A stretch of 64,000 bases of DNA from positions 1 to 64,000 of the forward strand of contig ML002212.1 of the NCBI GenBank assembly GCA_003614675.1. Reading direction: 5' to 3'. This document shows positions 1 to 64,000 of this stretch, piece after piece; position 1 is the stretch's first letter, and every line of letters begins with the position of its first letter. The notes under the pieces were generated by a model, which did no database searches, was not told the origin of the DNA, and saw only the letters and a program-made list of their open reading frames with translations. The stretch is from Dimargaris cristalligena. Taxonomy: Eukaryota. The position numbers and the translations under genes were made by a program.

Positions 1-138
1 GATATTTGGTAATGTTCTTCATCTTTTCTAAACTAAAAATAGTTTGGCCGGGATATGCTATTAGAGTTTAAGCAGGCCCGGCCACAACAATGAGAAGAAC
101 ATCGGTGGGACCCCAATTTACAGGTTAAGTATAATAGC

Positions 139-277
139 ATATGGGAGGAGCTCAACCAGACTGTAAAACGAAAAATCCGCTGGATGAGGCAACTACTACT
201 GGTTGAAAATACACCTCCCTCCTATTTTCCCGTATACATCATTTAAAACATACAGTTGGACTGATTTTCACCCATAT
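139..277. mobile_element. MITE-like element, ~140-bp family, copy 1
   Basis: ATATGGGAGGAGCTCAACCAGACTGTA ... TACAGTTGGACTGATTTTCACCCATAT imperfect TIRs. The interior aligns with the copies at 49151 and 59100. Confidence 0.8.
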
Positions 278-843
278 TATCCTCTAATAACAGAAAAACA
301 TCTATACTTGGCGATTCTGGCGACTAGCTGGAGGGTGATGGATTTTATTTATGCTAAAATATCCGGGCCATTGGTATAGACACCAAGAATTGGGCCTAAT
401 TTACTTTAATAGCGTCCTATAGCCGTATTGATAAATGGAGAAAACGGCTCATAGGTGTTGGAAATTATACTAATCTAAACAGACCGAGGTAATATAGCTT
501 GGTAACAATTCAAAAAAAAATGGCTATTGAATACTTTACTTGAGGATATTTTATATACATTACCAACCCTAACAATCCTAATGATAGACAATACTAATCT
601 GGGAGACTTCGCCCAATATCACAGAACAAAGCAGATGCTGACTTCTGTGTGAATGGACTAATCCGCTATTATCTAAATTAGACATGGCGCCAGTACTTGT
701 GAAAAGAAAAGAAAATAAAAAAAGTGATCAAGGGCAAACCCTGAAACTCTATCCACTTCCCTATATTAAATATTCCGCCGATAATGACTACAGCGAACAC
801 CACTTTTTATTATGGCCATCTAACCGATCTGTTTTTTATACCA

Positions 844-2164
844 TTAGCAAAACTTCCAGCGATTCTCGCAGTTGGTACAGGTGACAAACGTGGTCATCGG
901 TTCATCCGCACTGCGCGTTTGCATTTGGTAGTACGTGCACTTGCGACTCTTGCACCGCCCACAGCGGAACTGGTCTGTTTCGGCCTGCATGGGACCGGCC
1001 CCCCGCGCCTTGAACAAGTTATCCTCCTGCAGTTGACGGTCCTTGGCTTTGCGTTCCTCCGACGCCATATCCTGGGAGGACATGGTGCAGATTTGGGGAA
1101 TGGTAATGTCACCGCTCGCCACGGCTTCCCGGAGACCCGGGTTCGATTTTTGACCGAGGTTGAGGAAGAGGGATTTGATTTTGCTCTTGTAGGCAACGTT
1201 GGTGGTGCCGCTCTGTTGGAAAACGAAGGCTTCGATGGCCACCGCCCGCTTCAGAAGGAGCTCCGAGTCGGCACCACTGTTGGTGGCGAGGGCCGCGTAC
1301 AGCATTTTGGTGCACTGGTCCCGCGCGGGATCGCCGGTGGGCTTGACTTTGACGCCATCAGTGTTAACGTCCCGCTTTTTAGGGGGACCGGCGGCCGCGG
1401 CCGGCTGGGCGGGCGGCGATGTGGAAGTCGCAGCGGTCGGGGTAGTAGTGCGCGAAGGGGTGGCAGAGATGGGGCTTGTGATGGGCGAAGCTTTGGCAGA
1501 GACCATGGGTGTAACCGTAGCAGACAGAGGGGCCGGGGTACCACCAGTCGCGGCTCCGTTTTGGCTCGAGCTATTAGTACTACCGGCTACCTTCGGTGCA
1601 CTGGGTTGCGCGTCCGGTGCGGAAGGAGTGGTGGCTTTGCTAGACGCCGTCGAAGTGGGGGCTGGTTTACCCTTGATACCCGAACTACTAATGACGTCTT
1701 GTTTCCATTTACGAACTAGGTTTTTCGCGGCGACGGAGACGGACGCATCGGCGTGGTTGCGGAGTTTACCTACCACGAGACCAACCTCCGTCTTGCGGAG
1801 AATTTCCTCGGTGGCACTAAATTTAGTCAGTAGGGTCATTAGCGTATGGATTTCCTATACGGTCGAACGGATGTGTTCAATAGCCCATTGCGAGGGACGC
1901 CGGTATGAGGAGTGACGTGGACAATTGAACAGCAGGACGGCAAGTTAATATATCGTTGGGAATCGACCTCAAGGAAGCGTACCCAGTCGCGATTCATAGT
2001 AATATATATATATATATAACGCGTCCAATCGCCCTTGAAATGGAAAAACGGCCAAAGGCGGTGATTCGTGACCCTCCTACCAGTGCACTTACAGTGGTGT
2101 TGTTGCTTTCATTAGCGGCCTGAATGGCCTTGCCCAAACGGCGAATCTCCGCGTAGTCCGACAT
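844..2164 (-). CDS. DST1: Transcription elongation factor TFIIS (2 exons: 2164-2093, 1854-844; ~360 aa)
   Basis: C-terminal Zn ribbon CGRCKSRKCTYYQMQTRSADEPMTTFVTCTNCENRWKFC and central domain (AYKSKIKSLFLNL). Exon 1 MSDYAEIRRLGKAIQAANESNNTT joins in frame via a GTAAGT...TAG intron. Confidence 0.96.
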
Positions 2165-2519
2165 GGTAGAGTTTTAACAATGTAATTAAGATTTATAAGA
2201 ATATAATAATAGAAATGGGAAAAACCAAAGAGGTGCAAAAAAATAAAATAAAATAGGATATTCCCAGCCAAAAGTTAGTTCGCCCGCAACTTAGCTGAAT
2301 CGATTGAAAAAAGGCTGACCGGTAAATTCGATTAGGGTATGTAAAATCGTCAATCGCGGCAAAGGCGCTAGAATATTCGATTATTAAAGGAAGATTTGAA
2401 GTAATCGAGAGCTGTGGAGCAAAACCTGGCTTAGGTAGGATGACAGATGATATATTTTTGAGGACCTTGTTTTACATATATGTAGTTTTTATCGAGTACG
2501 AATAAAATAGATACAATGA

Positions 2520-2658
2520 ATAGGTGGGACGTTTGATCAGGCTGTATAATGAAACATCCGCACTTTGGGGCAGATGATAATGGTTAAGTATGAATGAGCC
2601 ACTTATTTTCTTATTTAATTATTAAAACTCTTACATGGTCGCTAAATTTTGCCAATAT
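2520..2658. mobile_element. MITE-like element, degenerate copy
   Basis: CAGGCTGTATAATGAAA.ATCC, TGGTTAA and right end AAATTTTGCCAATAT, colinear with the family. Confidence 0.6.
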
Positions 2659-3515
2659 GTTAGATCCACGTAAAGAATGGATTCTAAACTACAGCATAGT
2701 TCTATGTTGATAATATTCAAATATACCCCAAATAACTAGTAACTCCTTCCACTAGATATATTCCTGAGCCACTGGCATATACTAATTAACATTAAAGTGT
2801 TTTTTTTGTTCTTTTGCATTACATTATGAAGACTTTAGTTGGTACAATAATGGTGTACTCCGTTAAATTCACGAGTGGTAGCTGTAAAACAAAATCTAAC
2901 ATGTAAAGATGAATTATAAAAAAGTGAGCAGTATTGTATATATGTATATAAATGAGACATTTTCACTTACGATGACAGACCTACCATCATATTTATATAT
3001 GCTCGGGTGCAGGAATTGGGTAAGAAACGATAATAATGCGATTAAAGGTTTATTGTGGACAGTGGGTGTGGAGGGGTCTACAAACGAAATTCAACAGATA
3101 TATTTTAGGTTTTTAACAAATGTGGCAGTGAAGTCCTAATGATTCACCCTACCTGCTACAGCCGACAATCAGTGGAGGGAAGGAATACCTTTGGTTGAAT
3201 CGGTGGGGGTGGGTTTAAGATGTCGAAATGTGGCAAACAATATGGTTGATATGATATTGGGACTGTACGTAACAGAGTCCATGGGAGAGACCACAGATGC
3301 AATCGAAAGTAGATGAGTACGGGAGGACAGCATACTTCAGGCGAAAATATACCGGTAGAATAAGCACATTCATTGACAATGGTACCCCCAGCCAACATGA
3401 ACAGAGGAGACTGCTGGCTCGACCAGTTCCTTTGCCTTGGTTATAAAGAAGACTGGGAAGGAAGCGCCAGTCGTGCAAAAGATAGGAATATGCAATCAAT
3501 AGAGTCACGGCTTAT

Positions 3516-5058
3516 CTAGAATATAGTTCCTTTGAGATCAGCCAGGCGCGATTCGATGGCCGTATCCAGCTTTTCCGCCTGGGCCTTGATTTCCTCGGCG
3601 GTGAACCGGTACTGGGTAAGAAGGGCCCGTTTTTCCTCCTAAATGAGGGCGACGCAAAATACGGACGGTATAATGAGGGTTAGAATACTATATGTGGGTA
3701 CGGGAGCCAAAGGATAGGTTCCACGACTTATATTGGGTTGGATTATAGCATAGAAAATAGCGTAATGGCGGGATCGAAAGAAAGAAAACTTACGGGTGAA
3801 ATGTCATTATCGTCATAAATAAAGCGCGTCTTCTTTTCCGGTTTACCCGAGACGGGTGCTGATGAGGCCACGGCGGTGGAATCGGCGGTGTTGGAAGGTT
3901 CGGTAGCAGAAGCCGCCGGCTCTAAATCGGGTACCGAATTGTGTGTAGAGGCGGCAGACATAGGGACACCGCCAGGAGTACTTGGAGCGATGGGGGTGGT
4001 GGGGGAGATTAGTGAGTGGGTTGGGGCAGCAGCTGGAAGTTGAACAGAGCCAGGTTGGGCCACAGATGGGGGATATGCGGGAGCTCCCCCCGGGGGGAAT
4101 GGTGGCCGAGGGTAGCCAGGTGGTGGTGGCCAAGCGTAGCCCGGGAATGGCGGCATTGGGTAGCCGGGAACCGGTGGCATTGGGGGCCGTTGGCCAGGCG
4201 GTCCGGAAGTTGGTGGAGGAGCTCCGTAGGGATAGGGGATGGGAGGCATGCCAGGAGCGCCATACTGCGGGGGAGGATACGGATAACCTGGAGGCATGCC
4301 GTATGGGTACATGGGATGGCCTGGGATGGCCCCTGGAGGATACTGACCGGGGGGAAACCCTCCCGCTGAAGCAGCCGCGGTACTTTGGTCGGTTTTGGCC
4401 TTTTTGGCATCTCCTGATTCGCCCTCCATGGCCTGGTTGTGGGCGGCAAGGTCCTCGGCGGGAATTCCGTCCATGCCATAAATCTCGATATCGGGATTAT
4501 CGCGCTTGGGCAAAGCATTGGGAACCCTAGGCGGAAGGTAAGAGGAAGTGGGTGGAGGTTGACATAACAAGGGGTTAGATATTAGAAAAAGGATTGGGGG
4601 GTGTGAGGCGTTGCATTTCCAATTTGGATTCTAAGTGGCTCGTATGCGGTCATGACTTACTTAGTAACCTTGATTTTATGTACCTGGCCCACGTGGATCA
4701 CCATACCATTGGCCGTATTGAGGCGCTTATTACACTCGCTGCACTTGAAATGTCTGGCCTTTTGGTGATTGATAAGTACCAATTCATCTTCAAACTCACG
4801 TTCGCAGTACCTATGGCGATTGGCATTGCGAAATGATGGAGACAATAGTATTGAAATAGGTATAAATATAGGTAAAACATACGGGGTTTGTTAGGACCGG
4901 CTCTTAATGAAACAAAGTGGTGTGGGGGGCTATAGTCGGGTTGGGCTGAAAGGACGCGGTATGGAATAGCCCATACTCGTGGACCTTCAAAAAAAAATAG
5001 ACTTACTACGGACTTACCAGCACCAGGGTTTCATTTGCTTCCTCTTCTTTTTGGCCAT
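3516..5058 (-). CDS. ZNF207: BuGZ/ZNF207-like C2H2 zinc-finger protein (4 exons: 5058-5018, 4810-4661, 4526-3794, 3638-3516; ~348 aa)
   Basis: Spliced N-terminus [59 protein letters not shown]...VPNALP...[10 protein letters not shown], a Pro-rich middle, and C-terminal GLEBS-like [18 protein letters not shown]. All introns are GTAAGT...AG and preserve frame. Confidence 0.93.
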
Positions 5059-5946
5059 TTTAAAGGAGGTGCCGAAATTGGGTGAAGGAAAAAAAGTGGG
5101 TTATTTAAAAGACAGGAAGGGCAAAAATAGAGGGAATCCGGCAATAGGGTATTCGTACAAGACTGAACCGATAATCAACTGGCAAATGAATGAGAATGAG
5201 AAGAAAAAAAGTGGAATATTGGAATGCCAACTAGTACTACTCTCAATGCAAGAAGGGCTTCTGAAATTGACCACTGGTTAGTTATAAGGAAGGAAGGAAA
5301 GGGGGAGGAGATCAACTGTAAGGACTCTAACAAGGAGAGGAAAGCGGTAAATGGAACCCAATGTTTTAACCATACCAACTCGCTCGCTCGCTTAGTTGAA
5401 AGGGTTTGAATAATGAAAGGCCAGTCTATCTATTTTCGCGGCATACATTGTGTATATGCGCATATATAGAAAGAGAGGGCCTATTATTCCATTGATGGAC
5501 GCGGAGGGTGGTGGTGATAGGGCGGGTATAATGGGAGGTAGATTGTCTTGGCCTAGGCCAGTGGGATAATGGATGCAGAGGCCCAGGGTCAGCTGGGCGA
5601 GACTCTTTTCCCTTTCCACATGCCTCTCCCCGAGGACCTTTTTACCAAGAGTGTTTTATTAGTAGAGAGAGAGGGTGAGTGTCTTGTGCCTACACAGACC
5701 CAGTGTTAGCGTCACTGTTTAACCACCACATTACTCTATTGAAAGTGGGCCCCAACAATCGCCTGAACCGGGCGCTATTGTGTGCCCCTCCGGCTGCTGC
5801 TTAATAGACCTAAGGAACTTGGACTTTCTCAAGTACTCTCTATCTCTCTCTTCCTCTCTTCCTTTTCCCCCCACTTTCACCACTGCTTATCGTCCGCCTG
5901 TCATTCATTGCCTTCCTACTTTCCTGTGTGTTTTTCGTACTCCGCC

Positions 5947-7494
5947 ATGTCTGACTCTTCACCCAATTACAGAGACACTGTCGCCACCTTCAAGCTGCTG
6001 CTCATCGGCGACTCCAACGTCGGAAAGTCCAGTCTTATTCTGCGCTTCACCGACGACATTTTTCTTCCGCCCGAAGAAACGAGCGCCACTATCGGTAAGT
6101 CCTTTTTAGTCGGTATTATCCGGGGAGGCGGTGGTTCGAAAAAGGCATTGCCTCGGCCAATGGGCAGCGGGAGAAGGTATAAAGAAAGACTTGCGTAGTG
6201 CTATCGTTTAGAGGGCCTCCTCGTTTGGTGTGTACCCCTTGGTTTTACTAATATTCGCTACCGGCTTCTTTCTCATACTTTCTTATTTTTCTCTAGGCGT
6301 GGACTTTCGGGTCAAGCTGTATGACGTGGAAGATAAGCGCTATAAACTAACTATTTGGGTAAGTTCATTAACCAGGCTCACCTGAGCGGACATTCATTAC
6401 CTTACGATACTATCGAGTGTGCCTCGATAGATGGATGTTTAAATCCTAGGAAATCCCCCTTAACTCGAATTATGTGTTCTAATACCGCCCTCCATTCACC
6501 ACTTGTTTGAATATATATATATATATATATATAGGATACGGCCGGTCAAGAAAAATTCCGGACGCTGACCTCCTCTTGCTATCGTGGGGTTCACGGTGTC
6601 ATCTTAGGTAGGTATCCGCAATATTCCCATGACCAGTGATGACCTAATCAACACGCCTTCACGTGGCCTGCTTCTCTATTCCTTGTACGAGTTACCTTCG
6701 TTACTGTGCCTATTGCTGGGTTCACTTGAACGGCCCACCTGGTATAGTATTTGAAAAACATTATCACTAACCGACCACCTATTTATAATCGACTCCCTCT
6801 ATTTGCATTCGCCCAGTCTATGACGTGAGCCGCCGGGACACATTTGAGCACTTGGACCAGTGGCTCAACGAATTGAACACCTACTGCTCCGATCAGGAGG
6901 TTGTCAAGATGATTGTTGGCAACAAGATTGATATGGTAAGATATCTACCTCCATCTAATATGCGTGCTGCACCTTCTTACTCTACCGAACATGGTCCGAA
7001 TTGACCTGGTCTATATTTACTTTGGTAACTAACCCCTATTCTTTACAACGTCTGATTTTCATCCGAATAGGAATCCGAACGCATGGTGTCCCGCCAGGAA
7101 GGTGCCGACTATGCTCGCCGAACCCAGAGTATGTTCATTGAATGCAGTGCCAAGACCCGCGTCGGCGTTTACCAAGCTGTTGATGAACTTGTTCGCAAAG
7201 TAAGTGTGCCGATATTCTAAATATTCACTAAGGTAGTCTCCACCCCCCCCCCTTCTCCAAATACACCCCTCCCTTTCTATTAGTGACCCTATGGCAGCGG
7301 CTATATCCCATTAACCACGCACACTACTTTTACTCGCTTTGACTCCATGTTGGGCAATTTAACACCAACCGCTTTACCATTAGGTGGTTGAGACGCCTGT
7401 GCTGTGGCAGAAAAACCCCCAGATTGCCCCCGCGGGCAACGTCCGTCTGGATACCGCGGATTCCGAAGTCACCGGAAGCAACTGTGCCTGCTAA
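5947..7494 (+). CDS. RAB18: Rab GTPase, Rab18 subfamily (6 exons: 5947-6094, 6297-6358, 6535-6607, 6817-6935, 7071-7199, 7384-7494; ~213 aa)
   Basis: [32 protein letters not shown] and ECSAKT motifs. Rab18-type LLLIGDS..KSSL.LRFTDD.F, VSR.EG and ETP.LW signatures, and a C-terminal CAC prenylation motif. Confidence 0.9.
6511..6532. repeat. (AT)11 microsatellite at the 3' end of Rab18 intron 2
   Basis: Read directly. Other (TA)n tracts are at ~2002-2018, ~21214-21236 and ~51554-51574; (CT)n tracts are at ~18340-18360 and ~34275-34298. Confidence 0.95.
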
Positions 7495-9429
7495 ATGGCC
7501 CCCTGCCTAACTGGCTTGACTTCATCTCTTCAATTCAGTATGCCACCTCCGGGCATCTATATATTTCTTGAATTTTTGTTCTAAATCACGTTTGGACTAG
7601 ACCGGTCCATGGAACGTGCCTGTTGAATTTGCTGTTTTGCTATGTTAGTTGTATCCCGCTGACTTCAATAGTCTAACGGGCTGTGATATAGGCACATGCT
7701 TGGGCTACTATTGGCCATACCAATGTATTTTCGAATCACGTTAGTGCTTGTTAGTCTCCTGGTTTCTTGTTTGTTTATCCTGTATACTTTTTATACGCTT
7801 ATAAATCACCATGCATTCAATTAATATACCAATGTCTTTCGGATGAATCGGAGGCAATATAATGTAAAATAGAATATGCCATTTCAAGCCAGTGGAACTG
7901 GGCATGGGTGGGTATAGTGCAGGATAGCTATCTATAGTGAGCCTCGCCAATATATCCACCATGGTTAATAAATACCATTTAATTATAAAGTCGGCCGAAT
8001 AACCAAGGGCCTCTCCTCTTTATTTACTGATCGACTGGTCCAATTAATATAAACCCACGGAATGACTCTGTTCACCAGATCCATGCGGTAAGCCAACCAC
8101 CCGACACAGTTGTCTGGAATGAGTAATCAAATGTAATAATTAAAAAATCGATGAGGTTATTTAGCTATCCTGCGATGGCCCACATTGTATGATACGGGGC
8201 AATAAGTTGAGGCTGCAATGCACCAGTTTATTGCACAATGAACGAGTCCCCCCACCAGGAAGGACGATCCGTTGGCATTTTTTAAATCAATGCCTTTTCC
8301 AATTACATCTTAATTTGAGCTTTGGCGAAGACCACTTGCCTTGACCCCCAACATAGGGAATACGCATTACAGGCACTGAGTGCGGCAGAGTACATGGTCA
8401 ATTTAAGCTGGTTAATAATATATCCAACCTTGGACATGCACGACCCTTTCTACCGGGGCCCCTTTACCTACACATTTATGTACAAAATATACCAAAGTGC
8501 ATCATTCCCCACCCACTGCACCACTCATGAAGGGAAATGGCCTATCGGGGCATTTTGCCTACGCTATGTTTATGGTCTTCACATCTGTATCTACCGCCAA
8601 TCCGATAAGGAAAATAGCCATTACATGGGGTGGCTCTAGGAGAATATTTAAGTGGAGGAGTGAGACTGACCCCCCTTCAATACTAACCAAACTTTACCCA
8701 TCACCTGGGCCATTGCGGCCACCATCGATGTCGATGGCTTCCTACACCCCCAAGTCTTGGATGTGGCAGAAGCAAATACCTATGGCTATAGCCAAGCGAC
8801 TGCTGGGCGGTGTGGTATTCATAACTAAGGTGCCAAAGAGCGCGATCAGTAAAAATGATGCGTCGAACTCCTGAGACAAGGGGAACCAAGGGGATTTTGG
8901 CTTCGCCGCGCAGCGATAATTACCCGGGAAAACTCAAGTTGAAACACCCTATAAAATGAATTACATGCCTTTAGTTAACCCTACATGAGTAATGTTTGAG
9001 CAAAACACTATTGATATGCACAATATAGGTAGTTTCTACTTCATTTAGTCGGGAATTTATAGCCCTGGGTTGATTGGTTTTTATATATTAATCCGGTTTC
9101 TTCAAGTAACCTCGCGCATGCGGGACTACGGTTATCAGATAGGCATGGCTCGCTGTCCTTCCTACTTCCAAGCTCCTGTAGCGCGGGCATCGTAAATGCA
9201 AAACTGGTCGGAGTGAAATACCAGCATGTCCATAGTGCTTCCCACGCCCCTTTACTATTTTTTTCACCACCCCTTGGTACGATCCCACACATGAAGACAT
9301 TATCTTTCAGCCCACAGTATAAATACACCGCTTCATCTCCTCCCACTGGACAATCCGTAGTTCCCTTACTAACCTTTTATATTCTACTCCGTGGCTTGCC
9401 TTCTCTTGTTTCCCGCACTTCCAGTAACC

Positions 9430-11814
9430 ATGGTCTTCAAATCGACACTACCGCCGGTAACCTACCCCAAAACTGACGTAGCTACTTTTATCTTCCAGAG
9501 CATTCGCAAGTCCAATGTTTGGAGTAATCCTCAGCAGCCGGCGTTTATCAATTCAGATACCGGGGACGTAGTCACCATCGGCGAATTCGAGGTGAGCGCT
9601 AACGAACTCGCTTCCGGCTGGCAAAATATCGTTGGTTTACGTCCTGGCGAAGTGGTCGCCATCGTTTCTGCCAATGACGTAAGTAATCAATTCTCCACTG
9701 ATGAATCGGTATTCTTGATCATTATTACTACCACCCCGTGCATGGCTTTGAGTATAAACAACACCTGTTAGAGCTATTGATAAATGGACAATGGGCCTGT
9801 TGGACTTCTGGCCAGAGCTGGTACTAACCGACTAGTTAATAGCTTCACGTTATATACATTTATTTTTGGCTTACTAGATACACTATGCCACTATTATAAT
9901 GAGTATCATCTTGGCCGGTGGCATTGTCACTCCAGCTAACCCCGTCTACACCGCCAACGAACTGGCCCACCAATTCAAGGATTCCGGCGCCAAATATGTT
10001 GTGGTCAACCCTGAATGTTTACCTGCGGTTGAGAAGGCCGCCCAAAAGTGCTGTATTTCACCTCAATCTGTGTTCACTATGCCCAATCGTCTCTCTAAAT
10101 CACCGGTGCCTAGCGTATTCACCCTCAAATCCCACCAGCCGTTCCAACGATTAAGCCTAACCCCTGAAGAAGCGGCCACCCAAACTGCCTACCTTTGTTA
10201 CTCATCTGGCACAACCGGTAAGTTGCCCTACCTTTTCCACGGCCTTACCACACCATTCCCCCGGTTCCAGACTGCGCGGAGGTGAACCCCCATGTACTCC
10301 CTGAAGGGGGAAAATCCGAGTCAGGGGCATTCAGTATTGCTAAATGATTTAATCCCTAGTTGTAGTGATTCCAAGTCATTTTAAGCCAGCCAAATGTGGC
10401 CTTCTAGTAAATACATACATTGGTTGATCAGTTTATTCATGAAAGGTCTATAGGAATCCACCACACCAATCTAACCAGAACTACTGTATTTTTGGTGGAT
10501 CCAATCTCCCCCCCCCTCAATTTAACAAATTCTAGGGTTGCCCAAAGGAGTCGAAATTACCCATAGCAACATTGTGGCTAATATAAGCCAATTCGCCGAG
10601 TTTAGATACAACCAAGGTCTGACTCACCAGGGGAAGCGGATCCTGGGCGTCCTTCCATTCTACCATGTCTATGCCCTTACCATTCTTCTTCACAACAACA
10701 TATTCGAGGTAATTGGCAGTCTGGAGTAAAACATATTCAATTTCCTTTCTACTATGTCGGGTATGTGCCTTAGTTGGACAGCTGTTTCCCGTCCCCTAAT
10801 ATACTCTACTGCTGCTGTATTTACAAACTGACCCAGCCACTAATATATTACTATGTTGTCCGACCATTGTCCACTTTCTCACTGTTTACATAGGGCTACA
10901 TAGTAGTAGTAATGCGGAAGTTTGAATTTCTGCACTTCTTGGCCGTTATTCAGAGGTATAAGATACACTACGCCTACCTTGTCCCCCCCATTATTTTAAC
11001 ACTAGCCAAGCATCCGGCGGTATCGCAATTTGACCTGTCCTCCCTGAAGGGTATTCTCGCCGGTGCAGCACCCGTCTCGCCGACTCTCATTGGCGAGATA
11101 TACCAGAAGTACGGCATTGTGGTGTGCCAGGCGTACGGTATGACCGAGCTTTCGCCCGTTACGCTAGTGACACCGGTCAATAATCCCCACCAGGCTTCGG
11201 CGGGTATATTGGTGGGATCTATGGAGGGGAAAATCATCAATGCGAATGGCGAGGAGCTGCCCCCCAACGAAATCGGGGAACTGTGCGTTCGGGGTCCTAA
11301 TGTCATGAAAGGCTATCTAAACAACCTCCAGGCCACCACAGCTATGATCGATGCCGACGGGTTCCTACATACGGGCGACATTGGCCATGTTAACGAACAA
11401 GGATTCATATTCATTTCGGACCGCATCAAGGAGCTCATCAAGTACAAGGGATTTCAAGTTGCCCCGGCCGAGCTGGAGGCCCTTATTATATCCCACCCCA
11501 AGGTCTTGGATGTGGCGGTCATCAGTGCCTACGACCATAGTCAAGCTACCGAAGTGCCCAAGGCGTTTGTGGTCTTACGGGCCCAGGACATACCCGCCAC
11601 TGAGGCCCTTGAAAAGGTCCTCGTGGAAGAGATTACCCGATTCGTCCATGATAACGTGGCAGCCCATAAGCGACTCCGAGGGGGAGTAGAATTTATAACC
11701 GAGGTACCGAAAAGTGCGGCCGGTAAAATCCTGCGCCGAATCCTCAGAGCAAGGGAAGCGGAGAAGAATGGGTCGGTGATCCAGACGGCCGATACCGTAA
11801 TGGCTAAATTGTAG
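9430..11814 (+). CDS. 4-coumarate-CoA ligase/luciferase-like acyl-CoA synthetase, peroxisomal, copy 1 (exons 9430-9678, 9878-10217, 10536-10708, 10894-11814; ~560 aa)
   Basis: AMP-binding motifs YSSGTTGLPKG, PFYHVY, YGMTE, GELCVRGPNVMKGY, LHTGD, DRIKELIKYKG, GKILRR. Ends in the PTS1 tripeptide AKL. Confidence 0.93.
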
Positions 11815-12306
11815 TCGCTATAATTCTTTACGACGATGTGCTTGATCCGCTAATTCAGACGGCCGTTTGACTGGAACTCTTTACTGATATTTCATTTATA
11901 TGTTGTTGTTTTTTTTTGGTGTTTTATTGTGGCCCTGGAACATTTGTCCCGGCTTAATGTAATTTATATTTACTATTATTTAAAGTCTCCAATAAAACCT
12001 TGATAGAGTCTTGAGGATATCCATTAAAGTTAGTGCAGTTCCTCCGCATCTCTAGTATTCTGTAAAAGCAGCATAATAATGCAGTGGCGTTTGAACAAGG
12101 GGTAGCTGGCTATCCATAAGCCCCTTTTCCCCGTCCTTACGTTCCCCTACAATAATGTAGATATGCATACAGACACTCACCTACTCATCTGAACAGGCTA
12201 TAAATCCAGGCCGGCCCTCCCGGGACCCGGGGACTCACGGCTGCCTTTTGATTTTACGGTTTCTCCCCAATATACCTTCCCTCCCGTATTTACCTCCCAT
12301 AACAAT

Positions 12307-14573
12307 ATGGTGTTCAAGTCTACGCTGCCACCACTTAGTTACCCCAGAGTGGATATCGCCACTTTTGTTTTCCAATGTATTCACAGGTCCAGTATTTGGC
12401 GAAACCCTCTACAGCCCGTGTACATTGACTCGCATACCGGTGAGGCGGTAACCATCAGCGAATTTCAAACCAATGCCAAGGAACTCGCGTCCGGCTGGCA
12501 GAATACCGTCGGGCTTCGGCGTGGCGACGTGGTTGCCATGATTTCCCCTAACGATGTAAGACACTATAGCCACCGTGTGGTTTGTTGTGCCCTTGATTAC
12601 CAAAAATTAAAACCCTCTTGGCTCTAGGCTGGAAACACCTAACCCAGTTCTGGCAGCGCCTACTATACAGACATGTACTACCTGCTAGTATCATCTCAAA
12701 AATCACATGCTAATGCACTCCACTGCCCCTTCAAGTCACCCATGACCACCACACATCCTTTCTAGATCCACTATGCCTCGATAATGCTTAGCATCGTGCT
12801 GGCCGGCGGTATTGTCACCCCAGCTAACCCGGCATACACTGCTGACGAGATACTACACCAACTGAAAGATTCGGGTGCGAAATACGTCGTGGCGGATGGG
12901 GAAGCGTTACCCGCGGTTCAGGCGGCCTGTCGGAAAGCGAATATCCCGGACACTGCCCTTTTTACCATGCCCCGCAAATCCCCCCGGACACCTGTGCCCA
13001 GTATATTCACCATTCGATCGCAACTGCCATTCCAGCGGCTAAGTCTTAATTCCAAAGAGGTGGCCACTCAGACAGTGTACCTCTGTTATTCTTCGGGCAC
13101 AACAGGTAGGCTACCTTGTGAAGACTACATGCAGCTGGGTCTTTTAGTCTAATATAGTATCAGGATAGCCGGTGGATAATACCATGCATAAATGATTCAA
13201 GCACGGGACTCAGCTTCGCCTAGTATGAATACCAGAGGCATTGATTCCGCCGATTTTAATCGAGGCAGCCCCTCTATTTCCTACCGCTTCCTTACCATCC
13301 TAATCACCTGTAGGCCTTTCCAAAGGGGTAGAGCTTACCCACAGCAATATAATTTCCAACGTCTGCCAGTCATCCGCATTTAAAGAGCATGAAGGCGTGA
13401 GCCACCAAGGGAAACGGCAAATGGGCGTCCTTCCATTTTACCACGTCTACGGACTTAATCTACTAATTCATGCCAACTTTTATGAGGTAAATGGCCATTC
13501 TACCCGATATCGCAGGGCATATTTGTTTCCAGCTGTATTGAGTGCCCCCTCCGCTACAGCAGCAGTTGATTTCCTTCCACTGAATTAAACACCCTAGCCC
13601 AAATCTTCCAGAGTCTAACTTACCGCACCATTACACGGTTATTAATGTGTTCTTGCCCTCCTTCCAGGGTTCCATTGTGGTACTAGCTCGCAAATTTGAT
13701 TTCGTGCACTTCCTGGCCACAATTCAGAAGTATAGCATACATTACGCTTATCTGGTACCTCCCATTATTTTGGCCCTAGCCAGGCACCCTGCCGTATCCC
13801 AGTCGGACTTGTCGTCCCTAAAGTGGGTCCTGTCCAGTGCTGCTCCTGTATCACCGGCCCTCATTGAAGAGATCTTCCTTAAGCATGGTCTGGTGGTCAG
13901 TCAAGGATACGGCATGACCGAACTTTCACCGGCTACTCTGGTGACACCCATAAATAACCCCTATCGGGCTTCCACCGGGATATTGGTGAGCTCAATGGAG
14001 GGAAAAATCGTAGATGAAGCCGGCCACGAACTACCGCCCAACGAAATCGGGGAACTTTGGGTGCGAGGCCCCAATGTTATGAAAGGTTACTTGAACAATC
14101 CCCAGGCCACCGCGGCTATCCTTGATGCCGACGGGTTCCTACACACCGGCGACCTTGGCCACGTCAATGAACGTGGGTTCGTATTCATTTCGGACCGACT
14201 CAAGGAACTCATCAAGTACAAAGGGTTCCAAGTAGCCCCGGCCGAGCTCGAAGCTCTCATCATATCGCACCCCAAAGTCTTGGACGTGGCGGTGGTTGGT
14301 ACCTACGACTTTAACCACGCCACCGAAGTGCCCAAGGCGTTTGTGGTCTTGCGGGGTCAGGAAATACCCGCTACGGAGGCCTTCAAGAAAGTACTGGCCC
14401 AGGAAATTACCCAATTCGTTCACGATAACGTGGCGGCCCATAAGCGACTCCGAGGGGGGGTGGAATTTATGACCGAAGTGCCCAAGAATGCGACTGGTAA
14501 AATCCTACGCCGAGTTCTCAAGGCGAAGGAGGCGGAAAAGCAAGGCATACCTGCCCAAAGGGCCAAACTATAG
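12307..14573 (+). CDS. 4-coumarate-CoA ligase/luciferase-like acyl-CoA synthetase, peroxisomal, copy 2 (exons 12307-12555, 12766-13105, 13314-13486, 13668-14573; ~555 aa)
   Basis: Same motifs as copy 1, same intron positions and same lengths for exons 1-3 (249/340/173 nt). Ends in AKL. Confidence 0.93.
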
Positions 14574-14946
14574 TCACTGAATGCGGAAAAGGGCTATGCA
14601 AAACCCACCACCCCCCTCCATTTCTTTAATATCCGGTCAATTTACATTTATTTAGGAAGTTTGGTCAGCCAACTGATTAGGCCACGTGCTATTATTTTAT
14701 TATCGCTATTATATCCCAACATCTACTAATAGCATTCTGAATAGGTGTAGCCCCACTATAACTATCAATAAATACAGGCCCCTGTAATCAGGGAGGAGTA
14801 CTCTTTCGAAACGAGTAGTCACCTTCTTTTATATAAATTGGTACTAGTAATGACTTATTAGGTCTGGAACCGGACACCGGCGACTTCATTTCGATGGTGG
14901 ATGGTGCGGGCGGCCCAGGGGTGGACCTAAAAACCCATTCTTAGAC

Positions 14947-15165
14947 TCAGCGGTAGTACATTTCCAGGTTAGACCCGTCGTGAATTTCGTAGTCATCCAG
15001 AGTAATGTGGTCCTTGTATATAATATTACTCTTTTTGAGAATAATGCGCTGGAACGGCGTCCCGGTTTTCATGGCGATGCGCTTCTTAAGGTCGCCAATT
15101 GTGTCAGTGGCTTCACAATCCACCTGGATTTTCTTACCAAGCCGGTCGTTGCATTGGATTCTCAT
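14947..15165 (-). CDS. HUB1: Ubiquitin-like protein Hub1/UBL5 (single coding exon, 72 aa)
   Basis: [31 protein letters not shown] and the C-terminal di-tyrosine LEMYYR. ATG is in ACCATG context at 15165. Confidence 0.93.
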
Positions 15166-17213
15166 GGTTGAGGGGTTTGAGCTAGCCACACTGTGGGACA
15201 CGGTAAGAGAGTTTGCGGGATGGGGGGGAGAGAGAGAGGATCAACGGGGGTGGCTGAGTAGTTTGCTTGCTGGTCGAAAGGTGAGTCAATGGGGCGGCGA
15301 AATGGCAAGAGAAAGGAAATAATATAGTAATACTTTAATATTCAGGAACATGGGGAATTCGCTAGTGGAGGCTTATTCAGGGAGTTTTAGAAAAAAGAAA
15401 TGAACATATAGTGAAGGCCAAGTAATGTGGAGAAACTCAACTCTCAGCTCCCGAATGTCCCTTCCCCCCCCCCCTGCCTCTTCGAACCGAGTCGAAATGT
15501 GCACCCTTGGAAGGCCACTGAGCAAATAGAATGGGAAGTTGGTCGCTTGTTTGAAACGCTCTGTTGAACATGGGAGCTTATACAGTGTGTTCCCAAACTA
15601 TACTATAGTATAGGCACAACTCTACTTAGTTCTGGCTAGCTGTAAGCAGCGCCTCGATTACCTCGCACTCCGCCCGTTTTAATAGACATATGCGGTGGAT
15701 GAGCGGACATGGCTAATCTGGTAGGGCTTTATTCATATACCTTCTCAGTACTGCGTATCATCCTTTTGAGGGATACATATGTGTATATCGCAGGGAGGGG
15801 GGTCGATTTTTAAATATAGACTAGTGAATAGTGGAATGGCAGTCTTTAATATCAGACGAGAAACCCAAATTAGCGGATTATTGGGCCGAGCGGGAGAGAG
15901 AAGAGAGGAGAGGAGAGGAATGCGCTGGAGGAATAGAGCGACGTGCACCCCCGCCGTAGTTGAGAGAGATCGGACAATAATAAAGATATACCCACCCAGA
16001 AGCCGGCCCGCGGTTCGCCATTGTTTAATTTTAGACGGGGCGTTGAGCAAAAGACCAATCTTAAGAGGGGTTTACATGTATTTTCGCTGTAACGACAGCT
16101 GGCCAGACTCGGGTATGTGAAAGGGCTAGTAGTTTCAGCCAGCTATGGACACGGACAAGGGTAAATGTAAAAGTAAGGGTATTCGTATCCGTAAGGCTGG
16201 AAAGGGGGCGCACCCTCCCCGGTCCACATGTACTATATTTACAAATCCCCTATGCCCAAAATATCCCCTCTAACGAGTCGCCCCCGTGCTAATGGTGAAT
16301 ATCGCAGTTGTAAATGCGACGGGCGAAGACTATATACCCTTGCAAGTCGACGAGAGGTTCTCTCCACCAGCCCCATATCCCTTATGTTTAGTCGTATGAG
16401 ACTCCCTCCTAGTGATACCCTCGTCCCATGGTTACCCAACCAACACTAGTGCTCCACTCGTTCTTAGCAATTGGTTCGGGGCCTTTGACAAGAAGGGTGC
16501 GTCTATTTCCCTCCTTCACCTTCTCTCCTCTCTCTCTCTCTCTCCTCACCCCGCTCTTCCGCTTGGCAACCAGAGTCTTTTTGTGGAGGCGCAAGCGGGC
16601 TCACCAATTCCATTTAAAAACCAACCGACTCGCTCACTGAAAAGTTATCCACCAACATCTTTCCCTCTCTTCAATCACCTTTCCGTTTTCCAAGCCCCCT
16701 TTAGTTTGCACACTGCGACCACGTCCAGGCTCTTCAGTCATTCCACATCTCCCGTCTTTTAATATCATATATATATATATTGAAAGTCTACTTTTTCTGT
16801 AGTGACTGAACGACCTGTTGATCTTTTTGAGGCGTGTTCTTGTTTAAAGAAATAATTGTTTCAGTATCTCCCTCCCCTCCTCCTCCTCTTAATTCACCCT
16901 ACCGACCCATTCTTCGGATATCTTTTCGCCCCCTGATTTATCATCAATTCTATTCATCGATATTTATATCCGGTGGCTATCACCACCACTAGTCGGCCCT
17001 TGTGAATTATTCGCCTCCATCTGAATCAATATCGCAGTTTTGCATACTATCTCCCCCCTTTGTACCTTCGTTTTAGTTTCTACTGATTTTGTACCAAATC
17101 ATCTCTACGTACGCCGCTATCCGTCTTGATTGTAAACTATTTACTCTCCACCCCGCTCTGCCTCCGAGTCTTCTACGCCTACACATCACCTCACCATAAG
17201 TCCATCACCAAAA

Positions 17214-18329
17214 ATGATACAGCCCATCCGCGCCAGCTGCATTATCGCCCTTCTAGCTATCAGCTACTGGAATATGAGCGAGATCGCCGCCAATGAGAAA
17301 TGCCGTGACCATACTAGCCCAGGCCCATCCTACATACCCCGAATGCGGTCCCCCGACAGTAATTACCGCGCGCCCGTTGCCCAGAATACCACCACTGGAA
17401 GGTATCAGTCTAATGATAGAAATCGTGGCAAGAAGTACCAGAGCAACAGCCAGTCTACGGTGCCCACCACGTCGGCAGTGCCTCCCCCTAGCGCAACTAC
17501 TGTGGCCCCCCTCCCACCCGTGGTGAGTCAGACGACCAATGCCCCCATAGCTCCTACCGTTGACCCAACTGCCGCTATTAGTGAAACGACCGATTCCCCC
17601 GCGGTACCTACCACCAGCTCAGCGACGGGTGCTCCCACCGCCGACTCGACGACGGTCACTCCTCCCGTCCCTACTACCACCACTACTAGCGAAGTGACAA
17701 GCGAATCCACCAGCGAACCTCCGGTGACTCAAACGACTAGCTCGGCCGAACCCACCACATCTTCCCCAGCGGGGGTCTCCAAGTTTATCGGCGAATATGC
17801 CAGTGCCTTTAGCGAATTCTACTCGACCTCCACCGACATGGTCAACATTGACATTTGCGAATGGGGTCAACAGCCCCGTACCCAAAGTGTGACCCGGCCG
17901 TTCGCCGAAAATATGGCCCAGCTGGGCTCCGGGCGCTGGAATGGCAACCAATGGTTTACCATTGTGGAGGGCGCTTCGACCGCCCGGCCTTTTGGTTGTT
18001 TCGCACCTACCGCTTCAGCCATTGGCCAGCTGGGTAGCACTCTGTACCCGTATTCCAGCGTGGCCGCTTTGGACTACCAAATTGGTGACACCCTCTACGT
18101 GAAGGACTTGGACGGTCTGGCCCTGGGCCCCACCCAGAAGCACAATGGTTGTCTGATCGTCGAAGGTCGGGCTACGCCCGCCGGTAGTGTGGCCATTTAC
18201 ATTCTGTCCCAGAGTAACTTCGTTTACTTCGAAGCGTTCAACAAGAACGCTAACCATGATGTCGAAAAGAAGGCGTGCGACCCCATCCAGACCTACCAAA
18301 CTTCCTCCGATCCCGCCACCCACCTATAG
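17214..18329 (+). CDS. Secreted protein: signal peptide, S/T/P-rich stalk, C-terminal 3D (MltA-like double-psi barrel)-like domain, copy 1
   Basis: Hydrophobic N-terminus (SCIIALLAISYW) and mucin-like linker. C-terminal LYPYSSVAALDYQIGDTLYVKDLDG...HNGCLIVE...VAIYIL resembles the 3D-domain pattern by eye. Intronless 371-aa ORF. Confidence 0.8.
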   Translation: MIQPIRASCIIALLAISYWNMSEIAANEKCRDHTSPGPSYIPRMRSPDSNYRAPVAQNTTTGRYQSNDRNRGKKYQSNSQSTVPTTSAVPPPSATTVAPLPPVVSQTTNAPIAPTVDPTAAISETTDSPAVPTTSSATGAPTADSTTVTPPVPTTTTTSEVTSESTSEPPVTQTTSSAEPTTSSPAGVSKFIGEYASAFSEFYSTSTDMVNIDICEWGQQPRTQSVTRPFAENMAQLGSGRWNGNQWFTIVEGASTARPFGCFAPTASAIGQLGSTLYPYSSVAALDYQIGDTLYVKDLDGLALGPTQKHNGCLIVEGRATPAGSVAIYILSQSNFVYFEAFNKNANHDVEKKACDPIQTYQTSSDPATHL

Positions 18330-20133
18330 TACCTCCCCCCTCTCTCTCTCTCTCTCTCTCGAAATTATTTCGTCCGATCCAGGAAAGGCAGCCGGACTGC
18401 CTCTCTTCCCTCCCTCCCCATGTACTATAGCTCCGGGCATTCGCAGGTCGAATCCAACATTGTCAACTTAACCCCCTCACGATCCGGCAGTTCTAGTGGG
18501 GATTAGAATTGCCGCATCAGTGTGGCAATGTGATTTAATTATTTAGTTATTTAGTAGTCTCTATGATAGAGTATTTCACCCGAGATGCATGAGTGTCGTT
18601 TATCTTTAGTTTAGGCATGTATGTGAATCCGTAGTTTCATTTCGTTTTTGCAATTCTTTCTTTGTCTTCATCGCTACTCAGTTTCTCAAGCTCCATGGTA
18701 AAACTATATCCAGCATTCTCTTCGTACCCCATATTGACCCAATCGAACATCCATGATCTCTCTGTTTTACTCAAGTCACCGCCAATTTCGCACGCGCCAC
18801 ATCTGTCTTTTAGTCTAGTATTTATTTATATGTAGTACAAATCAGTCTTTTCATGATCAATAAATTTGTTTCCAATTATCATAGGGATAGCGATTGTATT
18901 TTAAGTAAATCTGTTTTTTTTAAAACTTTTCGGCCACACCGGTTCTACCATGGAATTGGATTTTATATAAAGGCTGACTAGTATATCCGCCTAGGCGGAC
19001 CGTGAATTCTATAAGATCTTCTGATAATCAAAGAAAGTTCTTATTGTAGACCCATTTGGCCCCAAATGCATGATAGTTACTCCCCTTTGCAAATCTGGCT
19101 CGGAAGAGAGATGTCGGTCTAGATTGATGACTCCATGGCTGTGATAGGGGCTGTTTTTATTTACTAACCATATCCATTTACACATTACAATACTAATAAA
19201 GATTATAGGCAAGTATTGATAGTAGCGGATATTTTGGTAATCACAGCAGGAAGAGAACTGCCTAGTATTGATAAACATGTGGAAATAAATAGACTGATGG
19301 GTGCAGTAGTCATCTAGGGGTCCATGTCGGGGCAGACCATCTGTTCCTTTTTATACTGGAGGTTTTGAGGACCTCTGCCTCTATATGCGTAGGGTATCGG
19401 CCAAGAACAGCAAGGAGTTACCCCATGGGCTTAGCGCACCTCGGGTGGTGACATGGGCGTCGTATCTTTATGGGAGTGGACAGGCCCACCCAGTAAAGCA
19501 CTAGGTGTTACTGCAACATAGGCGACTTCAGTTGGCACCCCTGAAGTGCCGTCGGGGTTTATAGTAATCATGGGAGGAGCCGGTGCCTGTGGTGGGCTAG
19601 TCGGTCCTCCGGGTACATGGGTCGCTGGGTCTGCATTGGACACCCCTGATGATATAGTATCAACAACAGCACTAACAGTATCTCGAAGGCCCCCCCTTTT
19701 TGGGAGTTGATAAGTATAAATTACTAGATGGTGACCTATTATCTATTTTACAGGTGAAGTTCGCCATATTCATTTGGGATTTTGGCTGAAACGTAAATGG
19801 TTGAATAAGCGAAATGTCTATTGTTATCGAGTAGTGTATATCGTATTAAACGGTTTTTTCATTATACAGTGGGACTTAACTTTTAGCATAAGTATGACCA
19901 GTCGCCTGGTGTCGTGCCGAAATTAATTATCAGATACATGTATTCAAAACCACCTTGGCCTTGGATGCCTTACACCACATAACAAGCCGTATTATTTAGC
20001 CAATTTCAAACTCTTGTTTAAATAATAGATATATATATGGCGGCTTTTACTTTTCTTTACACTAAGTGTCGAGATAAAAAGACAAAAGTGTTACTTGCTG
20101 TTGAGTTTGGCGGACCTAAAATAACCTATTAGG

Positions 20134-20274
20134 ATATAGCCAAGCCTACATTCGTGGGCTCCCCGATGCAGCATTCGAATAGGGTATTAAATGTTAAAAA
20201 TAAATATGCCGCCCATCTTTTCATATGCCTATTTTCTAAAAATCCTATACAGCTGAATTGGCTTTCGGCCATAT
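20134..20274. mobile_element. MITE-like element, degenerate copy
   Basis: Right half GTTAAAAATAAATAT...TATACAGCTG...GGCCATAT matches the family. Ends ATATAGCC/GGCCATAT are inverted. Confidence 0.55.
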
Positions 20275-21359
20275 AGTTCTTTGGCGAAGACAACATCTAT
20301 TTCGCATGCTACCTTATTTTTGGGGGAAAATAAAGCCAGGCGATTGGGGCCAACGAGAATGGGTATAAGTGAAGGCTTTGGAGAGACGGGGGGAGCTAAG
20401 GGAGGTATATTTTGGAAAACAGCGCACGTATCAACCGAGGGTAATGGGCCTCGACCCCGGCCGGGTGTACGTTGACGCGTGAGTTATGCAGCAGTAGACG
20501 CTAGGCTCGGTCGCTTGTTTCCGTCGGAGTGATTTTCAAACTTCTATTAAATTAAACCCCATTTATATTTGACAATAGTGCGCTCAGAATCCCAAGCACG
20601 GGTGCTTGCCGGCTCAGATGAGATATATTTAGTTCCCTGAATAGGAGGAAGGGAGAGAGTGAGAGAGAGAGATAGAGAGGAAGAGGCAAGTATGTGAAAC
20701 TACTCATTCCAATATGCAATGGATAGCTTTTATTGCCAATACCGATGCCGCTGCCTCCCCTTCTCCCTATTACGGCCGGACGCTGCTCCGCCAAGGCACC
20801 TCCCCCCTCCCTTTTTTCCGTTGCTGTCCTCTCATACCCTGGTCTAATTGACTGGCCGAGCCAGACTCCCGAGAATAAAGACTCGATTCTCCCTGGGACC
20901 TCTTGGATATAAAGGGGCTAACTCAATGAACGCGTGCTTCACCACGGCTGAAAAGCAGCGAACCGCTACTATGGGAAAATTACCGTCTTCTATATATAAC
21001 AACGCCATGCCCACTTGCTACAGTTCATTTTGTAAAGACACCCACCCTGCCTGTTTTTTTCGTTTCCCCTTACCTGTAAATTATACTTCAGTGTTATAGT
21101 GATACTTGCGCAGTTGGCCGCTTATCTTTATACGTTTAATTCGATTTTCGATACCTATTGGATAACTATTCTAATGAACTAATCCTTCGCCGAAAGCCTA
21201 CGTATAATACTTCTATATATATATATATATATATATTAATATAATTTGGTCAGGGACTAGATTCTCCGTGTTTCCTGCCAGCGGTATCTCTATACACTCT
21301 TATTCTATAATTTATAACACCATACTGATTATTTTTTCAGGGTTCAAGTGACTGCCGAA

Positions 21360-22382
21360 ATGGTTAGGTTTATTACGGCTAGTTACATAGCCGCACTTCT
21401 TGCAGTTAGCCATTGGGCTGCCACCGAGCTGGCTTACGCACAGCAAGCCGCCCAGGAGAACAACTCAATTCCTATTCCCGCGAGTTCGTCGGCCGTTCCG
21501 GCTATACCACCCCCTACCCAGTCGAACATTCCCCCTACTGCTCCAGTCCAAAACCAAGCAAATACTAACCCGCCCGCTGGGCCGGTGGTGATTACTACTA
21601 CTACTACTACGGCTGCTGCTGCTATTGCTGCTACTACCAGTCAAGCGGAGGCTGCTCCCGCTATTTCATCCGCGAACCAAGTGACCGGTCCACCAGCCAC
21701 CACTGCCGCACCGGCTACCGACCCTACGACCGTCTCACCTCCTGCTGCACCGGTCAACCCATCGACCGTTGCCGCCCCCACGAATGGCACCATCGCTGAG
21801 ACACCGCCACCTGCAGCCGAGGCCGGCACCCCCAAAATGATTGCGCAGTACGCCAGTGCCTTTAGCGAATTCTTCGCCACCTCCACCGACATGGTCAATA
21901 TTGACATTTGCGAATGGGGTCAGCAGCCCCGCACCCAAAGTGTGACCCGGTCGTTCGTTGAAAATATGGCCCAGCTGGGCTCCGGGCGCTGGAACGGTAG
22001 TCAATGGTTTACTATTGTGGAGGGAGCATCGACTGCCCGGCCTTTCGGTTGTTACGCACCCACCGCCTCAGCCATTGGTCAGTCTGGCAAGGCGCTGTAC
22101 CCGTACTCCAGCGCGGCTTCGGCGGATTTTGAACTCGGTGACACCATTTTCGTGAAAGACTTGGAAGGCATGGTCCTTAATCCGACCCAGAAGCACAATG
22201 GTTGCCTGGTTATTGAGGGTAAGGCAACGGCCGCTAATAGTGTGGGGATTTATATACTTTCCAAGAATAACGTGGGCTACTTCGACCTGTTTAATAAGAG
22301 CCCCAGTCATGGTGTCGAAAAGAAGGCCTGTGAACCCATCACGACCTACCAAACCTCCACCGACCCCAATACGCACCTTTAG
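21360..22382 (+). CDS. Secreted protein: signal peptide, A/T/P-rich stalk, 3D-like domain, copy 2
   Basis: MVRFITASYIAALLAVSHWAA signal peptide. The C-terminal ~180 aa is highly similar to 17214-18329. A likely 5'-UTR intron acceptor (TTTTTTCAG) lies at ~21340. Confidence 0.8.
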   Translation: MVRFITASYIAALLAVSHWAATELAYAQQAAQENNSIPIPASSSAVPAIPPPTQSNIPPTAPVQNQANTNPPAGPVVITTTTTTAAAAIAATTSQAEAAPAISSANQVTGPPATTAAPATDPTTVSPPAAPVNPSTVAAPTNGTIAETPPPAAEAGTPKMIAQYASAFSEFFATSTDMVNIDICEWGQQPRTQSVTRSFVENMAQLGSGRWNGSQWFTIVEGASTARPFGCYAPTASAIGQSGKALYPYSSAASADFELGDTIFVKDLEGMVLNPTQKHNGCLVIEGKATAANSVGIYILSKNNVGYFDLFNKSPSHGVEKKACEPITTYQTSTDPNTHL

Positions 22383-23098
22383 GGTCTTCCGGGGATATAT
22401 CCGGTCGGTTTAAAGACAATCGGTATACTTTTTATACCAGTGGTCCTGGACCGGATTCCTTTTCTTAAGGTTCCACTTGGTTTCGAGCAATTATTCGCAA
22501 TTTACGGTGTCTCAATTTGGCTGAGTATTGCCATATCAAAGTAATAAATACAACTGGTTTGCGCCATTTTCTAGAATAATCCGACGACAATATAGCCCAG
22601 ATTTCTTGAAACACGGTATTGTCCAATTTCACTTGGGCTGCTGCTACCCGCCATCGCTCCTTTCTGAGCGGTATTTTGGTTGAACCTTAGTTTATAAATA
22701 CAGTTGTATAAGGGAATAAGGGAATGGTTCTATTCGGTATTCGTCTCTGCTTAAGTCTGGCCGTAACGGCTATTCGTTGATATGTGCCTACAACATTGAC
22801 TCTGAAGGTGACCATGATAAAGTGGCCAAAACCCGTCTAATGGTACTATTTTTTGAGTGACGGGTTTTGAAGGTGGAGGCCAAAACACCCATCGTTTGTC
22901 AGCGGAGTTGTCCGCCATTCCAAGGGGGTGGTGACTTACATCTACGAAGAGAGTATACAATGCCGCTTAGTCTATAGAAAAGGATTCCTTCATCGTCCTT
23001 CTAATCTCGTTTCCCACTACTACCTTCCGACTTATCTTACCCTTTGTGCTCAGCCCACTATCCCGAATTTAACCATTACCCCTTAACATCTATTCGAC

Positions 23099-24579
23099 AT
23101 GGACGAAATCGGCATTGCCTTCTCATCCGACATCAAGGGTTCATCCGTGGTAAGTGTTGCGAAATGAGGATTTACTCAGCACCGTACGGCCGAAGGTATA
23201 CCCCTCGCCCTTGTTTAATTCGATTCGCATTAGCCATGCCTCTCTCTACCTGCGAGTCATTGTAGGAGGGCGGTGGGATTCCACATGGTACTACCATGAG
23301 CCCATTGCTAACCCTCCACCAATACCCCCCTATAACTGCCTGAATGCCCCCCCCCCCTCATATGTCGTATATTTAGGACACCACCACTACTCCGGGCGCC
23401 GCTCGCCCCGATCTGCTGGAGGAAATCAAGGACCAGGACCTGTACCTCCGCCTCAAGAAACTGCAACGCCACGTGGAGCTTCTCGAGCTGCAAGAGGAGT
23501 ACATTAAGGACGAGCAAAAGAATCTCAAACGGGAACTCGTGCGCGCCCAGGAAGAGGTCAAGCGTATCCAGTCTGTGCCGCTGGTACTGGGTCAGTTCCT
23601 CGAGGTCATTGACCGGGACACGGGTATCGTGGGCTCCACCACCGGGTCCAACTACGTGGTGCGCATCCTGAGTACCATTGACCGGGAATTACTGAAACCG
23701 AACACTTCCGTTGCTCTCCACCGCCATTCGAGCGCCCTGGTGGATATCCTGCCCCCCGAAGCAGATAGCAGTATCACCTTGTTGGGACCGGACGAAAAAC
23801 CCGACGTGTCCTACGCGGATATCGGTGGCCTGGATATCCAGAAACAGGAAATCCGCGAGGCGGTGGAACTGCCCCTGACCCACTTTGACCTGTACCGCCA
23901 AATCGGTATCGACCCGCCCCGCGGGGTGTTGCTGTACGGTCCCCCAGGGACGGGGAAGACCATGTTGGTCAAGGCGGTGGCGCACCACACGACGGCCTCC
24001 TTCATCCGGGTGGTCGGGTCGGAGTTTGTGCAAAAGTACCTCGGCGAGGGACCCCGTATGGTCCGGGACACCTTCCGCCTGGCCCGGGAGAACGCGCCAT
24101 CCATCATTTTCATTGACGAAATCGACTCCATTGCCACCAAGCGTTTCGACGCCCAAACCGGAGCGGACCGGGAAGTCCAGCGTATTCTACTGGAATTGCT
24201 CAACCAGATGGACGGTTTCGACCAGACCGTGAACATCAAGGTCATCATGGCCACTAACCGGGCCGATACGCTCGACCCCGCCCTGTTGCGCCCCGGTCGG
24301 TTGGACCGTAAAATTGAATTCCCCACCCCGGACCGCCGCCAGAAACGCCTCATCTTCTCGGCCATCACGGCCAAAATGAACCTCTCCGAAGAAGTGGACC
24401 TGGAGGACTTTGTGTCCCGCCCGGACAAACTGAGCGGTGCCGAAATCGCGGCCATTTGCCAGGAGGCCGGTATGCATGCCGTGCGTAAGAACCGCTACGT
24501 GATTCTGTCCAAGGACCTGGAGAAGGGCTACCGGGCCAACGTTAAAAAGACCGACATTGATTTCGAATTTTATAAGTAA
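23099..24579 (+). CDS. RPT3: 26S proteasome regulatory AAA-ATPase Rpt3/PSMC4 (exons 23099-23149, 23377-24579; ~417 aa)
   Basis: [29 protein letters not shown], Walker A GPPGTGKT, Walker [24 protein letters not shown], and C-terminal HbYX FYK. Confidence 0.97.
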
Positions 24580-26182
24580 AAGCCCCATCAAACAACCCAG
24601 GGGGGAGGGGGAGTCCCGAATGGAATACTTTTACCATTATTATTTTCGGCCGGTGCCAATGGTAGCATCGCAAGCATGACCAAGATGTACTATCACCATT
24701 CAGTTGAATAACGGATATATGGGTGTGCTAGGCCTCGTCGCCCACATTTCTTTCTTCATGTGAGTACCCCCCCCCCCATACCGCAATCACAGGTTATCTT
24801 TTTCGAATAAAGTTATGGGTTATTGGCCAGCAACCATCAGCTTTTTTGAATCATAAACGGTCGAGCCATGTCGTGTACATCTACGTTCGTATTAAAATGG
24901 CAGGATTACACAATTGCGGTGCAATTAATTATATTGGTATTATATGCTCGGTTGCCAGTGTCCTAGTCAATCAGGGTTAGTTATATACTTGGTGATAGTC
25001 TGTTTTCAATCCGGCCCCCCTTCGCCAACACTAAACAATTTATGCAATAATCACTGTATATGTATGTCTTTGAGGGAAAGTGCTTGCTCAATTCATAACA
25101 TGACAGTGTTTGGGGCTGCACTAAGTAGTTTATCTATTACCTGTGCACAACTAACGGGACATTTATGCCACAGTGATGATTTAGATGATGAGAAATTCTT
25201 TGCTTAAACCTCTCTACTCAAGAAACGGCGGTCTTTTATTTTCGCACGCCGCTGTTGTAGATTGTATTAACTGTACTGCGACCAAAAAGTACACCAATAC
25301 TCATAAAGGGATGTGCCTTATCCATCTTGCCCTCCACTTCCCTATGCACCCTGTACGCTCGATTCCCAGACCTAAAACAACTTGATTTGTCATTATTCAA
25401 ATCAGCTGACAATATTTCCGCTTCCCTTAACTTCACTTGTGATTCTAGGTGGAAGAAATCCGCATAAATTGGAATATGAGTAATAATGGCACTACTAAGC
25501 CAGTCACTTGCCAGTTTTTGTAAAAGGGCTCGACTGCCCAACACACCCTACGTGGTCTAAAAAATACCACAGTTTGCCTGTTCTTCAAGAGCCCGATAGA
25601 CAGACAATAGCAATTACGTTAATATTGTAACGGCCAAAGGCCTCATTCACCAAGCCGAAATCCGGTATTTGTAAAATACTAATTGGCAAGTGGTCCGAGG
25701 GGGGTTAAGCTGACGTAATAATAGAAAAACAGCCACTCGGATTGACTGATTTATTCAAGCCCAATATCCCTCCCCCCGGGTAGTGTGAAGTGAAACCAAC
25801 CACTCTGGGTCCCCACCAATACCAACTGGTCAGCGGTGCCATTACAACAACTGCGGGTGACGCCCATCATTTATTACCGAGCAAGTCTAAATTGCAGTGA
25901 GAGAGAGGAAGTGCCTATATATGAAGAACCTGCCCTAATCCCTTTGAAACCGGCCATTAATACACACTACTTCATTATTATATTTTCCATTTTACCCCTA
26001 CTGCTTGATACTTTCACTAAGCTTACTTATTTTTGGCTAACATTATATCCTCCATTCGTCTACCCCCCCCCTTTCCCACAGTAACTGCTCCGTGATACCG
26101 TCCATAGTCACCCTACTCACCAAACCTGCATTGTCTGTACCACCTCTACCCGCTTCGCAACACACCCACTCGCCTCACCACC

Positions 26183-27635
26183 ATGTCTACCAGCGGTCAC
26201 TCCTCTGAAACCTCGGATAGATCCTCCCAGGCCTACGAGTATTGGAACAACCGGTGGAAGACCGGCGATGTTAAATGGGACCTCGGCGAGCCGGCCCCTT
26301 CGCTAGGGTATCTCCTCGACAGCTGGGCGATTCAGAAACATTTGAACCTGTGTCCCAAGAAAGAGATACTGACGAAAGGGCCTACGGCCGACGACCCCAA
26401 AGAATCGGTATCATCCCACCCACCCATCCGTACTTTGGACCAAGAGGCTAGTGCTGCCACCGACCAGCACAATGTGAATTTGGGCAACCGGTTGAAACCC
26501 CACTCTACCGAAAACGAGAGTGGTGAAAAGGCGGAAGGGGAAGTAAAGGAGGGTGCGGAGAAGGAGGCCTCGGGGACCCGTACCCCCATCTCCGGGGCTA
26601 TCATTGATACCATGCCCCTGGCGGAAGCCATGGACCTCCAGAAATTGGCCTGTGAACCGTCACCCGCCGCCTACAACGAATACCGGCACGCGCTCGTTCC
26701 GGGCTGTGGGTCCGGCTACGACGTGGTCCTGCTGGCGCAATACGGTTGGCGGGCCAAGGGTATTGACTTGAGTCCCATTGCCATTGACCGGGCCCGCCGG
26801 ATTGCTTCCGATAGCCCCGACAGCGACGGTGCTACATTTGCCGTGGAAAACTTTTTCGATACCCAAGCTCCAACGGGGGGATACCAATTGATCTTCGACT
26901 ATACGTAAGTTTTTTATCCCTATTATAGGGCCTAATAGGCCGGCGGGGGAGGGATAGTATTGTCCAAAGCAGGGGTGGAGGGGTTTGGTCCGGAAAGTGG
27001 AAGGGATTATAGTAGGTTGAGTCGTAGGAGTGAGAGATGGATACGAACTAAAATGCCGGCCAATCATACTTGAAGCCGTGTAACGAAGGAGTTTTTGTGC
27101 GTTTAGACGCGCGTTTTAGCACAACTCTCCTCCGTCGCCAACGTTGAACCAGGCATGCCTAGAGGATTCCCAACCCCCGCCACCCTTAATACCCCACCCT
27201 GCTCTGAACATGGGTAGAGCATACTCGACGGAAGTTGACCAACCTCAGCACGTCTAATAATATACACTAGCCCCGCCCAATACAATATGACTAAACCTGG
27301 TTGAATTGGCCTAATTTCAATTGTTAACCCTCCCCCTTGACATTGGTAGGTTTTTCTGTGCCCTGGACCCCAAGCTCCGTGAAGCGTGGGCCCGGAAAAT
27401 GTCCCAACTCCTTGCCAAACATGGCATTTTAGTGACCTTGATGTTCCCCACCAAACAACTCACCGACAATCCGCCGCCGCACACGAGTGCCCCTGAGGAT
27501 TATACGCGGGTTCTGAGCCCCTACTTTGATTTAGTGGGGGAAACGATTGCCGGAAAAGGCCCGGCAAGTCGACGGGAAATTGAAATGATTGCCCTGTGGC
27601 GGCTGAAAGAGGCGGAGCAGCAACCTAAACACTGA
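26183..27635 (+). CDS. SAM-dependent thiol/halide methyltransferase (TPMT/HOL family; exons 26183-26904, 27350-27635; ~335 aa)
   Basis: W..RW...WDLGEPAP, ALVPGCGSGYDV, GIDLS, ENFF, spliced LIFDYTFFCALDP..R..WA, and L.TLMFP. Confidence 0.9.
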
Positions 27636-28093
27636 ACACAGGCAACAAGAGAGAGAGAGAGAAATAAAGTACGACGCGTGCAGTAAGGGGTTGCTGAGGC
27701 GAAACTTAAAACGATGGAGATGATTATTGTTAGGCCATTCCCAATCCCCCCCTTCTTTCACTTCAACCATCCGTGTCTACCTGGGAAGATTAAAACGTTT
27801 TACGGTTGGTGATTTTTAGTGCCATGGCATATGTTTCATACCAATTCAACCGCGTTTGTATCTCTGCTTCTCCCAGCCCCTTTGTATGTGAATTTTATCC
27901 CATACCACCATTTTTGGATCATCCAACTGTCAGTCGGTATATCATCTATAATAATGTATAGGACTAATAAACTGATGTTTTAGTAAGACGAACCCGTTTA
28001 AATAATTAAAGCGAGCCCTTGGCACGCGTCTTCCAAAACTCTATATACTACCCCACCCATGATCAAATAGTTAAAACTCACAATGCGTTTAAT

Positions 28094-30665
28094 TTAAACA
28101 ACTCTAGCTGTCTTTTCCGATAAGACCAGTAATTCCCCACTGTTGGATGGAGAAGTTGTACCGTCCTTTTCAGCCTGCTCCGCTGATTTAGTCGGACACC
28201 AACGGTAAAATAATGAAGCCACGAATGCTACGGCTGCCACCCCGATCAACGAGAACAGTGCCATGCTAATAGCGAACAAGAAATTCGCGACAAACTGCCG
28301 CTGGTGCGCCGGTTCGGCCAACTCGTAAATATGGTCCAGCGAACCCAAGAGGTAATCGACCTTCGCCGGCGGCAGGGCCTGTGGTGGCGATCCCTGGGCT
28401 ACACGGGCCAGTAGAACGGATTTCATGATCGAACCGGTGACCGATATACCGAACACCGCCCCCAATAGCCGGAAGAAACTAATCAGCGACGTGGTTTGGG
28501 CCAAATCGGACGTGCCCACCTGAAACTGGGCGGGTAGGAAACTGTTTTGGATGGCCAGGCCCAACCCTGAACCGCCCAACACCAAAATCAGCACTAGGGG
28601 CACGTGACCGACCGCGAAAGGGGCTGAAGAAGTAGTATCACTGCTACTACTACTACTACCACTAATGGCGGAAATCGGGGTATACTGGAACAGGAAATGT
28701 AAACCGGATGCCAGGGTAGTAAGTCCTATGCCTAGAACGTTGGTAGTCCGTAGCCAACCGAAGCGCTCGATAAATAAAGCGGAAACCACTGCTACGACGT
28801 TGAGACTGAGCAGATAAGGAAGGAGATAGAGCCCGGCGCGAATAGCCGCGGATCCGATGCTGCTGCTGTCTCCGCTAGGTGAAGCACCACCACCACCTTC
28901 GGGACCCGCTTCGGCGGTCGCTTGGAGGAGGATATCGGTCGCTACGCCATCTCTGATTTGGAAATACAGAGGCACGAAGTAAATCACGGCGTAGAGCACC
29001 CACCCCATGACAAAATTGGTGATACTGGAAATGGCCACGTTGCGAACCTTCAGAATCGGTAGATTGACCACAGGGTCAGCGGCCCAGCGCAATTCGACCA
29101 GAACGAACAGGGCAAGTAGGAGGATGCCACCGCACAACAAACCCAATACTATAGGGGACTTCCAACCGTAATGAGTGGCATCACCACCCCATTCGATGGC
29201 TAAAACGAGTAGGATGACCCCCGCCAGAATTAGGAGCGTACCCGTGTAGTCCAGCTTGCGAGCCCGCTCGAGCCAGCTAGGAGGAGCCGAATGGACACCC
29301 GCCTTCTCAGTGGCATGGGTAGTAGTGGGGGTGTTGACAACGACGGGATTTTCCTTTAAGGTTAGGTAAATGATAATGAAGGCAGCCACGCAGAGCGGGA
29401 TATTGATGTAAAAGCACCAGCGCCAATTGAGACGCTCGGTGAGTACGCCACCTAACAAGGGGCCCACGACGCAGGTCAGGCAATAATTAAGGTTGAAGTA
29501 ACCGAGAAATTTACTACGTTCAGCGGGAGTGGTGATTTCTAATAGCAGTTGAGAAGTTGGGCAGCAATAATAAGGGTATTAGGTCGTAAAAAAGCGTTAA
29601 AGACCCATCACCTGAAATCAATACCCACGGGGCTTTCGAATCAACCCTGTCACTACCAACCGATTCATGGGACCTACTATGATTAGGTATATATCACTAC
29701 TACCACTGATGGTGAATAATTAGGTACTAAAAGGGCAGGGCGAACCCCTCCCTCTACTAAAATAAAATTAATCAGGCTAAACACTTACTGGAAATGGCAA
29801 TCAGAGTCACGGTGAGCAACCCGGCGGCGGCAATTCCGGAAATGGCCCTAAACACGATCAGCCATACCATATTAAACGACACTGCACAAAGGACTGACGT
29901 GGCTAAAAACAGGGCAACGGAGTACAGTAGGCACGACCGTAGACCAAAGACATCGGACAATTTGCCGAATATCGGCGAGAACGCGGTAATAGTCATCCAG
30001 TACGCCGTGGCAATCCAGGGGGCTAACGCCAGGGCATCAAACGTCGACGCAATGGTAGACATGGACGTGGCAATGATGGTTTCATCCAAAGCGGCCGGGA
30101 ACATGGCGAACATAAGACCCACCATGATCCAGGCGAGTTGCCGGGGGGTGTATTGCGGAGCGGAGGTGGAGGTGGAACTTTTTAAGGTTGAAGAGGGGGC
30201 TGAGGTGGCTGAGGGCGAGTTGGGAGGAGTTGGCGAAGAAGGTAAATTAACCGACCAACCGGAGGATTGGGCCGATAGTTTAATTTGCAGGGCCGCGGCA
30301 TTCACCGGGCGCCCGGCTGAGGCGGGATTAGGCAGGCGGGTCGAATTGGGGGACACTGTAGAGCGGCTATTTCGACCATCCTTTTCTCCGTGTCGCCATT
30401 CGGTTTCTTCTTCCAGCGGCTCCTTCTCCGCCAAACTCCGGGGGGCTAAACCAAAACAGGACGACGTGGTGTCCACGCTAGGGGCTGGGCTGGCGGGGGT
30501 CGAGATGACGGCGCTGAAGAGCATGGAGCCGCGCTCAAGAAGCTGACTCCCGGGGCTATTCACCCGGATGTCCATGTGGGCAAGGTCGGGTAAGTTGATT
30601 TGGTAGGGGGTTGGCGGGCCATCTGGCCGAGGCAGTGATGGGGGTGGCATTTTCTCCGCGGCCAT
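28094..30665 (-). CDS. MFS drug:H+ antiporter, DHA2/14-TM type (exons 30665-29789, 29538-28094)
   Basis: ALDETIIAT, WIATAY, FGKLSDVFG, FRAISG, GPLLGG.LT..LNWRWCFYINIP and LDY.G motifs, with a long S/P-rich N-terminal extension. Confidence 0.92.
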
Positions 30666-31735
30666 TATCGGGTGTTAATTAAGGAATGTCTTCAAACCTA
30701 TTAGTGATGCTATTTAGGGAATGCTGGCCAGTTACGGAAAGTAGGGTTAGCTCTGGGGTGCCTATTTAATATGCCGGAAATGCTACGAGAGAATATTACC
30801 GCTAGCCTTTTACAGAGAGTGGTTATAAATAAACAAACAAGAAAAAAAAAGTGGCAAGATTGAATCGAGAAATCCGGGGGACTCTATTTATATTTACTGA
30901 TCGGCAACCTTCGAGCTCAGGGTAAGCGGACCCTTTAGCTGTCTATTGATATTATTATTTTGTTCACCTCTCCAAGAAAAGGCCGGCCCGGCAACCAGTG
31001 ACGACGCCTGTTTGGGCTAAAGTCCCATTCCACAAGGCAAAACTCGCTAGTGGCTATAATATTAGGAATGGGCATGGAGCGGCTTCCCAGATTTAGGTTC
31101 CACAGCCTTCATACTAGGCGGAGGAGTCTGGGAAAGGGCCTATGTATTGAAGCGTTGCATTCACATTCGGGCTATGTTATGGTCCCCCCCATAAAACGAA
31201 TAAGCCACCGGTCAAATGGGAGGGGGGAATGTACGGGTTGGTTGTGGCCGTCTTGGGCGATTGATTGATGTGAAGGGCGTCTGTCTGTATACGTTTAAGT
31301 CGCCTCCACCAACGGGATGGCCCGTAAGCAAGCCCGCCACAGTCGGAATAGTTGTACAAAAAATGACTTATTTTCACTGGATCAATCGCTCCGTGGATAT
31401 TGGACGGTGGCGGTACAATGCGGGGACGATAAATAGTCACGGCGGCCTCGACGTTCAACGATAAAAACCCCAACTGGACGGTAAATGCCGTTGCTAGCGG
31501 AAAGCTGCCGCAATCACTAACTTGGTCGGAAACTAAGTGAACCGAAAATGTAATGGTTCCCATGGTGATGATTTCACATGACTGTTAGAGGGTGGCTAGG
31601 ATACCAAAGAAATGCTTTAATCGTACTAGGGACGAATCATCGCTGTATTATCGGGTTTTTCAAGAGGGGGGTTCAAGCCGGGTTTATAATGAAATATCCG
31701 GGCATGGTAGAATAGGGGAGTTCAATTTAAGACCA

Positions 31736-31884
31736 ATATACGAGAGACTCGACTAGGCTGTATAACCAAAAACTTGGCAGATGAGGCAAAATACCACAGG
31801 TCGCTAACGAACCAATCACCCGCCTATTTCCCCATATACATATTATTTTTAAATGGTATACTGTGGGGCCAAATTACATCCACT
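31736..31884. mobile_element. MITE-like element, degenerate copy
   Basis: AGGCTGTATAA..AAAA, GATGAGGCAA and TATTTCCCCATATACATATTATTT, colinear with the family. Confidence 0.6.
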
Positions 31885-32461
31885 CCACTGCGGTCTCCCT
31901 TCAATTGCATTCATACTTTAGCACATATTTCTGAAACTTCATCAGTATATCTATCTAATTATACCAGCGTACAAGGGAAATTACACTTTTGGCAATACAT
32001 TCGTGATCGCCTCCATTTGCGGCTGCTGGTTATACATTTATTAATATGGACATGTCCATTGTATATCGATGGGCAAACCATTCAACGCCGTCTTATCTTG
32101 AAAATGTCCACATATAGAATGTGAGGTCAACTTAAGACTATCCGCACGTATACTAAATTGGATGATGTAACGAATACCATGGACCGCTTAGAGACCGACT
32201 CCAAAACCACCAAAGTTTTTTTTTGGAATACACATTTTATTGGGCATAATTGGGAACTGGAAATGGGTGGAATGGCAACATTAGATCGTAAATGTACAAT
32301 TAAGAGTGGGGAGGAAGAGGGGGAAATAGTGAAGCGCCATATATTAACGACTCGCCCGTATAAGGAAGTAGGTGGACACACTTGGAAGGGAGGAGGAGTC
32401 GCTGACAATGAAAGGATAAAATAAAGAACAACTAAATATCACAAAATCACGTGATTTTTGT

Positions 32462-32839
32462 TTAGTTGGTGGCGCTGGTGAACTTGGTGACGGCCTTGGT
32501 GCCTTCGGAGACGGCGTGACGGGCAAGTTCGCCGGGAAGGAGCAGACGGACGGCGGTCTGAATCTCGCGGGAGGTGATGGTGGAGCGCTTGCTGTAGGAA
32601 GCGAGCTTGGAGGCCTCGGTGGCGATGCGCTCGAAGATGTCGTTGACGAAAGAGTTCATGATAAGCATGGCGCGGTTGGAAATACCGGTGTCGGGGTGGA
32701 CCTGCTTGAGCACACGGTAGATGTAGGTGGAGTAGGTTTCCTTGCGGGACTTGTTGCGCTTGGTGGTCTTCTTCTCACCGGCGACCTTGGGGGCCTTACC
32801 ACCGGTGCTGGGCTTCTTTTCGGCGACTTTGGGGGCCAT
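32462..32839 (-). CDS. HTB1: Histone H2B
   Basis: [23 protein letters not shown]...[30 protein letters not shown]; intronless. Confidence 0.99.
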
Positions 32840-34655
32840 GTTGATAGAGTGAGTAAAGGAGGGGGGAGATGGGAAGTGAAGTGTACTTGGGATGAGCGGA
32901 TTGATGTGATGATGAATATAAAAAATTGGGAGAACGGGAGGCCCGCCAGGGATTTTATATAAGTCCCCGTGGGTTAGGAATCGGAGGATTCCAAGGGGGA
33001 TTGTGGCCCAGTCAAAGGGTTGATAGGCTTTTTTTACAGGAGCAGTGGGTTACGCGCGTGTGTGCGTGTGTATAGGTAAATAGGTGTTGTGTACGGGTCT
33101 GATGTATAGAGGGGAAACACTAATTGAAGAGTACACGCAGCCAACTTTTGGATGGGGCGGCTCGCCCTAACATTTCGATGGACGATGCACGCGGCCAATC
33201 ATGGCCATCCAGGGTCGATCCTCTTCCCCACTGTCGTTTGCCGCTATTTCTCCCATCGTTGATGAATATTCTCCCACTCTCCTGTATCTCTTCCCCTTTC
33301 CTCTCCTTATCAGGGGCGCCGTGGGTTGTTGGTGAAACCGACCCCCTTGTTGTGTGTATATGATGTGTATAGGTGCGCGTTTCAAGCGTGCTCTCGTTGG
33401 AAACGCCGTTAAAATAAACACGTCGAGCCTGCGCGTCGCGTACGCGCTGTTTTCGAAACGAACGGATGCGGCTACACACGTCGCTTAAGTTAGTTATTCA
33501 CTTCCACCGTCGGATTATCGAACGTGGGATTCGAACAGTAACGGTCAAATTCCACGGTATTCTTCGATCCCAGATTCATAAACTAGTCGGACATACAATT
33601 TGACATTTTCGAAGGAAAGGGCGGTATGCGAAGCAAGTACCCATACTATTTTTAATTAACGGCATCCAGAACATTAGAACGTCACCCCTAATCATCTGCT
33701 AAAAAACAAAACTCATTTATTTAATAGAGTTGTTTAATGGCTAAACTGGGCCGAGACTGTCTATTGAACTCTGCACACTAAACTATTTCGGCTAGGCGGC
33801 CTTTTTTGTTCCAAAAAAATAACTAAGTGTATAGTGTTACTTGTTTTGTTAAATAATTGCGTTAACCCCGTACCGGGCTAATCCAAACAGATGAATGTTT
33901 GGGATACAATTCGATTCAGGGAGGTGGTATTCAATTAAACAGAATATCCCATCATTTGGCTCAGCTGCTGAGATTCGACTTGGACGAGTAAAAGGGATCG
34001 TTACCGATGCAGGGCATTAACTCAATGGGGTTTGATTGTTATGTGGGATCTAAACAAGGGTGGAATTCGCCTATAGCAGTCATTTGCCTGCAAAACTGTT
34101 CAATTTTCCCATTCGGACGCGCACGAAGGGATTGGACCAATTAGGCGAGGGCATATAATGGCCGATACTAGGTTTTACAGTACACACCACAGTGTGGGCA
34201 CTTCACTTGGTTAGGATTGGGGGAGAGAGGGTCGTCGCCCCTGGAAGAGGGAGCCCAGCGCGTAGCCTCCCTCCCTCTCTCTCTCTCTCTCTCTCTCTGA
34301 GGACACATTCCGGCGCTCTGAAACACTCAAGCCCACGCGTTCGGTTCAATGGGAGTTGCGCGTCTCCTATGTATGTGTGCATGCATGCGGGGCCATCCAA
34401 CTGTTTCTCTGATGGGTGATGTACACGCCAACTCTTTGATTCCCCCTCTCGCTCTTGCCCCCTGGTTTTCTTTTGGCGCTGGTATCTTCATTGGTCCATT
34501 TGCAATATATATATAAATCCCGCCGTCTTATGCCACCTCTTCGACATCACTCATCCACTATCCCTTCCCACTACCACTCTAGCTTGACATTCAACGCTCC
34601 CTCGCTTTCTTTAGCGTAATACTCTCCCCCTCAACTCTCCACAACTTTAATCAAC
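32840..34655. promoter_or_regulatory. Divergent H2B/H2A promoter region
   Basis: Head-to-head histone genes. TATA-like elements at ~32953-32961 (minus) and ~34506-34517 (plus). ACGCGT at 34335-34340, TTTGGCGC at 34472-34479, and CGCG clusters at ~33052, ~33375 and ~33431-33447. Confidence 0.7.
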
Positions 34656-35057
34656 ATGGCTGGTGGTAAATCCGGTGGCAAGGCTTCTGAGGCCGCTTCT
34701 ACTTCCCGCACCCGTTCGGCCAAGGCCGGTCTGCAGTTCCCCGTTGGCCGTATCCACCGTCACCTTCGTCACGGTAACTACTCCACCCGTATCGCCGCTG
34801 GTGCCCCCGTCTACCTGGCCGCCGTCCTCGAGTACCTGACTGCCGAAATCCTCGAATTGGCCGGTAACGCTTCCCGCGATAACAAGAAGACCCGTATCAT
34901 TCCCCGTCACTTGCAGCTCGCCATCCGTAACGACGAGGAACTGAACAAGCTTCTGGGTAACGTCACCATTGCCCAGGGTGGTGTCCTCCCCAACATCCAC
35001 GGCTCTCTGCTGCCCAAGAAGTCCAAGAAGGACATGGCCGCTTCCCAGGAAATGTAA
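34656..35057 (+). CDS. HTA1: Histone H2A (C-terminal SQEM, H2A.X-type motif)
   Basis: [50 protein letters not shown]. Confidence 0.99.
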
Positions 35058-35470
35058 AAACCGCTTCTCTTAGTATCTATTAAGGGTTCTTCCTGTTTCT
35101 TATCCATCTTTATTCTCCCCCGTTCCGTTACATGTTCCCCCATTGTCATTTCACCTAATGTTCTATTTTCACGCTCCCTGATTATCGTTGATGTATAATA
35201 AAAATGAATTTCCGATAATATTCCTCCATAAACACCCACTTATTGGTCTTTGAAGTTGCTGGGTGCATAGTGAAGCACTGTAAAGTAAATTAGTCATTGG
35301 AGTGCCAGAGCCGGTGTGTGCTATATGCTCTCTAAGTGAAGCCGGTATATAACATCCGCCCAGAAGTTTCTGTCTATAGAGTCCCGTGAGGGGGACGACT
35401 CTCTAACCTACGCTTCTTGCGGCTCCTTAGTATATCTTTGTAAACTCGATTCGTCCTATTCTCATTCACC

Positions 35471-37239
35471 ATGCGGTCCATTCTCGCAACGGCCTGGCAT
35501 TCCAAGGCCCGCCTGTCCAAGGTTGTCAAGCCCAAGGTCGATCTGCCAAAGGCCATTGTTTCGGAGATCACCTCGACCAGCACCAGCAACTACTTCCCCC
35601 TCGACTCCGTCAAGGCTGGCGAAGACGCCCTTTTCCATTCCCGGCATGCGGCCTCGGGTCAGATCGCCTTTGGTAGGTAGTCTCCCCCGCTACCCACCAT
35701 GATATTGTCCAAGCTGAGACTGTGTATGCTTTGGCCTCCCAATGACTAGCCCCTAACTCATTTTACTTGAGTAATTCGGTGCACCATATCCAAATCCGCT
35801 ATTAATGCGCTTTTTACGCTAGCAACTGCACTATTATACTGTTCCGTAATAATTCTAGGTGTCGCTGACGGCGTAGGTGGTTGGACCGAGGTAGGTTAGC
35901 TATGCCATAATATCCCTATTGCCGCATTCCATTACTCAAACAATACTGCCGACACTTCAATCAGACTGCCCAACTGGGATACCATTCTAACCCTGTATAT
36001 ATTCCGTAATTAACCATACGTATAACCCGCCTTATAATAGTCAGGTGTCGACCCGTCTCTATTCTCACGGATGCTACTGAAAAATATATCCAGCAACATC
36101 AATTCTACCGAGGCCGAGCAATGGTCCGAGCTCAATCCGCTTAAATTGCTGCAAGCATCGCATCAGCGGATTATAGACGAGGGAGACCCCGAGTACGGTA
36201 AGAGCACGGTAACCTATATATAAGGAATCCTCAACCACATTGCCAAAGAAGGTACCACCGAGCTACACCTTGTTTATCGCGTAGCTATAGTATGTATACT
36301 CATGCGACTCTAAACTAGCGTTAGTTCTTTTGATCGCTTATTCACCGTGTCCCTAATCTATTAACCTGGGAACATCGTATACCCCTTATGCGCAACCGTA
36401 AATATAGGTGGTAGTACGGCCACCATCGGAACCTTTGACCCTACCTCGGGTGCCCTGTCGGTCCTTCAGCTCGGCGATTCCACCTTTGCCCTCTTCGGCC
36501 GCCGTAGCGAACTTACTTTTGCATCGGAGGAACAGACCCACGGTTTTAATTTCCCCTACCAACTCACCGCCCTGCCTGCCGCCCAACTGCAGGCCATGGC
36601 GGGGCGCCTCGATAAACCCCAGGACGGTCTTCAGCGTCAGATTCAGCTCCAACCCGACGACATTATCCTGATTGGTACGGACGGTGTTTTCGATAATCTC
36701 TATACGGACGACATACTGTCGGTTATCCGGGAACAGCTTTCCGACAATCGAGTGGCGGAGGTGCTAAAACAACACCAGCAGGCAGTAGCGTCCGGGTCGA
36801 GTAGTAGTGCGGTTGTCGCCGAGGCCCCGGGTTCCCTTAATGCCGAGACGGTGGATCAGCTAGAGACCCAGTGTCTGGCTAATGTAGCCCGGTCCATCAA
36901 CGATCTGGCCGTTCACCGGTCCCTTCTAACCCGGTACATGTCGCCCTTTGCCAAGCGGGCTAAGGAAGCACGCCTGCAGTTTAATTCAGGGTAGGTTATT
37001 ATTACTATTATTATTATTTATATATCCCGAGGCTGCACGTTAAATCTATCACTCGGCCGAATCTGCTTTCGTTAAGCATTCGGGTTTACTACGCTGTTAC
37101 TTATAATCATACCCACGTTATATATATCCCACCGCAATTTTTACACCCATTTTCAAGTAAAATCGACGACGTCAGCCTGGTCATGCTTTGGTGGCAGCCC
37201 CAAATGTTTGCCAAGTTTCTTCCCCAGTCCAAGCTCTGA
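35471..37239 (+). CDS. PTC7: PP2C-family phosphatase Ptc7/PPTC7 (exons 35471-35672, 35859-35890, 36041-36197, 36408-36990, 37158-37239; ~351 aa)
   Basis: AGEDALF, GVADGVGGW, GVDPSLFSR, GGSTAT, QLGDS, QTHGFNFPYQL, GTDGVFDNL, SPFA and spliced GKIDDVS. The last intron uses an AAG acceptor. The protein ends QSKL. Confidence 0.9.
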
Positions 37240-38617
37240 TTTATGACCAACTGGCCCAGAATCGGCTTGCCGTAATACCCTGCCTTCGTTTTGTGTTTTT
37301 TGCATTGTTGCACATATTTAATTGGGGTATAATTAAAGCACAGTATACATCGATTTGTATGGCCGAATGTCAGAATGATGATCCACACGGCCATCTTTTT
37401 CATCTTCGCTTTGCCCCACATGTCCATTCTAGCTCTCCCCTTAGCATGTCTGTTATCGTTCAATTTGATTTGTAGGGGCGCATACCTAGAATTGTTAGGG
37501 GCTTTAAATTTATCAGTTTGCGACTGGGCTGGGGAAAGGGTGTGGTGAGCTACTCCCTTGCTCCATATGTTTTGATTTATCTTTTTATCAGGTCTGGCCA
37601 GTAAAACAGTTCGGGCTAAATCCTCCCAGTTGAACTGTTTGATAGAAGCCAAGCGAATAACCCCCCGACCTTGGCCATCATAGCTTCAGCAATCCAACTG
37701 GGCCAATGGCTAAGTAACACTAATTCGGATCCCGCCCAATCAGCCCTGGCAAATGGTGTTTTGATTGAACAGTTTACTTTATAGTCAATCCTAGTGACAA
37801 GCGTAATGATGGCTAGATTGGCAAGCAGCTTGGTCATACACCGTTAAAAGGCGCGCGTCATATACTCGTACCTCATTTTTTCACTTTGGATTCTAGTACA
37901 GTGGGTGGGCCTTACATTCCCGCTCCTCCCTAGAGAGTGTGTGTGGTGGTGGGTAGTAGTGCCTTTTCAACCAAAATGATAGACATTGTCGGGCCGATCA
38001 TTGACTGTTTACTGTGGGAGACGAGGTAGGGTGGTGGATAATACATGTACACGCGTGTGTCCATTGCCCATGGCCATATCAATCCATTATTTCACTCAAC
38101 ACTATTTCCATTCGAAGACTGACCATGGTCTGTTCACTTGTTAAATCCAACCGTGATTAACCCCCCAAGTCAAAAGTATAGTGTGGTTTATTGATTAGGA
38201 AGTGCCAGTTAGCCGAAGGGAGTATATAGCCGGGGCTGGAGAGCGGATACTGTGGAGGGTTAACGACTCTCTCTCCCATTCTACTCCCAGCCAGTAACTA
38301 TTAGTAACAATTGTAATTAGGATCAGGGTTGGGTTGGGTTGGGTGAACAGTATAGCACACCCCATCTTTCTAAAAAGCAATTCAATGTTTGAAATTTGGA
38401 ATTAGGTACGAAGGGGAAGAGTACCACAGGATCTTTCCCAGGGCTAAAATTCGGGTAAGAATTCGAGTTCAACCGGGACAGGCTTAAGGTTGGGTTGGTG
38501 AAAGAACAAATGGTATGGGGGCAGGGTGCCTGGATGAGAGTCATCATCCAACCACTGTCGAACCCACCCTCCCGTTTCCGCCTCCTTCATTCCAGAAAGA
38601 AGAGTTGACAAATACGT

Positions 38618-39463
38618 TTACCAGCAGGGACCGTTGATACAGCCGGAACCGCAGTAAACCGAAGTGGTACCACAGAAGCCCCAAGCACTACAGCACCCGT
38701 TGTTCAGACAAGGGACCTGGGCGTTACAGGAACCGGCGGGTAAAGTGCTGGAGGGCTGCGCGCTGGTAGCAGTAGTGGTAGTCTTGGTAGTAGAAACTGG
38801 CGTGGTGGTTTTGGTGGTAGAAGTCGTGGTGGTCTTGGTAGTAGAAGTCGTGGTGGTCTTGGTAGTAGAAGTCGTGGTGCTGGAGGTAGTAGAAGTCGTG
38901 GTGGTGGAGGTAGGTGTGGCGGAAGTAGCGGGAGCCGTGGCCGTTCCGGGGGAGAGGGTGAAAGTGCCGCACGCTCCGCTCTGGCAACCCTGACCGCAGT
39001 GGTCGTTGGAAGTACCGCAGAACCCGAACTGACTACAGCAACCGTTGTTGGCGCAGGGGGTGGAAGGACCGCACTGTTCCTGGATACCGATGGCTAGGGT
39101 GGTGCAAGGGCCATTACGGCACCCAGCGCCACAGTAGTGGGCGTCGGTCCCGCAGTAGCCCCACCGACTGCAGCATTGGGTCGCGGTGGCGCACTTGCTA
39201 AACGCGTTACAGGTACCGGCGGGTGGGGTGATGCACGCCCCGCCCTGGCAACCGGTCCCGCAGAAATCCGAAGTGGTCCCGCAGTAGCCGTACTTGCTAC
39301 AGCATTTACCAGCGGGGCAGGCCACCGTGGCCCCGCACATAATGTCGGCGGAGGCGGATTGGATCAGAAGCGTAGAGAAGAGAAAGGCGGTGAGGCAGGC
39401 CGCGTAGAAGAAGGACCGGCGGCTGCTGGAAGCGCCGGAGGCGAAGGGGCAAGAGAACATCAT
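38618..39463 (-). CDS. Secreted chitin-binding protein with 4 hevein/CBM18 domains and a Thr-rich linker
   Basis: Signal peptide, then four 8-Cys CCSx[YWF]G[YF]CG modules. No catalytic domain. Confidence 0.92.
   Translation of the reverse strand: MMFSCPFASGASSSRRSFFYAACLTAFLFSTLLIQSASADIMCGATVACPAGKCCSKYGYCGTTSDFCGTGCQGGACITPPAGTCNAFSKCATATQCCSRWGYCGTDAHYCGAGCRNGPCTTLAIGIQEQCGPSTPCANNGCCSQFGFCGTSNDHCGQGCQSGACGTFTLSPGTATAPATSATPTSTTTTSTTSSTTTSTTKTTTTSTTKTTTTSTTKTTTPVSTTKTTTTATSAQPSSTLPAGSCNAQVPCLNNGCCSAWGFCGTTSVYCGSGCINGPCW
38775..38910 (-). repeat. Coding tandem repeat (~24-nt unit, TTTSTTKT) in the lectin linker
   Basis: Repeated GTAGAAGTCGTGGTGGTCTTGGTA on the plus strand. Confidence 0.8.
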
Positions 39464-42400
39464 TTTCCGAGTGGGTGGGCGTGTATGTGCGTTTGGGGAG
39501 TAGGTATTAATGAGTGAATGAAATGGTAATTAATATTAAAGATAGGCGGTCCAAGGTGGGATCGAAAGAAAGTTGTGCGTAAAATTAGAGGTTGGGGCTG
39601 TGGCGGGAGTAAACCGAACGTTGTATTAATGAAATTGAGTTAAGCAAACAGAGGGTCCTCACACTTAAATCAGGGATGTCGGGCAACCGTAGCCGCGGCC
39701 ACATTCCGGTTTATATATAGGTTACCTAGTCGATCCGCTTGCTCCTCCGCTTTATGAGTATTCTGCCGTTATCGCTTCCCTTCCCTGACCTGCATTGCCA
39801 GGTGCCATTCCCATTATTGGGGGGGGGTTTATTATCTTACATTAGCAGGGCTGATTCTCCCCTTCGAAACATACACCTAATAGAGCAGGGGGGGATCCCA
39901 TCTCTCCCGCATAGCTCCCACTCCATTCTACCTAATTTCTCAAGAGCAGCTCTCTATTATGTGAATCGCTGCTGCCACTGTGTGGACATCCTTTCGTACC
40001 CAGTTGGCAGAGGACTAGCGAATTTAAGGAACTGACTGAATCATGCTAATCAAACCACGCGGCGTGGCCTCCCTCCATACTCATCCTTCCCCTCTATCCA
40101 CTTTCCTATTCTAACGCCAATCCTGGTGTGTATCCCCCATACCTCTTTTGGACCAGGCTCGGCAAACATGCTTGGATATATGACCCTGGTAGTTTCAAAA
40201 TGAAATAAAATCAAACTCAATCCTACTTGCTGCTCTCATTTATTATTTTGTTGCACGCTGTCAGCTCACAGTCCATGGCCCCCACTCGTATTCTCACCAT
40301 TCATACTAAGTATCCCTAATTAGGAAGGGTAACCTTTGTACATCATCAACTAATCAAACAGTGTAGGAATATAATCTATTCACAGTTATTTTGGCCATCA
40401 TTTCGCAGTATATCCCTGCTCACCAGTCGTCGCTTCCGTTTAAACCACAATACTCCTCCACCACCACCAACACTAAACAGTCCCTTACTTGTGCTCTCTC
40501 CCGCTATAAATTTAGTATCCCTGCTCGGCTTTCAGAAGCCCCTCTCAGCATTGCGTACAGTACGTTATTTCCCACCCTACTTACCACCCCCCTCCAACCA
40601 AGTACAACATTAGCTAAATGTAATTAACCAACACCTACTTTCAGTAGGATTATCGCAATTTATATTGAGAGGGGTCAATCCCTCTTTTTTATTTATATAT
40701 ACTCACTTACCTGCCGTAGAAATACTACATAGCTAACAGCCGCTCCCATTTACAGACCTCCCCATGCATTTAAGCCACGGAGTAATGTACTTCCGGTGGT
40801 TATGCTGAAATATTAGTGCGGAATATTGTTTAAAATAATGGTAAATGGAGACGTGTGACTGGGGTACGTGGTATTATAGTCCTGGGCAAATCCTCTTGCT
40901 TAAGGCCGGCGGCCCGCTTTTATGCACCACGGTCAAATAACCGTATAATGCAAATGTTTTAAGATGCACACTATAAGTGGGGGTGGGCGACGACATAACG
41001 ACTGGGTAAGAGCGGGAATCCATCGAAGTGATGGTGACACTGAGCTCGATTACCACAAAAGGACTGGGGGTGTATCGTTACGAAACCTCGTGGTACTAGG
41101 GTTAATTTATAGGGAGTTGGGCTTGGATGTGTGTGTGTATGAAAGAGTTTGTGGCCATGCAAGTGGATAATTTACTATGGTGTGATTGTCATCATTTAGC
41201 CAGTTACCTACCAACCACCGTGGCTCTGCCACGTATAGCTACTGATCGACACGGTGTATCTTTTAGGGATAGCCAAAGAGCCGACTCTTGAATTCAGTGG
41301 GCCTTCTATAGAAAAATTCACCGTGAGGAAATTTCAATCGAATTCCAACTCTAATTCAGACGGAACCTGAGTATGAAATGATAGTAGTTGGAGGTAAATC
41401 TTGGCAATAGGCGAAATAAAACCAGCTTACGGATGGGAAAAGCGACCAGCCCGCTTGGCCCTTGGATTTTTTTGGCGTACCTTTTTCTAGTGTTGCTTAC
41501 TTTTATACTAGAGAACGTGTACCAGACTCACCTCAATTTAGTCTACCCCCATCTCAAATACCCATTAGTAAGTTTTAAGTGATGCAAAAGTGGCCGCATG
41601 CTTAATAGCCATAATGTAATGTATGACGCTGGTAGCCAGTATACAAGGTTGGCGATCAGTTGGCTCATTTAAGAATATCAAAACGATACCAATGGCTGCC
41701 TGGTGCTATAACACTTGCCTAGTTGGTCGTTTTAGAATCATTGCTAATATTCTGCCGGTACGGAACACAGTGTAAATAGCGATGCTGCCAAATAGCTGCC
41801 GGGCTGAACGTTCCAAATCCGGGTCTGAGTCTAAGCAGCACTGGCCAAGTCCGGGCCCATCTTATTTTTTGCGGATAAGGGAAAAAGACTCTGGCAATTT
41901 GGTTGAAGTTGGCCCCAATTCTTTCGAAAATCAGAACCATAGGCGGAGGACATTGTGCTAAGATTAGTATACTGTTGTGCCACCCGGGTTCCTCGACACA
42001 CAGATATGTAGCTCTCTTGCACATACCAGTAAACCTATTTCCAAGTAGATCAATCAGGGCCAGTGGGGCGAAACTGATTATTGGCGATAATTTAATTTAC
42101 GCGGTAGTCTCTGGGTCATGATCACCACAAAATTCCAACTCGAACTTGTTTCCCTCCTGTCTGTCCGGGTAGGGGCTTGTATTTTCTGAGCGACCGGTAT
42201 GAATATTTAACTGTTATGATGGGTAAAGGTGTCACTGCCAGTTCTAGGATGTGTAATTCGCTTATTTGTCCTGAATGAAGCTGCAGTAATTTTGTTGACA
42301 TTGGACAGTTGTTTGATCAATTACAGCTTTACATCTATGGATATAGTCTGGTTATGAATTAATATCAGCCTTTTGCCTCTCGAGCATGTAGACTCCATCA

Positions 42401-43455
42401 AAACCACGTTCTATGTAAACCTTTTTGGGACTCTTTTAATTGTCCATTTACCATGCGATTTGGGACAGGCTGTGGCCTAGTTATCTGCTCAGTCGGGCAT
42501 GCCTGGGTAAACAAAGTGGCCGAGTTGTTTTTAATGGGCGGGTGGTTTGTTGTCTCATTTTATAGTGGAACTCGCATCAATGAATTGAGTTGAGTTGAGT
42601 TGACGGGGGGGGGGATTTCCCAATTAGGATAATAGAGAATATACGTAATGCACATTTCTGTACATGGGGGTGATCCAATGGGAATATATATATTCGTGGT
42701 ATTCCATATTCACCCGAATGAGGAAGGTGTTCCAAACTTCTTTCTCACCCATTCCCCCCACCTGCCAGTAACCCCCCTTCCCGGCGCATGACTTGCCAAT
42801 GTCCAAGGTCACCAGGGCCAAGTGACCAATTGCCAATACTAGCAGGGTAGCAGAATATACAAATAGGGAAGCCAACCGACAAGTTGGACATCCCAAGGTA
42901 AAAACATATATACCCAGGCCTTACCGAGAATGTCACTCAGGTGATGAGTGGCTCTTGTAAGACATGGGTGGGTAATTCATTCCACAGAATTCTCCGAAAA
43001 AGGGGAAATGGACCAATATCGACTCTTTTCCCGCAGATTATAATGCTAGCCTCCTAATCCCATCCTTTTTAATATGCGCTGGCCTTGGCTGACTCCACCC
43101 ACTTAGTGGCTGCTGAAGACAATCAACGCCCTTATTGGTAAAATGAGTTTCAACTTTATTTTGGTTGTAACTATAATCTGGAAGAGGTGGAGGTGGGGAC
43201 AGAAGTAAAAAAACTATGTATAGGATATAATGTAATGGGCATCGTAATTATAAATTTGCAAAGGAATTTAATGCCTCACAAATCATGGTACGGAGAGGGG
43301 GGTGGACATGGTCCGTTTAGGGAGGGAAATCTAGGCGATGGAAGCAACACACGCCCAAATCCCGCAAACGAGCAAAGGGTTAGAGAGATTAAAATAAGTA
43401 TAACGAAGTGGAGAGTGTGAGGATATTGAGACCACACGATTACGAAAAAAAAAAA

Positions 43456-44895
43456 TTACTCGCAGGGACCGTTCTGGCAGCCGGCACCGCAGAATTCTAC
43501 GGAGTAACCGCACCAGCCGTTCTTGCTACAGCAGGCACCGTACATGCACTTATTGTTAGCATCACAAGCACCCACGGGCAGAGGAGTGGGGGAAGGAATG
43601 GGGGTGGTGTTGGTATCGGTGACTACTTCAGTCTCGGAGGCAATCTGGGTGGTATTGGCGATGGGGCTGGTGGGGACGACGGCGGAAGTAGTGATCGGGG
43701 AGGTAGGGACGGGAGAGGTATTGTTGTCGCTGGGCTTGCCGGTACAGGCACCGTGCTGGCAACCGGCTCCGCAGTGGAGGTCAGAGACACCGCAGAAACC
43801 AAAGGCGGAACAGCAGGCGTTGTTGGCACAGGGGTGAGTAGCATCGCAAGCACCGTCGGGCAGGGGGTTACCAGTGGGCTGGGGGTTGCCAGTGTTGGTA
43901 TTGGTGTTAGTATTAGTGTCGGTCACGGACACGGTGTTGGTATTGGTGTTGGTGGGGGACTGGGTCTGGGAAACGGTCGCGGTGGTGTTCTTACCAACGC
44001 AAGCACCGTGCTGGCAACCGGCTCCGCAGTGGAGGTCGGAGACACCGCAGAAACCAAAGGCGGAACAGCAAGCGTTGTTGGCGCAAGCGTGGGTGGCATC
44101 ACAGGCACCATCGGGCAGGGGGCTGCCAGTGGGCTGAGGGTTGCCGGGGTTAGTGTTAGTGTTGGTAACGGTCACGGTGTTGGTGTTGGTGGGAGACTGG
44201 GTTTGGGTTTGAGAGACGGTAGCAGTGGTGTTCTTACCAACACAGGCACCGTGTTGGCAACCGGCACCGCAGTGAAGGTCGGAGACACCGCAGAAGCCGA
44301 AAGCGGAACAGCAGGCGTTGTTGGCACAGGCATGGGTAGCATCGCAAGCACCGTCGGGCAGGGGACCGCCGGTAGGTTGAGGGTTACCGGGGTTGGTATT
44401 CGTGGCAGTCGCGGTGTTGGTCTTGGTGTTCGTGTTGGGGGCACCGACACAGGGCCCGCTCAAACAGCCGGTCCCGCAGTATTCGGTGGTGGAACCACAG
44501 TAACCGTGTTGACTACAGCACATGTTATCAGCGCACAGCTTGGTCGCCGAGCACTGGCCGGTGGGGTTACCGCCGGAACCCTGGCAAGGCCCGCTCTGGC
44601 AGCCGGTACCGCAGTAATCGGCATCGTTACCACAGTAGCCCCAGCGACTACAGCACTGGTTACCGGGACAAGGCGTGGCGGCGTTACAGGTACCGCCGGA
44701 ACCGGGAGTGGTGCCGGTGCAGGAACCACCCTGGCAACCGGAACCACAGAAATCGGCACCGGTACCACAGTAGCCCCACTTACTACAGCACAGACCGGCG
44801 GCGCAGGGCACGGAGGCACTGCACTGGCCTTGGGCGAGGACGACGCCGGAGAAACCCAGGACGATGGTAAGGGCGGCGATACTCTTCATCAACAT
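43456..44895 (-). CDS. Secreted chitin-binding protein with 7 hevein/CBM18 domains
   Basis: Signal peptide MLMKSIAALTIVLGFSGVVLA, seven 8-Cys hevein modules and T/N-rich linkers. No catalytic domain. Confidence 0.93.
   Translation of the reverse strand: MLMKSIAALTIVLGFSGVVLAQGQCSASVPCAAGLCCSKWGYCGTGADFCGSGCQGGSCTGTTPGSGGTCNAATPCPGNQCCSRWGYCGNDADYCGTGCQSGPCQGSGGNPTGQCSATKLCADNMCCSQHGYCGSTTEYCGTGCLSGPCVGAPNTNTKTNTATATNTNPGNPQPTGGPLPDGACDATHACANNACCSAFGFCGVSDLHCGAGCQHGACVGKNTTATVSQTQTQSPTNTNTVTVTNTNTNPGNPQPTGSPLPDGACDATHACANNACCSAFGFCGVSDLHCGAGCQHGACVGKNTTATVSQTQSPTNTNTNTVSVTDTNTNTNTNTGNPQPTGNPLPDGACDATHPCANNACCSAFGFCGVSDLHCGAGCQHGACTGKPSDNNTSPVPTSPITTSAVVPTSPIANTTQIASETEVVTDTNTTPIPSPTPLPVGACDANNKCMYGACCSKNGWCGYSVEFCGAGCQNGPCE
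43735..44445 (-). repeat. Internal triplication (~245-255 nt unit) encoding CBM18 domains 4-6 plus linkers
   Basis: Three near-identical copies of GNPQPTG.PLPDGACDATH.CANNACCSAFGFCGVSDLHCGAGCQHGAC. Confidence 0.9.
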
Positions 44896-46334
44896 GGCGA
44901 ATGAACGGGATATGCTCGATGAAAGATACTGGAGGGAAATGTGAGATTAAAAGAGGAGGAAGAGGCGATGGCTTCTACCTTAATAAAAATAATGACCGAG
45001 CGTGGACACGTACCCCAAGTGAAGTAATAGGGGGGTTAGATAAAAAGGGAGAAAATCCAGGTGGATACGGAGGGGAGGAGAGTACACAAAGCAGACTAAG
45101 TCAGTAGCCAAGGCCGGGAGATGATGGAGTATATATAAGGACGCGAATCCAAAAAGTGGAAATGAATGGGTAGTGTTGGCGTCCTTTAGGCGGCTGGACC
45201 AGGGTATTATATAGAAGTTGCCTGATGGTGGAGGAGATGATGGAAAAAGGGAAGGCGGACGACAGTGAGGGGAATGATGCGCCGGTGGTGGTGCTGAGTA
45301 GGGGGGATGATCCGCTACGTAGCTAGCTACTCCACCCGGTCAGAGGGGAACGGCGATCCCGCCTAACTCCCCTCTCTCTCCACCTCTAACTCTCCCAGCC
45401 TGTCTGTATCATTATTGGCAACCGTGTCCATCCCCGAATTCCTCCCCAGGTGTCCACTGCCTCACCCCTTTTATCCGCTAGCCCTATCTGCCTTATACTT
45501 CATTGGATTTTATTCGCCTAGCCGCATGCCTCTCAGATATACGCTCCAAGCGATCTCACTCTAAGTCGCTCAGTCGAGTCCGGTATTAACGGGCAGAACC
45601 TAACGCCTCCCCAGTGCGAGATGAAGGGCAATCATCCCATCTTTCCTTTCCATTGCCAGGCACTGAGGAGCCGCCACCAACTATGGAATCGTCGGCTGTT
45701 TTTGTTTACCCTGCCGCTCAATGAGGGAGTAGGTTCAGTCAACTAGGGGGGGCTGACAAGCCTGCCGAGCGCACTCTCTCCTCCAGCCTGGACCAGTCTG
45801 TGGCTACTGTCTTGAGACTGCCGCGTAACCCTGAGTCCCGGAAGAGGAGTTTCCCTTCATATATATATATTCGTTGGCAGCCGGCCGGACCCCTACACCT
45901 CCTTATTCCTTGGTGTATTCAGCTCATAAATTAAACGCGGTGTGACGCAGTAGTGTAAATTAAAAGCGGGGTGCCACATTGGGGCTAGTCATTTTTAGGT
46001 TGGTAGTAGTGAGTGATTAAGGGGGTCGGGTTGGATCAAAAAATACCCAGGAGCGAAGAAGCATGGGATAGCTATGCGAGGGGGATACTGACGTGGGGAT
46101 GAGGGAGATTTTTCTGCTATTCTCCCCTTGGACCTGATGGGCCATGTCCATCAGTCACTACGGCTCACACCTTCCGGCAGCTGCTTCTTTTACCGGTCTA
46201 ATTATAGCCAAAATCAAAATAAATAAGTAGATATTCCATTGCCACCCTTCACACTTGCTCTGGGGATAAATGGCCAACAAGCCGTAAATGGGATTAACTA
46301 AACAGCGGGTAGTGCGAGGGATTTGGGCTGGGAG

Positions 46335-46359
46335 TAGAGTAGAGTAGAGTAGAGTAGAG
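46335..46359. repeat. (TAGAG)5 pentanucleotide repeat
   Basis: Read directly. Confidence 0.9.
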
Positions 46360-49150
46360 TGAAAACACCGCCACTACTCCTCGGCTGGCTGTTTGATTCT
46401 AGTCTATTAATAATTCCCGGTTATCCCTTTCCCCATTGCTTCGTCTGGCTGTATCCAATACCAGTGCCTGGAAGGGCCGTCCGCTTGATATCTCTTTCCC
46501 TTTCCCCCCGTATAAATCCCCGGCCTACCTTGTCAAGTGGATGTTCGTGGCCATCCTGCCCCACCTGGCCTTAAGACCACCCCGCCAATCCATTGGGCCT
46601 GTTTCAAACAGCGTCTCTTATACCTCTACTCTACTCTACAGAATAAAACATATATAAATGGAAACGGAAACGGTCCAGTCTTCGTTTCCCACACCGCCAT
46701 TCCCAACCACACGCCGACTCAGATGGCCACGACCTAATAATAGATGGACCAGGGTGTGGTGGTGGTATATGGTATAGAATGAAGCTAAGTCGTTGGTTCG
46801 CAAAGGGGCTGCTGCTCCGTTAAGCCCCTGTGTCCCGTGCTCTTTGCTCGCCCACCCCTCAATTACTTACACACCTAAAAATCGATTCTCAGCCGGGCAG
46901 TAGTTTAACCCCTGGCAACCCGCTCCCCGCAAATAGACGATAAAAATACCCAATTCCGTTTTAGCCAAAAGGCTTTTTGTGGCAGTTTTAATAAAAGATT
47001 CGGTCTAATCTATGTGAGGTGACATCACTTTGGCGGCCCCACAGCATTCCCTTGCGGCCATTGGATGTGCGGTTGCCATCGACCTGTCTCATTGGTAAAA
47101 ACACCCGTCACAAGCGGGCTTGAAACCCTTCCCCCCCCCCTTGTGCCCGTCGTTCCTATCACCCAAGCCCTGCCATCATCGGCGGATGATGACTATTAAG
47201 CGGCGCCGTGAACGGGGCCTCCAATGATTCCTAGCCCCCCGTCGTTGATTCGACGCGTCTAGAGCGCTGTGCTATTTTTAGATTTCGGAGAGTGTGGCCA
47301 CATGACCTCTCTACAGTGTGCTTACTAGTTAGCGATAGCCTTTAATCCCCTCTCTTATTTACTACCTGTAATTTCTAGTTGTCCATTTCCACATACTGTA
47401 CGATACAGTGCCTTTTACTTCATAGCTTAAGGTCACTCTATATTTATCCCCGGCTTTGCAGTTTGTAGGTTTTATTCGTCATTTTTTCATTATTTTTTTT
47501 AAAAAATTACACAACATATACACCATTCATGGCAGCCCCTACGCTAGTCGGCATATGCCAAGTTATTAAAAGACGGGGGTCCTATTTCTCCCGCTGAATC
47601 CATGTGGTAGTTTCTATTAGTATTTTCGTGATGGTGCTTTTCCATGGTCAAGTGAGACAGTGGGCTTCCCTTTAGCAGCTACATTGAGTGTTTTTAAACA
47701 ATCGATAGTGCTAATATTTGGACTACTAGTATAATCCAGTAGTATTAGTGCAGCTAGGCGAAGCAAACATGCAATGTGATATTGGTCATGCCAAAAAAAA
47801 AAAAGGTGATCAAGCCATCTATGATATCCCCTCCCCCACACCTTACTCGTTGCGGAGAGTCTGCTAATCCGCCCGATATGCAAACTGGTCCAGGAAACCT
47901 TGTAAAGAAAACAGGGCTGAAAGGACTGGTGGTTCACCTCCGCCGACTCTTCCGCTTTGTGCCTTCCGCTTTACCGCTCACTCAACCCAATGTCCAATCC
48001 CTATTATGGGTTCCGATTTTTTAATCCAAAATTCCAAATTTGAGTAAAGTCTCTCTTCCCTTCATATTTCCCCCCGCTATTGTTGAAAGGGTCACTGTTG
48101 GAATTGGGCTAAGTATAGAAGGCTAGCAATCCCCCCTCGTATAACCGCGTATTGGTCGAATCCGGCATGCGTCGTCCCTATTGGCTGATGAACCCAATAA
48201 CAGGGGGGCTGACTGGGCTTGGGTGAGACCTGCCATTCCCTCATCTACCTTACCAGCCAACCCTTCTATTTGGCTATTACATGTGTCGCACCAGTACTAC
48301 GGGTGTTTTGTAGCCCCGGCCGCAGCCAGGTGTGCCGACTGGATGTTGAAACCCGCTTATTGTTAAAGTGCCCGGGTTGATTATATATAGATTACATGTA
48401 ACTCCAATAGAAAAAAGGGAAGCACCATGAACAATATACGACACGTCATTGTCCGTGTATACAGCTACCCTTTCCATTTAGTATAGTTTTATTGAACATT
48501 AATAACCTCGGGTCTCTGATACAAATATTAATGGTTTGACGTAATAATCGGTAGGTTCCCCTCATGGGCCTTACGTTAAAGCAGGTTACGCCAATTTTCG
48601 ATTCTTTCACCCCTGAGTCGTTATTCCGTCATCTCAACTGACACCTGCGCTAAACTGCCCCGTCTCCAGAAAGGTCCCCGCGATTCGGGTGGATGTAAAT
48701 GACGAGCCTTTTTCATTGAGCTTAATCCTTCAAACACCTTGGTTCTTTATCAATTTACCCCTATCACATGGCCCACCCGGAATAACTATTAGGGGGTACG
48801 CCTACGTCGGGGAAGGGGGCGTAATGTTGGATAGTAAAAAGTGACCCTGCCTTATGAAGGTTCGGTGTTGGCAAAGCGAGAGGGATAGGGATAGATTGGG
48901 TGCTATATATAGCTTCTCATTATACTCAGTAATGTCTATCCTTGGGGGTGACCAATACGGCAATATGGTGTTCAAAGCGATGGTCCGTCGCTTCCCTAAT
49001 CCACTGTATTAGGCCTCGGAGTTGTAAATAATATTGATGGATGTGTCCTAAAGTTGGATCGGCGCACTATATTCAAATCACTATCAGTGTGAAGGAGGCG
49101 AAATGGAAATGCGAAGCATATACCTTTAAAGGTAGAAGATGGTCAAATTA

Positions 49151-49294
49151 ATATGGGAGAGATTTAACCGAACTGTACAACGAAAAATCCGTTGGATGAA
49201 GTAAAAATTACTGGTTAAGAATAAATATCCCATATATTTTCCCATATATATATTATTTAAACCATTATACAGCTGGGCCGAATTTCACCCATAT
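49151..49294. mobile_element. MITE-like element, well-preserved copy
   Basis: ATATGGGAGAGATTTAACCGAACTGTA ... TACAGCTGGGCCGAATTTCACCCATAT. Confidence 0.82.
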
Positions 49295-50156
49295 GTAGTC
49301 CGTCATACTCTCCCTGAACATAGGCCTAATGCCAATCCGAGTCTATCGATTAGTTTGGCAATCAATGCTTCGCAAGCCGGTCGGTCTCATCGCCAGATCA
49401 TTTCATACAAAGGAGATGAGTAGTAAAAATCCCAATGTATTCCCTTGTCGTCGCCAATGCTACGAGTCCGTAAGCCCCGGCCATTATTAAATCTTGACCA
49501 GCATCGACCAACCAGTAGGCCACCTTGCGATTTACCAACTCGCCCAAGACATACACAGTCACATTAAAAGAATCTGGATTCCGATAACCTATACTGTTTT
49601 TTTTCCTTCTTTATATCGTGGGGGGACTCGCTTAGGCCAACCCATGTGGCCATTAAACCATTGCTGAACTAACTAGTATGGTTGGGAAGCCGCGGATTTG
49701 GAGGCTTAAAACTTAAAGCCCACGGGGTATCCTTCCAATGTCGATTAAGTGGATTGTCATGGACTACCGCTTTCCGCTTCTCCAATCCACGGATACGTGG
49801 ACAAAAATGGGATCCATCACCCATTTATGAAAAGTAACTTCAAGGAGTCACTGAGTGACCGCCAAAGCTTGCGACAGTAGCACTGTCATTAATAGAGTGT
49901 GCGAAAACAAGTAGCTATTTATTAATTTGATACATTACGGTGGTGTATCATAGGACTAGGTGCTCAGGTAATATGTATACACCTGGTCAGAATGCGATAA
50001 TTCCGAAGAATAGGCGGATAAAGTAATACCCGTAGTTAGAGACAGACATGCTGCTACTAGGAGGATAATACTAATATAAAATTGTGTAGATGGCCCATCC
50101 GTATATAACTATACAAATCGTTGAGGTGGGGAGGGAGGGGGGGAGGGTTTGGGAGC

Positions 50157-50648
50157 TTAGTAATTAGTTCCGAAGGGCAAGATGAACAAGATGAGGGTCG
50201 CCAAAAAGCCCACGGACCAGAAGATGGTGCGGAGGGTAGCTTGGCCACCCCAGTAGGTGACCAGGTAGAAGGCCCGGCACACCACGAAAATAATGCAAAG
50301 GGCATTAGCGCCGGTATGACTACCCGCTCCGAACCAGTTGAAGTACACGGCCAGGGCAAACATAGTGAAGGCCTCGAAGGTATTGAGGTGGGCCCCTTGG
50401 GCCCGGTGGCCGAACATAGTGCTGAGGTGACGAGGTAAGCGGGGGGTACTGTGGTCGTAGCCACTCGGGGCTTCCTGCCCATCCGACGGGACCGTGACCC
50501 CCTCGAGGGAGGCCGTGGTGGCAGCAAATCCGTTGGCAAATCGGCGGCGCGTGCGGCCGTAGTAGAGGGGTCCCAGGGAGACGATCCACAGGAGAAGCGT
50601 GGTGAAGACGCAGCCAAACTGGATGCGGTCGCTGGTGGTGGCGAACAT
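50157..50648 (-). CDS. MAPEG-family membrane protein, copy 1 (163 aa)
   Basis: GYDHSTPR, RAQGAHLNTFEAFTMFALAV and FVVCRAFYLVTY...LRTIFWSVG motifs; four hydrophobic segments; intronless. Confidence 0.88.
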   Translation of the reverse strand: MFATTSDRIQFGCVFTTLLLWIVSLGPLYYGRTRRRFANGFAATTASLEGVTVPSDGQEAPSGYDHSTPRLPRHLSTMFGHRAQGAHLNTFEAFTMFALAVYFNWFGAGSHTGANALCIIFVVCRAFYLVTYWGGQATLRTIFWSVGFLATLILFILPFGTNY

Positions 50649-51675
50649 GGTCGAGGCGGGTGAGAGATTTCAGCGAAAGGGAAGGGGGGAGGGGTCAGAT
50701 GTAATGATGGATAATTAGTATGTACCATTAGCTCACTTTAATCAGTAGGTTAAATACAGCTCGAAGGGTCCATTCACCCCGAACAGTTATATATATATAT
50801 ATACCAATCTCCACCCCAGCACCGGTTACAGCATGGGTCAAACCAGCTCATTTGGCTTATAAGTCTATTCTCCCTTTTGTCCTCCCTCGCACCTATGCTT
50901 CCATAATATTATTTAGCTACCTTTCGGTTGCGCAAAGTATGCGAAAGCAACTGCCATGACGTCGTCTTGTGAGGGAAGGGTTGGACAATGCGGTAGTCTT
51001 GTACTGTGTCACCCCCATTAGGCAAATACCCAATTCTGCCTAGAGGTATACTGTGTATGTCGAAAAAGTCGGTCATAGATGAATGGGCAGCTTCGGATCT
51101 CCCGATACGTATCAATGCATCGAATGCGTTTATACGGCTATCGATTCACCGGGTGTAGGGTAATTTACTGCTTGTTTCTTTGATGCCCCTCATGAGCCAT
51201 CCTTAATTTATGGGAACAAATGGCGTTTCGTCAATGGGGTTCCACTAAGGGGGTCGCTACACGGCGGGGCTGCTAGATTGGCCCATTCCTTATAAATTTT
51301 GAAACGTAATGGTGTTTTATTTACAAAACTAAAATAAGTAATTTTCTCGGTAGTATTTCTTAATGTATGCCGTTTATAAATGTTCGTATATATATATTGG
51401 GATACACCAATAAAACCGAATAGGTGTATGAGTGGGTGGTTTATAGATGCATGGCTGAATTGGATAGGCCTGCGTCGTATAAAACACCACGATCGGGGAG
51501 GCTTAGTCACTAAACTGTCCCAAACCAGAGGTCAATTGGAATACCTAGAATATTATATATATATATATATATATTAAAAAAAGCAAACAATGCGGGGTAT
51601 TGTGTACATAAAATATGCGTAGGATAATGGAGGGGAGTGGGAAGGGGTCGAGTAGACGTGCTAACGAGTCGAGAC

Positions 51676-52095
51676 TTAGGTCGCAAAGGGTAGAATATAC
51701 AACGTGAGCGTTGCCAGAAATCCACCGATCCAAAATAACGTCCGAATGAGTGTAAAGCCCAGCAGGTACATTATAATGTAAATCATCCGAGTGAGAATGA
51801 AGATGATACAGATGGCATCGGCGACTAATGGATGGCCATTACCGAATCGGTTAAAAGCAACCCCCAGGGCAAACAGGGTAAACGCCTCCATCGTGTTACT
51901 GTGGGCGCCGATAGTGCGCAGGTCCGTATCGGAGAGGTGTTCGTAGTGGATGCGGGGAGTGGCATGGTCGTAGCCCTCGCGGCGTTTATCGGCGGACCGA
52001 CGGGAGAGATAGAGGGGGATAAGGGTTAGGATCCAGAGAACCAGGGCGGCTAATACACAGCCGGCCTGGACCCGCTCGTGGGTGTCGGTATACAT
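51676..52095 (-). CDS. MAPEG-family membrane protein, copy 2 (139 aa)
   Basis: GYDHATPR, RTIGAHSNTMEAFTLFALGV, TRMIYIIMY...IRTLFWIGG. Clear paralog of 50157-50648. Confidence 0.88.
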   Translation of the reverse strand: MYTDTHERVQAGCVLAALVLWILTLIPLYLSRRSADKRREGYDHATPRIHYEHLSDTDLRTIGAHSNTMEAFTLFALGVAFNRFGNGHPLVADAICIIFILTRMIYIIMYLLGFTLIRTLFWIGGFLATLTLYILPFAT

Positions 52096-54946
52096 GGCTC
52101 TCGGGGGAGTAATAAATATGACTGAGAATGTGCGGGTATGGAGTGGCTGGAAGGGTTTATACAGTCGGATACTCGGGGCTTAAAATAGGTGGATGTGAAG
52201 GATTAAAATTTAGTAGGCTGATGGACAAACGCGGGATACGGTGTCGAGGTTGTTGGTAGAATCTAACACCTGCTATGAATGTAGCTGCAAGAGATGAATT
52301 GGACACAGGTTATGTAAATGAGAGATAATCTATATCCCGGACATTGGTCAGTGGGGTTTATATATACATCAGGGGTGACCCAAAGCACACCATCGATTCC
52401 TTGTTTCTTCCGTTGTAGATTCCCATCCGTTAGGAAGGGTACACAAAACGTATTTTTAACCAGCCCCCCCAGATAACCATATGCCGGGCCTTTCTTGCAT
52501 AGATTATATTCCCAACGGGATGGCGCGGAATTGTTAAAAATATCGTTTGTGAAACATGTCACCATTCGTATCCTTCCATCTTCAATTTTGGTTTTCATCC
52601 CTGCTTATCCAACACACTCCCCCTCTCACCACCCCACGACTTACCGCAGTGTACATTCAATACATGTGCAGATAGAGCCGTCGGCAGTTGGGATTTCAAT
52701 AGAAGGTATTGGTTTATTTTCGACATGGACACGTCTTCAGTAGCACCTTTCAGGAGAGATGCCAACGCCCTTTCTTACGCTGAAATCCCCTCGGTTCACG
52801 ATATGCTGTGGTCCACACGATAAGGGAGAATATATAGATATGAAAAAGGAGGTTACTGTTGCCTGCTTCATTAATTCCCGAAAGCGCGTAGATGGCCGGG
52901 TCATCGCTTCGACATAGTCATCCCCTTGACCGACTTGTGTACAATCCCCCCCCTCCACCTTTGACTATTCTACTTTCGCGTATAAAGAAGTACCACTGAA
53001 TCTAAAGAACGATGAAGAGCCGGAAGCAGTGCCACAGAGCCACCCCAGATGAGGAAATCATGAAGTAGCCTGTGTAACCCAATGGAAGCTGCTCGAGCCT
53101 CCCCTCCCACTTCCCCGCCCGACTATTACCGTCACTGATCTTCGCCATCTTATGTTCCTCGTCCAATATTCCACCGATGGGCCCGATTGAGCGGCGGTTT
53201 GGCAGGTTGTATTGGCTCATGATTGTAGACTGGATTTTGCACTGCCATCCCTAACTATTTGGTCCAGGAATGCCTGTATTCGACACGATCATTAGCAAGG
53301 TAGTGGGGGGGGGGTTGCCTCTTGATCACAAGTATTCTTAGTAATATCTGATATTGATGTCAGGGCATTGACAGGAGGAATACAGGCCATGCGCGGCATT
53401 CCAGGTAGAGTGGGCTCAAAGTAACCCCATTACTGCAACATGACGCCATTCGTAAACACGAAAAAATCAAACTGGTTTCCGCCCGTAAGTCTTCTAGAAT
53501 GGGGACTGTCTGCTCCCAGGCATATCGCCCTTTTCTTTATAGATATTTTTTAGGGACACCGATGTGGGGTAAATGAGTAAGGTTATCGGATCTAAAGTTT
53601 CAGGGTCCACGAAACAGGTTTTTAACCACTGGCCCTCTTAATCGAACACTATGCTAGACTACCGGTGGTACCTTGGCCACTGTGGCAAGAGGACTTCGGC
53701 TAGACGTATTTCAACTACCAGGAGGGGATATAGGGTTGGGGAGCTGGTACCATGTTCCAGTATGATGTAAGGGTTAGAGGGGGGTAATTGGCATAACAGT
53801 TACCCACATATTATATAGATATGTTGGAGGGGGGGTGATATTCCCGACCCTTGCATCGCCACTGGTAGCAGTACCCTTTAGAAAAACATCTAAAAGGGGG
53901 CGGGAGTATAAGACCAGTCACAAAATCATCAGATACGCTCTCATGTGTTCTCGTGGATTGGGAATTCCCCGAGTTTTGAAGGCATTGACTGGCCGTTCCA
54001 GGCCTACCGGTATGGGATTCACCGACCGACAAGCAGCCCCATCTGCAAGGAGAGTGAAGCATTGGTTAGCCCCCCCTTTTTTCATTGCCTTGGTAGGATA
54101 GCGTAGTTTGAACCGCTAAGGAGATGAATGAGTTCATATAATGGCCAAGTCGCCACGACTGACCCCATGCTGTCGTTTAACAGCCCAGGCGCGATTTAGC
54201 CTGGATGGAGGGGTACAGGTCGGCTTTAATCAGTGTTTCGAAGACCAAGGTATCCGCCAACTGATACTGACTTGATTGAAGGGGCAGCTCTATTTAATTT
54301 AAATGAATAATTATGTCAGAGCAGCAGGTGGAACTCCCGCATGTTGGGAAGGGGTCGTGTGCTTGGAGTCCGTGACTTCCTCTTATGGAGAGTAATCCGA
54401 TCGCCAATCAGCTCCACAGCCAGTGGATGGTAGACTAGAGTTTCCGAAAGTAAAGAATTCACGCAGCTAATTCAACGGGGGGAATGGCTCCGCTACTCTT
54501 GTAAGCTATTGGACGCCATTAGTCTAAATGATACTCTATATTAACGTGGAGATAAATCATTGTGGACCATCATTTTCATTTACAAACTCCTAACTAACTG
54601 GAACCCGCGACATTACAATAATAGGCAGACTCCAAAAATGTATAACACCACATAAACTGTAAGATCGAATAATATTTTATTCGTGAAAATAAGACAACAC
54701 AAAGAGAAAGTAGGCGGGGTGGGGGGAGGGGTATGACGACTCAGGCTTAAGAAGCATTTAAAACGACGGACGGGGAGGTTTTAACCACCTTCCATCGCGA
54801 GTGTAGGGAGGATGTGGGAATAGGATGGAGGTGGGAGATAGGAGGGGTATACGGCTGAATACAGGAAGAGAAAATATGTGAGAAAGAGTAGGCATAAAAT
54901 CCACATTAAAGTGAATCCTATAGTATCCTAAACCACCAACACATAC

Positions 54947-56232
54947 TTAAGCCTGAAGAGCACGGCGAGCATCACGCTCCTCGGCAATGGAGAGCTTGAC
55001 ACCCTTGCCCTTGGGCAGAGAGATCCAGGCCTTGTTACCCTTACCGATGACGAAGACGTTGGACAGACGGGTGGCGAACTTGTGGTTAGCGGCATCCCGG
55101 ATGTGGACGATATCGAAACCACCATCGTGCTTCTCAATGTCGACGATGATACCGGCACGACCAATGTTAGACCCACCGGTGATCATGGCCAGGTTACCGA
55201 CCTCAAACTTGAGGAAGCCGTCGATCTTGCCGGACTCAATGTCGAGCTTGACGGTGTCGTTGACCTTGACGAGGGGGTCGGGGTAACGGATGGTACGACC
55301 GTCGTGGGTGACGATGAAAGGAACACCCTTGACACCGAGTTGCATGCGCTTGACCTTGCACAGCTTGTACTGGGCTTCGGCGTCAGTGATGCGGTGGATG
55401 GTGAAGCGTCCCTTGGTGTCGTAGACCAGACGGAACTGCTCGCCGGACTTTTCAATGGTAATCACATCCATGAAACCGGTGGGGTAGGTGTCGTCGGTGC
55501 GGACCTTGCCGTCAACCTTCACCAAGCGCTGCATGAGAATGCTAATCACCTCGCGGCGGTTCAGGGCGTACTTAAGACGGTTACGCAGGAACACGACCAA
55601 GGGCAGGCACTCGCGGGCCTTGTGGGGACCCTGGGAAGGCTTGGGAGCGTAGATGCCGGTCAGTTTGTCCAGCATCCAGTGCTTGGGCGCGTTAAGGCGC
55701 TTCATGTGCTTCTTGAAACCACGGGCCTAAACAACCAGCAGAAAGAATGAACATGAGGGTGGAGGAAGAAGTAGGTATAAAAATAATATAGAATCAATTG
55801 GTTAGTTAGTTGGTTCGCGCTGGGAATGTTTGGAGAAATGTGAATCAACTCGAATCTCGTGAGGGACCGGTGGTTCAATCAAATAATGGTACGGTTGGAT
55901 GTATTCCTCGAACAATAAATGCATTAGGATAATGAAGTCGTCGCCGCATCTATTAGCCATCCTCCAAACGTGGCATCCATCCATCCATCGATATAGGTCT
56001 ACTTGATCCAATGACGAGACCAAATATAATGGTACGCTTCGCCATCGATACGACGCTGGGTCCATTGATGAAGGTTCGATCGGCTCGAATAATTGTGTCG
56101 AGGAAGTTTGGCTAATCGGGATGGGGGAGGTTGACGGATGGATGGATGGGCTTCGTTGGAGGATGGTGGATGACGGTCTGGCGGAGGTGGTATGAGGGTG
56201 TGTAGGTAGGGAAGACGCAGACAACGTACCAT
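54947..56232 (-). CDS. RPS4: 40S ribosomal protein S4/eS4 (exon 1 coding part = ATG at 56232-56230; exon 2 55726-54947; 260 aa)
   Basis: [23 protein letters not shown]...[12 protein letters not shown]...[18 protein letters not shown]. Donor GTACGT directly follows the ATG, branch ACTAACTAAC at 55810-55801, acceptor TAG. Confidence 0.97.
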
Positions 56233-57224
56233 TTTGATTGATTATGCTGCCAAACGGAGATGGATCCTACAGAGTGACAAGAAAGAGAAGAGGGGGATTT
56301 CAACTTGGGGCTAGGGCGAATAGTTGTTATACAACAACATCCGGGCCTTTCTTCTTGTATCTGGTGTGTATAGGGGGGGCGAACACTTGCACCGTATTGT
56401 AAGCGTAGGCTGCTTATAGGCTAACAACAACTACTAAACTCTGCCCATATACTACTCACTCTCGCACCCAAAAGGTCGTTTTTCTTTTGCTATATGGGAC
56501 AGGCCATATGTGGTTTAGGCCATTGTTACGCTATTATTTTCTCCCATCTAAGCGAATTGAGGTGATTGGATTTCCCCCATTCCCCTATAGCTACTGGCCC
56601 AGGCTATAAGATGGATGGCCTTGTTCACCAGGTGGGTGGGGTAAGTGATAGGGGAACGCCTATAGCATCCGAAGCCAATCACGTGACACAGCCTAAGGGG
56701 TGGTTCGGCTTGGCTGTTTTATACTCGCTCCTACAGATCCGCAGTCCACAAGGTGCACAAACATATTTAGCATCCCTAATATTAATGCTCCAAGCTTGAC
56801 GTACTAGTTTCGACCATGGATCTTCCCCACCATAGCAACTATAGCCCTATTTAACGAATCCACCATTCTATTGCATTGAAAAAGATACGATAGGTTTAAA
56901 AGTACATTTATCCAAAACCTCCCAACCAAGAATCAGTTGGGTATTCGACTATTGTATCGAAATATAATTAGACGAGCCGGAATACAGGCAGGTTATAAAC
57001 TAAAAGTGCGGGTCACTAATACCAGCACCCCGGTGTTTAATACCGAGTGGGGGCTACAGGTCCCACCACGCACGGCCCAAGGTGAACGGATGTCGAACTA
57101 TATATATATAAAAACAATACAAAAATTCGTATGCTAAATGGGTTAAGGATAAGAGTGACAGTGTACATACGGAGCTAAGCGGATGATTATTACCCAACCC
57201 AACCGATGGTGAGTGGTGGGGCTA

Positions 57225-58854
57225 TTAGCTGAAGAACAGACTGCCGGCCATTTCGACATTTCCGTTGGCTTGAGTCAAAAGGCGGATGGCCACCTCCCTT
57301 GATGCCCCGAGGTTGACGATTTGGGCGATAGCATTCTCGGAAAAACGACTGGCTGGGGATGTCGTAGGCACCTTTACTGCCGAAGGGCCGGGTGCTTGAT
57401 GCTGGGTGGGGGATGTCACGGGCGCCCTGGCCGCAATAGGGCCGGGCGCTTGGTGACGGACAGGGTCACCCGGGGGCAAGGGAGTCGACATTTTGGGATC
57501 ATCGGTTTTCGAGTCCCTGGCGAAATTGGGTACTTCATGTTCGTGGAGGAACGGGACGCTGATATCATCGAAGATCAGGGCGTCGGTTTTGAGGTCAATG
57601 GTGGCCTGGTGGCGCCGCAGCATATCTAAGCCGATGAGGACATCCATTTCCGGAATGTTTAGAACATTGAATGCGCAGACTAGATGCCGACCGCCCACGA
57701 CCAATTCGGCGCGGTGGATGCGGCCAATGATTTTAGAGGTTCCCACTCCTTTGGCCATCCCATGGAAGCGAGTGTCAATCAAATGGGACAGTCCACAGGT
57801 TTCGGTGAAATGGGCCCCCATAACACTGACCCCGGCCCCCGAGTCCACAAAGGCCTTGACGGGGTGCTTGTTAACCATACAGTTGACGTACAGCATCGTG
57901 ACGTGGCTAAAGGTCTCCGGGTTGTGTTCGAGGGCGGACTGGTAGCTGTCCTCGACGTTCCGCAACCGAATGAGGTTGGCGATTTTTTCCTGGGCTTCGG
58001 GACTAAATGGATCGGCCTCCAATACAGCCTGATTAGAGGATATGGGGGAAGGGGAAGGTGGTATGGTGAGACAGGGGAAAGAAGAGCACATAATATGAAG
58101 ATCGTTAATCAGGGGCCGTGGGGATCACGGCCAGGGGAACCGGTCATTCATGGTTGAATGGAAGGACTTCCACCAGCCAAGTCGCTTTCAGACATAAGTA
58201 TCCCCCCCCCCCAAGTAGCCGGGATTATAACTAACGCAATAGTCCTTACCAATTCACGCTGCTGTTCTTCGGCGTTCCGAATCAGTTTATCTAGGATGAC
58301 AGGATCGCGTTGGGCGGCCTGGGCCAGATTAGGATCCCGACTGGCTATATGCCGCAGGAACGAAGCCCGGTCAATTTGGCCTAGAATCGGATGGGCCCAG
58401 GAGCCAGAGCCCGAGGCACCTCCGGCTACGGGTAATTCGGGACGCTTAAACTGCCGACTGACCACCATGGCGTCGTTATCCCCGATTCCGTAGGCACCCA
58501 GGGTTTTGTTGTTGTCTTGTAGGAGGGTACCGTGGTGGGCTATAAGTTGTTCGCCGGGTGCAATGTCCGTCTATTGGGAGAGTGTAAATGTGCCGGCGCC
58601 CGGGTAAGACAATGGTGTGAATGGGTAAAGGATGACTTGAAAAGTCAGCCGGGCTATTTCATGTTGCAATAAGGGAACATATCCTTTGAAATGGAGGGAT
58701 AGTGCGGCCACCCGAGGGCTAGAAACCCAATACAGATGGTGAAAAGGGGACCTACCTCGAACTCGAGCAGGGCCTTAAGGTCGCTGAGCGACATGTCCGG
58801 ATTGACGTCGACGACGACGATTTGGTCGTCGGAGGTGGTGACGAGTAGCTTCAT
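57225..58854 (-). CDS. DDI1: Ddi1 UBL-helical-RVP aspartic protease-UBA protein (exons 58854-58756, 58570-58250, 58028-57225; ~407 aa)
   Basis: N-terminal UBL, ADPFSPEAQEKI, PETFSHVTMLYVN, VKAFVDSGA, LIDTRFHGMAKGVG, IGLDMLRRHQATIDL, and a C-terminal UBA (LGASRE.AI..L.QANGNVE.A). Confidence 0.94.
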
Positions 58855-59099
58855 GGTGAGATAATAGGCGGACTTAAGAGTGGGCTGTGCTTGTTGGCTT
58901 GTGAAAGTGACAGTAAAGAATGAGTAGTGGTTAATGAAACTCACTGATAAAATGAATGGGGCTCTGGAGATGGGGAAAGTTGGAGCAAGGGTTGGGTCGA
59001 GAAAGCAGTAGGGGAAAGTGCCTATTTGTGCTCCGATAGTCCCCACGCAGGCGAACTTAGACTTAGTAATTGGGCTGGGATTGTCCACGTATATGAATG

Positions 59100-59243
59100 A
59101 TATGGGAGAAGTTCATTCAGGCTGTATAATGAAAAATCCATTGGATGGGGCCAATATTACTGGTTAAAAGCTATTCTCACATATATTCGCCCATACACCT
59201 ATTATGTAAAACCTTGTACAGCTGGTTTGAATTTCACCCATAT
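59100..59243. mobile_element. MITE-like element, well-preserved copy
   Basis: ATATGGGAGAAGTTCATTCAGGCTGTA ... TACAGCTGGTTTGAATTTCACCCATAT (~27-bp imperfect TIR). Confidence 0.82.
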
Positions 59244-59862
59244 CCTTGTCGTTGGTCCAGTAGTATGAAGTCCTCTTCCTTTCATTATCCATGGCGATGG
59301 ATGATAAATGCACAACAGCAGACACAAACGAAGTCACGGGGTTCCATTTTAGTCTCCACTTCAGGGTTCCCGGTCTTAACGCGCTAAAAATGGCGTGTTC
59401 TCCTATTGGTAAGGAGAGGCGGGAGATCATACTACTAGGATCCGTGGTGTCCTTTCCTTTCACATGCTAGGAGGGCCATCCTAAAGAAATCATCCAACTG
59501 CATATACTATACTGTCTGTGGCACTTGAAAAACACTCATACATTATTCATACACACAGGAAGCTTGGGCCTTGAAGCAAAGGAAAGGGGGGCATATATTA
59601 CATTATAGCCTCGGAAAAACACGTTGGTTGGGCTTAACATATAACAGAGCCGGCTCTCTTCCCGAGGTTCCTTCATTGCTTTTTACCCTCTTTTCTTGTA
59701 TAGTATAGCCTTGTTTGGCCCATGCACCCTTCACTTACGTACTTCCTGTGGTTAGTTTAGTTACACCTACCCGTATCTCCCCACCAAACCCTCTTCTCCC
59801 CCAGCCCAGCCCGCACTACCGCTACCCCTCCACGCCGGCCCAGTTGATGCCCCCCACCCGCC

Positions 59863-60816
59863 ATGGTGCCCAACAAGAAATGGATAGTAGGTGACGACAT
59901 TCGGATCGGCTACACCCGTTTCCAGCTCCTGGTCCACTCCGCCATTATCCTCGTGAGCGGCTTCCAGTACACCCTCTCCCTGGCCTGCGACCCGCTCGGA
60001 TACAGTATCGGCACCATACCCAGCCTATGTCTCCTGTTTATCCTGCTACACCACCTCGGCCTGCTCTTTGTCTTCCGCTGGTCCCCCGTTCTCTACCAAC
60101 CCTTTATCCTCTACTACACGCCGTTTGCCTACGGCTGTCTGTGGATATACACGGGATTTCTCGCCACCAACGATGACTCATTACCAGTGCTTCGCCCGGC
60201 CACCGCCGGCTCCTCCGCGCTGCATTTCCGGTGGCCCCCTAAATTTGCCCCGCTCGCCGGTGGCCAGGAGTACTCCCCGTCTACCCCGGTCCACTACGAA
60301 TATTCCACCCAACTGCCCTATACAGGGTTCCTTAACCTGGACTGTCCCCTGCCGGCCCAGCTCCAGTGGCTGTCCAGCCGGTGGATTGCCTTTGCCCTCT
60401 GGTGGGTACTGTGGGTCATCCGCCGCAACAGCTTTGGGGTCGTCATGTTCCAAAAGGCCTCAGCCACCCCCACCCGGGTCAAGCGGATGGCGTATCGTTT
60501 ATACTGCCTGATTTGCCCATGCCTGGTGGTTCTACTCTGGAAATGGTACCCCGCTCTACTAGCCACCTGGGATAACCCCCGCCTGGATGCCAATGAGCCC
60601 ATTGTCGCCCTCCTTCTCCAGAAAATCCACCTGAGCCGCCCCGATTACAGCTGTTTATTTATGGCCATTGTGGGAGTGCTGGCCGGCATGTCCCATATCA
60701 TGTGGTACAGCTTCCTGTCCTTCAGTTACTGTGCGGTTTACTGGAAGAGCTATTTGCGGGAAGGGGTGGCCGTGTGGCTGAGTGGGCCCCAGGCGGTTGC
60801 GGGCAAATTATGCTAA
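59863..60816 (+). CDS. Hypothetical multi-pass membrane protein (317 aa)
   Basis: Intronless ORF with GCCATGG start, C-ending codon bias like neighbouring genes, and about 6-7 hydrophobic segments. I recognise no family. Confidence 0.7.
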   Translation: MVPNKKWIVGDDIRIGYTRFQLLVHSAIILVSGFQYTLSLACDPLGYSIGTIPSLCLLFILLHHLGLLFVFRWSPVLYQPFILYYTPFAYGCLWIYTGFLATNDDSLPVLRPATAGSSALHFRWPPKFAPLAGGQEYSPSTPVHYEYSTQLPYTGFLNLDCPLPAQLQWLSSRWIAFALWWVLWVIRRNSFGVVMFQKASATPTRVKRMAYRLYCLICPCLVVLLWKWYPALLATWDNPRLDANEPIVALLLQKIHLSRPDYSCLFMAIVGVLAGMSHIMWYSFLSFSYCAVYWKSYLREGVAVWLSGPQAVAGKLC

Positions 60817-61884
60817 ATCAAAGCGAGGCCTTGCCCTTTCGCTTTTCGTAGAGCCGTGGGATTCGGCTATGCCTTTCGGGGTGGGTTTTTTTTTATTATT
60901 GTACCATAATTTGATGTCTACCATTGTATATACCTAGCCGCTGAAATGCGTGGATTTGCCGGAATGCCGCCACTCCTAACCGATATTTTAGTTGACTATA
61001 TGCTAGGCCATTACGCTTTGTTAATACTTTCGATCTGTATTATTTCTCACTCTCTTTTGCTTGTTATTCCGCTCTTCGAGAGACCCTTAATGACATTAAA
61101 AACTATACCATTTGATCTCAATTTCCTACCTTGGTAGCTGCTATGCGTACTTACTTGGCTTTATGGAGAACCCATGTTACAGGGCTTGGGCGGAAGCAGT
61201 GCTTATATTTGTAATGCAAATCAAGGTAAGAAGTGGTTGCTGCTGAGTCTTGGGGCCCTTTCTTCAGCCCTGGGAGCCGTCACTAGACTCCGGCACCTTA
61301 TTGCTTTTAACCTGTGACATTTAGGGGAGCTGGGTTAAGCTGAAGTATGAAGCTGCTACTGGCGGATACTCTCCCTTTTAGTCACGTGCTCAATGAACAC
61401 CGCCCTTGTAAGCCTATCTACTTCAGGTTTCTTTTTTTTTCCTGTACCATTTCAGCCATTTTCTTTTTGCAGAGCTTAGGCAATAGTCAATGGCCTTTTA
61501 CACAAATCGACAGCAAATACGGTAGGGAGAGCCAAGGAGTTTTCAAATGCAGTATTCGTCGTAGTCTCGCTCCAGTCCGGCCCCACTTATACATGCCTTA
61601 TAGTATCTTACTAATTCTATTCCCATTGCATAGTATCTCTCTCAACCTGTGTCTGAGCCCTGGAATCAGCCGCAACTGTATCTTTTTTTAGTGCCCTTTT
61701 CCCTTTGGAACAGTTAACTCCTTTTGGGATTCACTTAGTTGGCCAGCTCATTCGAGTCTTTTCCCGTTCCTCGGTGTTTAATTCTCGACTTTCTCTTTTT
61801 ATTTTCACTTGTTCCATATCCCACCCCCTTTTTATTACCTCTGTGAGACGCTCCCGCCGTTTCACCGTCCCTTACTAAGCGGCC

Positions 61885-62856
61885 ATGCCCCAGAACGAAT
61901 ACATTGAGGAGGCCATCAAGAAGCACGGTCGCCGCTTCGATCATGCGGAGCGGACCCGTAAGCGGGAGGCCCGCCAGGTCCACAAGATCTCGGCCTACGC
62001 CCAAAAGGTCCACGGGTTAAAAGCCAAGATGTTCAACAAGAAGCGCCGTAACGAAAAGATCCAGATGCAGAAGACCATTAAGATGCACGAGGCCAAGAAC
62101 GCGCAGCAGAAGAACGACGAGCCCGTACCCGAGGGTGCCGTGCCCGCGTACTTGCTCGACCGTGAGGGTCAGCAGCGTGCCAAGGTGCTCAGCAATATGA
62201 TCAAACAGAAGCGGAAAGAAAAGGCCGGCAAGTGGAACGTGCCCCTGCCCAAGGTCCGGGGTATCGCCGAAGACGAGATGTTCAAGGTCATCAAGACCGG
62301 CAAGCGCAAGAGTAGGTGTACATTCTTTACCCCCCTTGATATGCCATTGTATATTGCCGTGGATTTGGAGTACGGTGGCCAACACCATATTCTCCGTTGT
62401 ACATGGCCCAGCTTTTAATAGGCATTTTATGACATCAATCTGAATCCCCGACCTGTATCTAACATTTCTTTAATTTCTTCCCGCCACTTTCCCCCGCCAG
62501 GCAAACAATGGAAGCGTATGGTTACCAAGCCTACTTTTGTGGGCGACGGTTTCACCCGGAAACCCCCCAAGTACGAACGGTTCATTCGACCCATGGCCCT
62601 GCGTTACAAGAAGGCCCATGTTACCCACCCCGAACTCAAGGCTACCTTCTGTCTGCCGATTATTGGCGTGAAGAAGAACCCCCAGAGCCCCCTCTACACC
62701 CAACTCGGTGTATTGACCAAGGGTACTGTGCTCGAAGTCAACGTGTCGGAATTAGGTCTAGTTACCACCGGTGGTAAGGTGGTGTGGGGTAAATACGCCC
62801 AGGTCACCAACAACCCCGAGAACGACGGTTGTGTCAACGCCCTCCTACTAGTATAG
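61885..62856 (+). CDS. NSA2: Ribosome biogenesis protein Nsa2 (exons 61885-62311, 62501-62856; 260 aa)
   Basis: [64 protein letters not shown]. Confidence 0.98.
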
Positions 62857-63299
62857 ATAATGAACAAGGGGGGGGGTACCCAACCTCCACCGTATTCTAA
62901 ATATTGCAACACAATAGAGAAGGGGGGCGAAGTGGGAGGTTCTGCGATTGTCGTATAATTCCATATGGTTACTTCTTTTCTACTGCGTGCATACTGCGGT
63001 CGTTGTATTTTTTTCATCTATTGATATTTTCGATTGAGTCACGCAATACGATCCCCTTCCGCCAAATCATCACTCTATTCAATAAACTGACCGCCTTCAG
63101 ATCGATTGCTTGGGTATAGCCAGTTTAGGCAGTACTCCCCCCCTCCGTCTCTGTAAATGCAGTACCGTTTTCTTGGCCTAGACCGGATGACTGTGGGGTC
63201 GGCTTAGATTTCCTCGAAAACCTATTATAAATGTTCATATTTCTTGGGCTGGTTTCAATAGGGCATACTCCACAATCCTTTATTAGTCCCAAAAAACCA

Positions 63300-63448
63300 C
63301 ATGTAAGATGTTCGACTTGGCCACACACCGAAACTCCCGTTCGCTGGGCCCGGGTTTACTGTCTAAACCCTGAATTTTCACCCCACCGACTTTCCCATCC
63401 TTATTTCATTCAATGTCTTTTATGACTTAAGGTGAAATTCTCCCATAT
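63300..63448. mobile_element. MITE-like element, highly degenerate copy
   Basis: Right TIR GTGAAATTCTCCCATAT plus weak colinear interior matches (CGAAA..CCGTT.G.TGGG, TTACTG..TAAA, TTTCCCAT). Confidence 0.45.
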
Positions 63449-63528
63449 TGTATGATACCACGTATTCCTTTCAAAGCTCTCACCGAAAATCGATTTATTA
63501 TGGTTATAAAAAAAAAACCATTGGGGAT

Positions 63529-63854
63529 TTAATACTCGCCACCGCGCTCGTTACCCATACGAGCCCGCATATTTGAGGTCTGGGCCCGTCGCTGTTGTTC
63601 CAATTTCGGACAATCACCAATCCGGTGACCCAATCCACCACAGAACGAACAGCCCGCGGATGCGGCTCCGGGGTTGAGTCGGAGGTATTGCTCATTGGGA
63701 TCGTGGAGTTCCTGGAGGAAACGCGGTATGGTTTGCTTGGCTTCTTTGAGTAGATGCTTCAGGTCGAGAAGGATCTGTTGGGAAGATTCCATGTTGATAA
63801 AGGTCGTTGCTACACCCGACCGGCCGGACCGACCCGTTCGCCCGATACGATGTA
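63529..63854 (-). CDS. DDX41: DEAD-box helicase DDX41/abstrakt, last exon (gene continues beyond the window)
   Basis: [30 protein letters not shown], and Zn knuckle [21 protein letters not shown] acceptor at 63857-63855. Confidence 0.93.
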
Positions 63855-64000
63855 CTGTGGGTTAAAATGTGGGATATACGGCAGATATGGATACACATGC
63901 AAAAAAAAGAAAGAAAAAAAGAGGGGTAAGTATCCCCAAATCATTCACCATTCCCCAGCTTTGGGGTAGGCCAAAAAATACATGTAGTTAAAGGGTTAGT

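Follow-up and report, generated by a model that had tools for sequence, protein, structure and literature searches.

To our knowledge, control of ribosomal-protein splicing by RNA structure has been described almost exclusively in budding yeast, and we know of no splicing regulation in the early-diverging fungal lineage that includes the present host, Dimargaris cristalligena. Such control in yeast mostly depends on a bound protein or on a helix that does not occlude the splice site. We analyzed a 64,000-nucleotide stretch of D. cristalligena DNA (the window), in which the first intron of the gene for ribosomal protein eS4 (RPS4) is predicted to hide its own 5′ splice site.

One close parallel is yeast splicing autoregulation, described for RPL30, RPS14B, RPL22B, RPS9A/B, RPS22B, RPL7B and RPL18B (PMC7732827, PMC12311795, PMC13232506). 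These genes, like eS4, carry an intron at the extreme 5′ end; at or near the 5′ splice site, their pre-mRNA has a structured element, as in the predicted eS4 fold. For RPL30, RPS14B and RPL22B, the introns are near the N-terminus and the encoded protein inhibits their splicing (PMC7732827). In the yeast cases, binding of the cognate protein has been shown by experiment and the pairing partner is local, whereas the eS4 fold is known from sequence prediction, needs no protein and, in an early-diverging fungus, finds its partner 333 nt downstream. Zipper stems, as in RPS17B and RPL7A (Rangan et al. 2025, PMC12350175), resemble the eS4 intron in that long-range intron pairing shortens the path that separates the branch point from the 5′ splice site. 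They leave the splice site free and at least 10 nt away, whereas the eS4 stem contains both the splice site and the AUG.

Pairing of 5′UTR with intron sequence also occurs in the “gate” of starvation-induced yeast introns, which governs U1 engagement (Tsang et al. 2026, 10.64898/2026.08.06.743327). Gate pairing falls 16-55 nt downstream of the splice site, which it leaves uncovered, and promotes U1 binding; in eS4, the partner occupies intron positions 333-355 and the predicted stem covers the site. The gate is reported there to be mostly missing from ribosomal-protein introns. In the TPP-riboswitch intron of Neurospora crassa, an intronic segment some 530 nt distant likewise pairs next to a 5′ splice site, and this pairing decides use of the site (Li and Breaker 2013, PMC3597705). 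There, a ligand-binding aptamer exerts control and pairing activates the site, whereas the eS4 intron has no riboswitch match. Designed stems that sequester a 5′ splice site (Scharfen et al. 2025, PMC12637734) pair an intronic complement with exon 1 plus the 5′ splice site, as in eS4. They are synthetic, local and placed in a yeast reporter, whereas the eS4 arrangement is natural and long-range and includes a second copy and a nested helix. Finally, internally symmetrical stwintrons and introner-like elements are fungal introns whose inverted repeats could render their RNA double-stranded (Fekete et al. 2021, PMC8469720). Their terminal inverted repeats of 45-55 nt occupy both intron ends in many genome copies, in contrast to the single-copy eS4 locus.

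The eS4 gene and its first intron

The gene lies on the minus strand. The coding part of exon 1 consists solely of the start codon (56230..56232), which is followed directly, as ATG|GTACGT, by a 503-nt phase 0 intron (55727..56229, GTACGT...TTTAG). Exon 2 (54947..55726) reads ARGFKKH... over 259 codons plus a stop codon, and a publicly available gene model for this protein (P0002, 260 aa, starting MARGFKKH) agrees with the ATG joined to this 259-aa exon. The gene model is sound, and the RPS4 intron recognized in an earlier sequence-only reading is confirmed. The closest named eS4 proteins belong to Dimargaritales, and an intron in the same position after the ATG also occurs in six distant eS4 loci (L005, L011, L020, L021, L050 and L051). 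At 2.3-2.7 times their length, the eS4 intron exceeds both introns of the neighbouring DDI1-like gene (185 and 221 nt). Two overlapping CTAAC motifs at 55801..55809 (minus strand), which from the branch-site consensus we take to be candidate branch sites, lie 69-73 nt downstream of the anti-donor copy 1 described below and are not followed by any AG before the 3′ splice site. From a CT-rich tract at 56295-56270, we take the 9 nt upstream of the ATG to be probable 5′UTR.

Searches with Rfam covariance models gave no match at E ≤ 1 in 54500-57000 and none at the gathering score in the whole window, on which basis we rejected a snoRNA, a riboswitch (including the eukaryotic TPP riboswitch) or another known RNA. 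A tRNA search found none, and no plus-strand open reading frame in the intron is longer than 62 aa. The window is also devoid of rDNA.

Complements of the splice donor and the nested helix

The donor arm (56222..56241, minus strand) comprises 9 nt of 5′UTR, the AUG and the 5′ splice site GUACGUUG, and thus spans positions -12 to +8. Its entire length pairs with anti-donor copy 1 (55875..55897, intron positions 333-355) in a duplex of 20 bp with one 2-nt and one 1-nt bulge (56241-56222 with 55897-55875; RNAduplex, -21.5 kcal/mol). This energy was matched by none of the dinucleotide shuffles of the intron (0/1000 and 0/2000) and by none of 258 control blocks of 483 nt from the rest of the window, the best of which reached -20.1 kcal/mol. 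The half of this outer stem formed by the 5′UTR contributes -7.8 kcal/mol alone, the AUG/5′ splice-site half -11.4 kcal/mol. When arbitrary 20-mers of the window were scored relative to their perfect duplex, 4 of 3122 had an equally good downstream complement; at this rate, some donor complements are expected by chance among the introns of a whole genome. Four other strong complements occur in the window (37989-37966, 52626-52605, 30243-30225 and 26741-26758); each is G-U-rich or falls within sequence that bears ORFs, none is at a splice donor, and we rejected them.

Anti-donor copy 2 (56021..56038, minus strand; intron positions 192-209) forms 11 contiguous pairs with AAUGGUACGUU and 4 more, at -16.6 kcal/mol. 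Duplexes as good were found in 14 of 2000 shuffles and in one of the 258 blocks. On the plus strand, the 9-mer AATGGTACG occurs solely at 55885 and 56028 in the 64 kb, and its complement solely at the donor. Compared with the donor, both copies carry identical extra bases, and they match each other at 13 of 14 positions, so they are perhaps duplicates of each other and not independent.

Between the donor and copy 1, the intron can form a nested helix of ~29 bp, composed of 11 bp, a small internal loop and a further 16 bp (56166-56133 with 55989-55957). This helix is part of the minimum free energy (MFE) fold; its 5′ arm spans 56133..56166 (minus strand), and blocking its 3′ arm (55957..55989, minus strand) costs 42.5 kcal/mol. 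Copy 2 lies inside the loop of this helix, which in the fold juxtaposes copy 1 and the donor. The duplex energy is -40.2 kcal/mol; a seeded duplex scan found a helix as strong or stronger in 9 of 242 window blocks, so the nested helix alone is only modestly unusual. The best duplex between the two intron halves was matched by 0/500 shuffles and by 137/290 real blocks, a statistic that is uninformative because long RNAduplex targets track G+C content. The arms are 90-100% complementary and the spacers between them (55 and 59 nt) are at random complementarity: neither the spacers nor the halves of the central loop are complementary (325/1000 and 283/1000 shuffles as good), which rules out a single degraded palindrome. 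The (CCAT)3 run occurs nowhere else within the window. Another pair of inverted microsatellite runs is found in an ORF-poor stretch at 46334-46359/46624-46639.

All five pairings listed by the sequence-only reading are present at the coordinates it gave, and three of them, donor with copy 1, donor with copy 2 and the nested helix, stand out from chance. The two further pairings (55904-55916 with 56092-56105, and 55952-55959 with 56109-56116) do not. Both score 20 on an ungapped scale; helices at this score number 19 in the intron and average 15.75 per window block, with at least 19 in 72 of 242 blocks.

Predicted folding, copy number and relatives

Folded as a whole, the region reaches an MFE of -140.05 kcal/mol as compared with -119.6 ± 5.7 for shuffles (z -3.57; 0/100 shuffles as good). 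Pair probabilities for donor and copy 1 are 0.9-1.0 in a 651-nt context and steady from 20 to 42 °C. Opening positions -3..+8 is predicted to cost 13.0 kcal/mol (MFE) or 13.7 kcal/mol (ensemble), within an overall range of 10.9-13.7. Mean P(unpaired) at -3..+6 is 0.049 in the eS4 intron versus 0.23 and 0.38 in the two introns of the neighbouring gene. Given its two anti-donor copies and the long helix, the unspliced RNA should conceal its own 5′ splice site, and the suggestion that the U1 site and the start codon are hidden gains support from these thermodynamic predictions. The locus combines two features of RPL30/RPS14B-type genes, a start-proximal intron and, by prediction, structure at the 5′ splice site.

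Folding of growing transcripts predicts the order mask, unmask, mask. P(donor:copy 2) is 0.99 when the transcript reaches 56015 and falls to 0.0 after synthesis of the helix's 3′ arm (55975-55955), with mean P(unpaired) back to ~0.3; P(donor:copy 1) is 0.9 from 55872 on. The earlier proposal of mutually exclusive folds holds for donor:copy 2 versus the nested helix.

Both introns of the DDI1-like neighbour lack a donor complement (87/300 and 23/300 shuffles as good) and excess folding (z 0.04 and -1.17). Contig depth over 55739-56272 is single-copy in X3 and X5 at 85% likeness, so the intron element is not a dispersed repeat; in the same depth analysis, a true repeat at 59100-59243 exceeds 10^5. 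One arm extends into exon 1, the other stops 148 nt short of the 3′ splice site, and no direct repeat resembling a target-site duplication flanks the arms. Copy number and geometry led us to reject a mobile element (introner, MITE or symmetrical stwintron).

In a second strain (X5), 8 of 503 intron positions differ and 3 of 780 in exon 2, the intron thus changing faster. These changes break no pair of either helix; one turns a G-C pair into G-U and one extends the nested helix by 2 bp. Such preservation falls short of significance: among 250 randomly drawn sets of 8 substitutions, 19.6% left the fold at least as stable. The donor complement is absent from the same-position introns of the six distant eS4 loci (153, 34, 22, 246, 175 and 241 of 500 shuffles as good for L005, L011, L020, L021, L050 and L051, respectively). 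A metagenome scan for relatives gave 80 loci of at most 77% protein identity, mostly cDNA-like; 6 loci in prokaryote genome contigs included none that is close, and viral contigs contained no relative. Over all these collections, protein identity to the best relatives does not exceed 78%.

A possible kinetic brake and competing readings

We tentatively favour, on the basis of the folding model, a reading in which the intron fold acts as a cis-acting kinetic brake on U1 recruitment. The intron would encode a pre-mRNA fold that sequesters its own 5′ splice site and start codon: in the computed fold, the donor pairs with its complement 333-355 nt into the intron, and the nested helix brings both together. 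Copy 2 sits in the helix loop and so could reach the donor only until that helix has formed. As transcription proceeds, the site would probably stay partly open over roughly the first 190 nt of the intron, then be masked as copy 2 emerges, freed when the helix forms, and finally masked when copy 1 emerges. U1 snRNP would have to bind during the open windows, and transcripts that miss them would be locked, neither spliced nor translated from the AUG. It is this locking that would make the fold a kinetic brake setting eS4 output. Such a brake could modulate output by U1 availability or elongation speed, with a trans-acting sensor unneeded. When the 5′ splice site is paired in yeast reporters, gene output drops, and more so with more stable stems (PMC12637734). 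For an essential gene that is highly expressed, a strongly masked splice site is awkward, and pairing across 330 nt may never happen in vivo should U1, helicases or proteins bind beforehand. More speculative, and in our estimate quite unlikely, is a natural co-transcriptional splicing timer that exposes, hides, re-exposes and locks the 5′ splice site, such that eS4 mRNA yield would read U1 availability or polymerase speed, and with it growth state, without a dedicated sensor protein.

The same pairings could instead be a functionless, tolerated by-product, which we consider somewhat unlikely. Inverted copies of the junction would have arisen by template switching or inverted duplication, one being duplicated later; inverted (CCAT)n runs would have added the helix, and the fold would be rare in vivo. 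The indels shared by the two copies fit this origin, as do the fast intron change between strains with its lack of a significant structure-preserving pattern, the other inverted microsatellite runs, the helices of equal strength elsewhere in the window, and the absence of the feature from the six distant introns. It would require three separate coincidences in a single intron, correctly nested, with highly complementary arms, random spacers and a (CCAT)3 run unique within the window; moreover, a strong and useless block of an essential gene's splice site, if formed, would be purged. Zipper-like compaction, in which U1 opens only the AUG/GUACG half and the 9-bp 5′UTR half stays as a tether, would on the contrary aid splicing. 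Because the nested helices loop out ~345 nt, the 5′ splice site would come within ~70 nt of the branch site, the path to the CTAAC candidates shrinking from 423-427 nt to 69-73 nt. The unequal energies of the two stem halves and the length of the intron relative to its neighbours fit such a role, and zipper stems are frequent in the long introns of yeast ribosomal-protein genes, where they can promote splicing (PMC12350175, PMC12311795). Yet the outer stem covers the splice site itself, where the yeast criteria want at least 10 nt of clearance on steric grounds (PMC12350175). The nested helix does start 63 nt away, but its linkers (63 + 151 nt) exceed the 85-nt limit; those of the outer stem (0 + 69-73 nt) fall inside it, with the branch site inferred from CTAAC only. 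Pairing at the 5′ splice site reduces output in yeast reporters (PMC12637734), and the second copy is left without a role. Compaction seems unlikely.

Two further readings invoke a bound protein or the DNA itself. By analogy with yeast, and as the stronger form of the eS4- or growth-responsive switch suggested by the sequence-only reading, free eS4 might bind the bulged outer stem or helix junction, stabilise the masked fold and repress its own splicing. Gene class and element position fit the known yeast cases, and both copies would produce bulges at matching points in the stem, a possible recognition feature. However, the masked fold is predicted at a probability of about 1 without protein, so a stabiliser would add little. 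The sequence-only reading knew of no such element for RPS4, and our literature search likewise found no report of RPS4/eS4 autoregulation; “RPS4” is absent from the main text of a 95-gene yeast screen (PMC7732827). We regard autoregulation by eS4 as improbable. It is highly improbable that the three CAAA..AATGGTACG copies are orientation-independent protein sites or antisense donor-like sites, with RNA pairing incidental. The three copies of the 9-mer are found nowhere else in the window, and both intron copies read ATG|GTACG on the plus strand. Against this, donor and copy 1 are alike at 20 of 23 positions across two indels, with bulges that fit an RNA helix and not a binding site; the nested helix would have no role, the plus-strand open reading frames of the intron are short, and Rfam matches are lacking on either strand.

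Should the fold never arise in vivo, the locus would be a warning that a strong folding signal from a single intron sequence need not mean function. If the fold is real, the eS4 intron would be a natural case of a long-range stem that engulfs the splice site together with the start codon, alongside a second copy arranged so as to mask in sequence, and its three short arms would make a compact test case for RNA folding versus U1 binding kinetics. The principle of structure-based splicing control of ribosomal-protein genes would then be older or more widespread among fungi.

The eS4 gene and its neighbourhood

The eS4 (RPS4) gene lies on the minus strand, where the start codon ATG (56232-56230) is the sole coding triplet of exon 1. 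Exon 1 ends in ...UCAAUCAAAAUG and the 503-nt intron 1 (56229-55727, GTACGT...TTTAG) begins with GUACGUUG; exon 2 (55726-54947, ARGFKKH...) supplies the remaining 259 codons. A public gene model for exactly the same protein (260 aa) starts with MARGFKKH, and the nearest named eS4 proteins come from the Dimargaritales Tieghemiomyces parasiticus (83%), Dispira parvispora (81%) and Dispira simplex (79%), so that the host probably belongs to the Kickxellomycotina, among the early-diverging fungi. Two overlapping CTAAC motifs (55809-55801, minus strand), which match the branch-site consensus and are followed by no AG up to the 3' splice site, are the likely branch site.

A phase 0 intron right after the eS4 ATG, 63 to 407 nt long, also occurs in distant metagenome loci (L005, L011, L020, L021, L050 and L051), so the intron position is old and the ATG-only exon 1 ancient. 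A (CATC)n run is also found within the L011 intron. Two public Dimargaritales eS4 models (P0004, P0005) have irregular starts, one being "partial" and beginning ARGPKKH, the other beginning MQRARGVKKH, as would be expected if these genes also have a first exon consisting of the ATG alone and annotation overlooked it; this hints that the position is common to the order. Short contigs in bacterial assemblies (Paracoccus, Mycobacterium, Ciceribacter and Paraclostridium; L081-L085) carry eukaryote-type eS4 at 62-78% identity and most likely represent eukaryotic contamination, and a metagenome contig joining an 18S rRNA-like 5' end to eS4 exon 2 via an apparent 3' splice site (L022, 1-577) is probably a chimeric assembly.

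The neighbouring DDI1-like gene (57225-58854, minus strand) was recognized by eye from a ubiquitin-like N-terminus, a retropepsin-type protease motif (DSGA) and a UBA-like C-terminus. Its two introns measure 185 nt (58755-58571) and 221 nt (58249-58029), the second containing a G-run (~58201-58222) whose length differs among sequencing runs. About 250 bp upstream of this gene lies a MITE-like element (59096-59247) of ~140-150 bp, whose terminal inverted repeats of 34 nt are 76% complementary. In each of the three runs its contig depth exceeds the single-copy level by a factor of 10^4-10^5. The element is missing from this site in the second strain (run X5), in which a single contig links 59100 directly with 59240, and so has the look of a recent insertion.

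Complements of the splice donor within intron 1

The donor arm around the start codon and 5' splice site (56241-56222) pairs with intron segment 55897-55875 (copy 1), as the sequence-only reading had described, over 20 bp with one 2-nt and one 1-nt bulge and at -21.5 kcal/mol. A second, shorter anti-donor copy that it had reported is likewise present (copy 2, 56038-56021); its pairing with the donor, at -16.6 kcal/mol, was equalled by 14 of 2000 shuffles and one of 258 window blocks. The cores of the two copies are identical at 13 of 14 positions, and their common 9-mer occurs elsewhere in the window solely as its complement, at the donor. Beyond them, the best donor-pairing site reaches just -8.9 kcal/mol. 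The energy of the outer stem, donor with copy 1, was unmatched in dinucleotide shuffles of the intron (0/1000 and 0/2000) and in 258 483-nt blocks taken from both strands of the remainder of the window, where the strongest match (37989-37966, -20.1 kcal/mol) is a G-U-rich chance site. In a look-elsewhere control, 4 of 3122 arbitrary window 20-mers had an equally good downstream complement, relative to a perfect duplex; a lone donor complement this good is thus expected by chance in some introns genome-wide, and rarely in any given one. The pairing observation itself is solid.

Inside the outer stem, the imperfect helix of ~30 bp proposed earlier was recovered in the minimum free energy (MFE) fold: 56166-56133 pairs with 55989-55957 as 11 bp and 16 bp separated by a small internal loop, with one G-U pair in the 16-bp part. 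Preventing one arm from pairing raises the energy by 42.5 kcal/mol. This nested helix is merely supportive, since 9 of 242 window blocks hold one as strong. No other (CCAT)3 run occurs in the window. Two further pairings read as competing folds do exist, at background level only. The suggested comparison of folding energy with shuffles favoured the region as a whole (z -3.57; 0/100 shuffles as good). Elsewhere, in an ORF-poor stretch, inverted microsatellites ~290 nt apart, (GTAGA)n at 46334-46359 and (CTCTA)n at 46624-46639, are crossed by a perfect 11-nt inverted repeat (46545-46555/46722-46732), so paired inverted repeats of this kind are not peculiar to the RPS4 intron.

Predicted splice-site masking in transcription order

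That the U1 site and start codon are hidden, as the initial reading had it, holds in the predicted fold: in a 651-nt context the pairs between donor and copy 1 have probabilities of 0.9-1.0, the same from 20 to 42 C. The predicted mean unpaired probability over positions -3 to +6 is 0.049, compared with 0.23 and 0.38 for the donors of the two DDI1-like introns and 0.3 for that of a distant eS4 intron, and opening -3 to +8 by constraint costs 13.0 kcal/mol (MFE) or 13.7 kcal/mol (ensemble). Folds of successive transcript prefixes, which are equilibrium predictions excluding pseudoknots, suggest alternating states. Before copy 2 is made, the splice site would be partly accessible (unpaired probability 0.2-0.3); it is predicted to be captured once the transcript reaches 56015 (0.99), released as the 3' arm of the nested helix emerges at 55975-55955 (copy 2 pairing 0.0, unpaired ~0.3), and recaptured by copy 1 from 55872 onward (0.9). 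This order arises because the nested helix encloses copy 2 in its loop but leaves copy 1 outside, where its pairing with the donor is nested around the helix.

Selection and possible function

A serious null, which we judge somewhat improbable, is that the pairing arose through local inverted duplication and is simply tolerated. Complementarity is restricted to islands, which rules out a uniformly decaying palindrome: the 55- and 59-nt spacers between arms and the halves of the central loop are at shuffle level (325/1000 and 283/1000). The intron locus is single-copy, in contrast to the true repeat 3 kb off, and neither intron of the neighbouring gene has a similar feature; we count these three points for selection, and the two comparisons that follow as neutral or against it. 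The second strain differs at 41 positions over 7.1 kb, eight in the eS4 intron and three in exon 2. None of the eight breaks an outer-stem or nested-helix pair, one turns G-C into G-U and one, at 56132, lengthens the nested helix by two pairs; yet when eight substitutions were drawn at random 250 times, 19.6% of the draws did as well. None of six distant eS4 genes whose intron occupies this position has a donor complement, so the feature is lineage-specific at most.

The chief functional rival, a compaction helix assisting the long intron, appears unlikely. Its distances fit, falling from 423-427 to 69-73 nt, but the outer stem breaks the published steric rule (PMC12350175) by which zipper stems stay 10 nt or more away from the splice site, and copy 2 would have no explanation. 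We doubt strongly that eS4 itself is the sensor: neither the present analysis nor the literature found supports it, and "RPS4" does not appear in the main text of a 95-gene screen (PMC7732827). A DNA-level motif or antisense feature fits the indels poorly and is the least probable reading.

We favour, at somewhat less than even confidence, a cis-acting kinetic brake on eS4 splicing. U1 would have to bind while the splice site is open, and transcripts missing these windows would have splice site and AUG locked in the stem. We infer an inhibitory direction from yeast reporters in which 5' splice-site pairing reduces output, scaling with stability (PMC12637734). The element belongs to none of four known groups: zipper stems (PMC12350175), the 5'UTR-intron gate (Tsang et al., 10.64898/2026.08.06.743327), TPP-riboswitch introns (PMC3597705) and symmetrical stwintrons (PMC8469720). 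As modelled, its action would resemble that of known controls in which RNA structure governs use of the 5' splice site.
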